Shown: positions 1 to 64,000 of the stretch, piece by piece
Layout of the letters: each line of letters begins with the position of its first letter
Position numbering within the stretch: the stretch's first letter is position 1
Assembly: GCF_039541115.1 (NCBI RefSeq)
Contig: NZ_BAABFP010000007.1
Span: forward strand, 558,001-622,000
Source of the DNA: Angustibacter luteus
Lineage (GTDB): Bacteria; Actinomycetota; Actinomycetes; Actinomycetales; Angustibacteraceae
Length of the DNA stretch: 64,000 nucleotides
Direction: 5' to 3'
The notes under the pieces: model-generated
Databases searched by the model: none
Seen by the model: only the letters and a program-made list of their open reading frames with translations
What the model was told of the DNA's origin: nothing
Made by a program: the position numbers and the translations under genes

Positions 1-233
1 GACAGGTCCGGGCGGCGGTGCACTCGCTGCTCGAGCACGTCCCCGGGGCCGACGACGTCGGCCCGCACGGGCTGCGGCACTCGGCGGCGACGCACCTGCT
101 GGAAGGCGGAGCTGACCTGAGAGCCGTTCAAGAACTGCTCGGCCACGCTACGCTCGCCACGACCCAGATCTACACCCACGTATCCGTCGAGAGGCTGAAG
201 GCGACATATGAGCAGGCGCACCCGCGTGCCTGA
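1..233 (+). CDS. xerC: Tyrosine recombinase XerC, C-terminal part (5' truncated by window edge)
   Basis: [39 protein letters not shown] has the H-x-x-R, second H and catalytic Y motifs; ends HPRA as in XerC/XerD. Confidence 0.88.
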
Positions 234-1218
234 GGCGGAGGTTGCGGTCAGTCCGCAGACCGACGCAGCAGGCGAGCAGGAGGCAGCTGACGCGGCCACC
301 ACGGACCCGGGTGCGGAGTCGGGTGCGGCTGCCGTCGAGCCCGCCGCCGAGGCGACCGATGATGCCGAGGCGACCGATGGTGCCGAGGCAACGGACGAGG
401 TCCAGAAGCCGGACGAGCCGGAGGACGACCCCGAGGACGTCGTCGCGGCCAATGCGGCGGCGATCGCGGAGCTGTGGCGGCAGTACAAGGCCGATGGCGA
501 CCCGGCGGTCCGCGAGAAGCTGATCCTGCACTACTCGCCGCTCGTCAAGTACGTGGCCGGCCGCGTCGGTGTCGGCCTGCCGCCGAACATCGAGCAGGCT
601 GACCTCGTCTCGTACGGGATCTTCGGCCTGATCGACGCGCTGGAGAAGTTCGACCTCGAGCGGGCCATCAAGTTCGAGACCTACGCCATCTCGCGGGTCC
701 GCGGCGCCATCATCGACGAGCTGCGGGCGATCGACTGGATCCCGCGCTCGGTCCGGCACAAGGCCCGTGAGGTCGAGCGCGCGTACGCCGACCTCGAGGG
801 TGAGCTGCACCGCACGCCCACCGAGGCTGAGGTGGCGGGCCGCATGGGCATCAAGGTCGGCGACCTGCACCACATCTTCAGCCAGGTCTCGTACGTCAAC
901 GTGGTCGCTCTGGACGAGCTGCTCAGCGTCGGCGGCGAGAAGGGTGACTCGCTCACCCTGGGCGACACGCTCGAGGACAAGGGCGCCGAGGACCCCGTCC
1001 TGGCGTTCGAGGGCGAGGAGACCAAGTACCTGCTGGCCCGCGCGATCAACCAGCTCCCCGAGCGCGAGAAGATCGTCGTCACCCTCTACTACTACGAGGG
1101 CCTCACCCTGGCCGAGATCGGCCAGGTGCTCGGGGTCACCGAGTCCCGGATCTGCCAGATGCACACCAAGGCGGTCCTGCAGCTGCGCGGAAAGATCATC
1201 GAGGTCACCGCAGGCTGA
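226..1218 (+). CDS. whiG: FliA/WhiG-family RNA polymerase sigma factor with acidic N-terminal extension
   Basis: [61 protein letters not shown] at 226 overlaps the xerC stop; the ORF track uses ATG 208. Confidence 0.92.
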
Positions 1219-1720
1219 TCGGCAGCAGCACCAGCGGTCCGCCGCCCACCAGGGTCAGCGGGTCGAGGTAGGTCTCGCCGCGCCGCAGACCCCAGTGCAG
1301 GCAGGTGCGCGGGACGCAGTGCCCGACCTGGGCGCCGACGACGCCGATCGGCGTCCCGACCCGTACCGGCGTGCCCACCAGCGACCGGCGGTCCACCGGC
1401 TCGTAGGACGTCCGCAGGCCACCCGGATGGCTGACCACGACGACTCCGCGACCGGCCACGAGCCCGGCGAAGGCGACGCGCCCGGCGCCGGCCGCCAGCA
1501 CCGGCTGGCCGACGCGCCCGGTCAGGTCGACACCGCGGTGCCCGGCGCTCCACGGCGTGGGGGGAGCGCGGAACGGCCGGGCCACCGCGGGCCGAGGTGC
1601 GAGCGGCCAGCCCCAGGAGGACACCCGCACCGCAGGCGGGGGAGCGCCGGCGGTGAGAGGTGCACCCGATACCGACCCGGTGATCGCCGCCGCAGCGGCC
1701 AGGAGCATTGCTCGAACCAT
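1205..1720 (-). CDS. M23 family metallopeptidase, secreted
   Basis: Signal peptide, GHRGVDL (HxxxD) and CLHWGLR..YLDPL; convergent with whiG. Confidence 0.85.
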
Positions 1721-1863
1721 GGCTCCACCTCACCGCGACGCGCTCACCGGGACGAGAGGGCCGGGGCGATCTGTGCATGGTGGGACGACGGCCGATCCTG
1801 TGGACGACGCGGCTGTACGCCGGGTCACCCACCGGTGGACGAAGCCTGGCTAGCCTTCGGAAC

Positions 1864-2490
1864 GTGACCACCGAGCATGAGACTGTCCGCGAGCGCGACC
1901 TGGACCGGCTGCTGACCTTCGTCGACGCCGTCGTCGCGATCGCGATCACGCTGCTCGTGCTGCCCCTCGTCGAGCTGACCAGCGACGTCACCGAGGACGA
2001 CTCAGTCCGCGAGCTGCTCCACACGCACTCGGACCAGCTCTGGTCGTTCGTGCTGAGCTTCGTGGTGATCGCCCAGCTCTGGTCCTCCCAGCACCACGCC
2101 GTGCGCCGCATGCTGCGTGCCGATCCGCTGGTGTCGCGCCTTCTCGTGGTCTGGATGTTCACGATCGTCTTCCTGCCGTTCCCCACCGCACTGGTCGCCA
2201 CGGCCGGGCAGCAGGCCACGACCAAGGTCCTCTACGTCGGGACCATCACGGTGAGCACGCTGTGCCTCGCCCTCGTGGCGGTCGTGCTCGGCCGGCGTCC
2301 GGACGTGACGGACGGGGTCGCTGACCACGACCCGCGGCCCGCCACCATCAGCGCCGCGCTGCTCCTGCTGGCCCTGGGCCTCATGCTCGCGTTCCCGGCG
2401 GCCGGCTACTACCCGATGTTCCTGCTCGCGCTCTTCCCGCTGTTCGGCCGCGCCGTGCGCATCGCCCGGCGGGCCGGGGCCCAGCGGTGA
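1864..2490 (+). CDS. TMEM175-family (DUF1211) membrane protein
   Basis: RLLTFVDAVVAIAITLLVL and W..HH motifs, ~6 TM; GTG 1864 preceded by -10-like TAGCCT. Confidence 0.8.
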   Translation: MTTEHETVRERDLDRLLTFVDAVVAIAITLLVLPLVELTSDVTEDDSVRELLHTHSDQLWSFVLSFVVIAQLWSSQHHAVRRMLRADPLVSRLLVVWMFTIVFLPFPTALVATAGQQATTKVLYVGTITVSTLCLALVAVVLGRRPDVTDGVADHDPRPATISAALLLLALGLMLAFPAAGYYPMFLLALFPLFGRAVRIARRAGAQR

Positions 2491-3224
2491 GTGGCGTGAG
2501 CGCACCGCTGACCGTGGTGACGGGCGGCAGTCGCGGCATCGGTGCCGCGATCTGCGAGCGCCTCGCCAGCGACGGGCACGACGTCGTGGTCGGGTACCGG
2601 ATCGACGGGGCTGCCGCCGAGGAGGTCGCGACCGCAGTGCGGGGGCTGGGCCGCCAGGCCGTCGCGGTGCAGGTCGACACGACGAGCGAGGCCGACGTCG
2701 ACCGGCTGTTCGATGCCGCGGCCGCGCTCGGCACCGTCACCGGACTGGTCAACAACGCCGGCGTCAGCGGCCCGAACGGACCACTCGTGGACGCCGACGC
2801 CGAGGGCATGCGCCGGGCCATCGAGGTCAACGTGCTCGGCTACCTGCTCTGCGCCCGACGGGCCATCCGCGACCTGACGCCGATCGGCTCCGGCGCCATC
2901 GTGAACATCTCGTCGGCGGCGGCCACCCTCGGCAGCCCGGGGCAGTACGTCCACTACGCCGCAACCAAGGCCGCGGTGGACGCGATGACCGTGGGCCTGG
3001 CCAAGGAGGTGGCGGCCACGGGCATCCGGGTCAACTGCGTGGCGCCCGGGATCATCTGGACCGAGTTCCACGCGGACCCGCAGCGGCCGGCCCGGCTCGC
3101 GCCGACGATCCCGCTGGGCCGGTCCGGCCAACCGGACGAGGTGGCCGGCGCGGTGGCGTGGCTCCTCTCGGACGACGCCTCGTTCACCACCGGGGCGGTC
3201 CTTCGGGTCGCCGGCGGGATGTAG
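2487..3224 (+). CDS. Short-chain dehydrogenase/reductase
   Basis: TGGSRGIG, NNAG, YAATK. Confidence 0.93.
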   Translation: MSGVSAPLTVVTGGSRGIGAAICERLASDGHDVVVGYRIDGAAAEEVATAVRGLGRQAVAVQVDTTSEADVDRLFDAAAALGTVTGLVNNAGVSGPNGPLVDADAEGMRRAIEVNVLGYLLCARRAIRDLTPIGSGAIVNISSAAATLGSPGQYVHYAATKAAVDAMTVGLAKEVAATGIRVNCVAPGIIWTEFHADPQRPARLAPTIPLGRSGQPDEVAGAVAWLLSDDASFTTGAVLRVAGGM

Positions 3225-4412
3225 CTACCGGCGCAGCTTCGCCAGCCGCAGCGCGGCCTCCTGCAGCACCTCGGGCCGCTTGCAGAACGCGAACCGCACC
3301 AGTGAGCGACCGGCGTCCGGGTCGTCGTGGAACACCCCGACGGGCACCCCGACTACGCCGGCCAGCTCTGGCAGGTCGCGGCACAGGGCCAGCCCGTCGT
3401 CGTACCCGAGGTCGCGCCCGTCCACGACGACGAAGTACGTCCCGGCCGGCGCCATCGGGGTGAACCCCGCGTCCGCCAGTCCGGCGCAGAGCAGGTCCCG
3501 GCCGGCCTGCAACGTCGTGGCCAGCCCGGCGTACACCTCGTCCGGCAGCCCCAGCCCGTGCGCCACGGCCGGCTGGAACGGCCCGGACGCGACGAAGGTC
3601 AGGAACTGCTTGACCGCGCGGACGGCGTCCACCAGCTCGCGCGGGCCGTGCACCCAGCCGACCTTCCAGCCGGTCACCGAGAACGTCTTGCCCGCCGACG
3701 AGATGGTCAGCGTGCGCTCGGCCATCCCGGGCAGCGTGGCGATCGGGAGGTGCTGGCCGCCGGTCGGGCCGTCCGAGAACAGCAGGTGCTCGTAGACCTC
3801 GTCGCTGACCACGAGCGCGCCGTGCTCGCGGGCCAGCGAGGCCACCAGCTCGAGCTCGGCGCGGGTGAAGACCTTGCCGGTCGGGTTGTGCGGGGTGTTC
3901 ATCAGCACCGCCCGGGTGCGCCCGCTGAAGGCGGCACGCAGCTCCGCCTCGTCCACCGCGAAGTCCGGCGCGCGCAGCACGACGGTCCGGCGGACCCCAC
4001 CCGCCAGCGCCACCGACGCGGCGTAGGAGTCGTAGTAGGGCTCGAACACGACGACCTCGTCGCCGGGCTCGACGAGGGCGAGCAGGCTCGCCGCGATCGC
4101 CTCGGTTGCCCCCGCGGTGACCAGCACCTCGGTGTCCGGGTCGACGCTCAGCCCGTAGAACCGCTGCTGGTGCCCGGCGACCGCCTCGCGCAGCTCGGGG
4201 ACGCCGGGGCCCGGCGGGTACTGGTTGCGACCGCCGCGGATCGCGTCGACCGCCGCCTCGAGCACGGACGTCGGCCCGTCGGTGTCCGGGAAGCCCTGGC
4301 CCAGGTTGATGGCGCCGGTCCGCTGAGCGAGCGCGGTCATCTCGGCGAAGATCGTGGTGCCGAAGCCACGCATCCGCTCGACGAGAAATGGAGTACGCGG
4401 CTGCAGGTCCAT
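3225..4412 (-). CDS. PLP-dependent class I/II aminotransferase (YbdL/DapC-like)
   Basis: INLGQGFPD, NTPHNPTG, DEVY, SAGKTFSVTGWKVG. Confidence 0.9.
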   Translation of the reverse strand: MDLQPRTPFLVERMRGFGTTIFAEMTALAQRTGAINLGQGFPDTDGPTSVLEAAVDAIRGGRNQYPPGPGVPELREAVAGHQQRFYGLSVDPDTEVLVTAGATEAIAASLLALVEPGDEVVVFEPYYDSYAASVALAGGVRRTVVLRAPDFAVDEAELRAAFSGRTRAVLMNTPHNPTGKVFTRAELELVASLAREHGALVVSDEVYEHLLFSDGPTGGQHLPIATLPGMAERTLTISSAGKTFSVTGWKVGWVHGPRELVDAVRAVKQFLTFVASGPFQPAVAHGLGLPDEVYAGLATTLQAGRDLLCAGLADAGFTPMAPAGTYFVVVDGRDLGYDDGLALCRDLPELAGVVGVPVGVFHDDPDAGRSLVRFAFCKRPEVLQEAALRLAKLRR

Positions 4413-4429
4413 GCCGCGACACTACGACG

Positions 4430-5779
4430 GTGAGCACCGAGACCAGCCCGGGGACGGGTCCTGAGACCCCCGCTGGTTGGCGAGCCAGGTTCGGGCCGTT
4501 GTCGGAGCCCGTCTTCCGCCGCTACTGGCTGGGCCAGGCGGTCAGCCACTTCGGCGACCGCATCGCCCCGATCGCGCTCGCGTTCGCGGTGCTGGAGATC
4601 TCCGGCTCGGCCACGGATCTCGGTCTGGTGGTCGCCGCGGGCACGGTGCCCCTGGCGGTGCTGCTGCTGGTCGGCGGGGTGTGGGCGGACCGGCTCGACC
4701 GGCGCTGGGTGATGCTCACCGCGGACGGGGTGCGCGCCGTCGTCCAGGGGCTGCTCGCGGTCCTGCTGATCACCGGGAACGCGCAGATCTGGCAGATGGC
4801 CGTGCTGGCGGCCCTCTCCGGGGCCGCGCAGGCGTTCTTCGAGCCGGCCGCCACCGGCATGGTGCCGCAGGTCGTCTCACCCGGCCGCCTCGGCCAGGGC
4901 AACGCACTCGTCGGGCTCAGCCACAACGCGGCCATGATCGTGGCCCCGCTGGTGGCCGGCGCGCTGGTGGCCGCCGCCAGCCCCGGCGCCGCCATCGCCG
5001 TGGACGCCGCCACGTTCGTCGTCAGCGCCGCGTTCCTGTGGCGGTTGCGCCCACGTCCGAGCGAGCCGTCCGAGCGCTCGACGTTCGTCGGCGAGCTGGT
5101 CGGCGGGTTCCGCGAGGTGACCTCACGGTCCTGGCTCGGCGCCATGATCATCGGCTTCACGGTCTACCACGCGGTCGTGCTACCGGCCCTGCTCGTGCTG
5201 GGTCCGGTGGTCGCCGACCGCCGGTACGACGGCGCGACGACCTGGGCGGTCATCACCTCGGCCTTCGGGGTGGGCGCCGTGCTCGGCGCGCTCGCCGCTC
5301 TCAAGGCCCGGCCGCGTCGTCCGATCGTCTGGTGCGCGGTCCTGCTGGTCGGTGGCTCGGTGCAGCCGCTGATCGTCGGCACCTGGCTGCCGCTGGCCGC
5401 GATGGCCGGGCTCATCGCGATCTCCGGAGCCAGCATCAGCGTGCTCTTCGTCATCTGGGACACCACGCTGGCCCGGGAGATCCCGCCGCAGGCACTGAGC
5501 CGGGTCAGCTCGTTCGACTTCTTCGGCTCGGTGGTCGGGATGCCGCTGGGCTTCGCCGTCATCGGGCCGATCTCGAGCTGGCTGGGGCTGACCACGACCA
5601 TGGTGGTCGCATCCGGCCTCGGGGTCGCGTGGGCGCTGGTCACCGCTGCGCTGCCGTCCGTCCGCGGCTTGCGCGAGGACCCCACCAGCCAGACGACGCG
5701 CACCGGAGAGCCGGTGCCGGAGTACCACGCACCGCACCCGCCGACCGACCCGTCACCAGCACCTCCCACTCTGGCGTAG
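4430..5779 (+). CDS. MFS transporter
   Basis: ~12 [13 protein letters not shown] motif A; start reassigned to GTG 4430. Confidence 0.88.
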
Positions 5780-5985
5780 ACTGGCCTCACGACCGATCTC
5801 GATCGGTCGAATTCGCGCGTCCGCAGACCGGCACCGTGACGAGGGCACTCCTCGCCGCACCGCCGGGGCGCACACCCGGTCCGGGCAGGCCCAGCACAAC
5901 TCAGCCCGGTTCAGTGCGTCGCGGTCGCCAGGCGTGGCGGTCGACCGGCCGACCACGGACAACCGAGCGACAAAGGACACCAAGC
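5780..5985 (+). promoter_or_regulatory. rpsB promoter and ~200-nt 5' leader (probable S2 autoregulatory leader)
   Basis: -10-like TAGACT at 5777-5782, long non-coding leader, AAGGA RBS before ATG 5986; the leader function is inferred from other bacteria. Confidence 0.4.
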
Positions 5986-7002
5986 ATGGCCGTCGTCACC
6001 ATGCGCCAGCTCCTCGAGAGCGGCGTGCACTTCGGGCACCAGACCCGACGCTGGAACCCCAAGATGAAGCGCTTCATCTTCACCGAGCGCAACGGCATCT
6101 ACATCATCGACCTGCAGCAGTCGCTGACGTACATCGACAACGCGTTCGAGTTCGTCAAGGAGACGGTCGCCCACGGCGGCTCGATCCTCTTCGTCGGCAC
6201 CAAGAAGCAGGCGCAGGAGCCCGTGGCCGAGCAGGCCACCCGGGTCGGCATGCCCTACGTCAACCAGCGTTGGCTCGGCGGCATGCTCACCAACTTCCAG
6301 ACCGTGCACAAGCGTCTGCAGCGCCTTAAGGAGCTCGAGGTCATCGACTTCGACGACGTCGCGGGCAGCGGCATGACCAAGAAGGAGCTGCTCGTCCTGC
6401 GTCGCGAGAAGGACAAGCTCGAGCGCACCCTCGGCGGTATCCGCGACATGGCCAAGGTGCCGAGCGCGGTGTGGATCGTCGACACCAAGAAGGAGCACCT
6501 GGCGGTCGACGAGGCGAAGAAGCTCGGCATCCCGATCGTCGCGATCCTGGACACCAACTGCGACCCCGACGAGGTCGACTACAAGATCCCGGGCAACGAC
6601 GACGCGATCCGCTCCGTCACGCTGCTCACCCGGGTCGTCGCGGACGCCGTGGCCGAGGGCCTGATGGCCCGCTCGCGCGGTGGCGACGCCGCTGCGGCCG
6701 AGTCCGGCCAGGTCGCCGGCGACGAGCCGCTGGCCGAGTGGGAACGCGAGCTCCTCGCCGGTCAGCCGCAGTCCGGTGAGCCCGAGGGCGCGCACGCCGC
6801 CGCCGGTGACGCCGAGGCCGTCGTGGCCGAGCAGGCCGCCGGCCAGGACGCCGAGGCCGCCGCCGAGGCGACCGAGGCGCCCGCCGCTGAGGCCGCTGCT
6901 GCTGAGGCTGCCCCGGAGGCTGCCCCGGAGGCTGCTGCTGAGGCTGCCCCCGAGGCTGCTGCTGAGGCCGCCCCCGAGGCGACCGACGCCGACCAGGCCT
7001 GA
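5986..7002 (+). CDS. rpsB: 30S ribosomal protein S2
   Basis: [27 protein letters not shown]...PGNDDAIRS; the 841-aa ORF-track call is an upstream read-in. Confidence 0.98.
6852..6980 (+). repeat. Low-complexity tandem repeat in the S2 C-terminal tail ([12 protein letters not shown])
   Basis: gaggctgccccggaggctgccccggaggctgctgctgaggctgcccccgaggctgctgctgaggccgccccc. Confidence 0.8.
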
Positions 7003-7040
7003 GCGACCACCCACGCACTTCGAGAGGAAGAACCACCCGC

Positions 7041-7868
<828 letters not shown>

Positions 7869-7879
7869 GCACCAGCTGA

Positions 7880-8791
<912 letters not shown>

Positions 8792-8855
8792 CCGGACCGA
8801 CCTGCTGCTCCACCCCGCACGACCCGTCCGACAGCGCCACAGCCAAGGAGTTCGA

Positions 8856-9413
8856 GTGATCGACGAGACGCTCTTCGACGCGGAAGAGAAGATGACCAAG
8901 GCCGTCGAGGTCGCCAAGGAGGACTTCGCGGCGATCCGCACCGGGCGCGCCAACCCGGCGATGTTCACCAAGCTCACCGTCGACTACTACGGCAGCCCCA
9001 CGCCGCTCATGCAGCTCGCCTCCTTCCAGACGCCGGAGGCTCGCACCATCCTCATCACGCCCTACGACAAGAGTGCGATGAGCGAGATCGAGAAGACGCT
9101 GCGCGACAGCGACCTCGGTGCGAACCCGGCCAACGACGGCACCGTCATCCGGGTGGTCCTGCCGCAGCTCACCGAGGAGCGGCGCAAGGAGTACGTCAAG
9201 CTCGCCCGCACCAAGGCCGAGGACGCGAAGATCTCCATCCGCAACATCCGCCGCAAGGCGAAGGAGTCCCTCGACCACCTCATCAAGGACGGCGAGGTCG
9301 GCGAGGACGAGGGGAACCGGGCCGAGAAGGAGCTCGAGGGAACCACCAAGAAGTACGTCGACACCGTCGACGACCTGCTCAAGCACAAGGAGTCCGAGCT
9401 GCTGGCGGTGTGA
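8856..9413 (+). CDS. frr: Ribosome recycling factor
   Basis: [28 protein letters not shown] before GTG 8856. Confidence 0.97.
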
Positions 9414-10336
9414 CCCAGCCCCCGCTGGATCGAATCCGTCCTGCTCGAGTGCCCATCGTGACCGACAGCCCCAGCAGCGCGCCACAGCCCGCCGCGCCGA
9501 CCTCCAGGGTCGCGGCTCGGGCTGCCCGTCAGCACGGCCGCGCCGGGCGCAACCTGCCCGCCGCCGTCGGCGTGGGCGTGGGCCTGGGTGCGGTGGTCGT
9601 CGCGAGCCTGTTCATCCGGCGCGAGGCGTTCCTGGCCGTCGTCGCCGTCGCGGTCTGCCTCGCGCTCTGGGAGCTGACCAACGCGCTGGCCGAGCGGCAC
9701 GTCAAGGTACCGCTGGTCCCGGTGGCCGTCGGGGCCGTAGCCATGCTTGTCGCCGCCTACACGGCGGGCGGGCAGGCCCTAGCGGTCTGCTTCGTGCTCA
9801 CCGCGGTCGCGGTGGTCATCTGGCGGACGTCGGAAGGCCCGGACGGCGCGCTGCGGGACGTCGCGGGCGGGATCTTCGCCGCCGCGTACCTGCCGCTGCT
9901 GGCCGGCTTCGTGGTCCTGATGCTCGCCGAGGAAGACGGCCCCTGGCGGGTCTTCACGTTCATCGTGGTGACGATCTCCAGCGACATCGGCGGCTACGCG
10001 CTCGGCGTCGTGGCCGGCAAGCACCCGATGGCGCCGTCGGTGAGCCCCAAGAAGTCCTGGGAGGGCTTTGCCGGATCGGCGATCGCGTGCGTCGTGGCCG
10101 GCACCCTCACCGTCCCGCTGCTGCTCGACGGGCCGTGGTGGGCAGGACCGATCGTCGGGCTCGCGGCCGTCCTGACCGCCACGCTGGGTGACCTGTCCGA
10201 GTCGATGATCAAGCGCGACCTGGGCATCAAGGACATGGGGTCGGTGCTGCCCGGACACGGCGGCGTGATGGACCGGCTGGACTCCCTGGTGATCGCCGCA
10301 CCCGTGGTCTGGCTCCTGCTGCACCTGTTCGTCTGA
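9410..10336 (+). CDS. cdsA: Phosphatidate cytidylyltransferase
   Basis: [39 protein letters not shown]. Confidence 0.95.
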
Positions 10337-10360
10337 ACCACCTGAGAGACTGGGGCGGAT

Positions 10361-11476
10361 ATGGACACCACCCCGAAGCCCGGCCAGCTGACCTTCGCGG
10401 CGCCCCGGCGCGCCAAGCCGCCGCGACACCTGGCCGACCTGACCCTGGCCGAGCGAGCCGACGCCGTGCGCGAGGCGGGCCTGCCGGCCTTCCGCGCCAA
10501 GCAGCTGTCCACGCACTACTTCGAGCGACTCGTCGTCGAGCCCGAGCAGATGACCGACCTCCCGGCCAGCGGGCGCGACGAGCTGGTCGCCGCGCTGCTG
10601 CCGACGCTGATGACAGTCATCACCGAGCGTGAGGCGGACGCCGGGGACACCATCAAGACGGCCTGGCGGCTCTTCGACGGGGCGATCGTCGAGAGCGTCC
10701 TGATGCACTACGCGAACCGCAGCACGATCTGCATCTCCAGCCAGGCCGGCTGCGGGATGAACTGTCCGTTCTGCGCGACCGGGCAGGCCGGTCTGACCCG
10801 CAACATGTCGACCGCAGAGATCGTCGAGCAGGTGGTGCGCGGCGCTCGGCTGGTGGCGGCGCGGCACGGCGGGCACAAGCGCTCCATGAACGTGGTGTTC
10901 ATGGGCATGGGGGAGGCGCTCGCCAACTACAAGGCCTCCATCGGTGCCATCCGCCGGCTGGTCGACCCCAGCCCGGAGGGGCTGGGCCTGAGTGCGCGCG
11001 GCATCACGATGTCGACGGTCGGTCTGGTGCCGGCGATGGACAGGCTCACCGCCGAGGGCATCCCGGTCACGCTCGCGCTGAGCCTGCACGCTCCGGACGA
11101 CGAGCTGCGGGACGAGCTGGTGCCCATCAACACCCGGTGGAAGGTGGGCGAGGCCCTGGACGCCGCCTACCGGTACTTCGAGGCCACCGGGCGCCGGGTC
11201 AGCATCGAGTACGCCCTCATCCGGGACATCAACGACCAGGCCTGGCGGGCGGACCTGCTGGGCAAGCTGCTCAACCAGCGAGGCCGCGGCTGGATCCACG
11301 TCAACCCCATCCCGCTCAACCCGACCCCCGGTTCGAAGTGGACGGCGAGCGACCCGAAGGTCGAGAAGGCGTTCGTCGCGGCGCTGGAGGCCCGCGGCAT
11401 CCCCACCACGATCCGGGACACCCGCGGGCAGGACATCGACGGCGCGTGCGGCCAGCTCGCGGCGAACACGATCTGA
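10361..11476 (+). CDS. rlmN: 23S rRNA A2503/tRNA C2-methyltransferase (radical SAM)
   Basis: [30 protein letters not shown]. Confidence 0.95.
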
Positions 11477-11609
11477 GCACGGCGTGAGCACGAGCACAGC
11501 GCGTCCGGACCAGCCTGCACGCCCGGCGGGTCACGCACGGTTACCCTTGCTGAGCGCGGTCGAGCGACCGCCGTCGGACCAGCAGCGGCGAGATCACGAG
11601 GAGCGGAGC

Positions 11610-12146
11610 ATGAGCGCCCCGATGCGCTTTCGCAGGGTCGGCAAGCTGGCCCGGGGGTACGACGTCAGCCAGGTCGATGCCTTCATCGCGCGGGCGCTCG
11701 GCGGCAGCGTCAGCTCGAACCTGATCCGCAGCGTCGGGTTCGACCTCAAGCTCGGCGGGTACCAGGTCGAGCCGGTGGACGCCGCGCTGGACCGCCTCGA
11801 GGACGAGATCGCCGCCACGGAGCGCTCCGGCGAGCGCCGCTCGCTCGGCGAGCGCGGCTTCGTGAAGGACGTGACGGCGCAGGCGCAGGTGCTGCGGGCC
11901 CGGCTGAGCCGCCCGCACGGCGACCGGTTCGCGCGCGGCTCCGCGTGGGAGCGCTCGTACGACGTCGAGCAGGTCGACATGATGTGCGACGACATCGCCG
12001 AGTACTTCGACGGTGCGACCGCCCTGTCCGCGGAGGAGCTGCGGGGCGCCGTGTTCGCCAGCCGCCGCGGCGCCCGCGGCTACAGCGAGAAGGCGGTCGA
12101 CCGGTTCCTGGACCGCGTCGTGTCCGTGATCAGCCGGGTCAGCTGA
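11610..12146 (+). CDS. DivIVA-domain repeat protein
   Basis: Repeats RGYDVSQVDAFI, GGYQVEPVDAALDRL, RSYDVEQVD, RGYSEKAVDRFLD. Confidence 0.8.
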   Translation: MSAPMRFRRVGKLARGYDVSQVDAFIARALGGSVSSNLIRSVGFDLKLGGYQVEPVDAALDRLEDEIAATERSGERRSLGERGFVKDVTAQAQVLRARLSRPHGDRFARGSAWERSYDVEQVDMMCDDIAEYFDGATALSAEELRGAVFASRRGARGYSEKAVDRFLDRVVSVISRVS

Positions 12147-12175
12147 GCGGATCGCGGCATGAGGGTGCCGGGTCG

Positions 12176-12826
12176 GTGAGCGACGATCGCACGGCCTGGT
12201 TGCGGCGGTTCTACGACAGCGAGGCCGCAGGTTACGACGCCACCCGTGGCGGCGAGCCGCGCGGGGCCCTGGCTGCGGCCGCGTTCGCTCAGCTGCTGGG
12301 TCCGCCCGGAGGGCCGGGCGGGCCGGTGCTGGAGGTGGGCACCGGGACGGCCGTGGTGGCCGGGGAGCTGCGGCGCCGGGGCTACCCGGTGCTGGGCGTC
12401 GACGTGTCGCTGGGCATGCTTCGACAGGCCGGGTCACGGCTGCCGGGGTGCCTCGTGCAAGGCGACGGCGCGGCGCTACCGCTGCCGGACGCCGGGTGCC
12501 GGGCCGTGGTGCTCTCGTGGGTCCTCCACCTGGTCGACAACCCGCTCGACCTCGTCCGTGAGGCGGCCCGGGTCATCGAACCTGGTGGCCGGCTGGTGAC
12601 CACGGTGAACAAGAGCGCCTCGTCGCGAGCCGTAGCCACGGCCCAGCCCGTGACCACGGAGACCAGGGAAGTGACCGACGACCCACTGGTGCTCGGGGCA
12701 CTGGCTGCCGAGCTCGGGCTGGAGCCGTCGGGCTCGGCGAGCTATGTGGCGCAGGGGCAGCACGGCGCGCCGACGTACGAGATCAAGAGCTGGGCGAGAC
12801 CAGCCCGAGCACCCGGTCCACGCTGA
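12176..12826 (+). CDS. Class I SAM-dependent methyltransferase
   Basis: VLEVGTGTA, GVDVSLGML, PGGRL. Confidence 0.85.
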   Translation: MSDDRTAWLRRFYDSEAAGYDATRGGEPRGALAAAAFAQLLGPPGGPGGPVLEVGTGTAVVAGELRRRGYPVLGVDVSLGMLRQAGSRLPGCLVQGDGAALPLPDAGCRAVVLSWVLHLVDNPLDLVREAARVIEPGGRLVTTVNKSASSRAVATAQPVTTETREVTDDPLVLGALAAELGLEPSGSASYVAQGQHGAPTYEIKSWARPARAPGPR

Positions 12827-13190
12827 TCTGCAGGACGACCCGGGCCGGGTTCTCGCGCGGCACCCGGTAGCGCTCGGCGTACCGCTGCTCGGCGTCCGTG
12901 ACGGCCTGCGGGTGCACCAGCACGGAGGCCTCGCCCTCGACGGTCAGCCAACGCCGGCCATCGACCTGGCAGATCGCGGCCCGGCCACCGCGCAGCGCGT
13001 TGTACGCCTTCTGGCTGTCCCCGCTAGTGATCACCCGGGCGACCTGCCCCTCGTCGTCCCAGGTGAACCCGACGGGCACGACGTGCGGGGTGCCGTCCGA
13101 GCGCAGCGTGGTGAGGGTGGCCAGGTGCCGTTCGCGCAGGAACTCCAGGACGGCGGGCGGCAGGGCGGTGGGGTCGAAGCGCACGAGCAC
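12783..13190 (-). CDS. PPOX-class (probably F420-dependent) oxidoreductase
   Basis: LATLTTLRSDGTPHVVPVGF..QKAYN split-barrel pattern. Confidence 0.82.
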   Translation of the reverse strand: MLVRFDPTALPPAVLEFLRERHLATLTTLRSDGTPHVVPVGFTWDDEGQVARVITSGDSQKAYNALRGGRAAICQVDGRRWLTVEGEASVLVHPQAVTDAEQRYAERYRVPRENPARVVLQISVDRVLGLVSPSS

Positions 13191-13225
13191 AGCCTGTCAC
13201 CTCGCCGGGCGTGCCGACGGCACGT

Positions 13226-14434
13226 TCACCCCGCGGACGCGACGAACTCGGCCAGCGCGGCCAGCACGCGGTCGACGTCCTCCTCGGTGGAGTAGGGCGC
13301 CAGCCCCAGCCGCAGGCCGCCGGTGTCACCCAGCCCCAGCCAGCGCGAGGCCTCGATGGCGTAGAACGAGCTGGCGGGGGCGTTGACGCCTCGCCCGGCC
13401 AGGAAGGCGTAGGCCTCGGACGCGTCCCGTCCCTCGAAGGTGAGCAGCAGAGTCGGCGTGCGGTGGCCGGCGCGGGACCAGCGGGTGACGGACGGCAGCG
13501 CGGCCAGTCCACGCTCGAGGCGCTCGCGCAGTGCGTCCTCGTGCCGCTCCACGTCGGCCATCGCGGCCAGCAGGCGTTCGCGGCGGGTGCCGCCGGTCGG
13601 GGCGAGGCCGGCCAGCACATCGACGGCGGCCGTCGTTCCCGCGAGCAGCTCGTACGGCAAGGTGCCCAGCTCGAAGCGCTCGGGCACGGCGTCCGACGAG
13701 GGGAGCAGCTTGGCCGGGCGCAGCCGGGCCAGGAGCGCCGGGTCGGCGGCCAGCACGCCGCAGTGCGGTCCGAGGAACTTGTACGGCGAGCAGGCGAACA
13801 CGTCGGCACCGAGCTCGGCGACGTCCACCGGCGCGTGCGCGGTGAGGTGCACGCCGTCCACGAAGACGAGGGCGCCGAGGTCGTGCGCGCGCTGGGCGAT
13901 CTCGGCGACCGGCGGCCGGGTGCCGATCAGGTTCGAGGCGCCGGTGACCGCGACGAGGCGGGTGCGGTGGCTGGTGGCCTCGCTGACGTCGTCCGCGGTG
14001 AGCTCGCCGGTGGCGGGGTCGAAGTGCGCCCAGCAGACGGTGGCGCCGGCGGCCTCGGCGGCCTGCACCCACGGGCGGATGTTGGCGTCGTGGTCGAGCC
14101 GGGTGACGACGACCTCGTCGCCTGGGCCCCAGTCGGCCGCGAGGGTGCGGGCCAGGTCGTAGGTCAGCTGGGTCATGCTGCGGCCGAAGACCACGCCGCC
14201 GGCGTCGGCGCCGAGCAGGTCGGCCATCGCCGACCGGGCCCCGATCACGATCTCGTCGGCCGCCCGTTCGGCGGCGGTGACGGTGCCGCGGTTGGCGATG
14301 GGTGACGTCAACGCCCGCGCGACGGCGTCCGCCACCGCCTGCGGGGTCTGCGACCCGCCGGGGCCGTCGAAGTGCGCGGTGCCGCCGGACAGGGAGGGGA
14401 ACTGCGCGCGCAGCGCGCTCACGTCGTACGCCAT
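13226..14434 (-). CDS. Cysteine desulfurase-like class V aminotransferase
   Basis: HFDGPGGSQTP, LDHDAN, ACSPYKFLGPH, FELGTLP. Confidence 0.88.
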   Translation of the reverse strand: MAYDVSALRAQFPSLSGGTAHFDGPGGSQTPQAVADAVARALTSPIANRGTVTAAERAADEIVIGARSAMADLLGADAGGVVFGRSMTQLTYDLARTLAADWGPGDEVVVTRLDHDANIRPWVQAAEAAGATVCWAHFDPATGELTADDVSEATSHRTRLVAVTGASNLIGTRPPVAEIAQRAHDLGALVFVDGVHLTAHAPVDVAELGADVFACSPYKFLGPHCGVLAADPALLARLRPAKLLPSSDAVPERFELGTLPYELLAGTTAAVDVLAGLAPTGGTRRERLLAAMADVERHEDALRERLERGLAALPSVTRWSRAGHRTPTLLLTFEGRDASEAYAFLAGRGVNAPASSFYAIEASRWLGLGDTGGLRLGLAPYSTEEDVDRVLAALAEFVASAG

Positions 14435-14459
14435 GGCCTGATCCTGGCAGGATGCGGCC

Positions 14460-16370
<1,911 letters not shown>

Positions 16371-16382
16371 GCGCTCCTGAGA

Positions 16383-16910
16383 TCAGGCGGGCGTGATCCC
16401 GCGCTTGGCCAGCACCTCGGAGCGTTTCCAGGCGTAGCCGACGATCCAGTGCGGTCGGAACCGGTAGAACCGGATGTCGTCACCCCAGGTCAGCGGCGAG
16501 CTGCCGTAGTGCGCCGTCCAGTGCTCCAGGGTCTGCGCCCAGTCGGTGTCGGCCTCGCTCATCCGCTCGGCCTGTCCGTGCCCGAAGACCGCGATCTCCT
16601 CGTTGTCGATGTGCGCGACGCTGACCGCGGGCCGGTGCTCCAGGTGCTTGGCCTTCGCGGCGGCACCGCTGGTGCTGAACGTCCACGTGGCGTGCAGGAA
16701 GTGCCCGTCGACCGCACTGATCCGTGGCTCGCCGCGCGCGGTGACCGTGGCCAGGCTCAGCACCTTCATGCCGGTGAGCAGCGCGGCCAGGTCCGTGGCG
16801 GACAGCGTCCGCTCGTCGTTGATGATGTCCCGCAGGTGCTTCGTCGCCGTCCCGTGCGAGGCGTCCAGGAGCGTCTGCAGGGCGGCCAGCTCGTCGTCCG
16901 TCTCGTACAT
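16383..16910 (-). CDS. Pyridoxamine 5'-phosphate oxidase-like protein
   Basis: MYETDDEL...SLATVTARGEPRISAVDG; start reassigned to ATG 16910. Confidence 0.75.
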   Translation of the reverse strand: MYETDDELAALQTLLDASHGTATKHLRDIINDERTLSATDLAALLTGMKVLSLATVTARGEPRISAVDGHFLHATWTFSTSGAAAKAKHLEHRPAVSVAHIDNEEIAVFGHGQAERMSEADTDWAQTLEHWTAHYGSSPLTWGDDIRFYRFRPHWIVGYAWKRSEVLAKRGITPA

Positions 16911-17015
16911 GTCGACCACCGTACGACCGGTCACCGACAGCCGGCTTGACCGCGCTTGCTGAGCCAATTGGTCCAACCTCTTGATGAGCCGACCTGTGTG
17001 CTGCATCATCGAGGG

Positions 17016-17759
17016 ATGGCCACAGCGCAGTTCACTCCGGTCGCCCGGCAGTCCGTGAGCGACACCGTCTTCGCCCAGCTGCGGGACGCGGTCCTCGGTG
17101 GTGGCTACGCGCCCGGCGACCAGCTGCCGCCCGAGCGCGAGCTCGCGGTGTCGTTCGCAGTGAACCGGCACGCGGTCCGTGAGGCGGTGAAACGGTTGCA
17201 GGAGGCCGGTTTCGTGCAGGTCGTGCACGGCGGCGGCACCCGGGTGCTCGACGTCCGCCGCACGGCCGGCCTCGACCTGCTCGGGCACCTCGCGCGATCG
17301 GGGGACGAAGGGCTCGAGCGGTTGGTGCGGGACGGTCTCGAGATGCGCCGCTGCATCGGCGTCGACGCCGCGCGTCGGGCCGCCGAACGGGCGGACGCCG
17401 GCACCCGGCGGGCGATCCAGACCGCAGCCACCCGTTACGCGGACCCCGCCGACGCGACCGCCGACCGCGACTTCTGGGCTCTGGTGGTGGACGCCAGCGA
17501 CAACCTCGCGTTCCGGTTGGCGCTGAACAGCCTCGTCGAGTCCATCGACGCCCAGCCGGACCTGATGGATGCCCTGCTCGCCGACGACCGCGGCGACGTC
17601 CAGCCGCACGCCGACCTCGCCGAGGCCATCGCCGCGGGCGACGCCGATCGCGCGGCGGCCTGCGCGGACGCCCTGCTCAGCCAGGCCCTGACCATCCACC
17701 AAGAGATCCAGCAGAGGCCGGCGAGCCGCCGGCGCCGACGTCCGGGAAGGAGCGCCTGA
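17016..17759 (+). CDS. GntR/FadR-family transcriptional regulator
   Basis: LPPERELAVSFAVNRHAVREAV wHTH plus FCD-like C-terminus. Confidence 0.9.
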   Translation: MATAQFTPVARQSVSDTVFAQLRDAVLGGGYAPGDQLPPERELAVSFAVNRHAVREAVKRLQEAGFVQVVHGGGTRVLDVRRTAGLDLLGHLARSGDEGLERLVRDGLEMRRCIGVDAARRAAERADAGTRRAIQTAATRYADPADATADRDFWALVVDASDNLAFRLALNSLVESIDAQPDLMDALLADDRGDVQPHADLAEAIAAGDADRAAACADALLSQALTIHQEIQQRPASRRRRRPGRSA

Positions 17760-18589
17760 TGATCGACATCATCGCCATGGCGATCCCGTTCTTCGTCCTG
17801 TTCATCCTGATCGAGCTGGTGTCCCTGTGGTTCGCGCCGGACGACGACGAGATCGGGTACGAGGTCCGGGACACCGCCACGAGCCTGTCCATGGGGATCG
17901 GCAACGTCGTGGTCGGCATCGGCTACAAGACGGTGGCGCTGATCATCTACGCCGGCGTCTACGAGCTGACCCCGCTGCGCGTCGACATGTCGAACTGGTG
18001 GGCGTGGGTGCTGCTGTTCTTCGCCGACGACATCGCCTACTACTGGTTCCACCGCGCCCACCACGAGGTCCGGCTGTTGTGGGCCAGCCACGTCGTGCAC
18101 CACTCGAGCCAGTTCTACAACTTCTCGACGGCCCTGCGGCAGACGTGGACGCCGTTCAGCGGGCTGCCGTTCTGGCTGCCCCTGGCGCTGCTCGGCGTGC
18201 CGCCGTGGGCGATCTTCCTGCAGCAGTCCATCAGCCTGCTCTACCAGTTCTTCCTGCACACCGAGCGGGTCGACCACCTCCCGCGGCCGGTCGAGTGGGT
18301 GATGAACACGCCGTCCCACCACCGCGTGCACCACGGCATGAACGGCGTCTACCTGGACCGCAACTACGGCGGCATCCTGATCGTCTGGGACCGGCTGTTC
18401 CGCAGCTTCGAGCCGGAGGGTGAGCGGGTGATCTACGGGCTGACCCACCAGCTGCGCACGTACAACCCCCTGGTGGTGGCCACCCACGAGTACGTCGCGA
18501 TCTGGCGGGACCTCAAGGCCGACGTCCGCTGGCGGGACCGGTTCGGTCACCTCCTGCGCGGCCCCGGCTGGACACCCAACCCCAGCTGA
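17759..18589 (+). CDS. Sterol desaturase/fatty-acid hydroxylase family (AGMO-like)
   Basis: His boxes HRAHHE, HVVHHS, FLHT, HHRVHH; DRNYGGILIVWDRLF. Confidence 0.88.
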   Translation: MIDIIAMAIPFFVLFILIELVSLWFAPDDDEIGYEVRDTATSLSMGIGNVVVGIGYKTVALIIYAGVYELTPLRVDMSNWWAWVLLFFADDIAYYWFHRAHHEVRLLWASHVVHHSSQFYNFSTALRQTWTPFSGLPFWLPLALLGVPPWAIFLQQSISLLYQFFLHTERVDHLPRPVEWVMNTPSHHRVHHGMNGVYLDRNYGGILIVWDRLFRSFEPEGERVIYGLTHQLRTYNPLVVATHEYVAIWRDLKADVRWRDRFGHLLRGPGWTPNPS

Positions 18590-18602
18590 CCGCCCCGCCT
18601 GA

Positions 18603-18667
18603 CCGCACATAGCCCGCTATCCGGGCTCATTCGGCGCGGATGACCCCGGATAGCGGGATATGTGCGG
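18603..18667. repeat. Long inverted repeat (REP-like or terminator)
   Basis: ccgcacatagcccgctatccggg ... cccggatagcgggatatgtgcgg, 22/23 paired. Confidence 0.85.
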
Positions 18668-18710
18668 GGTCGGCGGCGGCGCTGTGAGCACGGCCACCGT
18701 CACGAAAGGT

Positions 18711-18737
18711 TCAGAACCGGGCTCGACGGGTCGATTT
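18711..18737 (+). promoter_or_regulatory. Candidate sigma28/WhiG-type promoter, leaderless
   Basis: TCAG-N15-GTCGATTT, then 7 nt to GTG 18745; no RBS. Confidence 0.5.
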
Positions 18738-18744
18738 AGTTGTC

Positions 18745-20382
18745 GTGACAGCCAACTCGACCGAGCGCCCGCACCAGGGCACCGACCGCGCCGCGATCAT
18801 CGCCGCGGCCGTGCTCGCGCGCTCGGACCACGAGTGGACCGTCGAGGACGTCGCCCGGGCGCTGGACGAGCTGGAGATGGTGCCCTGGGAGCGCGGCGCG
18901 ATCGCCTACGACCCCGCCGTCACGCTCGAGCGGGTCGCCGACTGGCTCGGCGTCGAGGACCAGCGCATGCGCGCCCTGCTGGTCCAGGCCGACGTGCAGG
19001 CCCGGGACGGCCAGACCGTGGCCGCCGCCCGGATCGCCCGCCAGGTCAACCGGTGGGCCTTCGAGCGCTCGCCGCACCAGAACCACGTGCTCGCGCGCAG
19101 CCACCGGCTGCTCGCCTCGTTCTTCGACCACCTGGGCGACTTCTCGACCTTCCTCGACCACGCCATGCGGGCCGTCGAGCTGATGGACGACGCCACCCCG
19201 GAGCGCATCCGGATCGACCACATGATGACCCTGGCCATCGCCCAGGGCCGGATCCCGAGCCTGGCTGAGCAGGCCCGTGAGCGCTTCAACGCGATCGAGC
19301 AGCTCTCCACCCGGATGGAGCGCCCGGACCTGATCCTGCTCACCGTGAACAACCGCGCGTACGCGGAGTACCAGGGCGGCGAGCTCGACCTGGCGCTGGT
19401 CTCCGCGGACCGGCTCACCCGCCTGCTCGCCGAGAGCGGCGAGGAGCCGTACCTGCCCTACCTGGACACCATCGCCAGCATCCAGGTCGCGGTCGGGCAG
19501 ATCGTCGAGGCCATCGAGACCCTGCGCCCGGTGCGCGACGAGCTCATCCAGCTCGACACCCCGGAGCCGGACGCGCGCGCCGAGTGCCTGCTGACCCTCG
19601 CCGAGGCCCAGCGACGCAACGGCGACCTCGTGGCCGCCGAGTCGACGCTCGCGCAGGTGCGGGACGTCGCCCGGGCTCGGGGGCTGGACGGGATCCTGGT
19701 GCGTGCCCGCGGTGAGCAGGCGGAGCTGTCCGCGGCGAACGGCCAGTACAAGGCGGCGTTCGAGCAGCTCAAGCAGTACATGGAGGAGGTGCGGGCGCAG
19801 AGCTCGGCCGAGGTCGACTCCCGGGCCGGGGTGCTGCAGGCCGTGTTCGAGACCGAGCAGGCCCAGCAGGAGACCCAGCGCTTCCGGGACCTGTCCCTGC
19901 GCGATCCGCTGACGGGGCTGTTCAACCGCCGGCACGTCGACGACCACCTGCCCGTGCTGCTCCAGCTGCACGCCGACTCAGGCCAGCCGGTCAGCGTCGT
20001 GTTCGTCGACCTCGACCACTTCAAGCGGGTCAACGACGAGTGCTCGCACGCGGTCGGCGACGAGGTCCTCAAGCGCGTCGCGCAGATCCTCACCGAAGCG
20101 TTGGGGGACAACGGCTTCGTGGCCAGAATGGGCGGCGAGGAGTTCCTCATGGTCATCCCCGGGACGTCGACCAGCGGTGCGCTCGTGTACTGCGAGCTCG
20201 TGCAGGACGCCCTGCGGGCCGAGGACTGGACGCCGCTGACCGGCGCCGTCCGAGTCCGCGCGAGCATGGGCCTGGCCTCGACCAGCGAGCACGTCGGCGC
20301 GAGCCAGGCCGAGCTGCTCGGCCAGGCCGACCAGCGGGTCTACAGGGCCAAGTCAGCCGGCCGGGACCGCATCGTCTGGTGA
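18745..20382 (+). CDS. Diguanylate cyclase with N-terminal TPR-like helical repeats
   Basis: DPLTGLFNRR, DLDHFKRVND, RMGGEEF; no RxxD I-site. Confidence 0.9.
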   Translation: MTANSTERPHQGTDRAAIIAAAVLARSDHEWTVEDVARALDELEMVPWERGAIAYDPAVTLERVADWLGVEDQRMRALLVQADVQARDGQTVAAARIARQVNRWAFERSPHQNHVLARSHRLLASFFDHLGDFSTFLDHAMRAVELMDDATPERIRIDHMMTLAIAQGRIPSLAEQARERFNAIEQLSTRMERPDLILLTVNNRAYAEYQGGELDLALVSADRLTRLLAESGEEPYLPYLDTIASIQVAVGQIVEAIETLRPVRDELIQLDTPEPDARAECLLTLAEAQRRNGDLVAAESTLAQVRDVARARGLDGILVRARGEQAELSAANGQYKAAFEQLKQYMEEVRAQSSAEVDSRAGVLQAVFETEQAQQETQRFRDLSLRDPLTGLFNRRHVDDHLPVLLQLHADSGQPVSVVFVDLDHFKRVNDECSHAVGDEVLKRVAQILTEALGDNGFVARMGGEEFLMVIPGTSTSGALVYCELVQDALRAEDWTPLTGAVRVRASMGLASTSEHVGASQAELLGQADQRVYRAKSAGRDRIVW

Positions 20383-20384
20383 CG

Positions 20385-21764
20385 TCAGTGGCCGGTCAGC
20401 GCGTCCAGCACCCGGCCCAACCGGGCCGGGCGACCGGTCCGGGCCTCCTCGGCGTCCGCCATCTGCGCGAGCCGCAGCCCGGCGTTCACGCCCAGCCAGC
20501 GCAACGGTTCCGGCTCCCAGCGGCGTGAGCGATGGCCCACCCAGGGCAGCCGGGTCAGCTCGCTCTCGGTGCCGGTGACCAGGTCGGCCAGGGTGCGCCC
20601 GGCCAGGTTCGTGGTCGAGACCCCGTCACCGACGTAGCCGCCCGCGGCTCCCAGGCCGGACGCCGGGTCGTACCCGACGCTGGCGTGCCAGTCCCGGGCG
20701 ATGCCCAGGGGGCCGCCCCAGCGGTGGGTGATCTCGGCGCCCTCGACCGCTGGGAAGAGGTCGACCAGCGCGGACTGGAGCGCGGCGAAGACCGCGGGCT
20801 CCTGGTCGAAGTGCGGGCGGATCGACGATCCGTAGTGGTACGGCGCCCCGCGGCCACCGAAGACCAGCCGGTCGTCCGCGGTGCGCTGGCCGTAGACGAT
20901 GACGTGCCGGTGCTCGCTGAACGTCTCACCGCGGGCCAGCCCGGCGGTGTCCCAGAAGTCTGGGGGCAGCGGCTCGGTGGCGATGATCAGTGAGTACACC
21001 GGGACGACCTCGCGGCGGTGCCCGTGCAGTGCCGGCGTCCAGGCCTCGGTGGCCCGCAGCACGTGCCGGGCGCGGACCCGGCCGCTCTCGGTGGTCACCT
21101 CGCCGGTGGAGACCGACGTGGCGCGGGTGCCCTCGGCGATCCGCACCCCGGACCGCTCGACGACGTCCGCCAGGCCGCGGGCCAGCTTGGCGGGCTGGAT
21201 CCGGGCGCAGTGCGGCGTGTACGTCGCACCCAGCGCGCCGTCCACGCCGATGTGCTCGCGGGTCTGCCCGGCATCCAACAGCTCGAGGCCGTCGATGCCG
21301 TCCCAGGCCCGGTCGTGCTCGACCTCGGCTCGGGCCCGGGCGAGCTGGGCGGGGTTGCGAGCGACCACGACGGTGCCGCCGAGCCGGAAGTCGCAGTCGA
21401 TCTGCTCGGCGGCGACGACGTCGCCGACCTCGCGCACGGTGTCCACCATGGCCTGGCGCATGGCCAGGGCCGCCGGGCGCCCGTGCCGGCGGGCCATGGC
21501 CTCGACGCCCTGCGGCAGCAACGCCGAGCACCAGCCGCCGTTGCGGCCGCTCGCGCCGAAGCCGGCGCTGTTCGCCTCGACGACCAGCACGTCCAGCGAC
21601 GGGTCGCGGCGGGTCAGGTAGTACGCCGTCCACAGCCCGGTGTAGCCGGCGCCGACGATGCACACGTCCGCGGTGGTGTCGCCGTCCAGCGGTGCGCGGC
21701 TGCCCGTGGCGGCGGGGCCGCCGTCCAGCTGGGACTGCCAGAGCACGTACTGCGGGGCGTCCAC
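20385..21764 (-). CDS. FAD-dependent amine oxidoreductase (PuuB/DadA-like)
   Basis: IVGAGYTGLWTA, GASGRNGG. Confidence 0.88.
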   Translation of the reverse strand: MDAPQYVLWQSQLDGGPAATGSRAPLDGDTTADVCIVGAGYTGLWTAYYLTRRDPSLDVLVVEANSAGFGASGRNGGWCSALLPQGVEAMARRHGRPAALAMRQAMVDTVREVGDVVAAEQIDCDFRLGGTVVVARNPAQLARARAEVEHDRAWDGIDGLELLDAGQTREHIGVDGALGATYTPHCARIQPAKLARGLADVVERSGVRIAEGTRATSVSTGEVTTESGRVRARHVLRATEAWTPALHGHRREVVPVYSLIIATEPLPPDFWDTAGLARGETFSEHRHVIVYGQRTADDRLVFGGRGAPYHYGSSIRPHFDQEPAVFAALQSALVDLFPAVEGAEITHRWGGPLGIARDWHASVGYDPASGLGAAGGYVGDGVSTTNLAGRTLADLVTGTESELTRLPWVGHRSRRWEPEPLRWLGVNAGLRLAQMADAEEARTGRPARLGRVLDALTGH

Positions 21765-21765
21765 G

Positions 21766-22425
21766 TCAGCTCCTCCCGTCGGGCCAGGACCGCACGTAGG
21801 CCGGGACCGGGCGCGGCGCGCGCAGGTCCGGCGCGTCGACCGGGTGGCCGAAGTGGTGCAGCAGGGGGACGACGCCGGCCCAGACCGGACGGTCCAGGTC
21901 CTCGTCAGCGTCGTCCGGGGGCGAGTCCGAGACCTTCAACGACCACTCCTGCAACGGGATCGCGAGCACGCACGTGGCGGCGAGCTCCTTGGCTGAGGGC
22001 GGCCGGGCGTCGGCGCCCCGGCCGGGCATCAGGTGCTCGGTCAAGGTCGCCAGCGCGGCGGACTTCTCGTCTCCCGTGAGCTCGGTGCACCGGCCGAGCA
22101 CCATGGCGCTGCGGTAGTGCATGGACGACTCGAACTGGCTGCGTGCGACCACCAGCCCGTCGAGCGCGGTGACGCTCACGCAGGTCGGCGCTCCGGCCGC
22201 CAGCCCACGGAACAACCGCGAGGCGTTGCTGCCGTGCAGGATCAGCCGGTCGCCGTCCCGGGCGAAGCCGACCGGCAGCACGAACGGCTGCCCGTCGTCC
22301 GCCACGACCGCGACGTGCGCGACCAGGGCGTGGTCGAGCAACCGGTCCAGGCCTGCGCGGTCGTGCGACTGCTTGTCCGGCAGCCGGCGCACCTGGGTGC
22401 GGGGCGCCGGCTGCCGGGGGCTCAC
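21766..22425 (-). CDS. Flavin-binding split-barrel protein (NimA/PNPOx-like)
   Basis: HGSNASRL, DGLVVARSQFESSMHYRSAM. Confidence 0.82.
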   Translation of the reverse strand: MSPRQPAPRTQVRRLPDKQSHDRAGLDRLLDHALVAHVAVVADDGQPFVLPVGFARDGDRLILHGSNASRLFRGLAAGAPTCVSVTALDGLVVARSQFESSMHYRSAMVLGRCTELTGDEKSAALATLTEHLMPGRGADARPPSAKELAATCVLAIPLQEWSLKVSDSPPDDADEDLDRPVWAGVVPLLHHFGHPVDAPDLRAPRPVPAYVRSWPDGRS

Positions 22426-22435
22426 AGCAGAGCGC

Positions 22436-23857
22436 TCACAGCCGCGACCAGGCCTCGGTCAGCACGCCACGCAGCCGCTGCTCGATGTCGTCGAACTCGG
22501 TCTGGCCGATGATCAGCGGCGGCGCGAGCTGGATGACCGGGTCGCCGCGGTCGTCGGCCCGGCAGTACAGGCCGGCGTCGTAGAGCGCCTTGGACAGGAA
22601 ACCGCGCAGCAGGCGCTCGGCCTCGTCGTCGTTGAACGTCTCGCGGGTGCTCTTGTCCTTCACGAGCTCGATGCCGTAGAAGAAGCCCTCGCCGCGCACG
22701 TCGCCGACGATCGGCAGGTCGTTCAGCTTCTCCAGCGCCGCGCGGAAGTGCGGGGCGTTCTCGTGCACGTGCTGCACCAGGCCCTCGCGCTCGAAGATGT
22801 CCAGGTTGGCCATCGCGACCGCGGCCGACACCGGGTGACCGCCGAAGGTGTAGCCGTGCAGGAACGACGTGTGGCCGGACTTGAACGGCTCGAACAGACG
22901 CTCGGAGGCGATCATCGCGCCGATGGGGGAGTAGCCCGAGGTCATGCCCTTCGCGCAGGTGATGATGTCCGGCACGTAGCCGAAGTCGTTGCAGGCGAAG
23001 ATCTCCCCGATCCGGCCGAACGCGCAGATCGTCTCGTCGCTGACCAGCAGGACGTCGTACTCGTCGCAGATCTCCCGGACCCGCTCGAAGTACCCGGGCG
23101 GCGGCGGGAAGCAGCCGCCCGAGTTCTGCACCGGCTCGAGGAAGACGGCCGCGACCGAGTCGGGGCCCTCGAACTCGATGGCCTCGGCGATCCGCTCCGC
23201 GGCCCAGCGGCCGAACGCCTTGGCGTCCTCGCGCAGGTGCTCGGGCGCCCGGTACAGGTTGGTGTTCGGCACCTTGTGCGCGCCCGGTACCAGCGGCTCG
23301 AACGGCACCTTGGCGTCCGGGATGCCGGTGATGGACAGCGCGCCCTGCGGCGTGCCGTGGTACGCGACGTTGCGGCTGATCACCTTGTGCTTGGTGGGCT
23401 TGCCGATCAGCTTGTAGTACTGCTTCGCCAGCTTCCACGCGGTCTCCACCGCCTCACCACCGCCGGTGGTGAAGAAGACGCGGTTGAGGTCGCCGGGGGC
23501 CTCGTGCGCGAGCCGCTCGGCCAGGTCGATGGCCGCCGGGTGGGCGTAGGACCACAGCGGGAAGAACGCCAGCTGCTCCGCCTGCTTGCGGGCAGCCTCG
23601 GCGAGCTCGGTGCGGCCGTGGCCGGCCTGCACGGTGAACAGCCCGGCCAGCCCGTCGAGGTAGCGCCGTCCCTGGTCGTCCCAGATGTAGGCGCCCTCAC
23701 CGCGCACGATGATCGGCACCTGACCGCCGTTCTCGTACGTGGAGTGCCGGGTGAAGTGCATCCACAGGTGGTCACGGGCCGCGTCGCTGCGGTTGGTGCC
23801 GCGCGGCGTGGTGGTGGCGCTAGCAGGAGCGTTGACGCCCTGCGATGTGCTCGTCAT
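22436..23857 (-). CDS. Class III aminotransferase (putrescine/omega-amine:pyruvate type)
   Basis: YLDGLAGL, AYHGT, SDETICAFGR, AKGMTSGYSP, HGYTFGGHP. Confidence 0.9.
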   Translation of the reverse strand: MTSTSQGVNAPASATTTPRGTNRSDAARDHLWMHFTRHSTYENGGQVPIIVRGEGAYIWDDQGRRYLDGLAGLFTVQAGHGRTELAEAARKQAEQLAFFPLWSYAHPAAIDLAERLAHEAPGDLNRVFFTTGGGEAVETAWKLAKQYYKLIGKPTKHKVISRNVAYHGTPQGALSITGIPDAKVPFEPLVPGAHKVPNTNLYRAPEHLREDAKAFGRWAAERIAEAIEFEGPDSVAAVFLEPVQNSGGCFPPPPGYFERVREICDEYDVLLVSDETICAFGRIGEIFACNDFGYVPDIITCAKGMTSGYSPIGAMIASERLFEPFKSGHTSFLHGYTFGGHPVSAAVAMANLDIFEREGLVQHVHENAPHFRAALEKLNDLPIVGDVRGEGFFYGIELVKDKSTRETFNDDEAERLLRGFLSKALYDAGLYCRADDRGDPVIQLAPPLIIGQTEFDDIEQRLRGVLTEAWSRL

Positions 23858-24324
23858 CGGGTTCCCCAGTTGTAGAGCTGCTTGCGCAGCTTCAGGTACA
23901 CGAACGTCTCGGTGCTCCGGACGCCCGGGACGGTGCGGATCCTCGTGCTGATCAGGTCGAGGAGCGCGTCGTCGTCCTCGCAGACCGCCTCGACCAGGAG
24001 GTCGAAGCTGCCGGCGGTGACCACGACGTAGTCGACCTCCGGCATCTCGGCGAGCCGGTCCGCCACGGCGGACAGGTCGCCCTCGGCGCGGACGCCGATC
24101 ATGGCCTGGCGGCTGAAACCGACCTGCAAGGGGTCGGTGACCGCCACGATCTGCATGACCCCGGCGTCCAGCAGCCGTTGCACGCGCTGCCGGACGGCCG
24201 CCTCGGACAGGCCGACCGCCTTGCCGATCGCGGCGTAGGGCCGTCGACCGTCCTCCTGGAGCTGTTCGATGATCCGCTTGGACACGTCGTCCAGAAGATG
24301 GCCGTTGCCGGTTCGCGAGGTCAC
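23854..24324 (-). CDS. Lrp/AsnC-family regulator
   Basis: LDDVSKRIIEQLQEDGRRPYAAIGKAVGLSEAAVRQRVQRL. Confidence 0.93.
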   Translation of the reverse strand: MTSRTGNGHLLDDVSKRIIEQLQEDGRRPYAAIGKAVGLSEAAVRQRVQRLLDAGVMQIVAVTDPLQVGFSRQAMIGVRAEGDLSAVADRLAEMPEVDYVVVTAGSFDLLVEAVCEDDDALLDLISTRIRTVPGVRSTETFVYLKLRKQLYNWGTR

Positions 24325-24361
24325 GGCCCGATCCTCGCGCACAGATCGGGCCCTGGCAAGT

Positions 24362-24397
24362 GAATCCGTCGCGGATTTGTCATTTGACGACTAATTC
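24362..24397. promoter_or_regulatory. Candidate operator, inverted 10-mers with 16-bp spacer
   Basis: GAATCCGTCG-N16-CGACTAATTC; same geometry at 31920-31955. Confidence 0.55.
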
Positions 24398-24486
24398 CCA
24401 CTAGTGGTGGGTCCTGTACTGTCGATACCGGTTGCGGCGCGCTAGTGTCGCCATCGTCGACCATCCACGCCACGACAGGAGCTGCT

Positions 24487-25944
24487 GTGAGCGCCCCGAG
24501 CACATCCGCAACGCGCCGACTTCGCAACTTCGTCGGCGGTGAGTACGTCGACACCGTGGGGGACGCGGCGAGCGACCTGGTCGACCCGTCCACCGGGCAG
24601 GTCGTGGCGCATGCGCCGATCTCGTCCGAGCAGGACGTCGACCGGGCCTACACCGCGGCCGCCGCCGCCTTCGAGACGTGGGGCCAGACGACGCCGAGCG
24701 AGCGCCAGCAGGCGCTGCTCAAGATCGCGGACGCCGTCGAGGCCCGAGCCGACGAGCTGGTCAAGCTCGAGGCACAGAACACGGGCAAGCCCTTCGCGCT
24801 CACCACGAGCGAGGAGATCCCGCCGATGGTGGACCAGATCCGGTTCTTCGCCGGGGCGGCCCGCGTGCTCGAGGGGCGCGCGGCGGGCGAGTACATGGCG
24901 GGGCACACGTCGTGGATCCGACGTGAGCCGATCGGCGTGATCGGGCAGGTGACCCCGTGGAACTACCCGATGATGATGGCCGTCTGGAAGTTCGCGCCGG
25001 CGATCGCCGCGGGTAACACCGTCGTGCTGAAGCCGAGCGACACGACCCCCGAGACCACCCTGCTGATGGCCGAGATCGCCGCCGAGTTCCTGCCGCCGGG
25101 TGTGCTCAACGTCGTCACGGGCGACCGGGACACCGGGCGCGCCATGATCGAGCACAGGATCCCGTCGATGGTGTCGATCACCGGGTCGGTGCGGGCCGGC
25201 ATGCAGGTCGCCGAGGCCGCGGCGCGCGACGTCAAGCGAGTGCACCTCGAGCTCGGCGGCAAGGCGCCCGTCGTGGTGTTCGACGACGCCGACCTCGAGG
25301 CGGCGGCGGAGGCCATCGCCGTGGCCGGCTACTTCAACGCCGGCCAGGACTGCACGGCGGCGACCCGGGTGCTCGCCGGCCCGGGCATCCACGACGACTT
25401 CGTGGCCGCGCTGGCCGAGCAGGCCCGCGGCGCCAAGGTCGGCCTGCCGGACGACGAGGACGCGCTGCTCGGCCCGGTCAACAACGCCAACCAGCTGCGG
25501 CACGTGTCCGGCTTCATCGACCGGCTGCCCGACCACGCGTCCATCGGCGCCGGCGGCGCCCGGGTCGACGGGCTGGGCGACGGCTACTTCTGGCAGCCCA
25601 CCGTGGTCTCCGGGCTGCACCAGGACGACGAGGCGATCCAGAACGAGATCTTCGGCCCGGTGATCACGGTGCAGCGGTTCACCGACGAGCAGCAGGCGCT
25701 GGCCTGGGCGAACGGCGTGCCGTACGCCCTGGCCTCCTCCGTCTGGACCAAGGACTTCGGCCGGGCCATGCGGATGAGCAAGAAGCTGGACTTCGGCTGC
25801 GTGTGGATCAACACGCACATCCCGCTGGTCGCGGAGATGCCGCACGGTGGCTTCAAGCACAGCGGCTACGGCAAGGACCTGTCGATGTACGGGTTCGAGG
25901 ACTACACCCGGATCAAGCACGTCATGGCGAACCTTGACTCCTGA
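24487..25944 (+). CDS. Gamma-aminobutyraldehyde dehydrogenase (copy 1)
   Basis: PWNYP, LELGGK, NAGQDCTAATR, EMPHGGFKHSGYGKD; AGGAG RBS before GTG 24487. Confidence 0.9.
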   Translation: MSAPSTSATRRLRNFVGGEYVDTVGDAASDLVDPSTGQVVAHAPISSEQDVDRAYTAAAAAFETWGQTTPSERQQALLKIADAVEARADELVKLEAQNTGKPFALTTSEEIPPMVDQIRFFAGAARVLEGRAAGEYMAGHTSWIRREPIGVIGQVTPWNYPMMMAVWKFAPAIAAGNTVVLKPSDTTPETTLLMAEIAAEFLPPGVLNVVTGDRDTGRAMIEHRIPSMVSITGSVRAGMQVAEAAARDVKRVHLELGGKAPVVVFDDADLEAAAEAIAVAGYFNAGQDCTAATRVLAGPGIHDDFVAALAEQARGAKVGLPDDEDALLGPVNNANQLRHVSGFIDRLPDHASIGAGGARVDGLGDGYFWQPTVVSGLHQDDEAIQNEIFGPVITVQRFTDEQQALAWANGVPYALASSVWTKDFGRAMRMSKKLDFGCVWINTHIPLVAEMPHGGFKHSGYGKDLSMYGFEDYTRIKHVMANLDS

Positions 25945-27115
25945 GATCGCGTACCGCCCCGGCCAGCTGTCCCGGCGCGCGTTCGTCGGCGGCTCCACCG
26001 CCGCGCTCGCCGCCCTGCTCGCCGCCTGCGGCACCAAGGGGACGGCGCGCTCGTCCGGCCCCGCGACCACGCCCGACCTCTCAGCGACCGAGAAGCTGGT
26101 GAAGTTCTCCAACTGGCCGCAGTACATCGACGTCAGCGACGACGACGACGGCAAGCGGCCGACGCTGGACGCGTTCACCAAGGCAACCGGGATCGCCGTC
26201 GACTACACCGAGGACGTCAACGACAACGAGGAGTTCTTCGCCAAGATCCGGCCCGCGGCGTCCAACGGCCAGTCCATCGGCCGCGACCTGTTCGTGGTCA
26301 GCGACTGGATGTCCTCGCGGATGATGCGGCAGAGCTGGGTGACCCAGTTCGACCACTCGAAGATGCCGAACGTGACGGCGAACCTGCTGCCGCAGCTGCG
26401 CGACGTCTCGTTCGACCCGGGCCGCAAGTACAGCCTGCCGTGGGCGTCGGGGATGACCGGCATCGCCTACAACAAGAAGCTCGTCGGCCGCGAGATCCGC
26501 GAGGTGAAGGACCTGTTCGCCCCGGACCTCAAGGGCAAGGTGACCATGTTCTCCGGCATGAAGGAGACGATGCCGCTGCTCATGCTGGGGCTGGGCATCG
26601 ACATCGGCACCTTCACCGAGGCCGACTTCAACCGCGCGCTCGACGTCCTCAAGGACCAGATCGCGAAGGGCCAGATCCGCGCCTTCACCGGCAACGAGTA
26701 CACCTCGTCGCTGGCGAAGGGGCAGACCGCGGCCTGCTTCGCCTGGAGCGGGGACGTGCTGCAGCTCGCGCTGGACGACCCGGACCTCGAGTTCGTCGTC
26801 CCCGAGGCCGGCGCCGAGCTCTGGTCGGACAACTGCATGATGCCGGCGCCGGTGTCGCACAAGGCCAACGCGGAGCAGCTCGTGGACTGGTACTACCGGC
26901 CCGAGGTGGCCGCCGCGCTGGCTTCGTGGGTGCAGTACATCCCGCCGGTCGAGGGCGCCCAGGACGAGATGAACAAGATCGACCCCGATCTCGCGAAGAA
27001 CCCGCTGATGTTCCCGGACGACGCGACGAAGAAGCGACTGAAGGTGCAGCGCGACCTCACCGACGCCGAGGACCTGACGTTCACAGCGGCGTTCACGGCG
27101 GCGACCGAGACGTAG
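25934..27115 (+). CDS. Polyamine ABC substrate-binding Tat-lipoprotein (PotD/F-like), not in an ABC operon
   Basis: SRRAFV twin-Arg, LAAC lipobox, SNWPQYID, AWSGD, WSDN; TTG start overlapping the ALDH stop. Confidence 0.85.
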   Translation: MTPEIAYRPGQLSRRAFVGGSTAALAALLAACGTKGTARSSGPATTPDLSATEKLVKFSNWPQYIDVSDDDDGKRPTLDAFTKATGIAVDYTEDVNDNEEFFAKIRPAASNGQSIGRDLFVVSDWMSSRMMRQSWVTQFDHSKMPNVTANLLPQLRDVSFDPGRKYSLPWASGMTGIAYNKKLVGREIREVKDLFAPDLKGKVTMFSGMKETMPLLMLGLGIDIGTFTEADFNRALDVLKDQIAKGQIRAFTGNEYTSSLAKGQTAACFAWSGDVLQLALDDPDLEFVVPEAGAELWSDNCMMPAPVSHKANAEQLVDWYYRPEVAAALASWVQYIPPVEGAQDEMNKIDPDLAKNPLMFPDDATKKRLKVQRDLTDAEDLTFTAAFTAATET

Positions 27116-27139
27116 GCGGCGCCCGCGGCGAGCGCCGTC

Positions 27140-27427
27140 CTACACGTCCACGCTCAGCCGGACCGTGACGACGTCCCCGAGCTCGAGGTCCTCGGCGCGC
27201 TGCACCGCCTGCTTCACCGGCACGAGGTAGCGCCCGGCCTTGGGGAACAGGGACGTCGTCCACTCGGTGTCGCCGAGCTGCACCCGGACCGGGATGACCC
27301 CCCAGCCGTAGCTGACCTCGGCGGCGGCCGCCTTCAGCTCGACGCATTGGTCCTCCGGGACGGTGACGAAGTGGTAGGGCGACGGGCCGCGCCAGTACCA
27401 GATCTCGCCGGTCAGCTCGAGGTCCAT
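27140..27427 (-). CDS. DUF1905-like small protein
   Basis: WRGPSPYHFV, YGWGVIPV, WTTSLFPK..YLVPVK. Confidence 0.75.
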   Translation of the reverse strand: MDLELTGEIWYWRGPSPYHFVTVPEDQCVELKAAAAEVSYGWGVIPVRVQLGDTEWTTSLFPKAGRYLVPVKQAVQRAEDLELGDVVTVRLSVDV

Positions 27428-27480
27428 CGGGCCAGGTTAGGCTCCCTGGCGGACGTTCCGCTTCCGGAAAGCAGGAGTGC

Positions 27481-28449
27481 ATGGCCGCCGATCTCAGCCC
27501 CACCGCGCGGGCGCTGCTGACCCTCGAGCTCGTCCAGGGCAGTCCCGGGGTCACCGCGGAACGGCTCGCGGACAAGCTCGGCGTCTCGGAACGGGCCGCC
27601 CGCCGCTACATCACGATCCTGCGCGAGGCGGGCATCCCGATCGAGTCCACCCGCGGCCCCTACGGCGGCTACCGGGTCGGTCGGGGGCTGCGGCTGCCGC
27701 CCCTCGTGTTCAGCTCGGCGGAGGCGCTCGGCCTGGTGATGGCCGTGCTGGACGGTCACCACGAGGCCAGTGACCCCAGCGACCCGGTGGGCAGCGCCCT
27801 GGGCAAGATCGTGCGAGCCCTGCCCGAGCCCGTCGCCGCCCAGGCCGAGGCCGTTCGCCGGACCACCTCGCCCGCGCCGGACCGGGCCGCCGTCCGACCC
27901 GAGCCCGGAACCACCGCCGACCTGGTGGACGCCGTCTCGGCGCACCGGCGAGTCCGGCTCGACTACCGCTCCGAGGCCGGTTCGGAGTGGGTCATGGACG
28001 TCGACCCGTGGGCGGTCGTCGTCCGGCACGGGCGGTGGTACCTGCTCTGCCACGCCCTGGCCAAGGACGCCCTGCGGGCGTTCCGGATCGACCGGGTCCG
28101 CGGTGTCGAGCTCCTGCCGGACACGTTCCAGCCGCCCGTCGACCTCGACCCGGTCGCGGTGCTCGAGGCGCACCTGGCCACGGGGTGGGAGTTCGACGTC
28201 GAGGTGGTGATCGACGCCGCCGTCGACGCGGTGGCCCGCTGCCTGCCGCGGTCGCTGGGGGTGCTGGAACCGTCGGGGGACGGTGGGTGCCGGCTGGTCG
28301 GCAGCACCAGCGACCCGCACTGGTACGCCGAGCAGCTGACCCGGATCCGGGCACCGTTCCGGATCGTGCGGTGCCCCGAGCTCCAGGACTGCGCCCGGTC
28401 GCTGGGGGAGCGCCTGGCGACGGCGTCCGGCTCGACCGAGGCCGGCTGA
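27481..28449 (+). CDS. HTH-WYL (YafY-like) transcriptional regulator
   Basis: LADKLGVSERAARRYI HTH; GRWYLL, RAFRIDRV. Confidence 0.92.
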   Translation: MAADLSPTARALLTLELVQGSPGVTAERLADKLGVSERAARRYITILREAGIPIESTRGPYGGYRVGRGLRLPPLVFSSAEALGLVMAVLDGHHEASDPSDPVGSALGKIVRALPEPVAAQAEAVRRTTSPAPDRAAVRPEPGTTADLVDAVSAHRRVRLDYRSEAGSEWVMDVDPWAVVVRHGRWYLLCHALAKDALRAFRIDRVRGVELLPDTFQPPVDLDPVAVLEAHLATGWEFDVEVVIDAAVDAVARCLPRSLGVLEPSGDGGCRLVGSTSDPHWYAEQLTRIRAPFRIVRCPELQDCARSLGERLATASGSTEAG

Positions 28450-28451
28450 CG

Positions 28452-29390
28452 GTGGACGCGACCGAGCTGGCCCGGCGTTTCGGGCTGGACGGCGCGGTGA
28501 CGCTGTCCGACGGCCCCGTGGCCCGGGGCAAGCAGGGCGAGGTGTGGCGGCTGGAGACGCCGGACGGTCGATGGGCGGTGAAGGCACCGTTCCAGCCGGT
28601 CGGCGAGGACGACGTCCGGGAGTCGACGCTGTTCCAGGAGACCGCCTACGCGTGCGGTGTGCCGACCCCGGCGGTGCGACGGACCGACGACGGTCGGGTC
28701 TTCGCGACCGTGTCCGGCCGACGGGTCCGGCTGTACGGCTGGGTGGACGTGCTGGCACCGGACCCGATGCTGGACCCAGGCCTGGTGGGCGACGTGGTGG
28801 GGCAGTTGCACCAGGTGCCGACCACCGCCACGTCGACAGACGTCGCCGCCTGGCACCGCGCGCCGGTCGGCCCGGCCCGCTGGGACGAGCTGGTGACTGA
28901 GCTGCGAGCGGCGGGCGCGCCCTTCGCGGAGCGGCTGGCCGACCTGCGCGACGAGCTGGTCGCGCTCGAGTCGTGGCTCGAACCGCCGCAGGACGTCCGG
29001 CTCTGCCACTGCGACCTGTGGGCCGACAACGTGCTGGCGACGGCGGACGGCGGCGTCTGCGTCCTGGACTGGGAGAACAGCGGGCCCGCCGACCCCAGCC
29101 AGGAGCTGGCCTGCGTCCTCTTCGAGTTCGGACGCTCGGACGCCGGTCGGGCCCGGGCGCTCGCGGAGGCGTACCGGGAGGCGGGCGGCCCGGGTCGCGT
29201 CGACCGCCGCGGGCGCTTCTCGATGCTCATCGCGCAGCTCGGGCACATCACCGAGATCGCCGCCACCGACTGGCTGCAGCCGAACCGGCGCTCGCCGGAC
29301 CGCGCCGCTGCTGCCGCCTGGATCAGTGAGGTGTTCGACGAGCCGCACACCCGCGACGCGCTGGACGAGCTGCTCGGCTGGGTGACCTGA
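28452..29390 (+). CDS. APH/choline-kinase-like phosphotransferase
   Basis: WAVK, CHCDLWADN, VLDWE. Confidence 0.85.
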   Translation: MDATELARRFGLDGAVTLSDGPVARGKQGEVWRLETPDGRWAVKAPFQPVGEDDVRESTLFQETAYACGVPTPAVRRTDDGRVFATVSGRRVRLYGWVDVLAPDPMLDPGLVGDVVGQLHQVPTTATSTDVAAWHRAPVGPARWDELVTELRAAGAPFAERLADLRDELVALESWLEPPQDVRLCHCDLWADNVLATADGGVCVLDWENSGPADPSQELACVLFEFGRSDAGRARALAEAYREAGGPGRVDRRGRFSMLIAQLGHITEIAATDWLQPNRRSPDRAAAAAWISEVFDEPHTRDALDELLGWVT

Positions 29391-29413
29391 GCGAGGCGGG
29401 CCATGCTGGTGCG

Positions 29414-30052
29414 GTGACGACCACTCAGACCGCTGCCCTGACACCGCCACCGGACGAGGCCGACTGGGTGCTGACCTACCTCGGTGTGCGGATCGCGGTC
29501 GGCGTTGTCGGGGCCACCTTGCCTGTCGTCCTGTTCATCAGCCACTACTTCTTCGGCGACGGGTTGATGCCGGACTCGATCAGCGCGTTCTACTACACGC
29601 CGATGCGCAACTACCTCGTCGGATCCCTGTGCGCGCAGGGCGTGTTCCTGTTCTGCTACCGCTACGCCCGGCGCGACAACTGGCTCAGCACGCTGGCCGG
29701 CGTCCTGGTCATCGTCGTCGCGCTCAGCCCCACCGTGGCGGCGGGCGCGTCGACGACCGTCTGGAACGTGGCGCACGGCGTGGCGGCCGGTGGGTTCTAC
29801 GTGATCCTGGCGTACTTCGCGTACTTCTTGTTCACCCGCAGCGACCACCCTGTCGCTCCGGGCAGCCGAAAGGCGTTGCGCAACACCATCTACCGGGTCT
29901 GCGGCGTCGTCGTGGCGCTGTCGATGCTGGTCGCCTTCGTGCTGCTGAGGTCGCCCGTGCACCTGCTGTTCTGGTGGGAGACCATCGCCACCTTCGCGTT
30001 CTCGTTCGCCTGGCTCGTCAAGGGCGGCCTGTTCTTCGCCGACCGTCCCTGA
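29414..30052 (+). CDS. Multi-pass membrane protein of unknown function
   Basis: ~6 TM, SISAFYYT, AFSFAWLVKG. Confidence 0.75.
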   Translation: MTTTQTAALTPPPDEADWVLTYLGVRIAVGVVGATLPVVLFISHYFFGDGLMPDSISAFYYTPMRNYLVGSLCAQGVFLFCYRYARRDNWLSTLAGVLVIVVALSPTVAAGASTTVWNVAHGVAAGGFYVILAYFAYFLFTRSDHPVAPGSRKALRNTIYRVCGVVVALSMLVAFVLLRSPVHLLFWWETIATFAFSFAWLVKGGLFFADRP

Positions 30053-30069
30053 CGCGCCCGCCGCCCGGT

Positions 30070-30157
30070 CGTTGATCACGTTCAGTGGGTCCAGGCCCGC
30101 TTATCGAGGTGAAGGACCCTCGAGAAGCGGGTGTGCGCCCACTGAACGTGATCAACG
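30070..30157. repeat. Long inverted repeat (REP-like) between convergent genes
   Basis: Perfect 20-bp arms cgttgatcacgttcagtggg/cccactgaacgtgatcaacg plus a 14-bp inner stem with 1 mismatch. Confidence 0.9.
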
Positions 30158-30166
30158 GGCGAGGGG

Positions 30167-31777
30167 TCAGCGGGTGTCGCGAGCCAGCAGCGCGACGTGC
30201 AGGGCGAGGCAGGTCTCCACGTCGTCCAGGTCCTCGTCCAGCACAGTGGCCAACCGGGTGAGCCGGTCGTAGAACGCCGGCCGGGACAGGTGCATCGACG
30301 CGGCGGCGGCGGACTTGTTGCGGCCGCAGGCGAGGTAGGCGCGCAGCACCTCGAGCAGGTCGTCCTCGCGGTCCAGCAACGGGCCGAGCTCACGCTCGGT
30401 GAACGTCTCGACGCGGGGGTCGTCGCGCAGGAGTGACAGGAGCCCGCGGACGCCGACGTCGTGCAGCCGCACGAACCCACCGACCCGCGGCAGGTGCGCC
30501 GCGGCATCAGCGACCTGCTGCGCCTCGACCACGCTGCGCCGGGCGTCCCGCAGGCCGGCCACGACCGTGCCGGCGGCCAGCAGCAGCTGGTCGGACGCCT
30601 CGCCGGGCATCCGGTAGCGGACCACGCGCTCGATGGCTCGGCTGAGCCCGTCCAGGACCGCGCCGTCGCCGTCGCGGCGGTCCAGCGCCAGCAGCAACCC
30701 GACGCTGCGGTCGTCGATCGCGCCGACCAGGGCCGGCGCGGAGGCGTCCCGGGCGGCCTGGGCCACGGCGTCGGCGAGGTCACGCAGGCGAGCCTGGGTG
30801 GCGAGCGTGGTCGCCGACCGCCCCTCGCGCCAGCGGACGACGGCGCCCAGCAGCCGACGTCCGTCCAGCGTCACCCCCAGCGCCCGGGCTCGGAGCCCGA
30901 TCTCGGCGTCCGGGTGCTGGTGCTCCATCAGCGCGGTCAGCAGGGTGCGGTGGGTCTGCCGCTCCAGGCCCTCGCGGTCCCGGGTGATCAGCCGTTGCAG
31001 CGCCAGGGTGGTGGCCGTGCGCTCGACGAGCATCAGGTCGTGCGGACGGGGGTCTTCCATGCCGCGCACCAGCACCAGCCGCCCCCAGTCCTCGCCGCGC
31101 GCACCGACGGTTGCGACCACCCAGCCGGACGCCGGGTCGACCCCGGCCCGCCCCTCGACCCGCACCGCGCGCGAGCGCTGCTGCCAGCGGGCGAGCAGGG
31201 CGGCCTCGTCCGTGCCGGCCGCGTCGTGCTCGACCACCAGGTGGCTGGGCGTCTCGAGGACGACGGGCGCGCCGGCCATCCGGGCCGCCTGACGGACCAC
31301 CTCGGCGGTGTCCGCCCCTTCGACGGCGAGCTCGGTGAACGTCTCGTGCAGCGACTGCGCCTGGCGCAGCGAGCTGATCTGGCCGTCGATGATGAGCGAG
31401 TGCACGGCCTCGGTGACCTCGATGAACGCCACCGGCTGCGTGAGCTCGACCAGGGGCAGGCCGAAGCGCTCGGCGGCGCGCACCATCGCCGTGGGCAGCC
31501 GCCCGGCGTACGCGCGACCGAGCTCGACGACCAGCCCGGCCACGGGCAGGGCGGCCAGGCCCTGCACGAACGCGACGATGCCGTCGTCCGTCCGGGGCAG
31601 CGCGACCCCGGTGGTGAGGATGAGCTCGTTGCCCCGCAGCAGCTCACTGATGTCGGCGACCTCGGCCACGTGCGCCCAGCGCACCTCGTGCCCGAGGTGC
31701 TCCGCCCCGGCGACGACGCGGGGGCGTCCGGCGGCGAGGACGGGCAGGCCGAGCACGGCGCTGAGCGTCGGGAGCAT
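30167..31777 (-). CDS. PucR-family transcriptional regulator
   Basis: VRWAHVAE..LRGNELILTTG N-domain; C-terminal HTH NKSAAAASMHLSRPAFYDRL. Confidence 0.92.
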   Translation of the reverse strand: MLPTLSAVLGLPVLAAGRPRVVAGAEHLGHEVRWAHVAEVADISELLRGNELILTTGVALPRTDDGIVAFVQGLAALPVAGLVVELGRAYAGRLPTAMVRAAERFGLPLVELTQPVAFIEVTEAVHSLIIDGQISSLRQAQSLHETFTELAVEGADTAEVVRQAARMAGAPVVLETPSHLVVEHDAAGTDEAALLARWQQRSRAVRVEGRAGVDPASGWVVATVGARGEDWGRLVLVRGMEDPRPHDLMLVERTATTLALQRLITRDREGLERQTHRTLLTALMEHQHPDAEIGLRARALGVTLDGRRLLGAVVRWREGRSATTLATQARLRDLADAVAQAARDASAPALVGAIDDRSVGLLLALDRRDGDGAVLDGLSRAIERVVRYRMPGEASDQLLLAAGTVVAGLRDARRSVVEAQQVADAAAHLPRVGGFVRLHDVGVRGLLSLLRDDPRVETFTERELGPLLDREDDLLEVLRAYLACGRNKSAAAASMHLSRPAFYDRLTRLATVLDEDLDDVETCLALHVALLARDTR

Positions 31778-31808
31778 CCAGCCTCCGGGGAACGAGAGCC
31801 GAGCGGGC

Positions 31809-31850
31809 GACACTGTGTCGCCTCGTCGGCCCGAGAACAGGCACTGTGCA
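31809..31850. promoter_or_regulatory. Candidate PucR sites, tandem with 31-bp period
   Basis: GACACTGTGTC (31809) and GGCACTGTGCA (31840); similar pairs at 39206/39238 and 50768/50799. Confidence 0.5.
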
Positions 31851-31919
31851 TCCCACCGTACCGGGGAGGGTGTGTGCGGGTACAACGCGGGTCGGTAGTG
31901 ACCGAACCGTTACACGCTA

Positions 31920-31955
31920 GATTTCGTTGAGGTTACGCGATTCAGCCACGAAATC
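31920..31955. promoter_or_regulatory. Candidate operator, inverted 10-mers with 16-bp spacer
   Basis: GATTTCGTTG-N16-CCACGAAATC. Confidence 0.55.
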
Positions 31956-32039
31956 CTTTGATTAGCCTTGAACGGACCGAGGTGGCGTGTCAGGATCGGC
32001 GCACAGCCGGTTGGCTCGCCGAACAGATCAGGAGGTGGC

Positions 32040-33542
32040 GTGACGACATCGACTCGGGGCCACCAGTGGATCGGTGGCCGCCGCACGGCGCCCAGCGGGT
32101 CGGCGCCCGCGCACCCCGTGGTGAACCCCGCCACCGGGGACGAGGTGGACGTCGTCGCACTGGCCGGTCCGGCGGACGTCGACGCGGCGGTCCAGGCCGC
32201 CACCCTCGCCCAGCCCGCCTGGGGTGCGGCGACCCCCGCCGAGCGGTCCACCGCCATGCACCGCTGGGCCGCTGAGCTCGAGGCCGTCGCCGAGGAGCTG
32301 GCCCAGGTCGAGACGTCGCAGACCGGCAAGCCGATCCGGCTCAGCCGCGAGTTCGACGTCCCGGGCACCATCGACAACACCGCCTTCTTCGCCGGCGCCG
32401 CCCGCGTGCTGGAGGGCCGGGCGTCCGGCGAGTACTCCGCCGACCACACCTCCGCGGTCCGCCGCGAGGCACTCGGCGTCGTCGGCTCCATCGCACCGTG
32501 GAACTACCCCCTCCAGATGGCCGCCTGGAAGATGCTGCCCGCCGTCGCCGCCGGCAACGCCATCGTGCTCAAGCCCAGCGAGCTCACCCCGTTGACGGCG
32601 CTGATGATGGCCGAGGCCGCACAGCGCGCGGGGATCCCGGACGGCGTGGTCAACGTCGTCGTGGGCGCCGGCCCGGATGCCGGCGAGCACCTCGTCTCGC
32701 ACCCCGGCGTCGCGATGGTCTCGTTCACCGGCAGCTCGGGCGTCGGGCAGCGCGTCATGGCGCTCGCGGCGCCCACCGCCAAGCGCGTGCACCTCGAGCT
32801 CGGCGGCAAGGCGCCCTTCGTGGTCTTCGACGACGCCGACCTGGACGCCGCAGTGCACGGCGCCGTGGCCGGCGCCCTGATCAACAGCGGCCAGGACTGC
32901 ACGGCCGCGACCCGGGCCATCGTGCACCGGTCGCTGTTCGACGACTTCGTCGCCGGGGTCGCCGACCTGATGTCCGCCGTGCGGTTGGGGGACCCGCTCG
33001 ACCCGGCGACCGACCAGGGCCCGCTGATCAGCCGCGCCCACCAGGCCCGGGTCGCGGGGCACGTCGACCGGGCCCGCGAGCTCGGCGCCAAGATCGTCTG
33101 CGGTGGTCAGGCACCCGGTGGGGACCTGGCCCGGGGGGCGTACTACGAGCCCACGCTCGTCGCCGGGATCGACCGCACGGCGCCGATCTGGCACGACGAG
33201 GTGTTCGGGCCGGTGCTGGTGGCGGTCCCTTTCGAGACGGACGACGAGGCGATCGAGCTGGCCAACGACACGCCGTACGGGCTCGCCGCGTCGGCCTGGA
33301 CCAGGGACGTCGTCCGTGCTGGTCGGGCCACCCGGCAGATCCGGGCCGGGTGTGTCTGGGTCAACGACCACATCCCGATCATCAGCGAGATGCCGCACGG
33401 GGGCGTCAAGGCATCTGGCTTCGGCAAGGACATGAGCGTGTACTCGCTGGAGGAGTACACGAGCATCAAGCACGTCATGACCGACCAGACCGGGGTGGCC
33501 CGAAAGCCCTGGCACCGCACCGTGTTCAGCCACGACACGTGA
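32040..33542 (+). CDS. Gamma-aminobutyraldehyde dehydrogenase (copy 2)
   Basis: PWNYP, LELGGK, NSGQDCTAATR; AGGAGG RBS before GTG 32040. Confidence 0.9.
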   Translation: MTTSTRGHQWIGGRRTAPSGSAPAHPVVNPATGDEVDVVALAGPADVDAAVQAATLAQPAWGAATPAERSTAMHRWAAELEAVAEELAQVETSQTGKPIRLSREFDVPGTIDNTAFFAGAARVLEGRASGEYSADHTSAVRREALGVVGSIAPWNYPLQMAAWKMLPAVAAGNAIVLKPSELTPLTALMMAEAAQRAGIPDGVVNVVVGAGPDAGEHLVSHPGVAMVSFTGSSGVGQRVMALAAPTAKRVHLELGGKAPFVVFDDADLDAAVHGAVAGALINSGQDCTAATRAIVHRSLFDDFVAGVADLMSAVRLGDPLDPATDQGPLISRAHQARVAGHVDRARELGAKIVCGGQAPGGDLARGAYYEPTLVAGIDRTAPIWHDEVFGPVLVAVPFETDDEAIELANDTPYGLAASAWTRDVVRAGRATRQIRAGCVWVNDHIPIISEMPHGGVKASGFGKDMSVYSLEEYTSIKHVMTDQTGVARKPWHRTVFSHDT

Positions 33543-33588
33543 CCGACTGCAGACGATCCACCGCTGCCCATCCGGAAGGACCCACCCC

Positions 33589-34800
33589 ATGAGCCCCCGA
33601 CCGACTCCCGACCCGATGAAGGTCGCCCTGGCGCGCGGCACCCTGAGCCGTCGCACCCTGCTCAGCTCGGTCGGTGCCTTCGGGATGGCCACGGCCCTGG
33701 CCTCCTGCGGCACCAAGGGCACGGCCACCAAGACGGCGCCGAGCGACCAGGCCGCGAAGGACCTCTCCGACACCGAGAAGATCGTGCGCTGGTCCAACTG
33801 GCCCGAGTACATCGACGTGGACGACAAGACGCAGAAGCACCCGACGCTGGACGCCTTCGAGAAGCAGACCGGCATCAAGGTCACCTACGCCGAGGACTAC
33901 AACGACAACGACGAGTTCTTCGCCAAGGTCAAGCCGCAGCTGCAGGCCGGGCAGGACACCGGCCGCGACACCTGGTGCAGCACCGACTGGATGGTCGCCC
34001 GGCTGATCCGGCTCAACTGGGTGCAGAAGCTCGACAAGGCGAACATCCCCAACGCCAAGAACCTCGAGACCGCCCTCACCCAGGTCGAGTTCGACCCGGG
34101 CCGCCAGTACTCGCTGCCGTGGCAGAGCGGCTTCACCGGCATCGCCTACAACCCCAAGGCGACCGACGGCAAGAAGATCGAGAGCATCGACCAGCTGCTC
34201 ACCGACCCGGCGCTCAAGGGCAAGGTCACCCTGCTCACCGAGATGCGCGACACGGTCGGCCTCGTGCTGCTGGCGATGGGCAAGGACCCGGCCAAGTTCA
34301 CCGACGCCGACTTCCAGGCCGCGATCGACGAGATCAAGAAGGCCAAGGACGCCGGGCAGCTGCGCGGGTTCACCGGCAACGAGTACGGCAAGCCGCTGGC
34401 CGCCGGCGACATCGCCGCCTGCATCGCCTGGACGGGCGACGTCGTCCAGCTCCAGGCCGACAACCCGGCCCTCGGCTACGTCCTGCCCTCGACGGGTCAC
34501 ATGATCTGGTCGGACAACTTCGTGATCCCGAACAAGGCGGGCCACAAGAAGAACGCCGAGGCGCTCATCAACTACTACTACGACCCCAAGGTGATGGCGG
34601 CGGTCGAGGACTACGTGAACTACATCTCGCCGGTGAAGGGGTCGAAGGAGGTCCTGCTCGCCGAGGACCCGAGCGTGGCCAACAACCCGCTGATCTTCCC
34701 CAGCGACGCCGTCCTCGCGCAGTCGCACGTGTTCCGCGGCCTCACCGAGGCCGAGGAGACCAAGTACAACCAAGAGTTCCAGGCACTGATCGGGGCATGA
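33589..34800 (+). CDS. Polyamine ABC substrate-binding Tat-lipoprotein (PotD-like)
   Basis: SRRTLL, LASC lipobox, SNWPEYID, AWTGD, WSDN. Confidence 0.9.
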   Translation: MSPRPTPDPMKVALARGTLSRRTLLSSVGAFGMATALASCGTKGTATKTAPSDQAAKDLSDTEKIVRWSNWPEYIDVDDKTQKHPTLDAFEKQTGIKVTYAEDYNDNDEFFAKVKPQLQAGQDTGRDTWCSTDWMVARLIRLNWVQKLDKANIPNAKNLETALTQVEFDPGRQYSLPWQSGFTGIAYNPKATDGKKIESIDQLLTDPALKGKVTLLTEMRDTVGLVLLAMGKDPAKFTDADFQAAIDEIKKAKDAGQLRGFTGNEYGKPLAAGDIAACIAWTGDVVQLQADNPALGYVLPSTGHMIWSDNFVIPNKAGHKKNAEALINYYYDPKVMAAVEDYVNYISPVKGSKEVLLAEDPSVANNPLIFPSDAVLAQSHVFRGLTEAEETKYNQEFQALIGA

Positions 34801-35957
34801 CGATGGCACAGATCAAGGACGACCCCGGTGGGGACCTGACGCTGCACTCGCTGACCAAGACGTTCGGGGACTTCGTCGCCGTCGACGACCTCGACCTGAC
34901 GATCCCGCAGGGCTCGTTCTTCGCCCTGCTCGGCCCGTCCGGCTGCGGAAAGACGACGACGTTGCGCATGGTGGCCGGGCTCGAGCGCCCCACGGCCGGC
35001 ACGATCAAGATCGGCGACCAGGACGTCACGGAGGCTCGGCCCTACCAGCGCCCGGTCAACACCGTGTTCCAGAGCTACGCGCTCTTCCCGCACCTGAACA
35101 TCGTGGAGAACGTGGAGTTCGGGCTGCGTCGGCGCAACAAGAAGAACACCCGGGCCACCGCGATGGAGGCGCTCGAGCTCGTCCAGCTCGCGCACCTGGC
35201 CCTGCGCAAGCCCGGTCAGCTCTCCGGCGGGCAGCAGCAGCGCATCGCGCTGGCCCGCGCCATCGTCAACCGTCCGTCCGTGCTGCTGCTGGACGAGCCG
35301 CTCGGCGCGCTCGACCTCAAGCTGCGCCGGCAGATGCAGATCGAGCTGAAGCGCATCCAGCTCGAGGTCGGCCTGACGTTCGTGCACGTCACCCACGACC
35401 AGGAGGAGGCCATGACCATGGCCGACACCATCGCGGTGATGAACGCGGGTGTGATCGAGCAGCTCGGCGACCCGGCGACCCTGTACGAGCGTCCCAGCAC
35501 CACCTTCGTGGCCAACTTCCTCGGCCAGTCGAACCTGTTGCCCGGGAAGGTGTCCGGGTCCGACGGCGAGAACCTGGTGATCGACGTCCAGGGGGCGCAG
35601 CTGGCGCTGCCGAAGGACCGCAGCGCGACGACCACGGGCGACGTGTGGTTCGGCGTGCGGCCCGAGAAGCTGGTGATCTGCGACGACTCGACGGCCGTCG
35701 CCGGCAACCGGATCTCCGGCACGGTCACCGACGCGTCCTTCACCGGCGTCTCGACCCAGTACCTGGTCAAGCTCGGGTGGGGGCAGGAGATCACCGTCGT
35801 CCAGCAGAACGACGGGACGCCGCCGCTGCGACCCGGTGGCGAGGTCACCGTGCAGTGGGCCCCGCAGCACGGGTTCGCGCTGGATGCCGCGCAGGACGCG
35901 CACGCCGGTGAGGAACGCGAGACCGGCGACGCCGTCCTGGCGGGCACCTCGTCATGA
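34797..35957 (+). CDS. Polyamine ABC ATPase (PotA-like)
   Basis: GPSGCGKTT, LSGGQQQR, LLLDEPL; C-terminal TOBE region. Confidence 0.93.
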   Translation: MTMAQIKDDPGGDLTLHSLTKTFGDFVAVDDLDLTIPQGSFFALLGPSGCGKTTTLRMVAGLERPTAGTIKIGDQDVTEARPYQRPVNTVFQSYALFPHLNIVENVEFGLRRRNKKNTRATAMEALELVQLAHLALRKPGQLSGGQQQRIALARAIVNRPSVLLLDEPLGALDLKLRRQMQIELKRIQLEVGLTFVHVTHDQEEAMTMADTIAVMNAGVIEQLGDPATLYERPSTTFVANFLGQSNLLPGKVSGSDGENLVIDVQGAQLALPKDRSATTTGDVWFGVRPEKLVICDDSTAVAGNRISGTVTDASFTGVSTQYLVKLGWGQEITVVQQNDGTPPLRPGGEVTVQWAPQHGFALDAAQDAHAGEERETGDAVLAGTSS

Positions 35958-36901
35958 GTGCCGTCGCCCACGGCGGTGCGACGACGTCCGTCGCACCCGG
36001 TGCCGGCGGGCCGCCGCCGGACGCTGCGGCCGAGAAGACCGGACGTCGGTGGACGCCGTACCTGCTGCTGCTGCCCGGGATGCTCTGGCTGGCGATCTTC
36101 TTCGCCGTCCCGATGGTGTTCCTGGCCTCGACGTCCCTGCAGACCGGGTCGCTGGAACAGGGCTACGTGCTCACCTTCCACTTCCAGACCTACGTGGACG
36201 CGCTGCAGAGCTACTGGCCGCAGTTCCTGCGCTCGTTCGGCTACGCGGCGACCGCCACCATCGCCGGTGCGCTGATCGGCTACCCGCTGGCCTACGCGAT
36301 CGCGTTCAAGTCCGGCAAGTGGAAGAACTTCCTGCTGGTGCTGGTGATCGCGCCGTTCTTCACCAGCTTCCTGATCCGCACCCTGGCCTGGCAGACGATC
36401 CTGTCCAACAGCAGCCCGGTCGTGAAGTTCTTCCAGGTCACCGGGCTGATGGACGTGCTGCAGTTCCTCGGGCTGACCAGCAACGACCAGCTGATGGCGT
36501 CGAAGTTCGCGGTCATCGCTGGCCTGACGTACAACTTCCTGCCGTTCATGGTGCTGCCGCTCTACGCCAGCCTGGAACGCCTCGACCCGCGCCTGCTCGA
36601 GGCGGCGGGGGACCTGTACGCCTCGCCGTTCACCGGGTTCCGCAAGATCACGTTCCCGCTCTCGCTGCCGGGCCTGGTGGCCGGCACGCTGCTGACGTTC
36701 ATCCCGGCGGCCGGCGACTACATCAACTCGAAGCTGTTGGGGAGCACGAACACCACCATGATCGGCCAAGTCATCGACGGGCAGTTCCTGCGGGTGCTCG
36801 ACTACCCGACCGCCGCCGCGCTGTCGTTCGTCCTGATGTTGTCGATCGTGCTGCTGGTGTCGATCTACGTACGCCGAGCCGGGACGGAGGAGCTGGTCTG
36901 A
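35954..36901 (+). CDS. Polyamine ABC permease (PotB-like)
   Basis: 6 TM; EAA loop LLEAAGDLYAS. Confidence 0.9.
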   Translation: MSAVAHGGATTSVAPGAGGPPPDAAAEKTGRRWTPYLLLLPGMLWLAIFFAVPMVFLASTSLQTGSLEQGYVLTFHFQTYVDALQSYWPQFLRSFGYAATATIAGALIGYPLAYAIAFKSGKWKNFLLVLVIAPFFTSFLIRTLAWQTILSNSSPVVKFFQVTGLMDVLQFLGLTSNDQLMASKFAVIAGLTYNFLPFMVLPLYASLERLDPRLLEAAGDLYASPFTGFRKITFPLSLPGLVAGTLLTFIPAAGDYINSKLLGSTNTTMIGQVIDGQFLRVLDYPTAAALSFVLMLSIVLLVSIYVRRAGTEELV

Positions 36902-37791
36902 TGGACCCTCTCATGACGCTCCTGATGGTCGTCCTGATCGTCGCCAACGTCGTCGTCCTCGCGGCGCTGCTGATCCGCGCGTCGATGCGCGGCCAGGGCC
37001 CCGTCTCCTGGCTGCGCGAGCACGTCATCGCGCTCATCGCCGCGCTGGTGTTCCAGTACATGCTGCTGCCCAACGTCGTGGTGATCCTGTTCTCCTTCAA
37101 CAAGCCGAACGGGCGCTTCAACTACGAGTGGACGAAGTTCTCGGTCGACGCGTGGCTGCACCCGTGCGCCGCGCCGGGCATGTGCCAGTCCCTCGCGCTG
37201 AGCCTGCGGATCGGTCTGCTCGCCACGATCGGGGCGACCGTGCTCGGCACCCTCGTGGCGTTCGCCCTGGCGCGGCACCGGTTCCGTGGCCGGTCCGGCA
37301 CGAACCTGCTGATCTTCCTGCCGATGGCCACGCCCGAGGTGGTCATGGGTTCCAGCCTGCTGACGCTGTTCGTCGGGCTGGGCCTGCCGCTGGGGACCAA
37401 CACGATCCTGATCGCGCACATCATGTTCTGCATGTCGTTCGTGGTGGTGACCGTCAAGGCTCGGATCTCCGGCCTGGACGCGCGCCTGGAGCAGGCCGCC
37501 ATGGACCTGTACGCCAACGAGCGGCAGACCTTCATGCGGGTCACGCTGCCGCTGGTGGCGCCGGGCATCGCCGCTGCGGCGCTGCTGTCGTTCTCGCTGT
37601 CGTTCGACGACTACATCATCACGAACTTCAACGCGAGCTCGTCGTCGGTCACCTTCCCGATGTTCATCTGGGGCGCGGCCAGCCGCGGGACGCCGGTGCA
37701 GATCAACGTGATCGGCACCATGATGTTCGTGCTGGCCCTGGCCGCGGTCGGGGGCGCTCAGCTGGTGAGCGGGCGCCGCAAGCGGGCATGA
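36901..37791 (+). CDS. Polyamine ABC permease (PotC-like)
   Basis: LEQAAMDLYA, SLSFDDY. Confidence 0.9.
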   Translation: MDPLMTLLMVVLIVANVVVLAALLIRASMRGQGPVSWLREHVIALIAALVFQYMLLPNVVVILFSFNKPNGRFNYEWTKFSVDAWLHPCAAPGMCQSLALSLRIGLLATIGATVLGTLVAFALARHRFRGRSGTNLLIFLPMATPEVVMGSSLLTLFVGLGLPLGTNTILIAHIMFCMSFVVVTVKARISGLDARLEQAAMDLYANERQTFMRVTLPLVAPGIAAAALLSFSLSFDDYIITNFNASSSSVTFPMFIWGAASRGTPVQINVIGTMMFVLALAAVGGAQLVSGRRKRA

Positions 37792-39182
37792 GCGGCGTCC
37801 GGCTCGCAGGCGCGTCGTCCACGCCGTTCTGGTTGGACCACGACCGTCGACCGGCAGCTCGACCGCCGGTCGACGGCGAGGTGCGGGCCGACCTGGTCGT
37901 CGTCGGTGGCGGCCTGACCGGGCTGTGGGCCGCGCTGCTCGCACTGGAGGAGCAGCCGGGCCGCGACGTCCTGGTGCTGGACGGGTACCGGCTGGGTTGG
38001 GCGGCGTCCGGGCGCAACGGCGGCTTCTGCGCGGCGTCCCTCACCCACGGGATCTCCAACGGCACGGAGCGGTGGCCGGACGAGATGGCGACGCTGACCC
38101 GGCTGGGCCTGGAGAACCTCGACGGCATCGAGCAGGCGATAGTGCGGTACGGCATCGACTGCGGCTTCGCGCGCACCGGCGAGCTGGACGTCGCGGTCGA
38201 GCCCTGGCAGCTCGAGGGCCTGGCCGAGGAGCACGAGGCCGCGCGGTCGCTCGGGTTGGACTCCCACCTGCTGGACGCCGGGCAGACTCGTGCGCTGGTC
38301 GACTCGCCCACGTACCTGGGCGGACGCCTGGAGCGGGCCAGCGTCGCGCTGGTCGACCCGGCTCGGCTGGTCTGGGGCCTCGCGGCGGCCGTCGAGGGTC
38401 TGGGCGGTCGGATCCGGGAGTCCACCCGGGTGCTGGACCTGCACGACCTCGGGCCGCAGGGCGTTGTGGTGCGTACCGCGTCGGGCAGCGTCCGGGCGAA
38501 CCAGGTCGTGCTGGGCACCAACGTCTTCCCATCCCCGGTGCGCCGTTACCGGCCCTACGTCGTCCCGGTCTGGGACCACGTGCTCGTCACCGAACCGCTG
38601 GACGCGTCCGCCCTGGCCGCCCTGGGCTGGTCGGGCCGGATGGGCGTCGGGGACGCCGGGAACCAGTTCCACTACTACCGGCTGACGGACGACGACCGGC
38701 TGCTCTTCGGCGGGTACGACGCGCTGTACTACTTCGGCAGCGACCTGGGCGCGCGCCGCGCGCGCAGCGACCGGACCGAGGCGATCCTGGCCGAGCACCT
38801 GGTGGAGACCTTCCCGGCGCTGGACGGCGTCCAGGTCACCCACACCTGGGGCGGGGCGATCGACACGTGTACCCGGTTCTGCGCGTTCTGGGGCCTGACC
38901 CACGGCGGTCGGGTCGCGGCGGTGCAGGGGTACACGGGCCTCGGCGTGGGAGCCAGCCGGTTCGGGGCGCAGGTCTGCCTGGACCTGCTCGCCGGCCGGG
39001 ACAACGAGCGCACCGCGCTGGAGATGGTGCGTCGCAAGCCCCTGCCGTTCCCGCCCGAGCCGTTCCGGTGGACCGGCATCCAGCTCACCCGCAAGGCCAT
39101 CGCGCGGGCCGACCAGCGGGACGGCCGGCGCGGCGTCTGGCTGCGCACGCTCGACCGGTTCGGTCTCGGCTTCGACTCCTGA
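37788..39182 (+). CDS. FAD-dependent amine oxidoreductase (PuuB/DadA-like, copy 2)
   Basis: VVGGGLTGLWAA, AASGRNGGF, GYTGLGVG. Confidence 0.88.
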   Translation: MSGVRLAGASSTPFWLDHDRRPAARPPVDGEVRADLVVVGGGLTGLWAALLALEEQPGRDVLVLDGYRLGWAASGRNGGFCAASLTHGISNGTERWPDEMATLTRLGLENLDGIEQAIVRYGIDCGFARTGELDVAVEPWQLEGLAEEHEAARSLGLDSHLLDAGQTRALVDSPTYLGGRLERASVALVDPARLVWGLAAAVEGLGGRIRESTRVLDLHDLGPQGVVVRTASGSVRANQVVLGTNVFPSPVRRYRPYVVPVWDHVLVTEPLDASALAALGWSGRMGVGDAGNQFHYYRLTDDDRLLFGGYDALYYFGSDLGARRARSDRTEAILAEHLVETFPALDGVQVTHTWGGAIDTCTRFCAFWGLTHGGRVAAVQGYTGLGVGASRFGAQVCLDLLAGRDNERTALEMVRRKPLPFPPEPFRWTGIQLTRKAIARADQRDGRRGVWLRTLDRFGLGFDS

Positions 39183-39285
39183 CCCAGGTGGGCACCGCCA
39201 CCCTTGACAGGGTGCGCGCCAACCGCCGGGATCCGACAACAGGGTGTCAGCCGTGTCGGGGACGTTGAGCCCGCAGACTTACCGC

Positions 39286-40779
39286 ATGACGACTCGGATC
39301 ACGCACTGGATCGACGGCAAGCCCTTCGGCGGGACCACCGAACGCAGTGGGGACGTCTTCGACCCCGCGACGGGCCAGGTCACCGGTGCGGTCGACCTCG
39401 CGGACGACGCCACGGTGGATCTCGCCGTCGCCAGCGCGAGCGTGGCGGCCGAGGCGTGGGGGCAGTCGTCCCTGGCTACTCGCTCCCGGGTGCTCTTCCG
39501 GTTCCGCCAGCTGCTCGAGGAACGCTCGGCTGACGTCGCCGCGCTCATCACGGCCGAGCACGGCAAGGTGCTCTCGGACGCGGCCGGTGAGGTCCAGCGC
39601 GGCCTCGAGGTCGTCGAGTTCGCCTGCGGCGTCCCGCACCTGCTCAAGGGCGGGTTCAGCGAGAACGTCTCGACGAAGGTGGACGTCTACTCGATCCGGC
39701 AGTCCCTCGGCGTCGTCGCGGTGATCTCGCCCTTCAACTTCCCGGCCATGGTGCCGCTGTGGTTCGTGCCGGTGGCGATCGCCGCCGGCAACGCCGTCGT
39801 GCTCAAGCCCAGCGAGAAGGACCCCTCGGCGTCCCTGCTGCTCGCCGAGCTGTGGGCCGAGGCCGGGCTGCCCGCCGGGGTGTTCACCGTCGTGCACGGC
39901 GACAAGGTCGCGGTCGACCGGCTGCTGGACCACCCGGACGTCGCCGCCGTCTCGTTCGTCGGCTCGACGCCGATCGCTCGCTACGTGTACGAGAAGGGCA
40001 CCCGGGCCGGGAAGCGGGTGCAGGCCCTGGGCGGTGCCAAGAACCACATGCTGGTCCTGCCGGACGCCGACCTCGACCTGGCCGCGGACGCCGCGGTGAA
40101 CGCGGGGTTCGGCTCCGCCGGGGAGCGGTGCATGGCCATCTCGGCGCTCGTCGTGGTGGACCAGGTCGCCGACGAGCTGGTGGCGCGCATCGCCGACCGG
40201 GTCGCGACCCTGCGTACCGGTGACGGGCGTCGCGGGTGCGACATGGGCCCGCTGGTCACCGGCCAGCACCGGGACAAGGTGGCGTCCTACGTCCAGGCCG
40301 GTGGCGAGGCCGGCGCCACGGTCGTGGTGGACGGGCGCGAGGGGGAGTTCGACGGTGCGGCAGAAGGGTTCTGGCTCGGTCCGACACTGCTCGACCACGT
40401 GACCCCGCAGATGTCCGTCTACACCGATGAGATCTTCGGGCCGGTGCTGTCCGTCGTCCGGGTCGGGTCCTACGACGAGGGACTGGCCCTGATCAACGAC
40501 AACCCGTACGGCAACGGGACGGCGATCTTCACCAACGACGGCGGCGCGGCCCGGCGGTTCCAGAACGAGGTCCAGGTCGGCATGGTCGGGGTGAACGTAC
40601 CGATCCCCGTGCCGGTGGCGCAGTACAGCTTCGGTGGGTGGAAGGACTCGCTGTTCGGTGACTCGCACGCCTACGGCGAGGACGGCGTGCGCTTCTTCAC
40701 CCGCGGCAAGGTCGTCACGTCGCGCTGGCTGGACCCGAGCCACGGCGGGCTCAACCTCGGCTTCCCGCAGAACACCTAG
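39286..40779 (+). CDS. mmsA: CoA-acylating (methyl)malonate-semialdehyde dehydrogenase
   Basis: PFNFPAMVP, ALGGAKNH, GSAGERCMA, GVNVPIPVP. Confidence 0.92.
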   Translation: MTTRITHWIDGKPFGGTTERSGDVFDPATGQVTGAVDLADDATVDLAVASASVAAEAWGQSSLATRSRVLFRFRQLLEERSADVAALITAEHGKVLSDAAGEVQRGLEVVEFACGVPHLLKGGFSENVSTKVDVYSIRQSLGVVAVISPFNFPAMVPLWFVPVAIAAGNAVVLKPSEKDPSASLLLAELWAEAGLPAGVFTVVHGDKVAVDRLLDHPDVAAVSFVGSTPIARYVYEKGTRAGKRVQALGGAKNHMLVLPDADLDLAADAAVNAGFGSAGERCMAISALVVVDQVADELVARIADRVATLRTGDGRRGCDMGPLVTGQHRDKVASYVQAGGEAGATVVVDGREGEFDGAAEGFWLGPTLLDHVTPQMSVYTDEIFGPVLSVVRVGSYDEGLALINDNPYGNGTAIFTNDGGAARRFQNEVQVGMVGVNVPIPVPVAQYSFGGWKDSLFGDSHAYGEDGVRFFTRGKVVTSRWLDPSHGGLNLGFPQNT

Positions 40780-41153
40780 GGAACGGTGGGGTAGCCGGGC
40801 AGCCACGAGCCGTAGCGCAGCAGGTTGCCGTCGGGGTCGACGTACGCGCCCTCGCGCAGCCCGTAGGGCGTGTCCTTCGGCGCGTGGTGGCGTCCTTCGA
40901 TACCGGCCGTCGTCCACTCCTGGTGCAGCGCGTCGGCGTCCGAGACGTACAGGTAGACCATGACGGACGACGCGTCCGGGTCGTGGAACGTCGAGTGCGC
41001 CAGGTGCAGCGCGGCACCGTCCCGGTCCGCGAACCCGTACTCGTCCGGACCTTCGTACGGCGAGGTGCGAAACCCCATGCGGGAGTAAAGATCCAGGGCT
41101 CGGGCCAGGTCGCGCACCGGTAGGATCGAGGCCAGGCCGGTAAAGGTCACCAT
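40776..41153 (-). CDS. VOC/glyoxalase (bleomycin-resistance-like) protein
   Basis: ILPVRDLARAL, TPYGLRE..VDPDGNLL. Confidence 0.85.
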   Translation of the reverse strand: MVTFTGLASILPVRDLARALDLYSRMGFRTSPYEGPDEYGFADRDGAALHLAHSTFHDPDASSVMVYLYVSDADALHQEWTTAGIEGRHHAPKDTPYGLREGAYVDPDGNLLRYGSWLPGYPTVP

Positions 41154-41177
41154 GGTCCCAAGACTAGGCTCTGGCGT

Positions 41178-42209
41178 ATGACGCGCTACGGCCAGCAGTA
41201 CGGGCCAGACTTCACCTTCCTGGGTGTCGACCGCTGCGACCTCGACGACCCCGCCAGCTACGCCGACGCGGACGTCGTGATCGTGGGGGCCCCGTTCGAC
41301 GGGGGGACGTCGCACCGCCCGGGCACCCGGTTCGGACCGCAGGCGATCCGGATGACGGACTACCTGGCCCACGACGGCTCGCGGCCCAGCCTCGCGCTGC
41401 GCACGGACGGCCTCGTCGACCTCAAGGTGGTGGACGCCGGCGACGTCGAGATGTACTCCGGCGACATCGAGGTGGCCCTGCCCGCGCTCGAGGCAGCGGT
41501 CGAGAAGGTCACCCGCGCAGGCGCCATCCCCGTGGTGCTCGGCGGCGACCACTCGATCGCGTTCCCGGACGCGAAGGGCGTGGCGAACGTGCTCGGCCAC
41601 GGCCGGGTGTCGATGATCCACTTCGATGCGCACGCCGACACCGGCGACATCGAGTTCGGTTCGCTGTGGGGGCACGGCCAGCCCATGCGGCGGCTGATCG
41701 AGTCCGGGGCGCTGCGCGGGGACCGGTTCCTGCAGATCGGCCTGCGCGGCTACTGGCCGCCGCCCGCCACGCTGGACTGGATGGCCGAGCAGTCGATGCG
41801 CTCCTACGAGATGACCGAGATTGGCCACCGTGGCCTCGACGTCTGCCTGACCGAGGCGTTCGCGATCGCCACCGACGAGTGCGAGGGCGTCTTCCTGTCG
41901 GTCGACATCGACGTCTGCGACCCCGGGCACGCGCCCGGTACCGGCACCCCCGAGCCCGGCGGGTTGTCCGCCCGGCAGCTGCTGGACGCCGTCCGCCGGA
42001 TCTGCCTGGAGCTGCCGGTCGTCGGGGTGGACGTCGTCGAGGTCAGCCCGCCGTACGACCACGCCGACATCACCGCGGCCCTGGCGAACCGGGTGGTGCT
42101 GGAGTCGCTGTCCGCCATCGCCCGCCGCCGCCAGGACGCCCGGGACGGTACGACCTGGGACCCGAGCCAGCCGCTGCTGGCCAACCGCGGTGGGCCCGGC
42201 GACTCCTGA
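41178..42209 (+). CDS. speB: Agmatinase/ureohydrolase
   Basis: GGDHS, HFDAHAD, SVDIDVCDP..APGTGTPEPGG. Confidence 0.88.
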   Translation: MTRYGQQYGPDFTFLGVDRCDLDDPASYADADVVIVGAPFDGGTSHRPGTRFGPQAIRMTDYLAHDGSRPSLALRTDGLVDLKVVDAGDVEMYSGDIEVALPALEAAVEKVTRAGAIPVVLGGDHSIAFPDAKGVANVLGHGRVSMIHFDAHADTGDIEFGSLWGHGQPMRRLIESGALRGDRFLQIGLRGYWPPPATLDWMAEQSMRSYEMTEIGHRGLDVCLTEAFAIATDECEGVFLSVDIDVCDPGHAPGTGTPEPGGLSARQLLDAVRRICLELPVVGVDVVEVSPPYDHADITAALANRVVLESLSAIARRRQDARDGTTWDPSQPLLANRGGPGDS

Positions 42210-42279
42210 CCGAGGCGGATCCCCACGATCGTCGTGGTCGCGGTCAGGAACTGACCGCTATTGCTTCTAGCGTTGGGGC

Positions 42280-42843
42280 ATGACGCAGAACACGCCCTCA
42301 CCCTTCTCCCCGTCCGACGCCGACGCCGCGCAGCGCGCCGAGCTCGTCGAGGCACTGCGCAAGCACCGCGAGCTGTTCCGGTTCACCGTGCGCGGCCTCA
42401 CCGACGAGCAGGCCCGGCTCACCCCGACGGCCAGCAGCCTCAGCCTCGGCGGTCTGGTCAAGCACGTGAGCGCCGTCGAGCGCCAGTGGGCCAGCTTCGT
42501 CGTCGACGGCCCGGCCCCGGCGCACGTCGACTGGGCCACCGTGGACTGGTCGAACCCGCCGCCGGAGGTGCAGGCGTACGCCGACGGCTTCCGCATGCTC
42601 GACGGCGAGACCCTCGACGGGCTGCTCGCCGCGTACGACGAGGTCGCCCACGCCACGGACGAGCTGGTCGCGGCCGTCGACCTCGACGCCCGCCAGCCGC
42701 TCCCGCAGGCCCCGTGGTTCGAGCCCGGCGCGACCTGGAGCGCGCGCCGGGTGTTCACCCACGTCGTGGCCGAGACCGCGCAGCACGCCGGCCACGCCGA
42801 CATCCTGCGCGAGACCATCGACGGTCAGAAGTCGATGGGCTGA
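42280..42843 (+). CDS. DinB/DUF664-family protein
   Basis: SLGGLVKH, HVVAETAQHAGHADILRE. Confidence 0.88.
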   Translation: MTQNTPSPFSPSDADAAQRAELVEALRKHRELFRFTVRGLTDEQARLTPTASSLSLGGLVKHVSAVERQWASFVVDGPAPAHVDWATVDWSNPPPEVQAYADGFRMLDGETLDGLLAAYDEVAHATDELVAAVDLDARQPLPQAPWFEPGATWSARRVFTHVVAETAQHAGHADILRETIDGQKSMG

Positions 42844-42858
42844 GTCGGCCGCCGCTCA

Positions 42859-43896
42859 TCAACGGCCGAGCAGCTCCGCGCGGTACGACGGCCAGTGCCC
42901 GGCCGGGGTCTCGACGGACTCGGCGGCCAGCACGGCCCGCACGACGGCCCTCGTCGTGCAGTCGGCGGCCGCCGCGAGCAGCTCGTGCAGGGCCGCCGGG
43001 CCGGGCGCCGGACGTCGAGCGGTGGACAACGCGAAGGCCGTGTCACCGTCGAACATGGTGTGCACGGGCGAGATGGCGCGGGCCAGGCCGTCGTGGGCGA
43101 TCCCGGCGACCTTCGCGCAACGGGCCTTGGTCAGGACGGCGTCGGTGGCCACCACGACCAGGGTGGTGGCCAGCGGCTCCGGCGGCAGCAGGGCGCGGCG
43201 CATCGCCTCGACCCGCTCCCGATGCCCTTGCAGCGCAGCCGGCTCCGGCCGTGGCGGCGGTTCGGTCAGCAGGTGCCGGGCGCCCCACAGCTCGCCGGTC
43301 CGCGGGTCGAGCACCGAGCCGACCGCGTTGACCACGACCAGTGCGGCGACCGCCGTCCCGTCGTCGAGCACCTGGCTGGCCGAGCCCACGCCACCCTTGA
43401 GCCCGCCGGCGAGCGCGCCGGTCCCGGCGCCCACGTTGCCCTCCCGCACAGCGAGTCCGCCGGCCTCGGACCAGGCGTCCGCGCAGGCCAGCCGTCCGGA
43501 CTCCGGGCCGGGCCGTGCCCGGACGCCGCCACCGCGGCCGAGGTCGAAGATGACCGCGGCCGGCACGATCGGCACGATGCCGGCGGCCCCCACGGGGTAG
43601 CCGATCCCGGCGTCCTCGAGGGCCGACATCACCCCGTCCGCCGCGCTGAGCCCGTAGGCGCTGCCGCCGGTGAGCAGCAGTGCGTGCACGCTCTCGTTGC
43701 CGTGCAACGGGTTCAGCAGGTCGGTCTCCCGGGTGCCCGGGCCGCCGCCACGGACGTCGACCCCGCCCACGGCGCCGTCCGGGCCGGTGAGCACGACGGT
43801 CGATCCGGTGAGCCACCCGTCACCCGCGTGGGTGGCGTGCCCGACCCGGATCCCCGGGACGTCGACCAGCGAGTCGGTCGCTCCGCTGACCGTCAC
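42859..43896 (-). CDS. P1/S58 (DmpA-like) peptidase
   Basis: GGGPGTRETD, GGSAYGL, HTMFDGDT. Confidence 0.88.
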   Translation of the reverse strand: MTVSGATDSLVDVPGIRVGHATHAGDGWLTGSTVVLTGPDGAVGGVDVRGGGPGTRETDLLNPLHGNESVHALLLTGGSAYGLSAADGVMSALEDAGIGYPVGAAGIVPIVPAAVIFDLGRGGGVRARPGPESGRLACADAWSEAGGLAVREGNVGAGTGALAGGLKGGVGSASQVLDDGTAVAALVVVNAVGSVLDPRTGELWGARHLLTEPPPRPEPAALQGHRERVEAMRRALLPPEPLATTLVVVATDAVLTKARCAKVAGIAHDGLARAISPVHTMFDGDTAFALSTARRPAPGPAALHELLAAAADCTTRAVVRAVLAAESVETPAGHWPSYRAELLGR

Positions 43897-45602
43897 GACG
43901 GGGTCGGGTCGTCGCGCTCGTCCTCCTCGCGGGCGGGTAGCCCGACCACCTCACGCGCATCGACGGCGCTCTCGCCCGGAGGGAGGTTGGACAGGTCCGG
44001 TGCGATCACGGTGGGCATCTGCCCGGAGTCGGGGAGCCCGATGTGCGGCACCGCACCGACGCCCGGTGCCAGCACGAGCTCGGCCTGCCCGCGGGTCAGG
44101 GTGCGCCCGGCGAAGAAGTCCGGCCGGATCCGCGCGTAGACCTCCATCAGCACGACCCCGAGGACCAGCGAGCCGATCCCGAGCAGGAAGACCCCGCCGA
44201 TGCCGAACAGGGTGGTCTCGCCGTAGTCCGACTGGGAGTAGAGCTTGGCGGCGATGACGAAGGCACCGAGCAGCATGATGCCGCCGGCCAGCGGCAGCAC
44301 CCCCTGCATGACCAGGTCACGGAAGTTCCGGGTGAGGGTGCGCCGGTAGAACCACACGCAGGCGAAACCGGTGAGGCCGTAGTAGAACGCGATGAGCAGC
44401 CCGACGGCAGCGATCGAGTCCGCCAGGATGTTCTCGCTGACCAGCGTCAGGCCGACGTAGAAGACGATGGAGACCGCGCCCATCCAGACGGTCGACACAC
44501 TGGGCGTCAGGTAGCGCGGGTGGATCCTCGCGAACCGTGCCGGGATGGCCCGGTAGGCGCTCATCGACAGCGTGGTGCGGGCGGTCGGCAGGATCGTGGT
44601 CTGCGTGGAGGCCGACGCCGACGTGAGCACGCTGATCACCAGCAGTCCCTCCATCAGGCGGCCGAACGTGCTGTCGCCGAACACCGTCTGGCCGAGCGCG
44701 CGGAACACGTCGTCGGCGTTGTCGAGGTTGCCGAGCCCGATCCCGCTGGTCCCGACGCCGGCGAACGCCACGGTGGCGATCGAGACGATCGCGTAGGTGG
44801 CCAGCAGCAGGACGGTGGCGATGATGGCGGCCCGACCCGGCGTCCGGCCCGGGTCGTCGCTCTCCTCGTTGCAGGCGACCGCGGTGTCCCAGCCCCAGTA
44901 GATGAAGACCGCGATGAGCGTGGCGGTGACGACCGAGCTCAACGGCAGGCCGGTCGGGATCAGCCAGGACAGGCTCGGGTGCAGCGATCCCGGCGGGGCG
45001 TTGCCGGTGTAGACCTTGATCAGCGCGTAGGCGCTGAACACGACCAGCACCGTGACCTCGACGCTCAGCAACGCGTACTGGACGCGCGCGGACACCTCGA
45101 TGCCGCGGTAGCAGATGTACGTCATCAGGATGATCCACACGATCCCGGCGACCGTGCTCCAGAAGGTGCTGTCCGCCAACGAGTCCGCGCCGACCAGCTC
45201 GAAGCTGTACGACCCGGCGATCTGGGCCAGGTTGGCCATGACGATCACGTCGGCGGCGATGATGCCCCAGCCGCCCATCCACCCGACTCGTGCCCCGAAG
45301 GCCCGCGCGGCCCAGGTGAAGGTGGTCCCGCAGTCCGGCTCGGCCTTGTTCAGCTCGGCGTAGGCCACCGCGATGAAGTACATCGGCACGAACGCGAGGA
45401 GCATGATGGCCGGCGCCTTCACGCCGACGATGCCGTCACCTGCGGTCGTCGCGACGACGAAGCCCAGGCTGGCAGCGAGGCTGTACGCCGGCGCGGTGCT
45501 CGACATGCCGATGACGACGCTCGAGACCAGACCGAGAGCGCCGCCCTTCAAGCCCTTGCTTCCGGACGCCGCCGTGTCGGCGTTCGTCATGGCTTCAGCC
45601 AT
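43893..45602 (-). CDS. APC-family amino acid/polyamine permease
   Basis: 12 TM, STAPAYSL, FIYWGWD. Confidence 0.9.
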   Translation of the reverse strand: MAEAMTNADTAASGSKGLKGGALGLVSSVVIGMSSTAPAYSLAASLGFVVATTAGDGIVGVKAPAIMLLAFVPMYFIAVAYAELNKAEPDCGTTFTWAARAFGARVGWMGGWGIIAADVIVMANLAQIAGSYSFELVGADSLADSTFWSTVAGIVWIILMTYICYRGIEVSARVQYALLSVEVTVLVVFSAYALIKVYTGNAPPGSLHPSLSWLIPTGLPLSSVVTATLIAVFIYWGWDTAVACNEESDDPGRTPGRAAIIATVLLLATYAIVSIATVAFAGVGTSGIGLGNLDNADDVFRALGQTVFGDSTFGRLMEGLLVISVLTSASASTQTTILPTARTTLSMSAYRAIPARFARIHPRYLTPSVSTVWMGAVSIVFYVGLTLVSENILADSIAAVGLLIAFYYGLTGFACVWFYRRTLTRNFRDLVMQGVLPLAGGIMLLGAFVIAAKLYSQSDYGETTLFGIGGVFLLGIGSLVLGVVLMEVYARIRPDFFAGRTLTRGQAELVLAPGVGAVPHIGLPDSGQMPTVIAPDLSNLPPGESAVDAREVVGLPAREEDERDDPTPS

Positions 45603-45644
45603 CGTGACCTCCCGGGTCGGTGCCGAGCGTAGGGTCGCAGCGGA

Positions 45645-46454
45645 TCACTGGTCCAGGTCGACCTGGGCGAGGGTCACGCCCGGCGCCGCGCTCAGCGGCG
45701 TCGTCGTCCGCCAACGACCGGCGGTCTCCGTGGCGCAGGTGGCGGCCCTGGCCCCGCTCAGGTCCGGGCAGACGAGGTTCAGGATCGTCGACCCTTGCGG
45801 GGTCAGCTGGACGGTCAGGCCCAGCCCGTCCTCGGTGGCAGCGCCGATCGGCGCCAGGGTGGTCAGTGCCCGCCCGGGCACGGACTGCCGGGACCGGACC
45901 GTGGTCCCGACGAGCTGGTAGCGCAGCACCAGCTCGGTCGACGGCGAGGTCAGGGCGACGAAGCTGGGTTCGGTGGTGACCCGACGTGGCGCGGTGACCG
46001 GCCGGCCGTCGGCGGTCAGCGTCACGCCGAGCGCCTGCGGGACCTGTTCCGGCGCGGACGTCGGGTCCTGGGTCGCCGCCGGGCGTTGCACGCCGAGCAC
46101 GACGACGTCCCGCGGCTCGCGCAGGTGCAGGCGTTCCACCACGTCGATCGTGCCGTCGCCCTTGAGCGTGGCGGACACCAGGATCCCCGATGCCGCCGGC
46201 GCGATCGCCTCCTCCGGTGTCGGCCGCAGGTCGGCGGTCACCCGACCGGGGCTGCCCAGCTGGGGCGGTCGGTCGTACCGGATGACGGCGACCGTCGAAC
46301 CGGCGAGCGCCACGACCAGCAGGGTCAGCGCGGCGGGGACGAGGCTGCGGCGCAGCCAGAGGAGGCGCCGGCTCGGTGGTGCACCGGGCACGGGTCGAGC
46401 CATGAACTGGGGCAGGCGGACGTGTCCGGCGAGGCGGTCGAGCCAGTGCGCCAC
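45645..46454 (-). CDS. Hypothetical single-pass membrane protein
   Basis: AAGGAGG RBS before GTG 46454; one TM followed by a beta-rich domain with a Cys pair. Confidence 0.6.
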   Translation of the reverse strand: MAHWLDRLAGHVRLPQFMARPVPGAPPSRRLLWLRRSLVPAALTLLVVALAGSTVAVIRYDRPPQLGSPGRVTADLRPTPEEAIAPAASGILVSATLKGDGTIDVVERLHLREPRDVVVLGVQRPAATQDPTSAPEQVPQALGVTLTADGRPVTAPRRVTTEPSFVALTSPSTELVLRYQLVGTTVRSRQSVPGRALTTLAPIGAATEDGLGLTVQLTPQGSTILNLVCPDLSGARAATCATETAGRWRTTTPLSAAPGVTLAQVDLDQ

Positions 46455-46559
46455 GGGCACCTCCTTACTTTCCGCAACTGTCGCACGGTGACACGTGCGG
46501 CGGTACCGTGCAATTCCGCGATATTCACCACGGAACGTGATCATGGGAAGCGGACACCG

Positions 46560-47429
46560 ATGAACCAACGACGCAGAGTGACCTTGGCTGGGCTTGCCCT
46601 CACGATGCTCGGCGCGCTGCTGGCACCGTCGAGCGTCGCCGCCGCTGCCACCCCCTCCGTTCGGATCTACCTGCTCAACGGATTGCCCGGGCACAGCGTC
46701 GGCGTTCGCGTCGACGGGCGCTCGGTGGTCGGTGCGCTCGCTGCGGCGCACCAGCTCGGCCCGGTGCTGGTCCCTCGCGGCACGCACAAGGTCGAGTTCG
46801 TGTCCGCCGGTCGGATCGTGGCGACGAGCTCGATGACGGTCACGGCCGCTAGCAGCGACGTGGTGATCCACCGCCGGGTCGGCGCGAGCCGGGTCCCCGA
46901 GGTGACCGTGTTCGAGAACGACGTGAGCCGGGTGCCGAGCGGTCAGGGCCGGATCACGGTGGCGCACGTCGCCGCGATCGGGCCGGCCGACATCAGGGTC
47001 GACAAGAAGGTGGTGTTCGCCAACGTCGCCAACGGGGAGTTCAGCTCGGTGAAGGTCCCGTCGGGCAGCTACTCGGTGGACGTGGTGCCGACCGGGACCA
47101 CCGGCCCCGGCGTGCTCGGACCGTTGACCCTCAAGGTCACGCCCGGCGCGCTGACCCGCGTCTACGCCGTGGGGGACACCCAGGACGCGAGCATGAACGC
47201 CATCGTCCAGGTCATCCGGCTCGGCTCGAGCGGCGGGGACCCGACGCGGGTCGAGTCCGGCACCGGTGGTCAGGCAGCAGCGGCGGGGCTGACCACGTCC
47301 GGCGCGACCGGCGGGCCGACCGGACGAGCGGGCGCCTTCGCGCTGGTGGCCGCCCTGCTCGCCCTGGCACTCGTCCCCGGGCCGCGCCGTCGACTCATCC
47401 GCCGGGTTCGCCGTCCCGAGCGCGGCTAG
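46560..47429 (+). CDS. DUF4397-like secreted protein with C-terminal sorting signal
   Basis: Signal peptide; VAHVAAIGPADI, VPSGSYSVDV; C-terminal PTRVESGTGG, TM and RRR tail. Confidence 0.8.
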   Translation: MNQRRRVTLAGLALTMLGALLAPSSVAAAATPSVRIYLLNGLPGHSVGVRVDGRSVVGALAAAHQLGPVLVPRGTHKVEFVSAGRIVATSSMTVTAASSDVVIHRRVGASRVPEVTVFENDVSRVPSGQGRITVAHVAAIGPADIRVDKKVVFANVANGEFSSVKVPSGSYSVDVVPTGTTGPGVLGPLTLKVTPGALTRVYAVGDTQDASMNAIVQVIRLGSSGGDPTRVESGTGGQAAAAGLTTSGATGGPTGRAGAFALVAALLALALVPGPRRRLIRRVRRPERG

Positions 47430-47432
47430 CCG

Positions 47433-48092
47433 GTGCGGGGCCGAGCGTCGGCGCTCCTGCTGTCGCTGCTCGCGCTGTCGACGGGAGCGGGCTGCGCGAC
47501 CTCGAGCGGGGGCCACCCGGCTGCGGTGAGCACGTCGAGCAGTGCCAGGGCGTCCGCCGAGGCGCAGCCGCCGTTGCCGTCCGCCACCGCAGGTGCCGCC
47601 CGGCAGGGCGCGCCGGCACCGAGCCAGCTGCGCACGGCGGTTCCGGAGGCGGTCGTGCTGCCGGACGGAGTCCGCATGGTCGTGCGCCCGGTCGGTGCGG
47701 ACGCCCGAGGACGGCTCGCCGTGCCGGACGACGTGCACCAGGCCGGGTGGTGGTCCGGCGGTGCCCGGCTGGGCGACCGGTACGGGTCGATGGTGCTGGT
47801 CGGCCACGTCGACGCGGCCTCCCAGGGCATCGGCGACATGGCCGGCGTGCTGCGCTCGAGGAAGGGCGACCGGGTGCGGGTCGACGGTGCCGGACTGGCG
47901 CAGACGTACCAGGTGACGGCGACCCGCCAGCTCCCGAAGGGGGACCTGGCCGGGGCTGTGGTCGGCGGCGCTCGGCTGTTCGACCAGCGGACGCCGTCCA
48001 GGCTGGTGCTGGTGACCTGCTCGGGCCCGTTCGACCCGGCCACCCGGCACTACCGGGACAACTTCGTCGTGGTGGCCGCACCGGTGGCCTGA
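47433..48092 (+). CDS. Class F sortase
   Basis: LVGHVD, LVLVTCSGPF, YRDNFVV. Confidence 0.88.
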   Translation: MRGRASALLLSLLALSTGAGCATSSGGHPAAVSTSSSARASAEAQPPLPSATAGAARQGAPAPSQLRTAVPEAVVLPDGVRMVVRPVGADARGRLAVPDDVHQAGWWSGGARLGDRYGSMVLVGHVDAASQGIGDMAGVLRSRKGDRVRVDGAGLAQTYQVTATRQLPKGDLAGAVVGGARLFDQRTPSRLVLVTCSGPFDPATRHYRDNFVVVAAPVA

Positions 48093-48144
48093 CCCCCGGC
48101 TGGTGCCGTCACGTCGGGACGGCGGAGCGGGCTAGGGTCCGGTC

Positions 48145-49371
48145 ATGCGCATCCTGCTGGTCGGGTCCGGTGGCGTCGGGGACGCCTTCGCCCGCATCGC
48201 CGTCCGCCGTCCCTTCTTCGAGCAGCTCGTGGTCGCGGACTACGACCTGGCCCGGGCCGAGCGCACCGTCGCGGCGGTCGACGACCCTCGAGTGCTCGCG
48301 GCCCAGGTGGACGCGTCGTCCGCGCAGTCGGTCACGGACCTGGCGCGCGCGCACCAGGTCACCCACGTGATGAACGCGGTCGACCCGCGGTTCGTGATGC
48401 CCGTCTTCGAGGGTGCCTTCGCGGCCGGTGCGGACTACCTGGACATGGCGATGAGCCTGTCCCAGCCGCACCCCGAGCACCCGCACCGGCAGACCGGTGT
48501 GATGCTCGGCGACGAGCAGTTCGCGGTCGCGACCGACTGGGAGGCCGCCGGCCGGCTGGCCCTGGTCGGCATGGGGGTGGAGCCGGGGCTGTCCGACGTG
48601 TTCGCCCGGTACGCCTGCGACCACCTGTTCAGCCAGGTCGACGAGCTCGGCACCCGGGACGGCTCGAACCTGACGGTGGACGGCTACGAGTTCGCGCCGT
48701 CGTTCTCGATCTGGACGACGATCGAGGAGTGCCTGAACCCGCCCGTGGTGTGGGAGGCCGACCGCGGCTGGTTCACCACGGCGCCGTTCAGCGAGCCCGA
48801 GGTCTTCGACTTCCCGGACGGCATCGGTCCCGTGGAGTGCGTGAACGTGGAGCACGAGGAGGTGCTGCTGATGCCGCGCTGGCTCGACGCGAAGCGAGTC
48901 ACGTTCAAGTACGGGCTGGGCGAGGAGTTCATCGACGTCCTGCGCACGCTGCACAAGCTGGGACTCGACTCGACCGAGCCCGTGCGGGTCGGTGGGGTGC
49001 AGGTCAGCCCGCGGGACGTCGTCGCCGCGTGCCTGCCGGACCCGGCGGGGCTGGGGGACCGGATGCACGGCAAGACCTGCGCCGGGCTGTGGGTCACGGG
49101 CACCGGGACGGACGGGCAGCCGCGCGAGGTGTACCTCTACCACGTCGTCGACAACGACTGGTCGATGCAGGAGTACGGCGCGCAGTGCGTGGTGTGGCAG
49201 ACCGCGGTCAACCCCGTGGTCGCGCTCGAGCTGCTCGCGACGGGCGCGTGGTCCGGGTCGGGTGTGCTCGGTCCCGAGGCCTTCGACGCCGTGCCGTTCC
49301 TGGACCTGCTCCGCGACGGCTACGGGTCACCGTGGGGGCTGCGCGAGCAGACCCCGGGCCCAGCCAGCTAG
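48145..49371 (+). CDS. Saccharopine dehydrogenase-like oxidoreductase (carboxy(nor)spermidine dehydrogenase-like)
   Basis: VGSGGVG, YLDMA, GMGVEPGLS, EHEEV, GVLGPEAFD. Confidence 0.82.
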   Translation: MRILLVGSGGVGDAFARIAVRRPFFEQLVVADYDLARAERTVAAVDDPRVLAAQVDASSAQSVTDLARAHQVTHVMNAVDPRFVMPVFEGAFAAGADYLDMAMSLSQPHPEHPHRQTGVMLGDEQFAVATDWEAAGRLALVGMGVEPGLSDVFARYACDHLFSQVDELGTRDGSNLTVDGYEFAPSFSIWTTIEECLNPPVVWEADRGWFTTAPFSEPEVFDFPDGIGPVECVNVEHEEVLLMPRWLDAKRVTFKYGLGEEFIDVLRTLHKLGLDSTEPVRVGGVQVSPRDVVAACLPDPAGLGDRMHGKTCAGLWVTGTGTDGQPREVYLYHVVDNDWSMQEYGAQCVVWQTAVNPVVALELLATGAWSGSGVLGPEAFDAVPFLDLLRDGYGSPWGLREQTPGPAS

Positions 49372-50729
49372 TCGCCGGCGACCGCGGACTCGAGGACGTC
49401 GAGCGCCTCGGCCAGCAGGGCGTCGTCGATCACCAGCGGGGGCAGGAAGCGCAGCACGTTGCCGAAGGTGCCGCAGGTGAGCGTCAGCACACCCTGCTGG
49501 TGGCAGGCAGCGCTGATCCGGGCGGCCTCGGCCGGGTCGGGGTCGGTGCTGCCGGGCACGACCAGCTCGATGGCGACCATCGCGCCGCGGCCCCGGACGT
49601 CGCCGATCTGCGCGTGCTGACCGGCCAGTGCGGAGAGCCGGTCCAGCATCGTCCGACCGATGGCGGCGGCACGGCCCGCCAGGTCGTCCTCCTCGAGCGA
49701 CTCCAGGGCGCCCAGCGCCGCGGCGCAGGCGACCGGGTTGCCGCCGTAGGTGCCACCGAGGCCGCCGGCGTGCACCGCGTCCATCAGCTCGGCGCGGCCG
49801 GTGACCGCAGCGAGCGGCAGGCCCCCCGCGATGCCCTTGGCGGTCGTGATCAGGTCCGGCACCACGCCCTCGTCGTCGCATGCGAACAGCGTGCCGGTCC
49901 GGCCGAACCCGGTCTGGATCTCGTCGGCGACGAAGACGATGCCGTTCTCGGTGCACCACTGCGCGATGGCCGGCAGGAAGCCCGGCGCCGGGACGACGAA
50001 GCCGCCCTCGCCCTGGATCGGCTCGATCACGACGGCGGCGACCTCGTCGGCGCCCACCTGCTTGTCGATGACCGAGATCGCGCGACGCGCGGCCTCCGCG
50101 CCGCTGATCGGCACCGGCTCGCGGAACGGGTAGCTCATCGGGGCCCGGTAGACCTCGCCCGCGAACGGGCCGAAGCCGTGCTTGTACGGCATGGACTTCG
50201 CCGTCATGGCCATCGTGAGGTTGGTGCGGCCGTGGTAGGCGTGGTCGAAGACGACCACGGCGTCGCGGCCGGTGGCCACCCGGGCGATCTTGACCGCGTT
50301 CTCCACCGCCTCGGCGCCGGAGTTGAACAGCGCCGACTTCTTCGCGTGGTCGCCGGGGGTGAGCCGGGCCAGCGCCTCGCAGACCGCGACGTAGCCCTCG
50401 TACGGGGTGACCATGAAGCAGGTGTGGGTGAACTGCTGCACCTGCTCGGTGACCCGGGCGACGACCCGCGGGTTGGCGTTGCCCACGTTGACCACGGCGA
50501 TGCCCGAGCCCAGGTCGATCAGCGAGTTGCCGTCGACGTCCTGCAGCACGCCACCACCGGCGCGGGCGATGTAGACCGGCAGGGTGGTCCCGACGCCGTC
50601 GGCGACTGCCGCCTGCTTGCGCGCGTGCAGCGCACGCGAGCGCGGCCCGGGGATCTCGGTCAGCAGCTCGCGGCGCTGAGGAACTCCGTCGGCGACGGCG
50701 GGGGACGTGGACTCGCGCAGGTCGGTCAT
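49368..50729 (-). CDS. gabT: 4-aminobutyrate:2-oxoglutarate transaminase
   Basis: NSGAEAVENAVK, EPIQGEGG, DEIQTGFGRTG, AKGIAGG, GGTYGGNP. Confidence 0.93.
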   Translation of the reverse strand: MTDLRESTSPAVADGVPQRRELLTEIPGPRSRALHARKQAAVADGVGTTLPVYIARAGGGVLQDVDGNSLIDLGSGIAVVNVGNANPRVVARVTEQVQQFTHTCFMVTPYEGYVAVCEALARLTPGDHAKKSALFNSGAEAVENAVKIARVATGRDAVVVFDHAYHGRTNLTMAMTAKSMPYKHGFGPFAGEVYRAPMSYPFREPVPISGAEAARRAISVIDKQVGADEVAAVVIEPIQGEGGFVVPAPGFLPAIAQWCTENGIVFVADEIQTGFGRTGTLFACDDEGVVPDLITTAKGIAGGLPLAAVTGRAELMDAVHAGGLGGTYGGNPVACAAALGALESLEEDDLAGRAAAIGRTMLDRLSALAGQHAQIGDVRGRGAMVAIELVVPGSTDPDPAEAARISAACHQQGVLTLTCGTFGNVLRFLPPLVIDDALLAEALDVLESAVAGD

Positions 50730-50876
50730 GGCTCGCAGACTAGCCACGAGGCCGACCGGCCCGCACCGCCAGAGTGCGGCCCACGGGCCCGGACGGCTGA
50801 CAGTGTGACGCCCGACCCACCCGTGCGCTGGACTAGCGTCGAGCCGCGACCACCCGACCACCCGAAGGAGCCCGCG

Positions 50877-52340
50877 GTGACCCAGCAGGACGAGCGACGC
50901 GTCGTCGAGGCCGTACCCCAGGGCCTGTTCATCGGCGGTCAGTGGCGGCCGGCGTCCGACGGCGCCGAGCTGAAGGTGCTCGACCCCTCCACCGAAGAGG
51001 TGCTGACCACCGTCGCCGACGCCTCGGTGGCCGACGGCCGCGAGGCGCTGGACGCTGCGGTTGCCGCGCAGGCGGGGTGGGCCGCCACGCCGCCGCGCGA
51101 CCGCGGCGAGATCCTGCGCGCGGCCTACGAGAAGGTCACCGAGCGCGCGGAGGACCTCGCGCTGCTGATGACGCTCGAGATGGGCAAGCCGCTGAAGGAG
51201 GCGCTGGGCGAGATCACCTACGGCGCCGAGTTCTTCCGGTGGTTCTCCGAGGAGGCCGTGCGCATCTCCGGTCGCTGGTCGACGGCCCCGAACGGCGCCA
51301 CCCGGCTGCTCACCATGAAGCAGCCCGTGGGGCCGTGCCTGATGATCACGCCCTGGAACTTCCCGCTCGCGATGGGCACCCGCAAGATCGGCCCCGCCAT
51401 CGCGGCCGGCTGCACGATGGTGGTCAAGCCGGCGTCCCAGACCCCGCTGACCATGTACGCGCTCGCCCAGATCCTCACCGAGTGCGGGCTGCCGGACGGC
51501 GTCCTCAACGTGGTGACGACGTCCCACACCGGCGACGTGATGGAGCCGCTGATCCGCGACCCCCGGCTGCGCAAGCTGACCTTCACCGGGTCCACGCCGG
51601 TCGGCCGCCGGCTGGTCGAGCAGTCGGCCGAGGGCCTGCTGCGGGTGTCGATGGAGCTCGGTGGGAACGCCCCGTTCATCGTCTTCGGCGACGCCGACCT
51701 GGACCGCGCCGTGGACGGCGCCATGCTCGCCAAGATGCGCAACATCGGCGAGGCCTGCACCGCGGCGAACCGGTTCATCGTGCACGAGTCGGTCTCGGCC
51801 GAGTTCTCCGCCCGGCTGGCCGAGCGGATGGGCGCGCTCACCGTCGGTCGGGGGACCGAGGACGGCGTGGACGTCGGTCCGCTGATCGACGGCACCCAGC
51901 GGGACAAGGTGGCCGAGCTCGTCCAGGACGCCGTCGACCTCGGGGGCAAGGTCCTCACCGGTGGGGGAGCACTGGACGGCAAGGGCTTCTACTTCGCGCC
52001 CACCGTGCTGGGCGACGTCCCGACCCAGGCGCGGGTCTTCGGCGAGGAGATCTTCGGCCCGGTCGCGCCGATCACCACCTTCGCCACGGACGACGAGGCG
52101 CTGGCGCTGGCCAACGACACCGAGTACGGGCTGATCGCCTACGCCTTCACCCGCGACCTGGCCCGAGCCCTCGCCGTCGCCGAGGGCCTGGAGACCGGCA
52201 TGGTCGGGATCAACGCGGGGGTGGTGTCCAACCCGGCGGCGCCGTTCGGCGGCGTCAAGGCCAGCGGGTTCGGTCGCGAGGGCGGCGCCGAGGGCATCGA
52301 GGAGTACCTCGAGACCAAGTACGTCGGCATCGCCCCCTGA
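50877..52340 (+). CDS. gabD: NAD(P)-dependent succinate-semialdehyde dehydrogenase
   Basis: PWNFP, MELGGNAP, RNIGEACTAAN, FGREGG; AAGGAG RBS before GTG 50877. Confidence 0.9.
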   Translation: MTQQDERRVVEAVPQGLFIGGQWRPASDGAELKVLDPSTEEVLTTVADASVADGREALDAAVAAQAGWAATPPRDRGEILRAAYEKVTERAEDLALLMTLEMGKPLKEALGEITYGAEFFRWFSEEAVRISGRWSTAPNGATRLLTMKQPVGPCLMITPWNFPLAMGTRKIGPAIAAGCTMVVKPASQTPLTMYALAQILTECGLPDGVLNVVTTSHTGDVMEPLIRDPRLRKLTFTGSTPVGRRLVEQSAEGLLRVSMELGGNAPFIVFGDADLDRAVDGAMLAKMRNIGEACTAANRFIVHESVSAEFSARLAERMGALTVGRGTEDGVDVGPLIDGTQRDKVAELVQDAVDLGGKVLTGGGALDGKGFYFAPTVLGDVPTQARVFGEEIFGPVAPITTFATDDEALALANDTEYGLIAYAFTRDLARALAVAEGLETGMVGINAGVVSNPAAPFGGVKASGFGREGGAEGIEEYLETKYVGIAP

Positions 52341-52351
52341 CATCCCCGGCG

Positions 52352-52474
52352 TCACCCGTTCGGCCCAATCGCTCGGCGTGTCGGTGGCTGGCTGCCCGGG
52401 AAAGTCGAAGTTCCCGTGCTGGACTAGTCCGTTCGGGTGCATTCGGGTCCGATCGCACTGACCCGAACGGGTGA
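52352..52474. promoter_or_regulatory. Cluster of BldM/WhiI-like 16-bp boxes
   Basis: TCACCCGTTCGGCCCA (52352), TAGTCCGTTCGGGTGC (52425), TGACCCGAACGGGTGA (52459). Confidence 0.6.
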
Positions 52475-52517
52475 GATGCTCACCCACAGGTAGTGAGTTT
52501 CGGTAACTTCCTGCGAC

Positions 52518-52532
52518 GTGACGCTGCGTGCG
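52518..52532. promoter_or_regulatory. BldD-box-like palindrome
   Basis: GTGACGCTGCGTGCG, one mismatch to NTNACNC(A/T)GNGTNAN. Confidence 0.5.
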
Positions 52533-52594
52533 GCTTCAATCGCTCACAGCGATACAGCCCGCCCGGGGCTGCCCCGCATCGCTGAGGAGTGCCG

Positions 52595-52699
52595 ATGAAG
52601 AAGAAGTCCCCTGTCAGCGCGGTCGTTCGCCTCAGTGCGGGCGTGCTCCCCGTGATCACCCTGGTGTCGGTGCTCGGCGCCGGCTCCAAGTGGTGGTGA
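52595..52699 (+). CDS. 34-aa signal-peptide-like micropeptide ending GAGSKWW (candidate precursor)
   Basis: GAGGAG (52584-52589), 5 nt, ATG; MKKKSPVSAVVRLSAGVLPVITLVSVLGAGSKWW*; below the ORF-track size cut-off. Confidence 0.8.
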   Translation: MKKKSPVSAVVRLSAGVLPVITLVSVLGAGSKWW

Positions 52700-52758
52700 T
52701 CGCCGTGCTGACGCGCAGCGAAGACACGCAGTACCTGCCCGGTTACAAGTGGGTCTAG
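52696..52758 (+). CDS. 20-aa micropeptide ending PGYKWV
   Basis: GTGA start/stop overlap with the preceding micro-ORF; MIAVLTRSEDTQYLPGYKWV*; alternative GTG starts at 52690, 52693 and 52705. Confidence 0.6.
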   Translation: MIAVLTRSEDTQYLPGYKWV

Positions 52759-52780
52759 GGCCTCGCGCCCGCTGACACCC

Positions 52781-54946
52781 ATGAAGCGACCCTCGCCCCT
52801 CGCGCTCTACGTCGCCTGCGTCGCCCTGCTGGGCGCGCTCGTGGCGGCGTGGAGCCTGTGGGGTGTCGGTCTCGCGGAGCTGGCCCGTACCGCCCCGAAC
52901 CCGGTGTGGTTCCTGGCGGTCGGGCTGGTTCTGGGCGAGCTCATGCCGATCCCCGTGGCCCGCGGGGACGACGAGACGTCCAACGTCACGATGTCGACCA
53001 CCTTCGCCGTGGCGCTGGTGACCACCGGACCCTTCGCCCTGCTCCTGCTGGTGCACACCATGGCCGTCGCGATCGACGACCTGCGCACCCGCCGGAGCGT
53101 GGCCAAGGTGCTGTTCAACTTCGGCCAGTACGCCGTGTCGTTGGCCGCCGCCCGCGCGGCGTTCTGCGTCATCACCGGCACGAGCTTCCACGCCGGCTAC
53201 ACCCCGCTGGACGCCAGCGAGCTGCCCGCGGCCCTCGTCGCGGGCTTCACGTTCATCATGCTCAACAACGGTCTCGTCGCCGTCGTCGTCGCCCTGGCCA
53301 CCCGCCAGCCGGTGCTGGCGATGCTGCGCGAGGACCTCGCATTCAAGCTCGAGACGTCCAGCGTGCTGCTCGGCCTGGCGCCGGTCGCCGCCGTGCTCGC
53401 CGAGATGAGCGGCTGGCTCCTACCCCTGCTCGCGCTGCCTGTCCTGGCGGTCCGCCGCTCCGCGGCGCTGGCCGTGGCCCGGCAGTCCCAGGCCCTGCGC
53501 GACGCCCTGACCGGACTGGGCAACCGCGAGCTCTTCTTCGGCCGCGCCGAGCGCATGCTCGCCGCCTACGAGCGCACCGAGAGTCCCTTCGCGGTGCTGA
53601 TGATCGACCTCGACCACTTCAAGGACATCAACGACACGCTCGGCCACCAGGTCGGTGACCGGGTCATCCAGACGGTCGGTGCCCGCATCGCGCACGCCGG
53701 CGGCCCCGACGGCTGCGTCGCCCGGCTCGGTGGCGACGAGTTCGCCATCACCATCCCCGGCGTGGACGTCGCGCAGGCGAGCGCCGCCGCCGAGACGCTG
53801 CTGTCCGACATCGTCCGTCCGCTGCACGTCGGCGGCATCCGGATGGTCATCCACGCCAGCGTCGGCATCGCCATGGCCGAGCCCGGCGTCGACGTCACCA
53901 CGCTGATGCAGCGGGCGGACATCGCCCTCTACGAGGCCAAGCGGGACCGCGCCCGGTGGTGCCTGTACGACGTCCAGTCCTCGACGGCGACCCCCGAGCG
54001 CCTCGGGCTGCTCGCCGACCTGCGCGACGCGATCGACCTGCGGCAGATCTCCGTGCACTTCCAGCCGCAGGTCGCGCTCAACGGCGGCCGCGTCTTCGGC
54101 GCCGAGGCGCTCGCGCGCTGGGACCACCCCGAGCGCGGCTCGGTCGCGCCCGAGGAGTTCATCGCCCTGGCCGAGCACGCCGGGCTCATCGACCAGGTGA
54201 CCGACATCGTCCTCGAGGAGTCGCTGGACGCGCTGGCCAGCTGGTCCCAGATGGGCATCGCCGCCCGCGTCTCGGTGAACCTGTCGGCCCGGCAGCTGGC
54301 CGACCTGGGGCTGCCCGAGCGGTTGCGTGACGCGTTGCGCCGGCACGGTGTCTCGCCGGGCCAGCTGACCGCGGAGGTGACCGAGGGCAGCATCATGGGC
54401 GACCCCCGGCGGGCCGCGCAGGTGCTGCACGAGCTCCGCCAGGAGGGCATCCGGATCGCCGTCGACGACTTCGGCACCGGCTACTCCTCGCTGGCCTACC
54501 TGCAGCGCCTGGACCTCGACGAGCTGAAGATCGACCGCAGCTTCGTGCAGTCGATGGGCGCCGTCTCGCGGGACGACGTGCTCGTCCGCTCGATCATCGA
54601 GCTCGCGCACAACCTCGGCCTGTCGGTGGTCGCCGAGGGCGTCGAGACCCCGGGGCAGGTCGAACGACTGCGCGAGCTGCAGTGCGACGCCGCCCAGGGC
54701 TACCACCTCGGTCGGCCGATGGACCGCGAGATGATGACCGCCTGGCTGCGTCGCGACACCATGCTCGAGCCCCTGCGGCTGCCCGAGGAGGACCACAGCG
54801 AGGACACCCTGCACGGTCTCGTGCAGGGGCTGGCCCACCTCGAGCCGTTCGGCCCGGCCGAGGCCGTGCCCGCCGTCCCGGCGACCGGTCGGTCCGGCAA
54901 GCCGACCCACCTGCGCGCCGTCCGGTCCGGACAGGGAACGGCGTGA
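52781..54946 (+). CDS. Membrane-bound GGDEF-EAL protein with multi-TM N-terminal sensor region
   Basis: ~230-aa hydrophobic N-terminus; DALTGLGNR, RLGGDEF, AEALARW, DDFGTGYSS, KIDRSFV, VAEGVE. Confidence 0.93.
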   Translation: MKRPSPLALYVACVALLGALVAAWSLWGVGLAELARTAPNPVWFLAVGLVLGELMPIPVARGDDETSNVTMSTTFAVALVTTGPFALLLLVHTMAVAIDDLRTRRSVAKVLFNFGQYAVSLAAARAAFCVITGTSFHAGYTPLDASELPAALVAGFTFIMLNNGLVAVVVALATRQPVLAMLREDLAFKLETSSVLLGLAPVAAVLAEMSGWLLPLLALPVLAVRRSAALAVARQSQALRDALTGLGNRELFFGRAERMLAAYERTESPFAVLMIDLDHFKDINDTLGHQVGDRVIQTVGARIAHAGGPDGCVARLGGDEFAITIPGVDVAQASAAAETLLSDIVRPLHVGGIRMVIHASVGIAMAEPGVDVTTLMQRADIALYEAKRDRARWCLYDVQSSTATPERLGLLADLRDAIDLRQISVHFQPQVALNGGRVFGAEALARWDHPERGSVAPEEFIALAEHAGLIDQVTDIVLEESLDALASWSQMGIAARVSVNLSARQLADLGLPERLRDALRRHGVSPGQLTAEVTEGSIMGDPRRAAQVLHELRQEGIRIAVDDFGTGYSSLAYLQRLDLDELKIDRSFVQSMGAVSRDDVLVRSIIELAHNLGLSVVAEGVETPGQVERLRELQCDAAQGYHLGRPMDREMMTAWLRRDTMLEPLRLPEEDHSEDTLHGLVQGLAHLEPFGPAEAVPAVPATGRSGKPTHLRAVRSGQGTA

Positions 54947-54950
54947 TCCG

Positions 54951-55493
54951 GTGCTGGTCGCCGCGCTCGTAGCGCTCGCCGTCCTGACCGTCCCGCTCAG
55001 CGGTGGTCGGTGGTCCGCGCTGGGCTCGCTCCGGTTGCGACACAGCTGGTTGCTGTGGATGGCGCTGCTCGGTCAGGTGCTGGCCCTCGAGGGGCCCGAC
55101 CTGGGTGGTTGGGCCGCTCTGCTGCACGTCGGCACGTACCTGCTGGCGGGCGCCTTCGTCGTCCTCAACCGCGCCATCCCGGGCCTCTGGCTGATCGCGG
55201 CCGGCGGCTTCCTCAACGGCATCACCATCGCGCTGAACGACGGGACGCTGCCGGCGTCGGCGCACGCGCTGCGCGCCGCCGGGCTGCCGGCCGACCACCA
55301 CCAGTTCGTGAACTCGGGCGTGGTCGGCGGAGCGCACCTGCCGTGGCTCGGCGACGTGTTCGCCTGGCCACAGCCGCTGCCGCTGGCCAACGTGTTCAGC
55401 GTGGGCGACGTCCTGCTGGTCGTGGGGGCGTTCTGGGCGATCCACCGGCTGGCCCGGCGCAGCCCGGCCGAGCCGCAGGTCGCCCTCGCGTGA
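54951..55493 (+). CDS. DUF5317-like membrane protein
   Basis: GGRWSAL, LNGITIALNDGTLP, WLGDVF...NVFSVGD; starts 4 nt after the GGDEF-EAL stop. Confidence 0.82.
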   Translation: MLVAALVALAVLTVPLSGGRWSALGSLRLRHSWLLWMALLGQVLALEGPDLGGWAALLHVGTYLLAGAFVVLNRAIPGLWLIAAGGFLNGITIALNDGTLPASAHALRAAGLPADHHQFVNSGVVGGAHLPWLGDVFAWPQPLPLANVFSVGDVLLVVGAFWAIHRLARRSPAEPQVALA

Positions 55494-55505
55494 CACGCTG
55501 ACCGC

Positions 55506-56663
55506 ATGAGTCGCAGCGTGGTCCTGCTCGGGTCGACCGGGTCCGTCGGCGAGCAGGCCGTCGACGTCATCACCCGCAACCCCGACCGCTTCACCGTCAC
55601 CGCCCTGGCCGCGGCCGGGTCCGACGTCCGGCTGCTCGCGGAGCAGGCGGCCCGGCTGCAGGTCCAGCAGGTCGCGGTCGCCCGCGAGGACCGCGCGCCG
55701 GAGCTGCGCGCCGCCCTGGAGGCGGCCGGTGCCGGCGCCGAGGTGCTGGCCGGGCCGGACGCCGCCGAGCAGCTGGCCGCCCGCGGTGACGACCTGGTGC
55801 TGAACGCGATGACCGGCTCCATCGGGCTGCGTCCCACGTTGGCGGCGCTGGCCGCCGGCAGCACGCTCGCGCTGGCCAACAAGGAGTCGCTGATCGTCGG
55901 CGGCCCGCTGGTCAAGGCCGCCGCCGCTCCCGGCCAGATCGTGCCGGTGGACTCCGAGCACTCCGCGCTCGCGCAGTGCCTACGCGGCGGTCGGGAGTCC
56001 GAGGTGGCCCGCCTGGTGCTGACGGCCAGCGGCGGGCCCTTCCGTGGCCGGCCGCGGCACGAGCTGGACGACGTCACCCCGGCCCAGGCGCTGGCCCACC
56101 CCACCTGGGACATGGGCCGGATGGTCACCACCAACTCGGCGACGCTGGTGAACAAGGGCCTGGAGGTCATCGAGGCGCACCTGCTCTTCGACCTTCCGTT
56201 CGAGCGCATCGCCGTCGTGGTGCACCCGCAGTCGATCGTGCACTCGATGGTCGAGTTCACCGACGGCTCGACGCTCGCCCAGTGCTCGCCGCCGGACATG
56301 CGGCTGCCCATCGCGCTCGGCCTGGGCTGGCCGGACCGGGTGCCCGGCGCGGCCGCGGCCTGCGACTGGAGCACCGCGAGCACCTGGGAGTTCCTGCCGC
56401 TGGACGACGAGGCGTTCCCCGCCGTCGCCCTGGCCCGCCGGGTGGGGTCGGCGGGGTCGACGTACCCGGCGGTGTACAACGCGGCCAACGAGGAGTGCGT
56501 GGACGCCTTCCACGACGGCCGGATCCGGTTCACCGCGATCGTCGACACGGTGACGCAGGTGGTCGACGAGCACGAGCCGCCCGCCGGCCCCCTCACCCTG
56601 ACGGACGTGCTCGAGGCCGAACGGTGGGCGCGGGCTCGAGCGCATGAGAAACTGGGAGTATGA
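55506..56663 (+). CDS. dxr: 1-deoxy-D-xylulose-5-phosphate reductoisomerase
   Basis: [38 protein letters not shown]. Confidence 0.97.
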
Positions 56664-58078
56664 CCGTCCTGCTCTACGCCCTCGGCGTGCTGCTGTTCGC
56701 CGTGGGTCTCGCGGCGTCCATCGCGCTGCACGAGATCGGGCACCTCGTCCCCGCCAAGAAGTTCGGCGTCAAGGTCACCCAGTACATGGTGGGCTTCGGC
56801 CCGACGGCCTGGTCGCGCCGGCGCGGTGAGACCGAGTACGGCGTCAAGTGGGTCCCGCTGGGCGGCTACATCCGGATGATCGGCATGTTCCCGCCGAAGC
56901 CCGGACAGGCGCCGGAGGAGGCGCTGCGCGCCACGTCCACCGGGCGGGTCGGGATGATGCTGGACCAGGCGGTGCAGTCCCGCGCCACCCGTCGTGGCAC
57001 GGCGACCGGTGAGCGTCGGGTGGGCATGGCCGAGGCCGCCCGCCAGCAGTCGATGGACGAGATCCAGCCCGGCGACGAGGCCCGCGTCTTCTACAAGCTC
57101 CCCGTGCACCAGAAGATCATCGTGATGCTCGGCGGTCCCACGATGAACCTGCTGATCGGCACCGTCCTGCTGGCGGGCGTCTACATGGCCTACGGCCTGC
57201 CGGTCGACAAGCCCGGAGCGCAGGTCGCCGCGGTCAACGAGTGCGTCGTCAGCGCGGACGCGGCCCAGACCCAGACCACCTGCGCCGCAACCGATCCGAA
57301 GACCCCCGCGTACGAGGCCGGGCTACGCCCCGGGGACACCATCGTGGCCGTCGCCGGCGAGGACGTGCAGAACAGCGCGGCCGTCGGGCGGCTGATCCGG
57401 CCGCGGGTCGGCCAGACCGTGCCCGTCGTCGTCGTCCGGGACGGCGAGCGACTGACGCTGCAGATCACCCCGATCGAGAACACCGTCACCAAGGTGGACG
57501 GCGACGGCCAGCCGGTGCTCGGCGCCGACGGAAAGGCCGAGACCGTGCGCGCCGGCTTCCTCGGCGTGAGCACCCAGACCCCCTCGGTGGTCGAGCGGCA
57601 GTCGATCACGCAGGTCCCCGGCGAGGTCGGGTCGGCGCTGTCGGCCACCGCCGCCGTCGTGGTGCGGATCCCGCAGAAGATGGTCGGCGTGGTGCAGACC
57701 ATGAGCTCGGGCGAGCGGGACCCCAACGGCCCGATCAGCGTCGTCGGCGTCGGCCGGATCGCCGGCGAGGTGGCCAGCGCGGACGGCGCGTGGTCAGCCA
57801 AGCTCGCCACGATGCTCGGCGTCCTCGCCTCGCTGAACTTCGCGCTGTTCGTGTTCAACCTCATCCCGCTGCTGCCGCTGGACGGCGGACACGTGGCGGG
57901 GGCGATCTGGGAGGGTCTGCGACGCACGTGGGCGCGGCTGCGGCACCGGCCGGACCCCGGCCCCGTGGACGTCGCGCGCCTGCTGCCCATCGCCTACGGC
58001 GTCGGGACCGTGCTGATCGTGATGTCCGTGATCCTGATCTACGCCGACATCGTCAATCCCATCAAGCTGCTCGGCTGA
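56660..58078 (+). CDS. M50 intramembrane zinc metalloprotease with PDZ (RseP/Rip1-like)
   Basis: [26 protein letters not shown]. Confidence 0.93.
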
Positions 58079-58133
58079 CGCCGGTTTCGACGGCGCGTTC
58101 TGCGCTGCGGCGACGGCGGGCGATACTGGAGGC

Positions 58134-59276
58134 ATGAGCGTCTCCCTCGGTATGCCCGCGGCGCCGCCGCCCGTGCTGGCCCCCCGTCGTCCCACCCGCA
58201 AGATCAAGGTCGGCAAGGTCGACGTCGGCGGTGACGCGCCGGTCAGCGTGCAGTCGATGACGACCACGCTGACCTCCGACGTGAACTCGACGCTGCAGCA
58301 GATCGCCGAGCTGACCGCGGCCGGCTGCGACATCGTCCGGGTGGCCTGCCCGAGCCAGGACGATGCGGAGGCGCTGCCCGCCATCGCGCGCAAGTCGCAG
58401 ATCCCGGTGATCGCGGACATCCACTTCCAGCCCAAGTACGTGTTCGCGGCGATCGACGCCGGCTGCGCCGCCGTCCGGGTCAACCCGGGCAACATCCGCA
58501 AGTTCGACGACCAGGTCGGGGCGATCGCGAAGGCGGCCAAGGACGCCGGCGTCTCGATCCGGATCGGCGTGAACGCCGGCTCCCTCGACCCGCGCCTGCT
58601 GGAGAAGTACGGCAAGGCGACGCCCGAGGCGCTCGTCGAGTCCGCCGTCTGGGAGGCCTCGTTGTTCGAGGAGCACGACTTCCACGACTTCAAGATCTCG
58701 GTCAAGCACAACGACCCGGTGGTCATGGTGCGCGCGTACGAGCTGCTCTCCGAGCGCGGGGACTGGCCGCTGCACCTCGGGGTGACCGAGGCCGGCCCGG
58801 CGTTCCAGGGCACGATCAAGTCCGCCACCGCGTTCGGTGCGCTGCTCTCGCGCGGCATCGGGGACACGATCCGGGTCTCGCTGTCGGCCCCGCCGGTCGA
58901 GGAGGTCAAGGTCGGCATCCAGATCCTGCAGTCGCTGAACCTGCGGCCGCGCAAGCTCGAGATCGTCTCCTGCCCGTCGTGCGGGCGGGCTCAGGTCGAC
59001 GTCTACAAGCTCGCGGAGGAGGTCACCGCCGGGCTCGAGGGCATGGAGGTGCCGCTGCGCGTCGCGGTGATGGGCTGCGTGGTGAACGGGCCGGGCGAGG
59101 CCCGCGAGGCCGACCTGGGGGTGGCGTCCGGCAACGGCAAGGGGCAGATCTTCGTCCGCGGCGAAGTCGTCAAGACGGTCCCCGAGGCGATGATCGTGGA
59201 GACGCTGATCGAGGAGGCCATGCGCATCGCCGAGACGATGGAGGCCGAGGGCGAACCCACCGTCAGCGTCTCGTGA
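58134..59276 (+). CDS. ispG: HMBPP synthase
   Basis: [36 protein letters not shown]. Confidence 0.97.
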
Positions 59277-59324
59277 CTCGCTTGGTGGTCGACACGCGGC
59301 GGTCCGGCACGGCACGCTGAGCCC

Positions 59325-60173
59325 GTGCTGCGAACTGCCACCTCTCTGCGCACCCTCGGGCGCGCCGACCGCGACGACGTGCTGGCGCTGTGCGCCCAGG
59401 CACCCGTGGTCAACGTCATGGTCGCCGAGCGGGTGGAGCTGGTCGGCTCGGAGCCCGTCCGGCTGGGCGGTGAGCTGTGGGGCATGTTCGAGCAGGGGGA
59501 GCTGACCAGCGCGTGCTGGTCCGGCGCGAACCTGATCCCCGTCGGTCCCTGCAGCGATGCGGCCCTGGACGCCTTCGCGAGCCGGGCCAAGCGGTCCGGC
59601 GTCCCGTACTCGTCGATGTTCGGCGAGGCCGAGCACGTCCTCGGACTGTGGTCCCGGTTGCAGGCCGCGGGCTGGCGCGCGCGGGACGTGCGCGCCTGTC
59701 AGCCGCTGTTCGCCACTGACCGGGTACCCGACGTCGCGCCGGACCCCCTGGTCGGCCGGGCCGGTCCGGACGACCTGCTGACCGTGCTCCCGGCGTCCGT
59801 CGCGATGTTCACCGAGGAGGTCGGCTACTCGCCGATGGCGGCGGACGGTGGACTGTCCTACCGCCGGCGGGTGGCGGAGCTGCTGCGTCAGGGGCGGATG
59901 TTCGTGCGCCGCGACGGCGACGGCGTGGTGTTCAAGGCGGACCTGGGGTCGGTCAGCTCCTCGGTCGCGCAGGTGCACGGGGTCTGGGTGGACCCCCGCT
60001 ACCGCGGCCAGGGCATCGCCGCGCCGGCCATGGCGGCCGTGGTCGCCGCGGCGCTGCGCTCGGACGCCCGCACCGTCTCGCTCTACGTGAACGACTACAA
60101 CCACCGCGCGCTCGCCGTGTACTCGAAGGTCGGCTTCACCCAGGTGGGCACCTTCGCGACGGTCCTCTTCTAG
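59325..60173 (+). CDS. GNAT acetyltransferase (DUF4081-type)
   Basis: VWVDPRYRGQGIA, LYVNDYN..Y.KVGF. Confidence 0.88.
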   Translation: MLRTATSLRTLGRADRDDVLALCAQAPVVNVMVAERVELVGSEPVRLGGELWGMFEQGELTSACWSGANLIPVGPCSDAALDAFASRAKRSGVPYSSMFGEAEHVLGLWSRLQAAGWRARDVRACQPLFATDRVPDVAPDPLVGRAGPDDLLTVLPASVAMFTEEVGYSPMAADGGLSYRRRVAELLRQGRMFVRRDGDGVVFKADLGSVSSSVAQVHGVWVDPRYRGQGIAAPAMAAVVAAALRSDARTVSLYVNDYNHRALAVYSKVGFTQVGTFATVLF

Positions 60174-60184
60174 GTCTGACCGCA

Positions 60185-60272
60185 CACCCCAACCCCGCGG
60201 TGATCATGCACAGTCGCCCCGACACGTCGACGCGTCGGGGCGAACGTGCATGATCACCGCGGGGTTGGGGTG
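60185..60272. repeat. Long inverted repeat (REP-like)
   Basis: Perfect 27-bp arms caccccaaccccgcggtgatcatgcac/gtgcatgatcaccgcggggttggggtg plus a 10-bp inner stem. Confidence 0.9.
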
Positions 60273-60337
60273 GCCGAATGGGGAGTTGTGCCGGGGGCCG
60301 CTTGACGGAGGCGACTTAGGATGCTAGCAATATAGCC

Positions 60338-60499
60338 GTGAGCGACGTCGAAGCCGTGCCGAAGGTGCAGTTCAACGTCTACCTGCCGCCTGGGCTGGTG
60401 CGCCGCATCAAGCACCTGGCGGTCGACGAGGGGGCGAGCCTGTCCGCACTCGTCGAGCGCGCGCTCACCGCGTACGCCGACGCCGAGGAGGCCTCGTGA
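60338..60499 (+). CDS. CopG/ribbon-helix-helix protein, 53 aa (missed by ORF track)
   Basis: [60 protein letters not shown]17-TAGCAA upstream; GTGA overlap with next gene. Confidence 0.82.
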
Positions 60500-61089
60500 A
60501 CGACGTGACCCTGCGTCCGGTGCGCTTCACGGACGACGTCGCCGGCACCCGCGCGTACTTCGAGCAGCAGGGGCTCGCCGCCCGGGTCGTCGCGGTCGGG
60601 GGCGGCTGGGTCGACCTGGTCGCCGGCGGCGGCGGGATGCTGGCGCTGCACGACGCGGCGTCCAGCTCGACCGAGCAACCCAGCGGACGCACGACCCTGT
60701 CCGCCGAGTGCCAGGACGCCGAGGCGTTGGCCGAGCGGTTGCGCGAGGCCGGGTTCGACGACGCCACCGTGTACGACGAGGGCTATGGCCGGGTGCTGGT
60801 GGTCACCGACCCCGACGGCGGTCTGGTCCAGGTCGACGAGCGCCAGGACGACCTCCACGGCTACCACCACCTCGACGTCTCCGGTGCCGATCCGGCCGTG
60901 TCCGTGCGGGTGGTCCTCGACTCGCCGGACGTGGCTCGCTACCGGGCCTTTCTCGAGGCGCTCGGGCTCGCGGCCGCGGTCGAGCTGCACGAGCAGGAAC
61001 CGCAGGACGTGCGGGCGACCGCGCCGGACGGCCGCCCCCGCCGCCCGGCCGTCGTCCGGCTGCAGCTGTCGGCCCGTCCGCGCCCGTGA
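60496..61089 (+). CDS. VOC/glyoxalase-like protein
   Basis: [26 protein letters not shown]. Confidence 0.75.
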
Positions 61090-62354
61090 GCGACCCCACG
61101 GTCGCCGACTCGCTCGGCCGAATGCTGCGCGCGGACCGCGACTTCCGGCGCTACTTCGTCGCCCGCATCGTGTCCCTCGGCGGCGCGGTGGTCACGGTGG
61201 TGGCCCTGCCCGTGCTGGTCTACCGGCTGAGCGGCTCGGCCTTGCTGACCGCGTCCGTCACCGCACTGGAGGCGCTTCCCTACCTGCTCTTCGGCCTGGT
61301 CGCCGGCGCACTGACCGACCGCTGGGACCGACAACGCGTCATGGTGTCCAGCGACCTGGTGAACGCCGTGCTCATCGGGTCGATCCCGCTCGCGTGGTGG
61401 CTGGGCGCGCTGACCGTCTGGCACGTGCTCGTCGTGGCCTTCTGCGCGCAGGCGGTGTTCACGTTCTTCGACGGAGCGAACTTCGGCGCCCTTCCGGTGC
61501 TGGTCGGCCGCGAGCGGGTCGCGGTGGCCAGCGCCGGCGTCTGGGCCGTGGCGAGCGTGGTGGAGGTCGTGGCACCCCCCGCGGCGGCGACGGCGATCGG
61601 CGTGCTCGGCCCGGCGAACCTCCTCGTCGTGGACGCGCTCAGCTTCGTCGCGTCCGCACTCGCCGTGCGGGGCATCAGCCGCGCCCTGCACGACCGCGAC
61701 CGGCATCGCGAGCCGGCGACCGTGCGGTCGGTGCTGGACGACGTCCGCGAGGGTCTGCGGTTCCTGCTCGCCCATGCGGGCGTGCGCACCATGACCCTGG
61801 TGGGCACGCTGCAGTCCGCGGCGGGCGGCGGGTTCGTGGCCCTCATGGTGGTGTGGGCGGACCGCACGCTGGGCATCGGGACCTCCGGGCTGCGGTTCGG
61901 CGTGCTCTTCGGCGTGTGGGGCATCGGCGGTGCCCTCGCCGCGGTCCTGCTGCCGCGGCTGCTGTCCTGGCTGGGACCCGAGTGGCTGTGCCTGTGGGCG
62001 CTACCCGCCTCGGCCGTGCTCGGCGTGCTCACCGCACTCGCACCCACCTGGCAGCTGGGCGCGCTCGGCCTGGGGTGCTGGGGCGTGGCGTACTCGCTGG
62101 TGGTGGTCAACTCGATCACCTACCGCCAGATGGTCACGCCGGAGCCGCTGCTCGGGCGGGTCAACACCACGGGCCGGATGCTGTCCTGGGGCCTGGGCTG
62201 GACCGGCGGCGCGCTGGTCGCCGGCCTGCTCGCGACCCACGCCGGCACTCGCGCGGCGCTGGTCGCGATGGCCTCCCTGAGCCTCGTTGCCGTCCTGGTG
62301 GCCTGGACGTCGCCACTGCGCCGGGCGTCCCGCCCGCGGCGGATATCCGTGTGA
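61086..62354 (+). CDS. MFS transporter
   Basis: ~12 [20 protein letters not shown]. Confidence 0.88.
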
Positions 62355-62410
62355 GGTCACCGGGGCCCGACGACTACGCTCGGGTGCCACCCCCGAACCA
62401 AGGAGACCCC

Positions 62411-64000
62411 GTGATCGCGCGCATGTCGACGTTGTTCCTTCGCACCCTGCGTGAGGACCCGTCGGACGCCGAGGTCCCCAGCCACCGCCTGCTGGTCCGC
62501 GCCGGCTACATCCGTCGCGCGGCGCCGGGCATCTACACCTGGCTGCCGCTGGGCCTTCGGGTGCTGCGCAAGGTCGAGGCGATCGTCCGGGAGGAGATGG
62601 ACGCGGCCGGCTTCCAGGAGCTGCAGTTCCCGGCCCTGCTGCCGCGCGAGCCGTACGACGCGACCGGCCGCTGGACGGAGTACGGCGACAACATCTTCCG
62701 CCTGAAGGACCGCAAGGGCGGCGACTACCTGCTCGGCCCGACGCACGAGGAGATGTTCACCCTCACGGTCAAGGACCTGTACTCGTCCTACAAGGACCTG
62801 CCGCTCTCGCTCTACCAGATCCAGAACAAGTACCGCGACGAGGCGCGTCCGCGCGCGGGCCTGCTGCGCGGGCGCGAGTTCATCATGAAGGACTCGTACT
62901 CCTTCGACGTGGACGACGCCGGGCTGCAGCGCTCCTACGAAGCGCACCGGGCGGCGTACATCAAGATCTTCGACCGGCTCGGCATGGACTACGTGATCGT
63001 CGCTGCCATGTCCGGCGCGATGGGCGGCAGCGCCAGCGAGGAGTTCTTGGCCAACGCGGTCAACGGCGAGGACACGTACGTGCGCTCGGCGGGGGGCTAC
63101 GCCGCCAACGTCGAGGCGGTGGTCACCGTGCCGCCGCCCGCGGCGGACGCGACCGGCATCCGGGCCGCACACGTCGAGGACACCCCGGACACCCCGACGA
63201 TCGACTCGCTGGTGCAGGCCGCCCGCGGGCTCTTCCCGGACCGCGAGTGGTCGGCCGCGGACACGCTGAAGAACGTCGTCTTCATGCTGACCCACCCGGA
63301 CGGCAGCCGGGAGCCGCTCGTCGTCGGCCTGCCCGGCGACCGGGACGTGGACACCAAGCGCCTGGGCGCGCAGCTCGAGCCCGTCGAGGCCGAGGTGTTC
63401 ACCGACGCCGACTTCGCGAAGTACCCGGCGCTGGTCAAGGGCTACATCGGCCCGCAGGCGCTGGGCGAGGCCAGCGAGAGCGGCATCCGGTACCTCGTCG
63501 ACCCGCGCGTCGTCGACGGCACGGCCTGGGTGACCGGCGCCAACGTCGCGGGCCGGCACGTCTTCGACCTCGTGGCCGGCCGCGACTTCACGGCCGACGG
63601 GACGATCGAGGCCGCCGAGGTGCGGGCCGGCGACCTCGCACCGGACGGCTCGGGTCCGCTCGAGCTGGCCCGCGGCATCGAGATCGGCCACATCTTCCAG
63701 CTCGGCCGCAAGTACGCCGAGGCGCTCGGGCTGAAGGTGCTGGACGAGAACGGCAAGCAGGTCACCGTGACCATGGGCTCCTACGGCATCGGGGTGTCCC
63801 GCGCGGTCGCCTCGGTCGCGGAGAACAGCCACGACGACCTCGGTCTGGTGTGGCCGCGGGCGATCTCGCCGTACGACGTGCACGTGCTCGCGACCGGCAA
63901 GGACGAGGCGATCTTCCAGCGGGCGCAGCAGCTGGCCGACGAGCTCTCGAGCCGGGGTCTGGACGTGCTCTACGACGACCGGCCGAAGGTCTCGCCCGGG
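62411..64000 (+). CDS. proS: Proline--tRNA ligase (3' truncated by window edge)
   Basis: [61 protein letters not shown]; absent from the ORF track because there is no stop in the window. Confidence 0.96.

Follow-up and report, generated by a model that had tools for sequence, protein, structure and literature searches.

The four co-oriented genes described here are best explained as one operon-like membrane signalling module, a reading which, taken as a whole, we give an even chance of being right. They lie within the window, i.e. the whole 64,000-nt stretch of DNA that was analysed, and comprise a micro-gene (pepA), a second micro-ORF (pepB), a 721-aa enzyme in which a MASE9-like membrane domain precedes GGDEF and EAL domains, and a 180-aa membrane protein of the family DUF5317. 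On the evidence of gene neighbourhoods, the trio of peptide, MASE9 enzyme and DUF5317 recurs widely in actinobacteria, its carriers including Demequina, Cellulomonas and Actinotalea strains.

Reading of the window confirmed the four ORFs on the + strand at the positions originally predicted, and also their tight packing. The stop of pepA (52595-52699, 34 aa, ATG start) is overlapped for 4 nt by pepB (52696-52758, 20 aa from a GTG), which is followed after 22 nt by the 721-aa ORF (52781-54946) and, after a further 4 nt, by the DUF5317 gene (54951-55493). The expected position between gabD and dxr was found as well, with a gabD-like aldehyde dehydrogenase gene at 50862-52337 and dxr at 55506-56663. 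A functional tie to dxr or to the M50 protease was considered and dropped, since this synteny is confined to the window and the loci L025 and L016. Alignment of the window with these two loci revealed a conserved block 5' of pepA (52518..52553, + strand) with the palindrome ATCGCTCACAGCGAT at 52539-52553, which may be a promoter or operator. No sigma-70-type sites were present in this block, and a promoter/terminator scan returned 0 sites. Rfam searches gave no match at E<=1 in positions 52200-53000 of the window and none in 17 phylum loci, while tRNAs were the only matches in 12 order-level loci; positions 52300-52900 of the window contain no tandem repeats.

Judged by its pattern of conservation, pepA is a genuine gene. 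A six-frame motif scan of 45 sources returned 47 ORFs ending in G[AP]GxK[WF] or similar, and all 47 are situated directly upstream of a GGDEF-EAL gene. The original prediction was to be abandoned if homologous DUF5317/c-di-GMP gene pairs had no conserved micro-ORFs; the micro-ORF is conserved in 38 of the 45 sources, and the other seven are explained by a contig end (four), N-masking (one) or variants that were caught by other searches (two). The dN/dS of pepA is 0.385 in frame and 1.03 and 1.79 off frame, which indicates purifying selection, and its third codon position has the highest entropy. In the six-copy array of L057, the copies share one coding sequence except at the stop codon, and the spacers between them differ. 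A Shine-Dalgarno-like GAGGAG (52584-52589, + strand) stands 6 nt before the ATG, and most orthologues carry a GGAG-type motif 6-10 nt 5' of the start.

Comparison of the orthologues shows that pepA is translated into a micro-protein that has a single membrane helix (MKKKSPVSAVVRLSAGVLPVITLVSVLGAGSKWW), for which charge counts predict an N-in/C-out topology with the C-terminus outside. The peptide is conserved along its whole length, end included; the helix is still present at ~25% identity, and the C-terminal motif G-A-G-x-K-W-(x)-stop is near-invariant. Both micropeptides end in G-x-K-W-x as had been noted, with GSKWW in pepA and GYKWV in pepB. Among public proteins the pepA family has 107 cluster representatives, in 105 of which the match ends <=3 residues from the C-terminus. 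No Pfam or NCBIfam family was matched by pepA, and four out of six exact peptide sequences were found in the protein collection, where 'hypothetical protein' is their sole name. The literature search found no published account of a pepA-type peptide, and no relevant paper tying a small membrane protein to a diguanylate cyclase (judged by title) or a micropeptide to c-di-GMP. The idea that pepA is a detached first helix of the enzyme was rejected, as at every locus examined pepA carries a stop and a ribosome-binding site of its own and is set off by an intergenic gap.

The second micro-ORF, pepB, is hydrophilic, ends in PGYKWV and was seen only in the close clade of the window. The ORF itself stands as predicted; its length of 20 aa had to be revised, since the ATG start of the relatives aligns with a GTG at 52705 of the window and 17 aa is equally likely. 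The frame is kept in 5 copies, 16 to 23 codons long, with synonymous changes in Pro codons, Gly codons and the stop codon.

For the 721-aa enzyme, profile matches identified a GGDEF diguanylate cyclase domain (residues 238-390, 53492..53950, + strand; Pfam PF00990, 141.5 bits) and an EAL phosphodiesterase domain (residues 413-646, 54017..54718, + strand; Pfam PF00563, 255.4 bits). Both motifs are intact, in agreement with the first reading. RLGGDEF is complete, R315, G317, G318, D319 and E320 being invariant in 31 orthologues, and no RxxD site is present 5 residues before the GGDEF motif when the translation is read directly. The EAL domain contains the motifs EAL, DDFGTG, ELKIDRS, EGVE and QGY, and its catalytic residues (E442, A443, L444, N500, E532, D562, D563, K583, E619 and Q639) are invariant in the same 31 orthologues.

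The multi-TM region of ~230 aa predicted before the GGDEF domain was recovered as residues 1-235 (52781..53485, + strand), with eight helices in the AF2 model. The window enzyme scores 23.2 bits against Pfam MASE9 (PF20972), just under the curated cut-off of 24.3 (E 7.2e-5), and 24 of 31 orthologues match this family at E<=0.01 (best E 2.6e-6). By these matches and the model, the membrane part of the enzyme is probably a divergent MASE9 domain. The about eight membrane segments typical of MASE9, two of them short, are seen in the model (pLDDT 94.6; helices 6-26, 31-54 (kinked), 72-82, 85-103, 107-132, 145-174, 178-209 and 211-234), and the loop charge alternation fits 8 crossings, N-in and C-in. 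Fusion to signalling outputs, likewise typical, is found here with GGDEF-EAL and in related loci with HD-GYP or histidine kinase. In its helix arrangement the model resembles the S-components of ECF transporters: all 14 chains matched at Z>=8 are ECF S-components, the next unrelated rows reaching <=6.6, and the superposition on NikM gave Z 14.0, an rmsd of 3.7 and 190/214 residues. Foldseek also ranked ECF S-components at the top, with a best E of only 7.7e-3.

The fourth gene, present as a single copy in the genome, encodes DUF5317 (PF17248; Pfam 88.6 bits, cut-off 25) with five membrane helices (54951..55493, + strand; AF2 model pLDDT 90.9). Its conserved loop, residues 96-150, is placed outside the cytoplasm by charge counts, and the invariant residues include Q42, H59, Y63, N96, N121, D135, S150 and D153. 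Foldseek against the PDB gave no match at E<=1, LspA not being among the fold matches; the best VIA wide score (Z 7.2) is confined to helical hairpins, and LspA is not listed there either. A profile search of PDB sequences returned 0 matches at E<=10, NCBIfam none, and Pfam no other family (Peptidase_A8 and AgrB absent, E<=0.01). Atlas matches were restricted to the family itself and MFS fusions, and hhalign gave no match between DUF5317 and the enzyme alignment. When 53 DUF5317 sequences were aligned by hhalign with 24 LspA sequences, the probability was 0.72% (E 0.078, 23 columns), so that, at the level of profiles, the likeness to signal peptidase II amounts to one motif and a peptidase role is not supported. 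A three-part layout of peptide, polytopic membrane protein and polytopic receptor is conserved, in line with the precursor, peptidase and receptor proposed at first; DUF5317 as the peptidase found no backing in a solved fold or in the LspA profile comparison. No published account of DUF5317 was found in the literature search.

The peptide and DUF5317 co-occur genome by genome, as comparison of genomes shows. Among 41 relatives, the peptide profile matched 10 genomes, all within the 11 that carry DUF5317; in the 11th the contig is cut, and the other 30 genomes gave no peptide match. In the phylum sample, DUF5317 was present in 66 of the 71 peptide-positive genomes and in 121 of 301 overall. The distance to a listed DUF5317 match was <=6 kb for 31 out of 57 peptide matches, and 55 DUF5317-positive genomes had no peptide match; from these counts DUF5317 is a frequent, not obligatory, companion of the peptide across the phylum. 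At 18 loci the peptide does not adjoin DUF5317, and in 12 of them a gene follows it directly. Without exception these 12 genes encode membrane signalling proteins (one GGDEF-EAL, seven histidine kinases and four HD-GYP), and ten have a Pfam MASE9 match. At locus L098 two peptide copies accompany a MASE9-like kinase, and the DUF5317 there is divergent. The comparison therefore shows a MASE9-type domain as the constant genomic partner of the peptide, whatever the output. The view that the peptide is wired to a second-messenger enzyme rather than to a histidine kinase could not be maintained, because the same peptide family also precedes MASE9-histidine kinases and MASE9-HD-GYP proteins.

We give even odds to the proposition that pepA stays in the membrane, where it assists the MASE9 sensor or serves as its ligand, and that DUF5317 works from the outer leaflet on the conserved G-A-G-x-K-W end of the peptide. 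The micro-protein would be inserted N-in/C-out and would not leave the membrane, serving MASE9 as an accessory subunit or as a ligand bound within the bilayer. The MASE9 model has the S-component helix arrangement, and the metal-type S-components NikM and CbiM would offer a parallel, as they likewise need extra small membrane proteins. DUF5317, with its invariant polar residues at the outer leaflet, would bind or modify the exposed end of the peptide and thereby set the amount of pepA that reaches the sensor. The state of the sensor would in turn tilt the balance between the intact GGDEF cyclase and EAL phosphodiesterase and so shift the c-di-GMP level of the cell. pepB would be a helix-less paralogue with the same C-terminal motif, which may compete for the site of pepA.

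In signalling of the agr type, pepA would be a precursor that DUF5317 cleaves or exports, and the piece set free, whether the short Trp-containing C-terminus or some other part, would be sensed by MASE9 from outside the cell as a signal of cell density or an autocrine one; this scheme appears unlikely. The tail beyond the pepA helix, and with it any piece released, is only 2-5 residues long, and the peptide terminates at KW in three loci (L051, L056 and L102), which is easier to reconcile with a partner that stays in the membrane than with a diffusible signal; conservation also spans the whole peptide and not its end alone. However, variability within the peptide is greatest at the positions on either side of the invariant K-W, as in pheromone families, the peptide genes occur in tandem (six copies in L057, three in L032 and two each in L016, L026, L098 and L102), an arrangement that stoichiometric subunits show less often than secreted precursors do, and DUF5317 is found fused to MFS exporters. 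All three observations favour an exported signal and count against a resident subunit. Two more count against the latter: the 55 genomes with DUF5317 and no peptide match, and two further MASE9-like domains in the window's own genome that have no micro-ORF upstream, which indicates that a MASE9 domain can occur where no peptide gene adjoins it. The conserved three-part layout, the receptor versions with histidine kinase output and the G-A-G motif, whose small residues would stand at positions -3 and -1 like those of a signal-peptidase site, would also suit an exported signal, as would the two invariant Asp, the His and the Ser of DUF5317 at the outer leaflet and its one LspA-like motif. On the other hand, DUF5317 has no detected peptidase fold or family and no AgrB family match, there is no Cys in pepA or pepB, and MASE9 has short outer loops.

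It is doubtful that a small molecule, vitamin-like or metal-like, is bound in the MASE9 pocket, with pepA and DUF5317 as capture, gating or assembly factors and the peptide not being the signal. The fold match to ECF S-components would agree with this, as would the polar residues that are conserved in the interior of the MASE9 bundle (E53, D99, D100, N113, Q116, Y117 and N162). The accessible text on NikM and CbiM states that they 'rely on additional small transmembrane proteins', namely N, or K plus L (PMC3945884), the role in which pepA and DUF5317 would be cast. However, a profile search of PDB sequences with the MASE9 domain retrieved no S-component and so no sequence-level link. Loop charges place the MASE9 N-terminus inside, and helices 1-7 are apparently opposite to the NikM orientation; with this inverted charge pattern the likeness to S-components may be no more than a shared helix arrangement, a point that also weighs against the membrane-resident reading. 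Moreover, the module has neither transporter nor cofactor genes beside it in the window, and searches of the window and of 29 related loci gave no riboswitch. According to the accessible part of the same source, the NikM pocket is plugged by a terminal peptide segment (PMC3945884). On a more speculative reading, which we would not expect to hold, MASE9 could be an S-component-derived sensor gated in trans by the dedicated micro-protein, whose conserved free end would plug or occupy the pocket, and DUF5317 a new-fold outer-leaflet enzyme editing or handing over that end. If true, c-di-GMP cyclases/phosphodiesterases, HD-GYP enzymes and histidine kinases would share an input device that is widespread and so far undescribed. 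No paper joining S-component, sensor domain and c-di-GMP was found in the literature search.

It is very unlikely that pepA is a cis-acting leader or uORF whose translation, e.g. by pausing at the Lys-Trp codons, tunes that of the enzyme gene while the peptide is functionless. pepA is always just 5' of the sensor gene, the next ORF beginning <=161 nt past its stop in the loci measured (three over-called ORFs overlap the peptide), and a conserved Trp codon lies beside the stop. This reading conflicts with the amino-acid-level selection along the full length and the helix retained in divergent copies. It also conflicts with the arrays, in which there are up to six copies and every copy has a ribosome-binding site to itself. 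In other lineages the peptide genes are divergent from, or downstream of, DUF5317, and a leader function would not account for the co-occurrence with DUF5317. That pepA is an unrelated small hydrophobic protein merely travelling with the locus is hardly credible: type I toxins are similarly small, single-helix and present in tandem copies, but pepA keeps a strict position before MASE9 genes across three output types and Rfam found no antisense RNA family in the window and 29 related loci.

What signal is sensed by MASE-family membrane domains of c-di-GMP enzymes is a long-standing question. The only MASE9 proteins studied had no phenotype, 'likely' from a missing activating signal according to the accessible text (PMC6205966). 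The preprint that defined MASE9 proposes that a ligand is bound within the membrane (10.1101/2021.11.05.467447), which speaks for the membrane-resident reading. The S-component-like fold suggests a ligand site in MASE9, and the micro-protein and its conserved partner provide two handles for deletion and mutation, and hence a lead to the signal of these sensors. With one input module and three outputs, a result in one organism would transfer to many. pepA is also another functional gene under the usual annotation size.

Among known systems, the MASE9 c-di-GMP enzymes (PF20972), including Thermotoga maritima TM1467 and Streptomyces venezuelae HdgA/HdgB, likewise carry a membrane domain of ~8 helices before GGDEF-EAL or HD-GYP, as far as the accessible text goes (10.1101/2021.11.05.467447). 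hdgA-hdgB is described as an active plus degenerate HD-GYP pair (PMC6205966), and such a pair recurs upstream of DUF5317 at 4 of 20 phylum loci, a fifth having a single HD-GYP. Neither micro-protein nor DUF5317 is mentioned in the available portions of these papers (10.1101/2021.11.05.467447, PMC6205966), the term DUF5317 being absent from the preprint, whereas the module of the window has both. With NikM and CbiM the MASE9 model shares its helix arrangement (Z 14.0 and 13.9), but the sequences are not similar, T and A components are missing from the module, MASE9 is joined to signalling outputs, and by charge counts the membrane orientation appears to be opposite.

With LspA (PF01252, MEROPS A8) one motif could be aligned (lPLANvFSVGDVLIV in DUF5317, lphwpVFNvADsAIV in LspA), and both proteins have two invariant Asp near the outer membrane face; in contrast, the profile probability is as low as given above, there is no Pfam match and pepA has no lipobox Cys. 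The agr locus consists of the short peptide AgrD, the polytopic AgrB and the polytopic receptor AgrC. The module has the same three parts and exists in versions with kinase output, but pepA has no Cys for a thiolactone and only its short tail beyond the helix, AgrB is not matched and no response regulator is adjacent in the window. In the MgrB-PhoQ and SafA-PhoQ pairs, a one-helix micro-protein modulates a sensor kinase from within the membrane. pepA can be likened to these as a one-helix micro-protein that would act on a membrane sensor, without homology; it differs in that its gene is fixed beside the sensor gene, that a third conserved membrane protein takes part, and that the outputs include c-di-GMP enzymes.

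Analysis of the ORF coordinates confirmed the four tightly packed, same-strand ORFs at the places given in the original prediction, all on the plus strand of the window. The first of these, pepA (52595-52699), encodes a 34-aa micro-protein, MKKKSPVSAVVRLSAGVLPVITLVSVLGAGSKWW; its start codon is ATG, and GAGGAG lies 6 nt 5' of it. It is followed by pepB (52696-52758), 20 aa long when counted from GTG and with a 4-nt overlap at the pepA stop, and, after 22 nt, by the enzyme ORF (52781-54946, 721 aa). A further 4 nt separate the latter from the DUF5317 ORF (54951-55493, 180 aa). Pfam analysis of the 721-aa protein revealed GGDEF (141.5 bits) and EAL (255.4 bits), with the cyclase and phosphodiesterase motifs both complete, as had been claimed, and a MASE9 (PF20972) match of 23.2 bits, below the 24.3 cut-off; 24 of 31 enzyme orthologues gave a Pfam MASE9 match. 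The 180-aa protein was assigned to DUF5317 (88.6 bits), present as a single copy in the window's genome. No Pfam family was found for pepA or pepB, and NCBIfam was likewise empty for both peptides and DUF5317.

The module is flanked by genes for a class-III aminotransferase (minus strand), an aldehyde dehydrogenase, dxr and, after dxr, a PDZ-containing M50 site-2 protease (56660-58078), whose synteny with the module is restricted to the closest relatives. A block situated about 45-75 nt 5' of pepA (52518-52553), including the palindrome ATCGCTCACAGCGAT, is shared with two related loci (L025 and L016) and possibly serves as a promoter or operator. Rfam searches upstream of the module, in the window and in 29 related loci, gave no riboswitch or other family. 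Two further MASE9-like domains are encoded in the same genome (G000:C2:214121-214852 and C2:367850-368521), both without an upstream micro-ORF and without DUF5317. This genome also carries, 5' of lspA, an ORF (L128:275-1438) in which a long Ala/Pro/Lys-rich repeat run (AAPAKK-like units) precedes a C-terminal part whose four Cys form a CxxC...CxxC pattern.

For the comparison of loci, 35 loci with DUF5317 relatives from actinobacteria (Demequina, Cellulomonas, Actinotalea, MAGs) and 10 from relatives of the window were collected. A GGDEF-EAL orthologue lies directly 5' of DUF5317 in 44 of these 45, the remaining locus being cut by a contig end. The search for small GxKW-ending ORFs upstream, proposed with the original prediction, was performed as a six-frame scan of the window and 44 loci (45 sources) for ORFs ending in G[AP]GxK[WF] or similar. 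It returned 47 ORFs from 38 sources, every one on the coding strand just 5' of the enzyme gene. Among the seven misses, four had no upstream DNA, one was N-masked and two held variants that were recovered by tblastn or profile search. Peptides of the pepA type are mostly 36 aa long and ATG-initiated, with the consensus MxKWxxxxxSxVVRxxASAxTLVAVAxVVGAGxKWx, and most of their genes have a GGAG-type motif 6-10 nt 5' of the start. For 25 distinct 36-codon sequences, the median dN/dS was 0.385 in frame versus 1.03 and 1.79 in the other two frames, and entropy by codon position was 0.60, 0.52 and 0.98. Several loci carry multiple copies: two each in L016, L026 (the second full-length), L098 and L102, three in L032, and six in the tandem array of L057 (L057:2760-3781; 178-nt unit), where the coding sequences are identical except for TAG/TGA stops and the 65-69-nt spacers have diverged. 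The enzyme and DUF5317 genes of L057 are fragmented, which may reflect assembly frameshift errors or decay. In public protein sets, 107 peptide cluster representatives (29-110 aa) were found at E<=0.001. The match reaches to within 3 residues of the C-terminus in 105 of them, which makes the stop-codon position a feature of the family signature. Judged from these sequences, pepA proves to be a conserved, translated micro-protein with one predicted membrane helix.

The smaller pepB is known only from the close clade of the window (the window, L025, L027 and two copies in L016). Its C-terminus, (T/L)PGYKWV or AGRKWG, is retained, and the remainder differs from copy to copy, also in length (16-23 aa), with the reading frame kept. 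The Pro, Gly and stop codons show synonymous differences among copies. In relatives pepB starts at an ATG 6 nt past the pepA stop, aligning with the GTG at 52705 of the window, which would give 17 aa. Apparently, pepB derives from a pepA duplicate, has lost the helix and is still translated.

At the genome level, the peptide profile was positive in 10 of 41 relatives' genomes, all ten among the 11 DUF5317 carriers; in the eleventh carrier, DUF5317 is on a 3-kb contig that stops short of the peptide's position. No match was obtained in the 30 relatives' genomes without DUF5317. With a broadened profile and an evenly drawn phylum sample of 301 genomes, DUF5317 was found in 121 and the peptide in 71, 66 of which also have DUF5317 (two-by-two table 66, 5, 55, 175, as raw counts that ignore kinship; 60, 4, 52, 175 after removal of 10 unpublished genomes, kinship again ignored). 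In two of the five peptide genomes without DUF5317 the matches are located within long open reading frames and probably spurious. At least 31 of 57 peptide matches (E<=1e-3, published genomes) are within 6 kb of DUF5317, among the matches listed. These profile matches show that the predicted peptide and DUF5317 are coupled at the genome level.

The phylum survey of DUF5317 neighbourhoods covered 20 loci. MASE9-type HD-GYP genes were located upstream in five, four times as a pair (one active-looking, one weaker) and once singly, and in four of the five these genes are preceded by a similarly built peptide of 24-32 aa (e.g. ...LVLTAGAGARH, ...VVAGGKW). Two of the 20 (L096 and L108) carry a DUF5317-MFS transporter fusion, that of L096 also with HEAT repeats; besides the family of DUF5317 itself, the Atlas yielded only a 103-member cluster of DUF5317-MFS fusions. 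In other phylum loci the peptide is downstream of or divergent from DUF5317. In a second set of 18 loci, where the peptide does not adjoin DUF5317, a gene directly follows the peptide in 12, and all 12 encode membrane signalling proteins (1 GGDEF-EAL, 7 histidine kinases, 4 HD-GYP), 10 of them with Pfam MASE9 at E<=0.001. Three of the remaining six loci have a contig end after the peptide. The whole trio occurs with a kinase output in one locus, L098, where the peptide is present twice, the MASE9-like histidine kinase has 658 aa and DUF5317 is placed divergently. Across these neighbourhoods, the constant neighbour of the peptide is the predicted MASE9 domain, rather than the output domain or DUF5317, and the peptide is shown to hold a fixed place ahead of such putative domains with three output kinds. 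Some Demequina loci (L033 at 1660-10935, L044, L036 and L059) have 2-4 paralogous MASE9-GGDEF-EAL genes with one DUF5317 and one peptide gene. One genome contains a second, divergent peptide and GGDEF-EAL pair (L110, G024:C3:347659-347739) far from its sole DUF5317, which suggests that cognate peptide-sensor pairs share one DUF5317. At L118:4172-5782 (minus strand), convergent to a peptide gene and beside genes for a HAMP kinase and an OmpR-type regulator, lies the ORF of a 536-aa protein whose membrane part is MASE9-like and whose C-terminal part resembles a kinase.

Sixteen residues of DUF5317 are invariant over 53 sequences (Q42, H59, Y63, N73, N96, G98, P101, F119, N121, G134, D135, P140, P144, S150, G152 and D153). 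In the AF2 model (pLDDT 90.9) five membrane helices are seen, and the 96-150 loop contains a small beta element. According to charge counts this loop, which is conserved and acidic, faces outwards and the K/R-rich loops face inwards, so that the invariant polar residues would cluster at the outer leaflet; judging from the charges of the peptide itself, its C-terminus should emerge there as well. Foldseek against solved structures returned nothing for DUF5317 at E<=1, VIA wide gave hairpins only (best Z 7.2), and the profile had 0 matches among PDB sequences. The original prediction had DUF5317 process the peptide. Profile-profile comparison with 24 actinobacterial signal peptidase II (LspA) sequences aligned one motif around D153 at a probability of 0.72%, and no solved fold matched; a peptidase role is therefore unsupported. 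A literature search found no publications on DUF5317 (PF17248) and no relevant work that pairs micro-proteins with c-di-GMP enzymes.

We give about an even chance to the reading that pepA would be retained in the membrane, serving MASE9 as an accessory or ligand, with the exposed G-A-G-x-K-W end of the peptide engaged by DUF5317, and that the MASE9 sensor would govern c-di-GMP turnover. An agr-like system, in which an exported peptide is processed by DUF5317 and sensed by the membrane domain, is unlikely: the tandem gene copies, the variable residues around K-W, the small residues at -3 and -1 and the DUF5317-MFS fusions are in its favour, but the peptide tail counts 2-5 residues only, and no peptidase fold or family was recognised for DUF5317. 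That a small-molecule ligand is sensed, with the peptide acting as helper, we consider rather improbable. A role of pepA as a cis-acting leader ORF is very doubtful, and an unrelated small protein is scarcely credible.

The reading of pepA as a membrane-resident partner of MASE9 can be set beside known systems. The MASE9 domain has already been described, its signal not being identified in the accessible part of that preprint (10.1101/2021.11.05.467447). For Streptomyces venezuelae hdgA/hdgB, the available part of the paper reports no phenotype, and its authors suggest that activating signals were absent (PMC6205966). The AF2 model of enzyme residues 1-235 (pLDDT 94.6) retrieved 14 chains at Z>=8 in VIA wide, all S-components of ECF transporters, led by NikM (4m5c; Z 14.0, rmsd 3.7, 190 residues), CbiM (13.9) and RibU (12.0), then FolT, BioY, PanT and ThiT. 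Below Z 8 came BtuM (7.4), MreD (6.6) and unrelated rows (<=6.2). S-components were again the top matches in Foldseek (probability up to 1.00, best E 7.7e-3). This likeness is unmentioned in the accessible part of the MASE9 preprint, and no paper linking the two was found in the literature search. The loop charges are consistent with 8 crossings and an N-terminus on the inner side, and 8 segments are also given in that part of the preprint. According to the part of the NikM study available, NikM has an additional N-terminal helix and a pocket plugged by its terminal loop, and both NikM and CbiM need extra small transmembrane proteins (PMC3945884). The modelled MASE9 domain appears to share the helix arrangement of the S-components with no relation at the sequence level, but under the charge-based N-in topology its helices 1-7 would be inverted relative to their NikM counterparts.

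Follow-up and report, generated by a model that had tools for sequence, protein, structure and literature searches.

What does a short open reading frame directly in front of a large signalling gene do, and is it a gene at all? The window, meaning the whole 64,000-nucleotide stretch of Angustibacter luteus DNA that was analysed (contig NZ_BAABFP010000007.1, positions 558,001 to 622,000), carries such a frame on the forward strand at 52595..52699. This frame, ORF A, runs from an ATG (52595-52597) to a TGA (52697-52699) and encodes 34 aminoacids. The Shine-Dalgarno site GAGGAG lies at 52584..52589 on the same strand, with the 5-nt spacer tgccg before the ATG. A preliminary description had pointed out both the frame and this site, and the sequence bears them out. 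The layout it gave for the product is also correct: KKK occupies residues 2-4, a hydrophobic stretch follows, and LGAG-SKWW precedes the stop, giving the tail G-A-G-S-K-W-W.

Taken alone, ORF A is not above chance. The DNA is 71.8% G+C, and 68 ORFs of at least 25 aminoacids are found in the 8 kb around it. Because ORF size is uninformative in such DNA, the case for ORF A depends on comparison across genomes, and it is conservation that raises it above chance. The tblastn and dN/dS comparisons proposed in the preliminary description were run. With the peptide as query, a related ORF was found 5' of 11 of the 13 closest orthologues of the downstream gene (the two without it are loci L005 and L007), and none was found 5' of its more distant paralogues (L014-L019). 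Among 34 distinct copies of the family, all have a GGAG-like site 3-8 nt 5' of the start codon, which is ATG in 29 and GTG in five.

In terms of coding signals, the GC content of ORF A by codon position, in its own frame, is 0.59/0.50/0.91, with third-position values of 0.94-0.97 in the flanking genes. The mean over the 34 copies (0.59/0.56/0.89) resembles that of the neighbouring genes. Codon-position entropy in the family is 1.04/0.94/1.23, so the third position varies most, and the Ala and Gly codons of the motif differ at the third base with the residues unchanged. For eight close pairs of copies dN/dS is 0.14-0.46, each pair offering just 2-9 synonymous changes; the ratio is uninformative for distant pairs, whose synonymous sites have reached saturation owing to the strong G+C bias. 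ORF A is a genuine gene, widely conserved, that encodes a peptide of 34 aminoacids; direct support comes from its conservation, the ribosome-binding sites, and coding-type substitution and codon composition.

As for the spread of the family, we used two profiles, built from alignment A1 (12 sequences) for a sample of the same order and from alignment A3 (50 sequences) for a sample of the class. The first matches 43 of 201 genomes, 36 of them with a single match, and the second 61 of 401. The ORFs found in this way have 29-38 aminoacids. Among 1.84 billion proteins there are 70 cluster representatives at E<=1e-3, mostly of 29-37 aminoacids, and the identical 34-aminoacid sequence exists, nameless, among metagenome gene calls. 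Relatives with an organism name come from Angustibacter, Demequina and uncultured Actinomycetes genomes. For the family itself, the public sources offer no name beyond “hypothetical protein”. Pfam and NCBIfam scans of the peptide returned no family. The ESM Atlas gave only nameless clusters of hypothetical proteins of 32-36 aminoacids, at a score of 0.88 that is below the level that counts, and sequence searches of the PDB with profiles of the peptide and of its DUF5317 neighbour (described below) found nothing below E 0.39.

The anatomy of the peptide was taken from 50 aligned sequences, with positions numbered from the invariant Lys (0). Position -20 is basic or Gln (33 R, 10 Q and 5 K). It is followed by a core of 18 residues (-19 to -2), rich in Ala, Gly, Ser and Val, with a mean Kyte-Doolittle hydropathy of 1.8. 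Small residues (G, A, S or T) reach a frequency of at least 0.9 at positions -16, -14, -10, -7, -4, -3 and -2; on a predicted helix these would form one face, similar to helix-helix packing motifs. Three residues never change (50/50), namely A(-3), K(0) and W(+1), and Gly occupies -4 in 45 sequences and -2 in 47. In every member the K-W pair lies 0-3 residues before the stop, mostly with 0-2 residues after the Trp. Two further modules missed by the profile (L101 and L105) carry a peptide ending G-A-G-V-K-F-(T/G)-W. With 29-38 aminoacids, below 50, and a single, moderately hydrophobic predicted helix, the family has the build of small membrane-protein modulators. By the positive-inside rule, the flank with more positive charge stays cytoplasmic. 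The net charge is +3.5 for the N-terminal flank and +0.4 for the C-terminal one, and an N-in/C-out orientation is therefore predicted.

ORF A is the first cistron of a conserved operon, in which the peptide gene or genes are followed by a MASE9-GGDEF-EAL gene and then by a DUF5317 gene. In the window, the second of these (52781..54946, forward strand) encodes a membrane protein of 721 aminoacids with the motifs GGDEF, EAL, DDFGTG and EGVE; no RxxD I-site was found in its sequence. Its N-terminal domain alone matches MASE9 (PF20972) at 28.4 bits, above the cut-off of 24.3, and the whole protein falls slightly under it at 23.2 bits; 22 of 23 orthologous N-terminal domains match MASE9. In the order sample, 27 of 29 loci have the peptide 5' of a MASE9-GGDEF-EAL homologue and on its strand (the exceptions being one contig end and L059), as do 25 of 29 loci in the class sample (two contig ends, L064 and L087).

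The third gene starts 4 nt after the previous one (54951..55493, forward strand) and encodes a DUF5317 membrane protein of 180 aminoacids (PF17248, 88.6 bits against a curated cut-off of 25). At all five loci checked, the big gene ends in an overlap with the start of DUF5317. Long open frames had suggested a natural fusion of GGDEF-EAL and DUF5317, which was rejected, as a stop and a shift of frame separate the two at all five. At E<=1e-5 the protein has 1249 homologues, and many of its polar residues are invariant, including two G-D motifs as well as His and Asn. DUF5317 also gives a signal in the control genome of Thermotoga maritima, which carries the MASE9 gene TM1467. Its invariant loop reads N-G-G-T-L-P-A ... 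L-G-D ... A-N-x-F-S-x-G-D. The AlphaFold model (pLDDT 89.9) has five long helices and a structured segment (96-150) in which most of the invariant residues are found; the positive-inside rule would place this segment outside the cytoplasm, where the tail of the peptide is predicted as well. When the model was compared with solved structures (Foldseek, VIA-align), none was found at E<=0.001, with only helical-hairpin matches at Z<=7.2. A full-text search found no literature on DUF5317.

The tightest association of the peptide is with DUF5317, and not with the GGDEF-EAL gene. Of the 11 loci among L001-L030 that bear the peptide, 9 have DUF5317 after the big gene, against 0 of the 19 loci without the peptide. 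Both are present in 35 of the same 201 genomes of the order. Eight genomes have the peptide without DUF5317, seven by weak matches (E>=5e-4), several of which sit in long open frames and are probably spurious, and one (G003) by a strong match. Three have DUF5317 without the peptide, each as a partial match, so no full-length DUF5317 occurs alone. At the class level, DUF5317 is found in 58 of the 61 peptide genomes, against 182 of 401 overall; the three exceptions are two weak matches and one match at a contig end. Divergence and subfamilies account for part of the difference between 61 and 182: the modules at L101 and L105 escaped the profile, and some DUF5317 genes fall into a more distant subfamily (about 33% identity), in different contexts. 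These tallies include unpublished genomes, namely G237 (order and class DUF5317 tallies) and G556, G244, G225, G491 and G231 (class tally), and no specific conclusion depends on them.

Three natural experiments also point to DUF5317 as a probable partner. At locus L094, the peptide is found 77 nt 5' of DUF5317 and the GGDEF-EAL gene is absent. At L005 and L007, which keep the orthologous big gene, peptide and DUF5317 are both missing. Lastly, the big genes of G002 and G003 are both 79% identical to that of the window; the peptide of G002 is 68% identical to the window's, and that of G003, which lacks DUF5317, is 36% identical.

Directly after ORF A lies a second small frame, ORF B (52696..52758, forward strand), with 20 codons, a GTG that overlaps the TGA of ORF A and a TAG at 52756-52758; an alternative GTG at 52705 would leave 17 codons. 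ORF B lies in another frame than ORF A, with a GC3 of 0.90 in its own frame. Its product is hydrophilic, has no hydrophobic segment and ends P-G-Y-K-W-V-stop. Following the 34 distinct copies of A, 19 have an ORF ending P-G-Y-K-W plus 0-1 residue, three have one ending A-G-K-K-W and 12 have none. These 12 include the Demequina copies, in which A itself ends G-A-G-(Y/W/F)-K-W. The body of ORF B is variable, with 7-33 residues, and may use either of the frames that A does not, and its start always overlaps or shortly follows the stop of A, an arrangement that would fit translational coupling. A programmed frameshift joining A and B was rejected, as the frame of B changes with taxon and the sequence at the junction is not constant. 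Other orders of the class have a second membrane-type peptide in this place. ORF B looks like a derived paralogue of this peptide, which would have lost the helix and retained the G-x-K-W tail.

In terms of the surrounding leader, an alignment of 11 sequences from Angustibacter and genus g22 (both copies of duplicated units included) shows a promoter/operator-like block of conserved columns at 52512..52555 on the forward strand. A stem-loop at 52555..52571 (+), just 5' of the Shine-Dalgarno site, was seen by eye in this alignment and is also present in the computed fold. By eye, a hairpin of 4-6 bp is possible in 10 of the 11 sequences, with a different stem sequence and a constant position. 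Two candidates for the leader were rejected: an alternative structure with two ATCGCT copies flanking AGCGAT, since the second copy is not retained in L002, and a Sigma-28/WhiG-type promoter, whose spacing is wrong when judged by eye against the consensus. Directly 3' of the ORF B stop, sequence and fold show a short GC hairpin (GGGC/GCCC; 52758..52770, +). By eye, L002 and L004 show comparable short hairpins. A promoter and terminator scan at the locus found nothing, and Rfam gave only chance-level rows (E 2.5-8.8) for positions 52200-52900.

Some copies of the family are arranged differently. In genus g22, the complete unit of leader, A and B is tandemly duplicated 5' of the big gene, which fits a product whose dose matters. 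Uncultured Actinomycetes have the module preceded by pairs of membrane-type peptides, and L092 is an array of three peptide pairs with a period of about 520 nt. A peptide pair is found 5' of an SBF-family transporter gene at L064, and one peptide 5' of a gene for a holin-like protein with four transmembrane helices at L059. As these copies precede unrelated membrane-protein genes or form arrays of pairs, the family is not exclusive to the module.

Our best explanation, put forward tentatively, is that ORF A encodes a trans-acting membrane subunit or ligand, oriented N-in/C-out, of a putative DUF5317/MASE9 complex, and that it would tune c-di-GMP output. Gene order and DUF5317 co-occurrence are the direct support for this link, and from the sequences we infer that the peptide is translated, inserted in the membrane and bound. 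Its synthesis would keep pace with that of the other two operon proteins, and it would insert with its basic N-terminus in the cytoplasm. The small-residue face (Ser, Ala, Gly or Thr every 3-4 positions) could then pack against helices of DUF5317, of the MASE9 domain or of both. The Lys-Trp tail would come to lie at the outer membrane interface, on the side where the positive-inside reading of the model puts the invariant loop of DUF5317. As a subunit or intramembrane ligand, the peptide may set the balance between synthesis and breakdown of c-di-GMP in the GGDEF-EAL output. The available text of the MASE9 preprint reports charged residues in the membrane core of the domain, as well as GGDEF-EAL partners, and proposes intramembrane ligand binding (bioRxiv 10.1101/2021.11.05.467447), which agrees with a mechanism based on a membrane peptide.

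Part of this had been anticipated, as the preliminary description offered an intact membrane-inserted regulatory subunit of the GGDEF-EAL protein as its second option. Putative binding as such a subunit fits the evidence better than the first option, a lipobox-like signal, given the 27/29 and 25/29 loci in front of the big gene; the tightest link, however, is to DUF5317. The possibility that the peptide is a detached helix of DUF5317 or MASE9 was rejected (profile-profile probability <1%). A complex prediction with the MASE9 domain (A2) and the peptide (A3) scored 0.14, under the mark of 0.32, and speaks neither for nor against binding.

Several observations weigh against our best explanation. 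The main point that it leaves unaccounted for is that ORF B keeps the tail without the helix, which is hard to reconcile with a tail needed at the outer face. Furthermore, the helix is only moderately hydrophobic and rich in Ala, Gly, Ser and Thr, and some copies stand in front of unrelated membrane-protein genes or in arrays of pairs. The conserved tail always adjoins the stop codon, which is also compatible with a translational role.

A more specific version, which we consider rather doubtful, has the peptides as self-made ligands of the module, with the fixed G-x-K-W end bound or processed by DUF5317 and sensed by MASE9. If true, an endogenous peptide signal would be coupled directly to c-di-GMP turnover. 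This would give the first ligand for a MASE9 domain, the first function for DUF5317 and a pathway from peptide to c-di-GMP in Actinomycetes.

The main rival moves the function from the peptide to its translation. ORFs A and B would be upstream frames that act in cis, and their nascent ends, G-x-K-W-(x)-stop, would slow termination or arrest the ribosome. The locus could in this way sense a small molecule or the Trp supply and control the access of ribosomes to the start of the GGDEF-EAL gene. We regard this as unlikely overall. It explains ORF B, the coupling of the two ORFs and why, by eye, the big gene of L001-L003 shows no Shine-Dalgarno site. All 50 sequences have the invariant K-W within 0-3 residues of the stop, and ORF B combines a variable body (7-33 residues, either frame) with a fixed P-G-Y-K-W end. 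A variable body with a fixed C-terminal end is typical of arrest peptides. As an upstream short ORF with C-terminal conservation, ORF B has the character of a leader in full, and ORF A in part. The start of B overlaps or closely trails the stop of A, and 23-36 nt separate the stop of B from the big gene in Angustibacter and g22, where no obvious Shine-Dalgarno site is seen (by eye, no GGAG-like site in L001-L003). The copies outside the module are likewise 5' of membrane-protein genes.

Against this reading, ORF A retains the small-residue helix face and the conserved basic residue at -20, for which a leader has no evident need. MifM and SecM are examples of arrest by force sensing, in which a segment emerges from the ribosome before the arrest. 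The helix of ORF A ends 2-4 residues before the stop and, with an exit tunnel of the usual length, would not yet have left the ribosome, so that force sensing is impossible. Moreover, the units are tandemly duplicated, some arrays have no MASE9 gene after them, and the phyletic link is to DUF5317, two genes downstream. Neither the terminator scan nor Rfam provided a terminator, an attenuator or a known RNA family at the locus. The leader reading and the trans-acting subunit or ligand are not mutually exclusive, nor are the other alternatives, as a translated leader can also yield a functional peptide.

A cleaved precursor is a further alternative, and an improbable one. The preliminary description had taken LGAG as resembling a lipobox without its Cys, with release of a peptide of four or five residues. 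The lipobox does not hold up: the window has Ser in place of Cys, and 49 of the 50 members have no Cys after G-A-G, so this is not a lipoprotein signal, even if a basic n-region (+3.5) is followed by a hydrophobic h-region (18 residues, mean hydropathy 1.8). Without the lipobox, signal peptidase I, or DUF5317 acting as a membrane peptidase, would cut at V-G-A|G or G-A-G|x. The cut would release x-K-W-(x), of 3-5 residues, outside the cell, or leave a processed helix, and MASE9 would sense a self-made product. Signal peptidase I sites have small residues at -3 and -1. The peptide agrees with this rule, having an n-region, an h-region and the small residues A(-3) (invariant), Gly -4 (45/50) and Gly -2 (47/50). 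Its short C-terminal piece is the most conserved part, and ribosomal precursors of fixed products are likewise most conserved in the piece that becomes the product. The two invariant G-D motifs and the invariant His and Asn of DUF5317, with a confident model that has no solved relative, leave room for an enzymatic role. On the other side, the predicted h-region has about 18 residues, ORF B has the same tail with no export signal, and a signal of 3-5 residues would be unusually small. The stretch after G-A-G has 2-6 residues in 49 of 50 members, and nine in one, which is not a mature domain. The idea of DUF5317 as a peptidase comes from a resemblance of motifs.

It is very improbable that these are membrane-active toxins or bacteriocin-like peptides, of the type I toxin or leaderless two-peptide kind, placed by chance beside signalling genes. 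The peptides combine small size and hydrophobicity with positive charge and an end that contains Trp, and type I toxins are known for repeated units like the tandem pairs of other orders and the array of three pairs at L092. Such loci are mobile and patchy, which does not fit the near-perfect co-occurrence with DUF5317, the single match in 36 of 43 genomes of the order or a position conserved over many genera; no immunity, export or antisense gene was identified. Hardly credible, lastly, is a chance ORF in G+C-rich intergenic DNA whose seeming conservation would come from an RNA or DNA element: the surrounding DNA is rich in ORFs of this length, and K (AAG) and W (TGG) permit so few synonymous changes that their invariance cannot separate selection on protein from selection on nucleotides, but ORF length, start codon and Shine-Dalgarno site are retained in 34/34 copies, motif Gly and Ala codons change at the third base with the same residues, GC3 is 0.91 in frame, dN/dS is 0.14-0.46 and Rfam gives no match, so conservation and coding signals contradict it.

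A small membrane protein attached to a sensor is a known kind. Like MgrB and SafA, which act on PhoQ, ORF A encodes fewer than 50 aminoacids with one helix, is encoded with or near the sensor (27/29 and 25/29 loci; DUF5317 in 35 genomes) and is proposed to act within the membrane. It has no sequence relation to them, and its proposed target is a MASE9 c-di-GMP enzyme with DUF5317 and not a histidine kinase. It is also the first cistron of the same operon, with a fixed C-terminal G-x-K-W tail, and is often paired. Short ORFs 5' of a regulated gene and conserved near the C-terminal end bring to mind TnaC, SecM, MifM and ApdA, in several of which Trp is a key residue. The helix of ORF A, unlike those leaders, is conserved and too near the stop for force sensing, and its units occur in duplicate, with a link to the second gene downstream of them. 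The pheromones of Firmicutes (enterococcal sex pheromones and SHP/Rgg) share a basic N-terminal end, a hydrophobic stretch and an active part at the C-terminus. To our knowledge, these systems do not occur in Actinomycetes, and ORF A implies no Rgg-type receptor or Opp import.

A full-text literature search, with subscription journals outside its scope, yielded no account of such a peptide and a single relevant paper on MASE9, whose available text mentions neither a small peptide nor a DUF5317 partner (bioRxiv 10.1101/2021.11.05.467447). This literature contains no description of the peptide family, of its Lys-Trp tail, of a second copy that is paired or lacks the helix, or of the trio with MASE9-GGDEF-EAL and DUF5317, and the results point to an undescribed membrane signalling unit of three parts. 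The inputs of membrane-bound c-di-GMP enzymes are mostly unknown, and according to the same text MASE9 has no known ligand. The conserved, translationally linked trio provides a concrete, testable hypothesis for both the MASE9-GGDEF-EAL and the DUF5317 proteins, besides adding one more nameless family of small proteins. In addition, the pair of ORFs with the same tail, with and without the helix, is a natural dissection of the motif and separates a function in trans, through the protein, from one in cis, through translation.

As for expression, four metatranscriptome runs contain small shares only, 0.04-0.07 of the sampled words. Three RNA runs, from three studies, yielded short contigs that align to 52458-52713 with 95-100% likeness. 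These contigs are at most a weak hint of transcription in close relatives, as DNA may contaminate such libraries. A gene for an RseP-type protease lies 4 kb downstream of ORF A; it belongs to a dxr-rseP neighbourhood, which we take to be conserved more widely.

In five out of five loci (L126-L130), the GGDEF-EAL gene has its stop codon within the first codons of the DUF5317 gene. This indicates translational coupling of the two genes rather than a GGDEF-EAL/DUF5317 fusion.

The peptide family is wider than the reported counts, since variants at two further loci escaped the profile search. These have the C-terminal end G-A-G-V-K-F-(T/G)-W (L101, 1482-1646; L105, 3414-3512, minus strand) and are found upstream of MASE9-GGDEF-EAL-DUF5317 modules that the search did not pick up. 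In the own genome, only one significant peptide match was found, at the window's locus. The same genome has a MASE9-GGDEF-EAL paralogue at G000:C2:212870-214852, with 38% identity across the full length.

Some copies are found in a reduced form or outside the module. At L094 (1045-1729, minus strand), a peptide lies upstream of DUF5317 with a gap of 77 nt, the GGDEF-EAL gene being absent between them, in what looks like a minimal pair. A peptide pair is located immediately 5' of a gene of the SBF (sodium/bile acid symporter) family at L064 (1501-2853), and a single peptide is seen 5' of a Phage_holin_4_2-like four-helix protein at L059 (1501-2053).

Repeated units were also observed. The related genus g22 has a tandem duplication of the entire unit of leader, ORF A (the 34-aa membrane peptide) and ORF B (the second, hydrophilic small ORF), 5' of the MASE9-GGDEF-EAL gene (L004, 632-1509; L035, 1301-2182; L042, 1286-2160). 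An uncultured actinomycete (L092, 1596-2854) contains three membrane-type peptide pairs in succession, with a period of approximately 520 nt; no MASE9 gene follows them within the fetched stretch.

The leader 5' of ORF A (52512-52571) is composed of a conserved block, then a hairpin, and both copies of the duplicated g22 units contain them. Among relatives, the hairpin keeps a constant position directly ahead of the Shine-Dalgarno site, and its stem sequence varies. In terms of RNA libraries, the contigs of two runs (X1 and X3) have in common an additional C after position 52571, and therefore derive from a close relative and not from this strain.

As for DUF5317, its first helix terminates in G-G-R-W (N-terminus, 54951-55030), loosely like the G-A-G-x-K-W of the peptide. 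This resemblance is probably a coincidence, because the profile comparison of peptide and DUF5317 gave a probability below 1%. DUF5317 matches above the cut-off were found in the control genomes of Thermotoga maritima and Thermus thermophilus. According to bioRxiv 10.1101/2021.11.05.467447, MASE9 was defined in the T. maritima protein TM1467.

The flanks of the module contain ordinary neighbours, as read from their translations. Upstream (48145-52340) there is a saccharopine-dehydrogenase-like gene, with gabT-like and gabD-like genes, and downstream (55506-58078) a dxr-like gene and one resembling an RseP-type protease.

Follow-up and report, generated by a model that had tools for sequence, protein, structure and literature searches.

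A conserved leaderless GxKW peptide gene upstream of a MASE9-GGDEF-EAL enzyme in Angustibacter luteus: a candidate intracellular ligand

The widespread sensor domain MASE9 is described as an eight-helix membrane domain fused to GGDEF-EAL; the available text of that description names no MASE9 ligand and suggests that binding takes place within the membrane (Galperin and Chou, bioRxiv 10.1101/2021.11.05.467447). Streptomyces RmdB, in the accessible parts of the reports on it, has eight predicted helices in residues 1-238/243 followed by GGDEF and EAL domains, and no input signal is named there (PMC13232838, PMC6205966). A sensor domain with the ECF S-component fold is known from the 5TMR-LYT kinases BtsS and YpdA, which add an extra helix at the N-terminus. 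In the accessible text on these kinases, conserved residues face a central cavity that opens outwards, H0 starts outside, the cytoplasmic domains follow on helix 6, and small metabolites serve as ligands; MASE domains are not mentioned in that text on S-component-fold receptors (PMC11109136). Among peptide systems, the look-alike short peptides cCF10 and iCF10 arise from small precursors and compete at PrgX inside the cell. As far as the available text goes, each peptide leaves the cell and is taken up again, and PrgX is a soluble regulator of the RRNPP type (PMC7117660).

The locus described here lies in a 64,000-nucleotide stretch of the Angustibacter luteus genome, the whole of which we call the window (Table 1). 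Where the accessible text on published MASE9 enzymes names no peptide, DUF5317 or fold (10.1101/2021.11.05.467447), this locus has two peptide genes and a sensor domain with an S-component-like fold. That fold is shared with 5TMR-LYT as described in the text available (PMC11109136); unlike 5TMR-LYT, the MASE9 domain adds an eighth helix and carries its loop charges the other way round, and its cavity probably lies on the inside. Eight predicted helices followed by GGDEF-EAL also make the window sensor like Streptomyces RmdB, a likeness by description only. In contrast to cCF10 and iCF10, one of the two peptides here is leaderless (RRNPP pairs carry an export leader on both), the two genes form one coupled cistron pair, and a membrane-bound c-di-GMP enzyme is the candidate receptor. 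By analogy, the two ORFs may work like a pheromone and its inhibitor, yet without the features of RRNPP membership; no soluble TPR-type (RRNPP) receptor occurs among the genes flanking the cassette. Literature searches, with most subscription papers outside their reach, returned nothing on DUF5317 or on a MASE9 ligand, no S-component sensor with an inward pocket, no peptide pair with a never-exported member, and nothing linking an S-component-type membrane sensor, c-di-GMP and a small peptide in Actinobacteria.

Table 1. Features of the peptide-sensor cassette, in window coordinates.
Feature	Position	Strand	Remarks
Putative regulator site, CCG-WW-CGGGTGA type box	52463..52474		Conserved in a 12-sequence DNA alignment
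Promoter-like conserved block 5' of the peptide genes	52518..52552	+	Invariant alignment columns
ORF1 ribosome-binding site GAGGAG	52584..52589	+	Pairing -8.1 kcal/mol
ORF1, 34-aa precursor-like peptide	52595..52699	+	Basic N-terminus, hydrophobic stretch, C-terminus LGAGSKWW
Shine-Dalgarno-like sequence of ORF2	52692..52701	+	-15.7 kcal/mol, 8 nt spacing to 52705
ORF2, leaderless 17-aa peptide	52705..52758	+	Probable start GTG 52705; in-frame GTG 52696 gives 20 aa
ORF2 conserved core, codons P-G-Y-K-W-V and stop	52738..52758	+	Conservation
MASE9-type membrane domain, eight helices	52781..53485	+	ECF S-component fold; pocket side inferred cytoplasmic
GGDEF and EAL domains	53492..54946	+	Same 721-aa protein (52781-54946); catalytic motifs present
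DUF5317 membrane protein, five helices	54951..55493	+	Candidate ORF1 processing partner

The cassette consists of two short ORFs, a c-di-GMP enzyme and a DUF5317 protein. The gene order is aldehyde dehydrogenase, ORF1, ORF2, MASE9-GGDEF-EAL enzyme, DUF5317 and dxr, with no transporter gene from the aldehyde dehydrogenase to dxr. ORF1 translates as MKKKSPVSAVVRLSAGVLPVITLVSVLGAGSKWW, its last residues being GAGSKWW; it has no Pfam match, and three ESM Atlas clusters at 0.88 are a lead only. Several CCG-WW-CGGGTGA-type boxes, a CTAG element and the conserved block lie within 52353-52552, and the set is repeated before each duplicated pair of peptide genes in relatives; the box also precedes these pairs in the 12-sequence DNA alignment. 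A sigma-70 consensus scan of the conserved block gave no match, and scans for sigma-70 promoters and intrinsic terminators were empty. Judged by their sequence, the boxes could be a regulator site for c-di-GMP feedback; BldD as that regulator would be a guess. Further upstream (43893-52340), translations suggest an amino-acid permease, a saccharopine-dehydrogenase-like gene, a 4-aminobutyrate aminotransferase and the aldehyde dehydrogenase, and similar genes flank the cassette at two other loci (L071 and L083).

ORF2 is almost certainly a real gene, conserved among soil actinobacteria and coupled to ORF1. Its frame has in-frame GTG codons at 52690, 52693, 52696 and 52705 and ends in a TAG stop at 52756-52758; read from 52696 it gives VIAVLTRSEDTQYLPGYKWV. 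The earlier note had proposed this 20-aa version, starting at a GTG that overlaps the ORF1 stop. The overlap is present in the sequence (GTG 52696-52698, TGA 52697-52699, together GTGA), and the frame and the stop stand, but 52705 is the likelier start. Pairing with the 16S 3' tail, for which we assumed the consensus, amounts to -15.7 kcal/mol before GTG 52705 versus -5.2 before 52696, and the pairing sequence is built from the last codons and the stop of ORF1. Relatives start ORF2 after the ORF1 stop even where ORF1 does not end in Trp-TGA and hence no GTGA overlap exists, and the best-paired start is at +5 from that stop in 13 of the 26 leaderless pairs described below. Given the stronger pairing before 52705 and the start position in relatives, the product is probably 17 aa long, MLTRSEDTQYLPGYKWV, with the C-terminus ...YLPGYKWV. 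The GTGA overlap probably follows from Trp-TGA as a side effect, with coupling kept as a start a few bases past the stop. Two adjacent ORFs ending in GxKW had also been judged unlikely to arise by chance, and the numbers bear this out: in the whole genome (4,159,170 bases), G-x-K-W-x(0-3)-stop occurs at only three six-frame sites among 98,940 stops, two of which are ORF1 and ORF2, and the chance of a second site within 200 nt is about 7e-5.

Tandem GxKW ORFs recur in homologous loci. We found DUF5317 in 52 of 301 genomes of the order and examined 40 DUF5317-centred regions (39 of 60 listed places plus the G002 locus), together with the best 80 of 569 further loci from the genome collection. 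In these 80, frames ending [GA]xK[WF]x(0-3)-stop number 96 on the cassette strand versus 2 on the opposite strand; 58 loci have at least one, and several others are cut by a contig end or carry a variant motif. After removal of duplicates, 111 loci yielded 48 adjacent peptide pairs, which we sorted by eye into 22 with a hydrophobic ORF2 and 26 with a short, mostly hydrophilic ORF2 of 13-30 aa; ORF2 is intermediate in hydropathy at two loci (L030 and L081). Three more loci with a leaderless ORF2 (L046, L049 and G002) stand outside the count of 26, their ORF1 being off-pattern or DUF5317 missing from the locus; at L046 the entire ORF2 is MAGKKWG. Mean hydropathy over the 18 residues before the motif is -0.34 in the 26 leaderless ORF2s versus 1.55 in their ORF1s, and the ORF2 bodies contain no conserved export signal. 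This fits the suggestion of a variant without signal peptide that is not exported. In all 26 leaderless pairs the motif frame has a start codon (ATG in 20) between -1 and +8 nt relative to the stop of ORF1, versus 1 of 52 at the same position in the other frames. Thus the reading frame and stop position are conserved in relatives, which the earlier note had set as a test, and translational coupling is supported.

The C-terminal motif is the conserved part of ORF2. A pattern search for PGYKW[VIAT]-stop found 22 occurrences in 18 of 401 genomes of the order, representing five family codes. Twenty lie no more than 3 kb upstream of DUF5317, one precedes the sensor of G002, which has no DUF5317, and the last follows an ORF1-type gene where a contig ends; the 401 genomes have none elsewhere. 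The reversed control pattern gave seven scattered matches. Among the 16 PGYKW copies found through DUF5317 rather than through the pattern, all four Gly codons and two Pro codons are in use, and the bodies are 26% identical, versus 47% for ORF1 bodies. The motif and stop are therefore kept while the rest differs, as had been noticed from the window itself. In these relatives, which are not independent, the six C-terminal residues and the stop of ORF2 carry the pattern of purifying selection, and ORF2 very probably acts as a peptide through this motif. A looser pattern, [AP]GxKWx-stop, stood at background level in 301 class genomes, and a metagenome scan with the sensor domain gave only one weak locus among 200 candidates. 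Among 20 DUF5317 loci in further classes of the same phylum, eight have one hydrophobic peptide with a related basic-aromatic end, in a scan that favoured hydrophobic ORFs and says little on leaderless forms.

First and second ORFs fall into distinct motif classes. The residue x of GxKW is S, T, V, I, L or Q in the first ORF and Y, K, R or H in the second in all 48 pairs. The residue before Gly is Ala in 102 of 102 hydrophobic peptides, none of which has Pro, and Pro in 22 of 26 leaderless ORF2s. In Demequina aestuarii (L103), a single full precursor ends VGAGYKWV, with the same five residues as the window ORF2. Since ORF2 is a full hydrophobic precursor in 22 other pairs, the leader was lost; together with the conserved C-terminal motif, these precursors support the earlier proposal that ORF2 is a paralogue of ORF1. 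On trees of the sensor domain and DUF5317 (93 rows, then 43 of these 93), leaderless loci are scattered among hydrophobic-ORF2 loci, and starred branches force at least five label changes. In tests on groups named after the first tree was seen, a single clade of the PGYKW and PGRKW groups was rejected (p-AU 1.9e-6); one clade of all leaderless loci was not (p-AU 0.078), although lnL fell by 470. As the two Pro-type leaderless groups do not form one clade, Pro at -1 arose at least twice. The leader was thus apparently lost, and Pro gained, two or more times, provided that the peptides followed the operon tree.

Some loci depart from this layout. At G009, against the strict rule, the leaderless peptide is the first one, with Thr as x, and at L055 a coupled ORF lacks the motif. 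Single-peptide loci without ORF2 sit inside the PGYKW clade (L072, L077 and L117), so ORF2 is dispensable. Motif variants occur in other classes (L082, L093, L108, L120, L127, L139, L207, L214, L215, L220 and L222); those of Acidimicrobiia read A-P-x-K-[WY], often in hydrophobic pairs, and a further variant is GGAH[WFI][RK]. A reading of the window ORFs as a Trp attenuator was rejected, as most relatives do not retain the second Trp.

The sensor domain of the enzyme resembles an S-component. Pfam assigns GGDEF (E 3e-41) and EAL (E 6e-76) domains to the protein, and PF20972 (MASE9) matches positions 65-188 of 203 with E 7.2e-5 and 23.2 bits, versus a cut-off of 24.3. The protein has the traits of MASE9: eight membrane segments, a short hairpin pair, conserved aromatic and Asn/Ser residues, and the fusion to GGDEF-EAL. 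A search of 48,161 chains with a model of the sensor domain (pLDDT 95, 88 sequences) placed NikM (Z 13.7, rmsd 3.7 over 188 aligned residues) and CbiM (Z 13.6) at the top, and all of the 15 best structural matches, down to Z 8.3, are S-components of the ECF type or BtuM; the first match outside this fold family has Z 6.2 or lower. Foldseek also ranked CbiM/NikM first, but with an E of only 0.013.

We propose that MASE9 is an inverted S-component whose pocket would face the cytoplasm, on the basis of the model, helix count and loop charges. The six-helix core spans model residues ~33-213 and is followed by the eighth helix, which brings GGDEF to the membrane face that bears the lid hairpin and the L3 and L5 loops; MASE9 helices were mapped to the S-component by aligned ranges only. 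Lys and Arg together number 2.2, 3.5 and 2.3 per sequence in the lid hairpin, L3 and L5, and 0.6, 0.0, 1.3 and 0.05 in the opposite loops. The invariant or near-invariant residues (G52, E53, S72, F75, D100, F112, N113, Q116, Y117, N162 and L196) mostly cluster at the hairpin/L3/L5 end of the model. With its pocket inward, the domain could be reached by a leaderless cytoplasmic peptide. Asp100, a possible partner of the motif Lys, is present in each of the 7 sensors examined from loci of this type and in none of 8 ligA-adjacent paralogues. The other pocket residues, FNxxQY and N162 among them, are kept in these paralogues, including those of G001 and G005, genomes in which we found no DUF5317 and no cassette-type peptide, and are therefore not peptide-specific. 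A complex prediction for the G130 sensor domain with DUF5317 and its own 30-aa ORF2 scored 0.17 and 0.13 (mark 0.32), which speaks neither for nor against a complex, and sensor alignment against three class genomes of 6-9 Mb gave no match.

The window genome has two more MASE9-type genes. One encodes a 705-aa GGDEF-EAL protein directly behind a DNA ligase gene (L170, G000:C2:214151-214840), RmdB-like by synteny; the RmdB gene presumably lies beside ligA, like the second MASE9 gene of the window genome. Another encodes a 478-aa HD-GYP protein (L171, G000:C2:367886-368533). No GxKW peptide lies in the 600 nt upstream of either gene. Distant MASE9-like genes at L012 and L019 stand behind ORFs ending in tandem Trp-containing repeats (ARSWA and GSRWN types), which are possibly another peptide input.

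DUF5317 is a candidate processing partner of ORF1. The window protein matches the Pfam family with E 5e-25, its closest named homologue is that of Angustibacter peucedani (73%), and its model (pLDDT 93) has the invariant D135 and D153 in an outer loop. Cleavage of ORF1 between Ala and Gly is plausible. LspA (MEROPS A8) likewise has two invariant outward aspartates, and its substrates carry a lipobox cysteine. With a five-sequence LspA alignment, hhalign aligns the last helix and its FxVxD-type motif, a local resemblance at probability 0.4% and E 0.14. GxKW peptides differ from LspA substrates in having no lipobox cysteine; in the hydrophobic peptides listed, V/L-G-A is followed by Gly, with Pro or Ser in variants. 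Fold searches with DUF5317 gave no convincing match (best Z 7.0, helical hairpins only, with LspA absent from the listed matches), and no sequence match was found in the PDB. For ORF2, the short length and the Pro at -1 would suit a substrate of prolyl oligopeptidase (S9A), which the genome itself encodes (GGSNGG motif); a cut behind Pro would give a five-residue peptide in the same register as the ORF1 cut. Since 61 of 70 genomes, across all ORF2 types and layouts, have the prolyl oligopeptidase motif, it only permits such a cut.

Natural variants offer single cases that, judged from their sequences and taken together, link ORF1 with DUF5317 and ORF2 with the sensor. G002, a closed genome in one contig with a completeness score of 100%, is without any DUF5317 match, and its ORF1 has lost the basic N-terminus; it keeps PGYKWA and a sensor that is 79% identical, with all pocket residues present. 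Conversely, at four loci a single hydrophobic peptide gene adjoins DUF5317, and the region shows neither a MASE9 match nor an ORF2. At G008 both peptides, DUF5317 and the first sensor helix are lost and FNxxQY and N162 have decayed, which may simply follow from the deletion. In G029, G052 and G072 the pair is duplicated with its promoter, and the copy ~400 nt from the sensor keeps PGYKWV on a different body. At G090 one copy has lost ORF1, leaving ORF2 in frame behind the ribosome site and start of ORF1. The sensor-distal copies and the G090 deletion count for ORF2 action in trans, as far as sequence can tell.

Two further layouts were observed. In Demequina mangrovi and D. gelatinilytica (L100 and L104), two to four MASE9-GGDEF-EAL paralogues surround one peptide gene and one DUF5317 gene. 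At L037 and L051, a peptide gene and DUF5317 occur without a sensor and are followed by a 127-aa membrane protein, which we assume to be holin-family-like.

The explanation that we favour, though tentatively and with somewhat less than even confidence, is that ORF2 is a co-translated, cell-retained second ligand of MASE9 that sets c-di-GMP output. Its basis is the conservation of the peptide and the structural model of the sensor. Ribosomes ending ORF1 would restart at 52705, and both peptides would be made together. The working part of ORF2 would be the C-terminal [P]-G-Y-K-W-V, the rest being a free tail; both steps are supported by conservation. Without a leader, ORF2 would stay in the cytoplasm, where its tail might bind the inward MASE9 pocket, either whole or after a prolyl oligopeptidase cut behind Pro. 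It would thereby serve as a cell-autonomous ligand distinct from the ORF1 product (GYKWV versus GSKWW), and ORF1 would be the form handled at the membrane by DUF5317. The earlier note had suggested a paralogous ligand; the paralogue is supported by conservation, and the ligand receives indirect support from the inward MASE9 pocket and from the retention of ORF2 without DUF5317 at G002. That ORF2 acts as a counter-signal to ORF1, as iCF10 does to cCF10, is a guess by analogy. The main gap in the ligand account is that the ORF1 tail points outward and the proposed pocket inward. Re-import, as with the enterococcal pheromones (PMC7117660), and a toppling-like motion of the fold are possible routes. 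A wider version, in which an inverted-S-component MASE9 reads G-x-K-W through two channels, a DUF5317-handled signal and a private, leaderless, Pro-bearing twin, seems to us possible but doubtful on present sequences and models.

Several other roles for ORF2 deserve weighing. It could be a decoy that binds DUF5317 or another GxKW-recognising protein and slows ORF1 processing. The shared terminal motif, synthesis in step with ORF1, a Pro in place of Ala at -1 that could block the cut, and the peptide genes found with DUF5317 alone all speak for this. We nevertheless find it unlikely, as the invariant aspartates of DUF5317 sit beyond the reach of a cytoplasmic peptide, G002 retains ORF2 without DUF5317, and the four loci with only a peptide and DUF5317 have no ORF2. 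Also unlikely is a second extracellular signal that leaves the cell independently of a leader and acts from outside like the ORF1 product. The full precursor ancestry of ORF2 (22 pairs), the hydrophobic Demequina precursor ending in the same GYKWV, and the basic N-terminus of ORF1, which places its own motif outside, fit such a signal; the 13-30-aa bodies (26% identity) without conserved export signal, the cassette without transporter gene and the probable inward side of the pocket do not. It is quite unlikely that ORF2 works in cis, with translation or pausing at K-W-stop controlling sensor expression. The window sensor ATG, 22 nt past the ORF2 stop, is nearly without Shine-Dalgarno pairing (-0.7 kcal/mol), and at L055 a coupled ORF persists that lacks the motif, as expected for control in cis. 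Most loci (L064-L137) have a strong GC hairpin of 12-16 bp without U tract, 15-50 nt past the last peptide stop, and this hairpin is missing or weak in the PGYKW clade and weak in the window, which could fit control by translation. However, the hairpin also lies between ORF2 and the sensor at PGRKW and AGKKW loci, the distance from the ORF2 stop to the sensor varies widely, unlike the fixed spacing of leader or arrest peptides (uORF attenuators), the sensor-distal copies of duplicated pairs keep PGYKWV, and the motif also terminates hydrophobic precursors.

Both peptides might be unprocessed membrane accessory subunits of the MgrB kind, with a soluble ORF2 whose K-W end docks at the inner face. 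DUF5317 has no demonstrable peptidase homology, and 18 of the 22 hydrophobic ORF2s have the more basic flank on their C-side, which would allow a tail-in orientation, although this charge count is crude (fixed 18-residue core) and partly follows from x being K or R. The reading is improbable, since the helix was repeatedly lost while the motif was kept, which argues against the helix as the binding element. It is very improbable that ORF2 is a duplicate in decay or the end of a frameshift or readthrough fusion with ORF1. In the window, no stop interrupts the ORF2 frame along the whole of ORF1 (76 codons), and ORF2 is lost in some relatives, but PGYKW is invariant over five family codes with synonymous change, and each ORF2 has its own start codon. 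The offset relative to ORF1, -1 in 20 pairs, +1 in 6 and 0 in none of the 26, excludes readthrough or a shared frameshift as the source of a fusion.

If the wider, two-channel version holds, the enzyme would weigh a peptide of the cell's own making against a shared one, and MASE9 would gain its first ligand, with a possible extension to RmdB-like developmental phosphodiesterases. ORF2 suggests on which side of the membrane a MASE9 ligand should be sought. With the leaderless ORF2, the candidate also shrinks from a membrane peptide of 34 residues to a soluble motif of six, which can be purchased for tests on purified enzyme. Because such ORFs are too short for normal annotation, this peptide layer is invisible in genome records. 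At the two loci with flanking genes similar to those of the window (L071 and L083), three or four peptide genes are arrayed upstream of a single sensor, and one peptide gene of these arrays carries an internal second GVKW-like motif.
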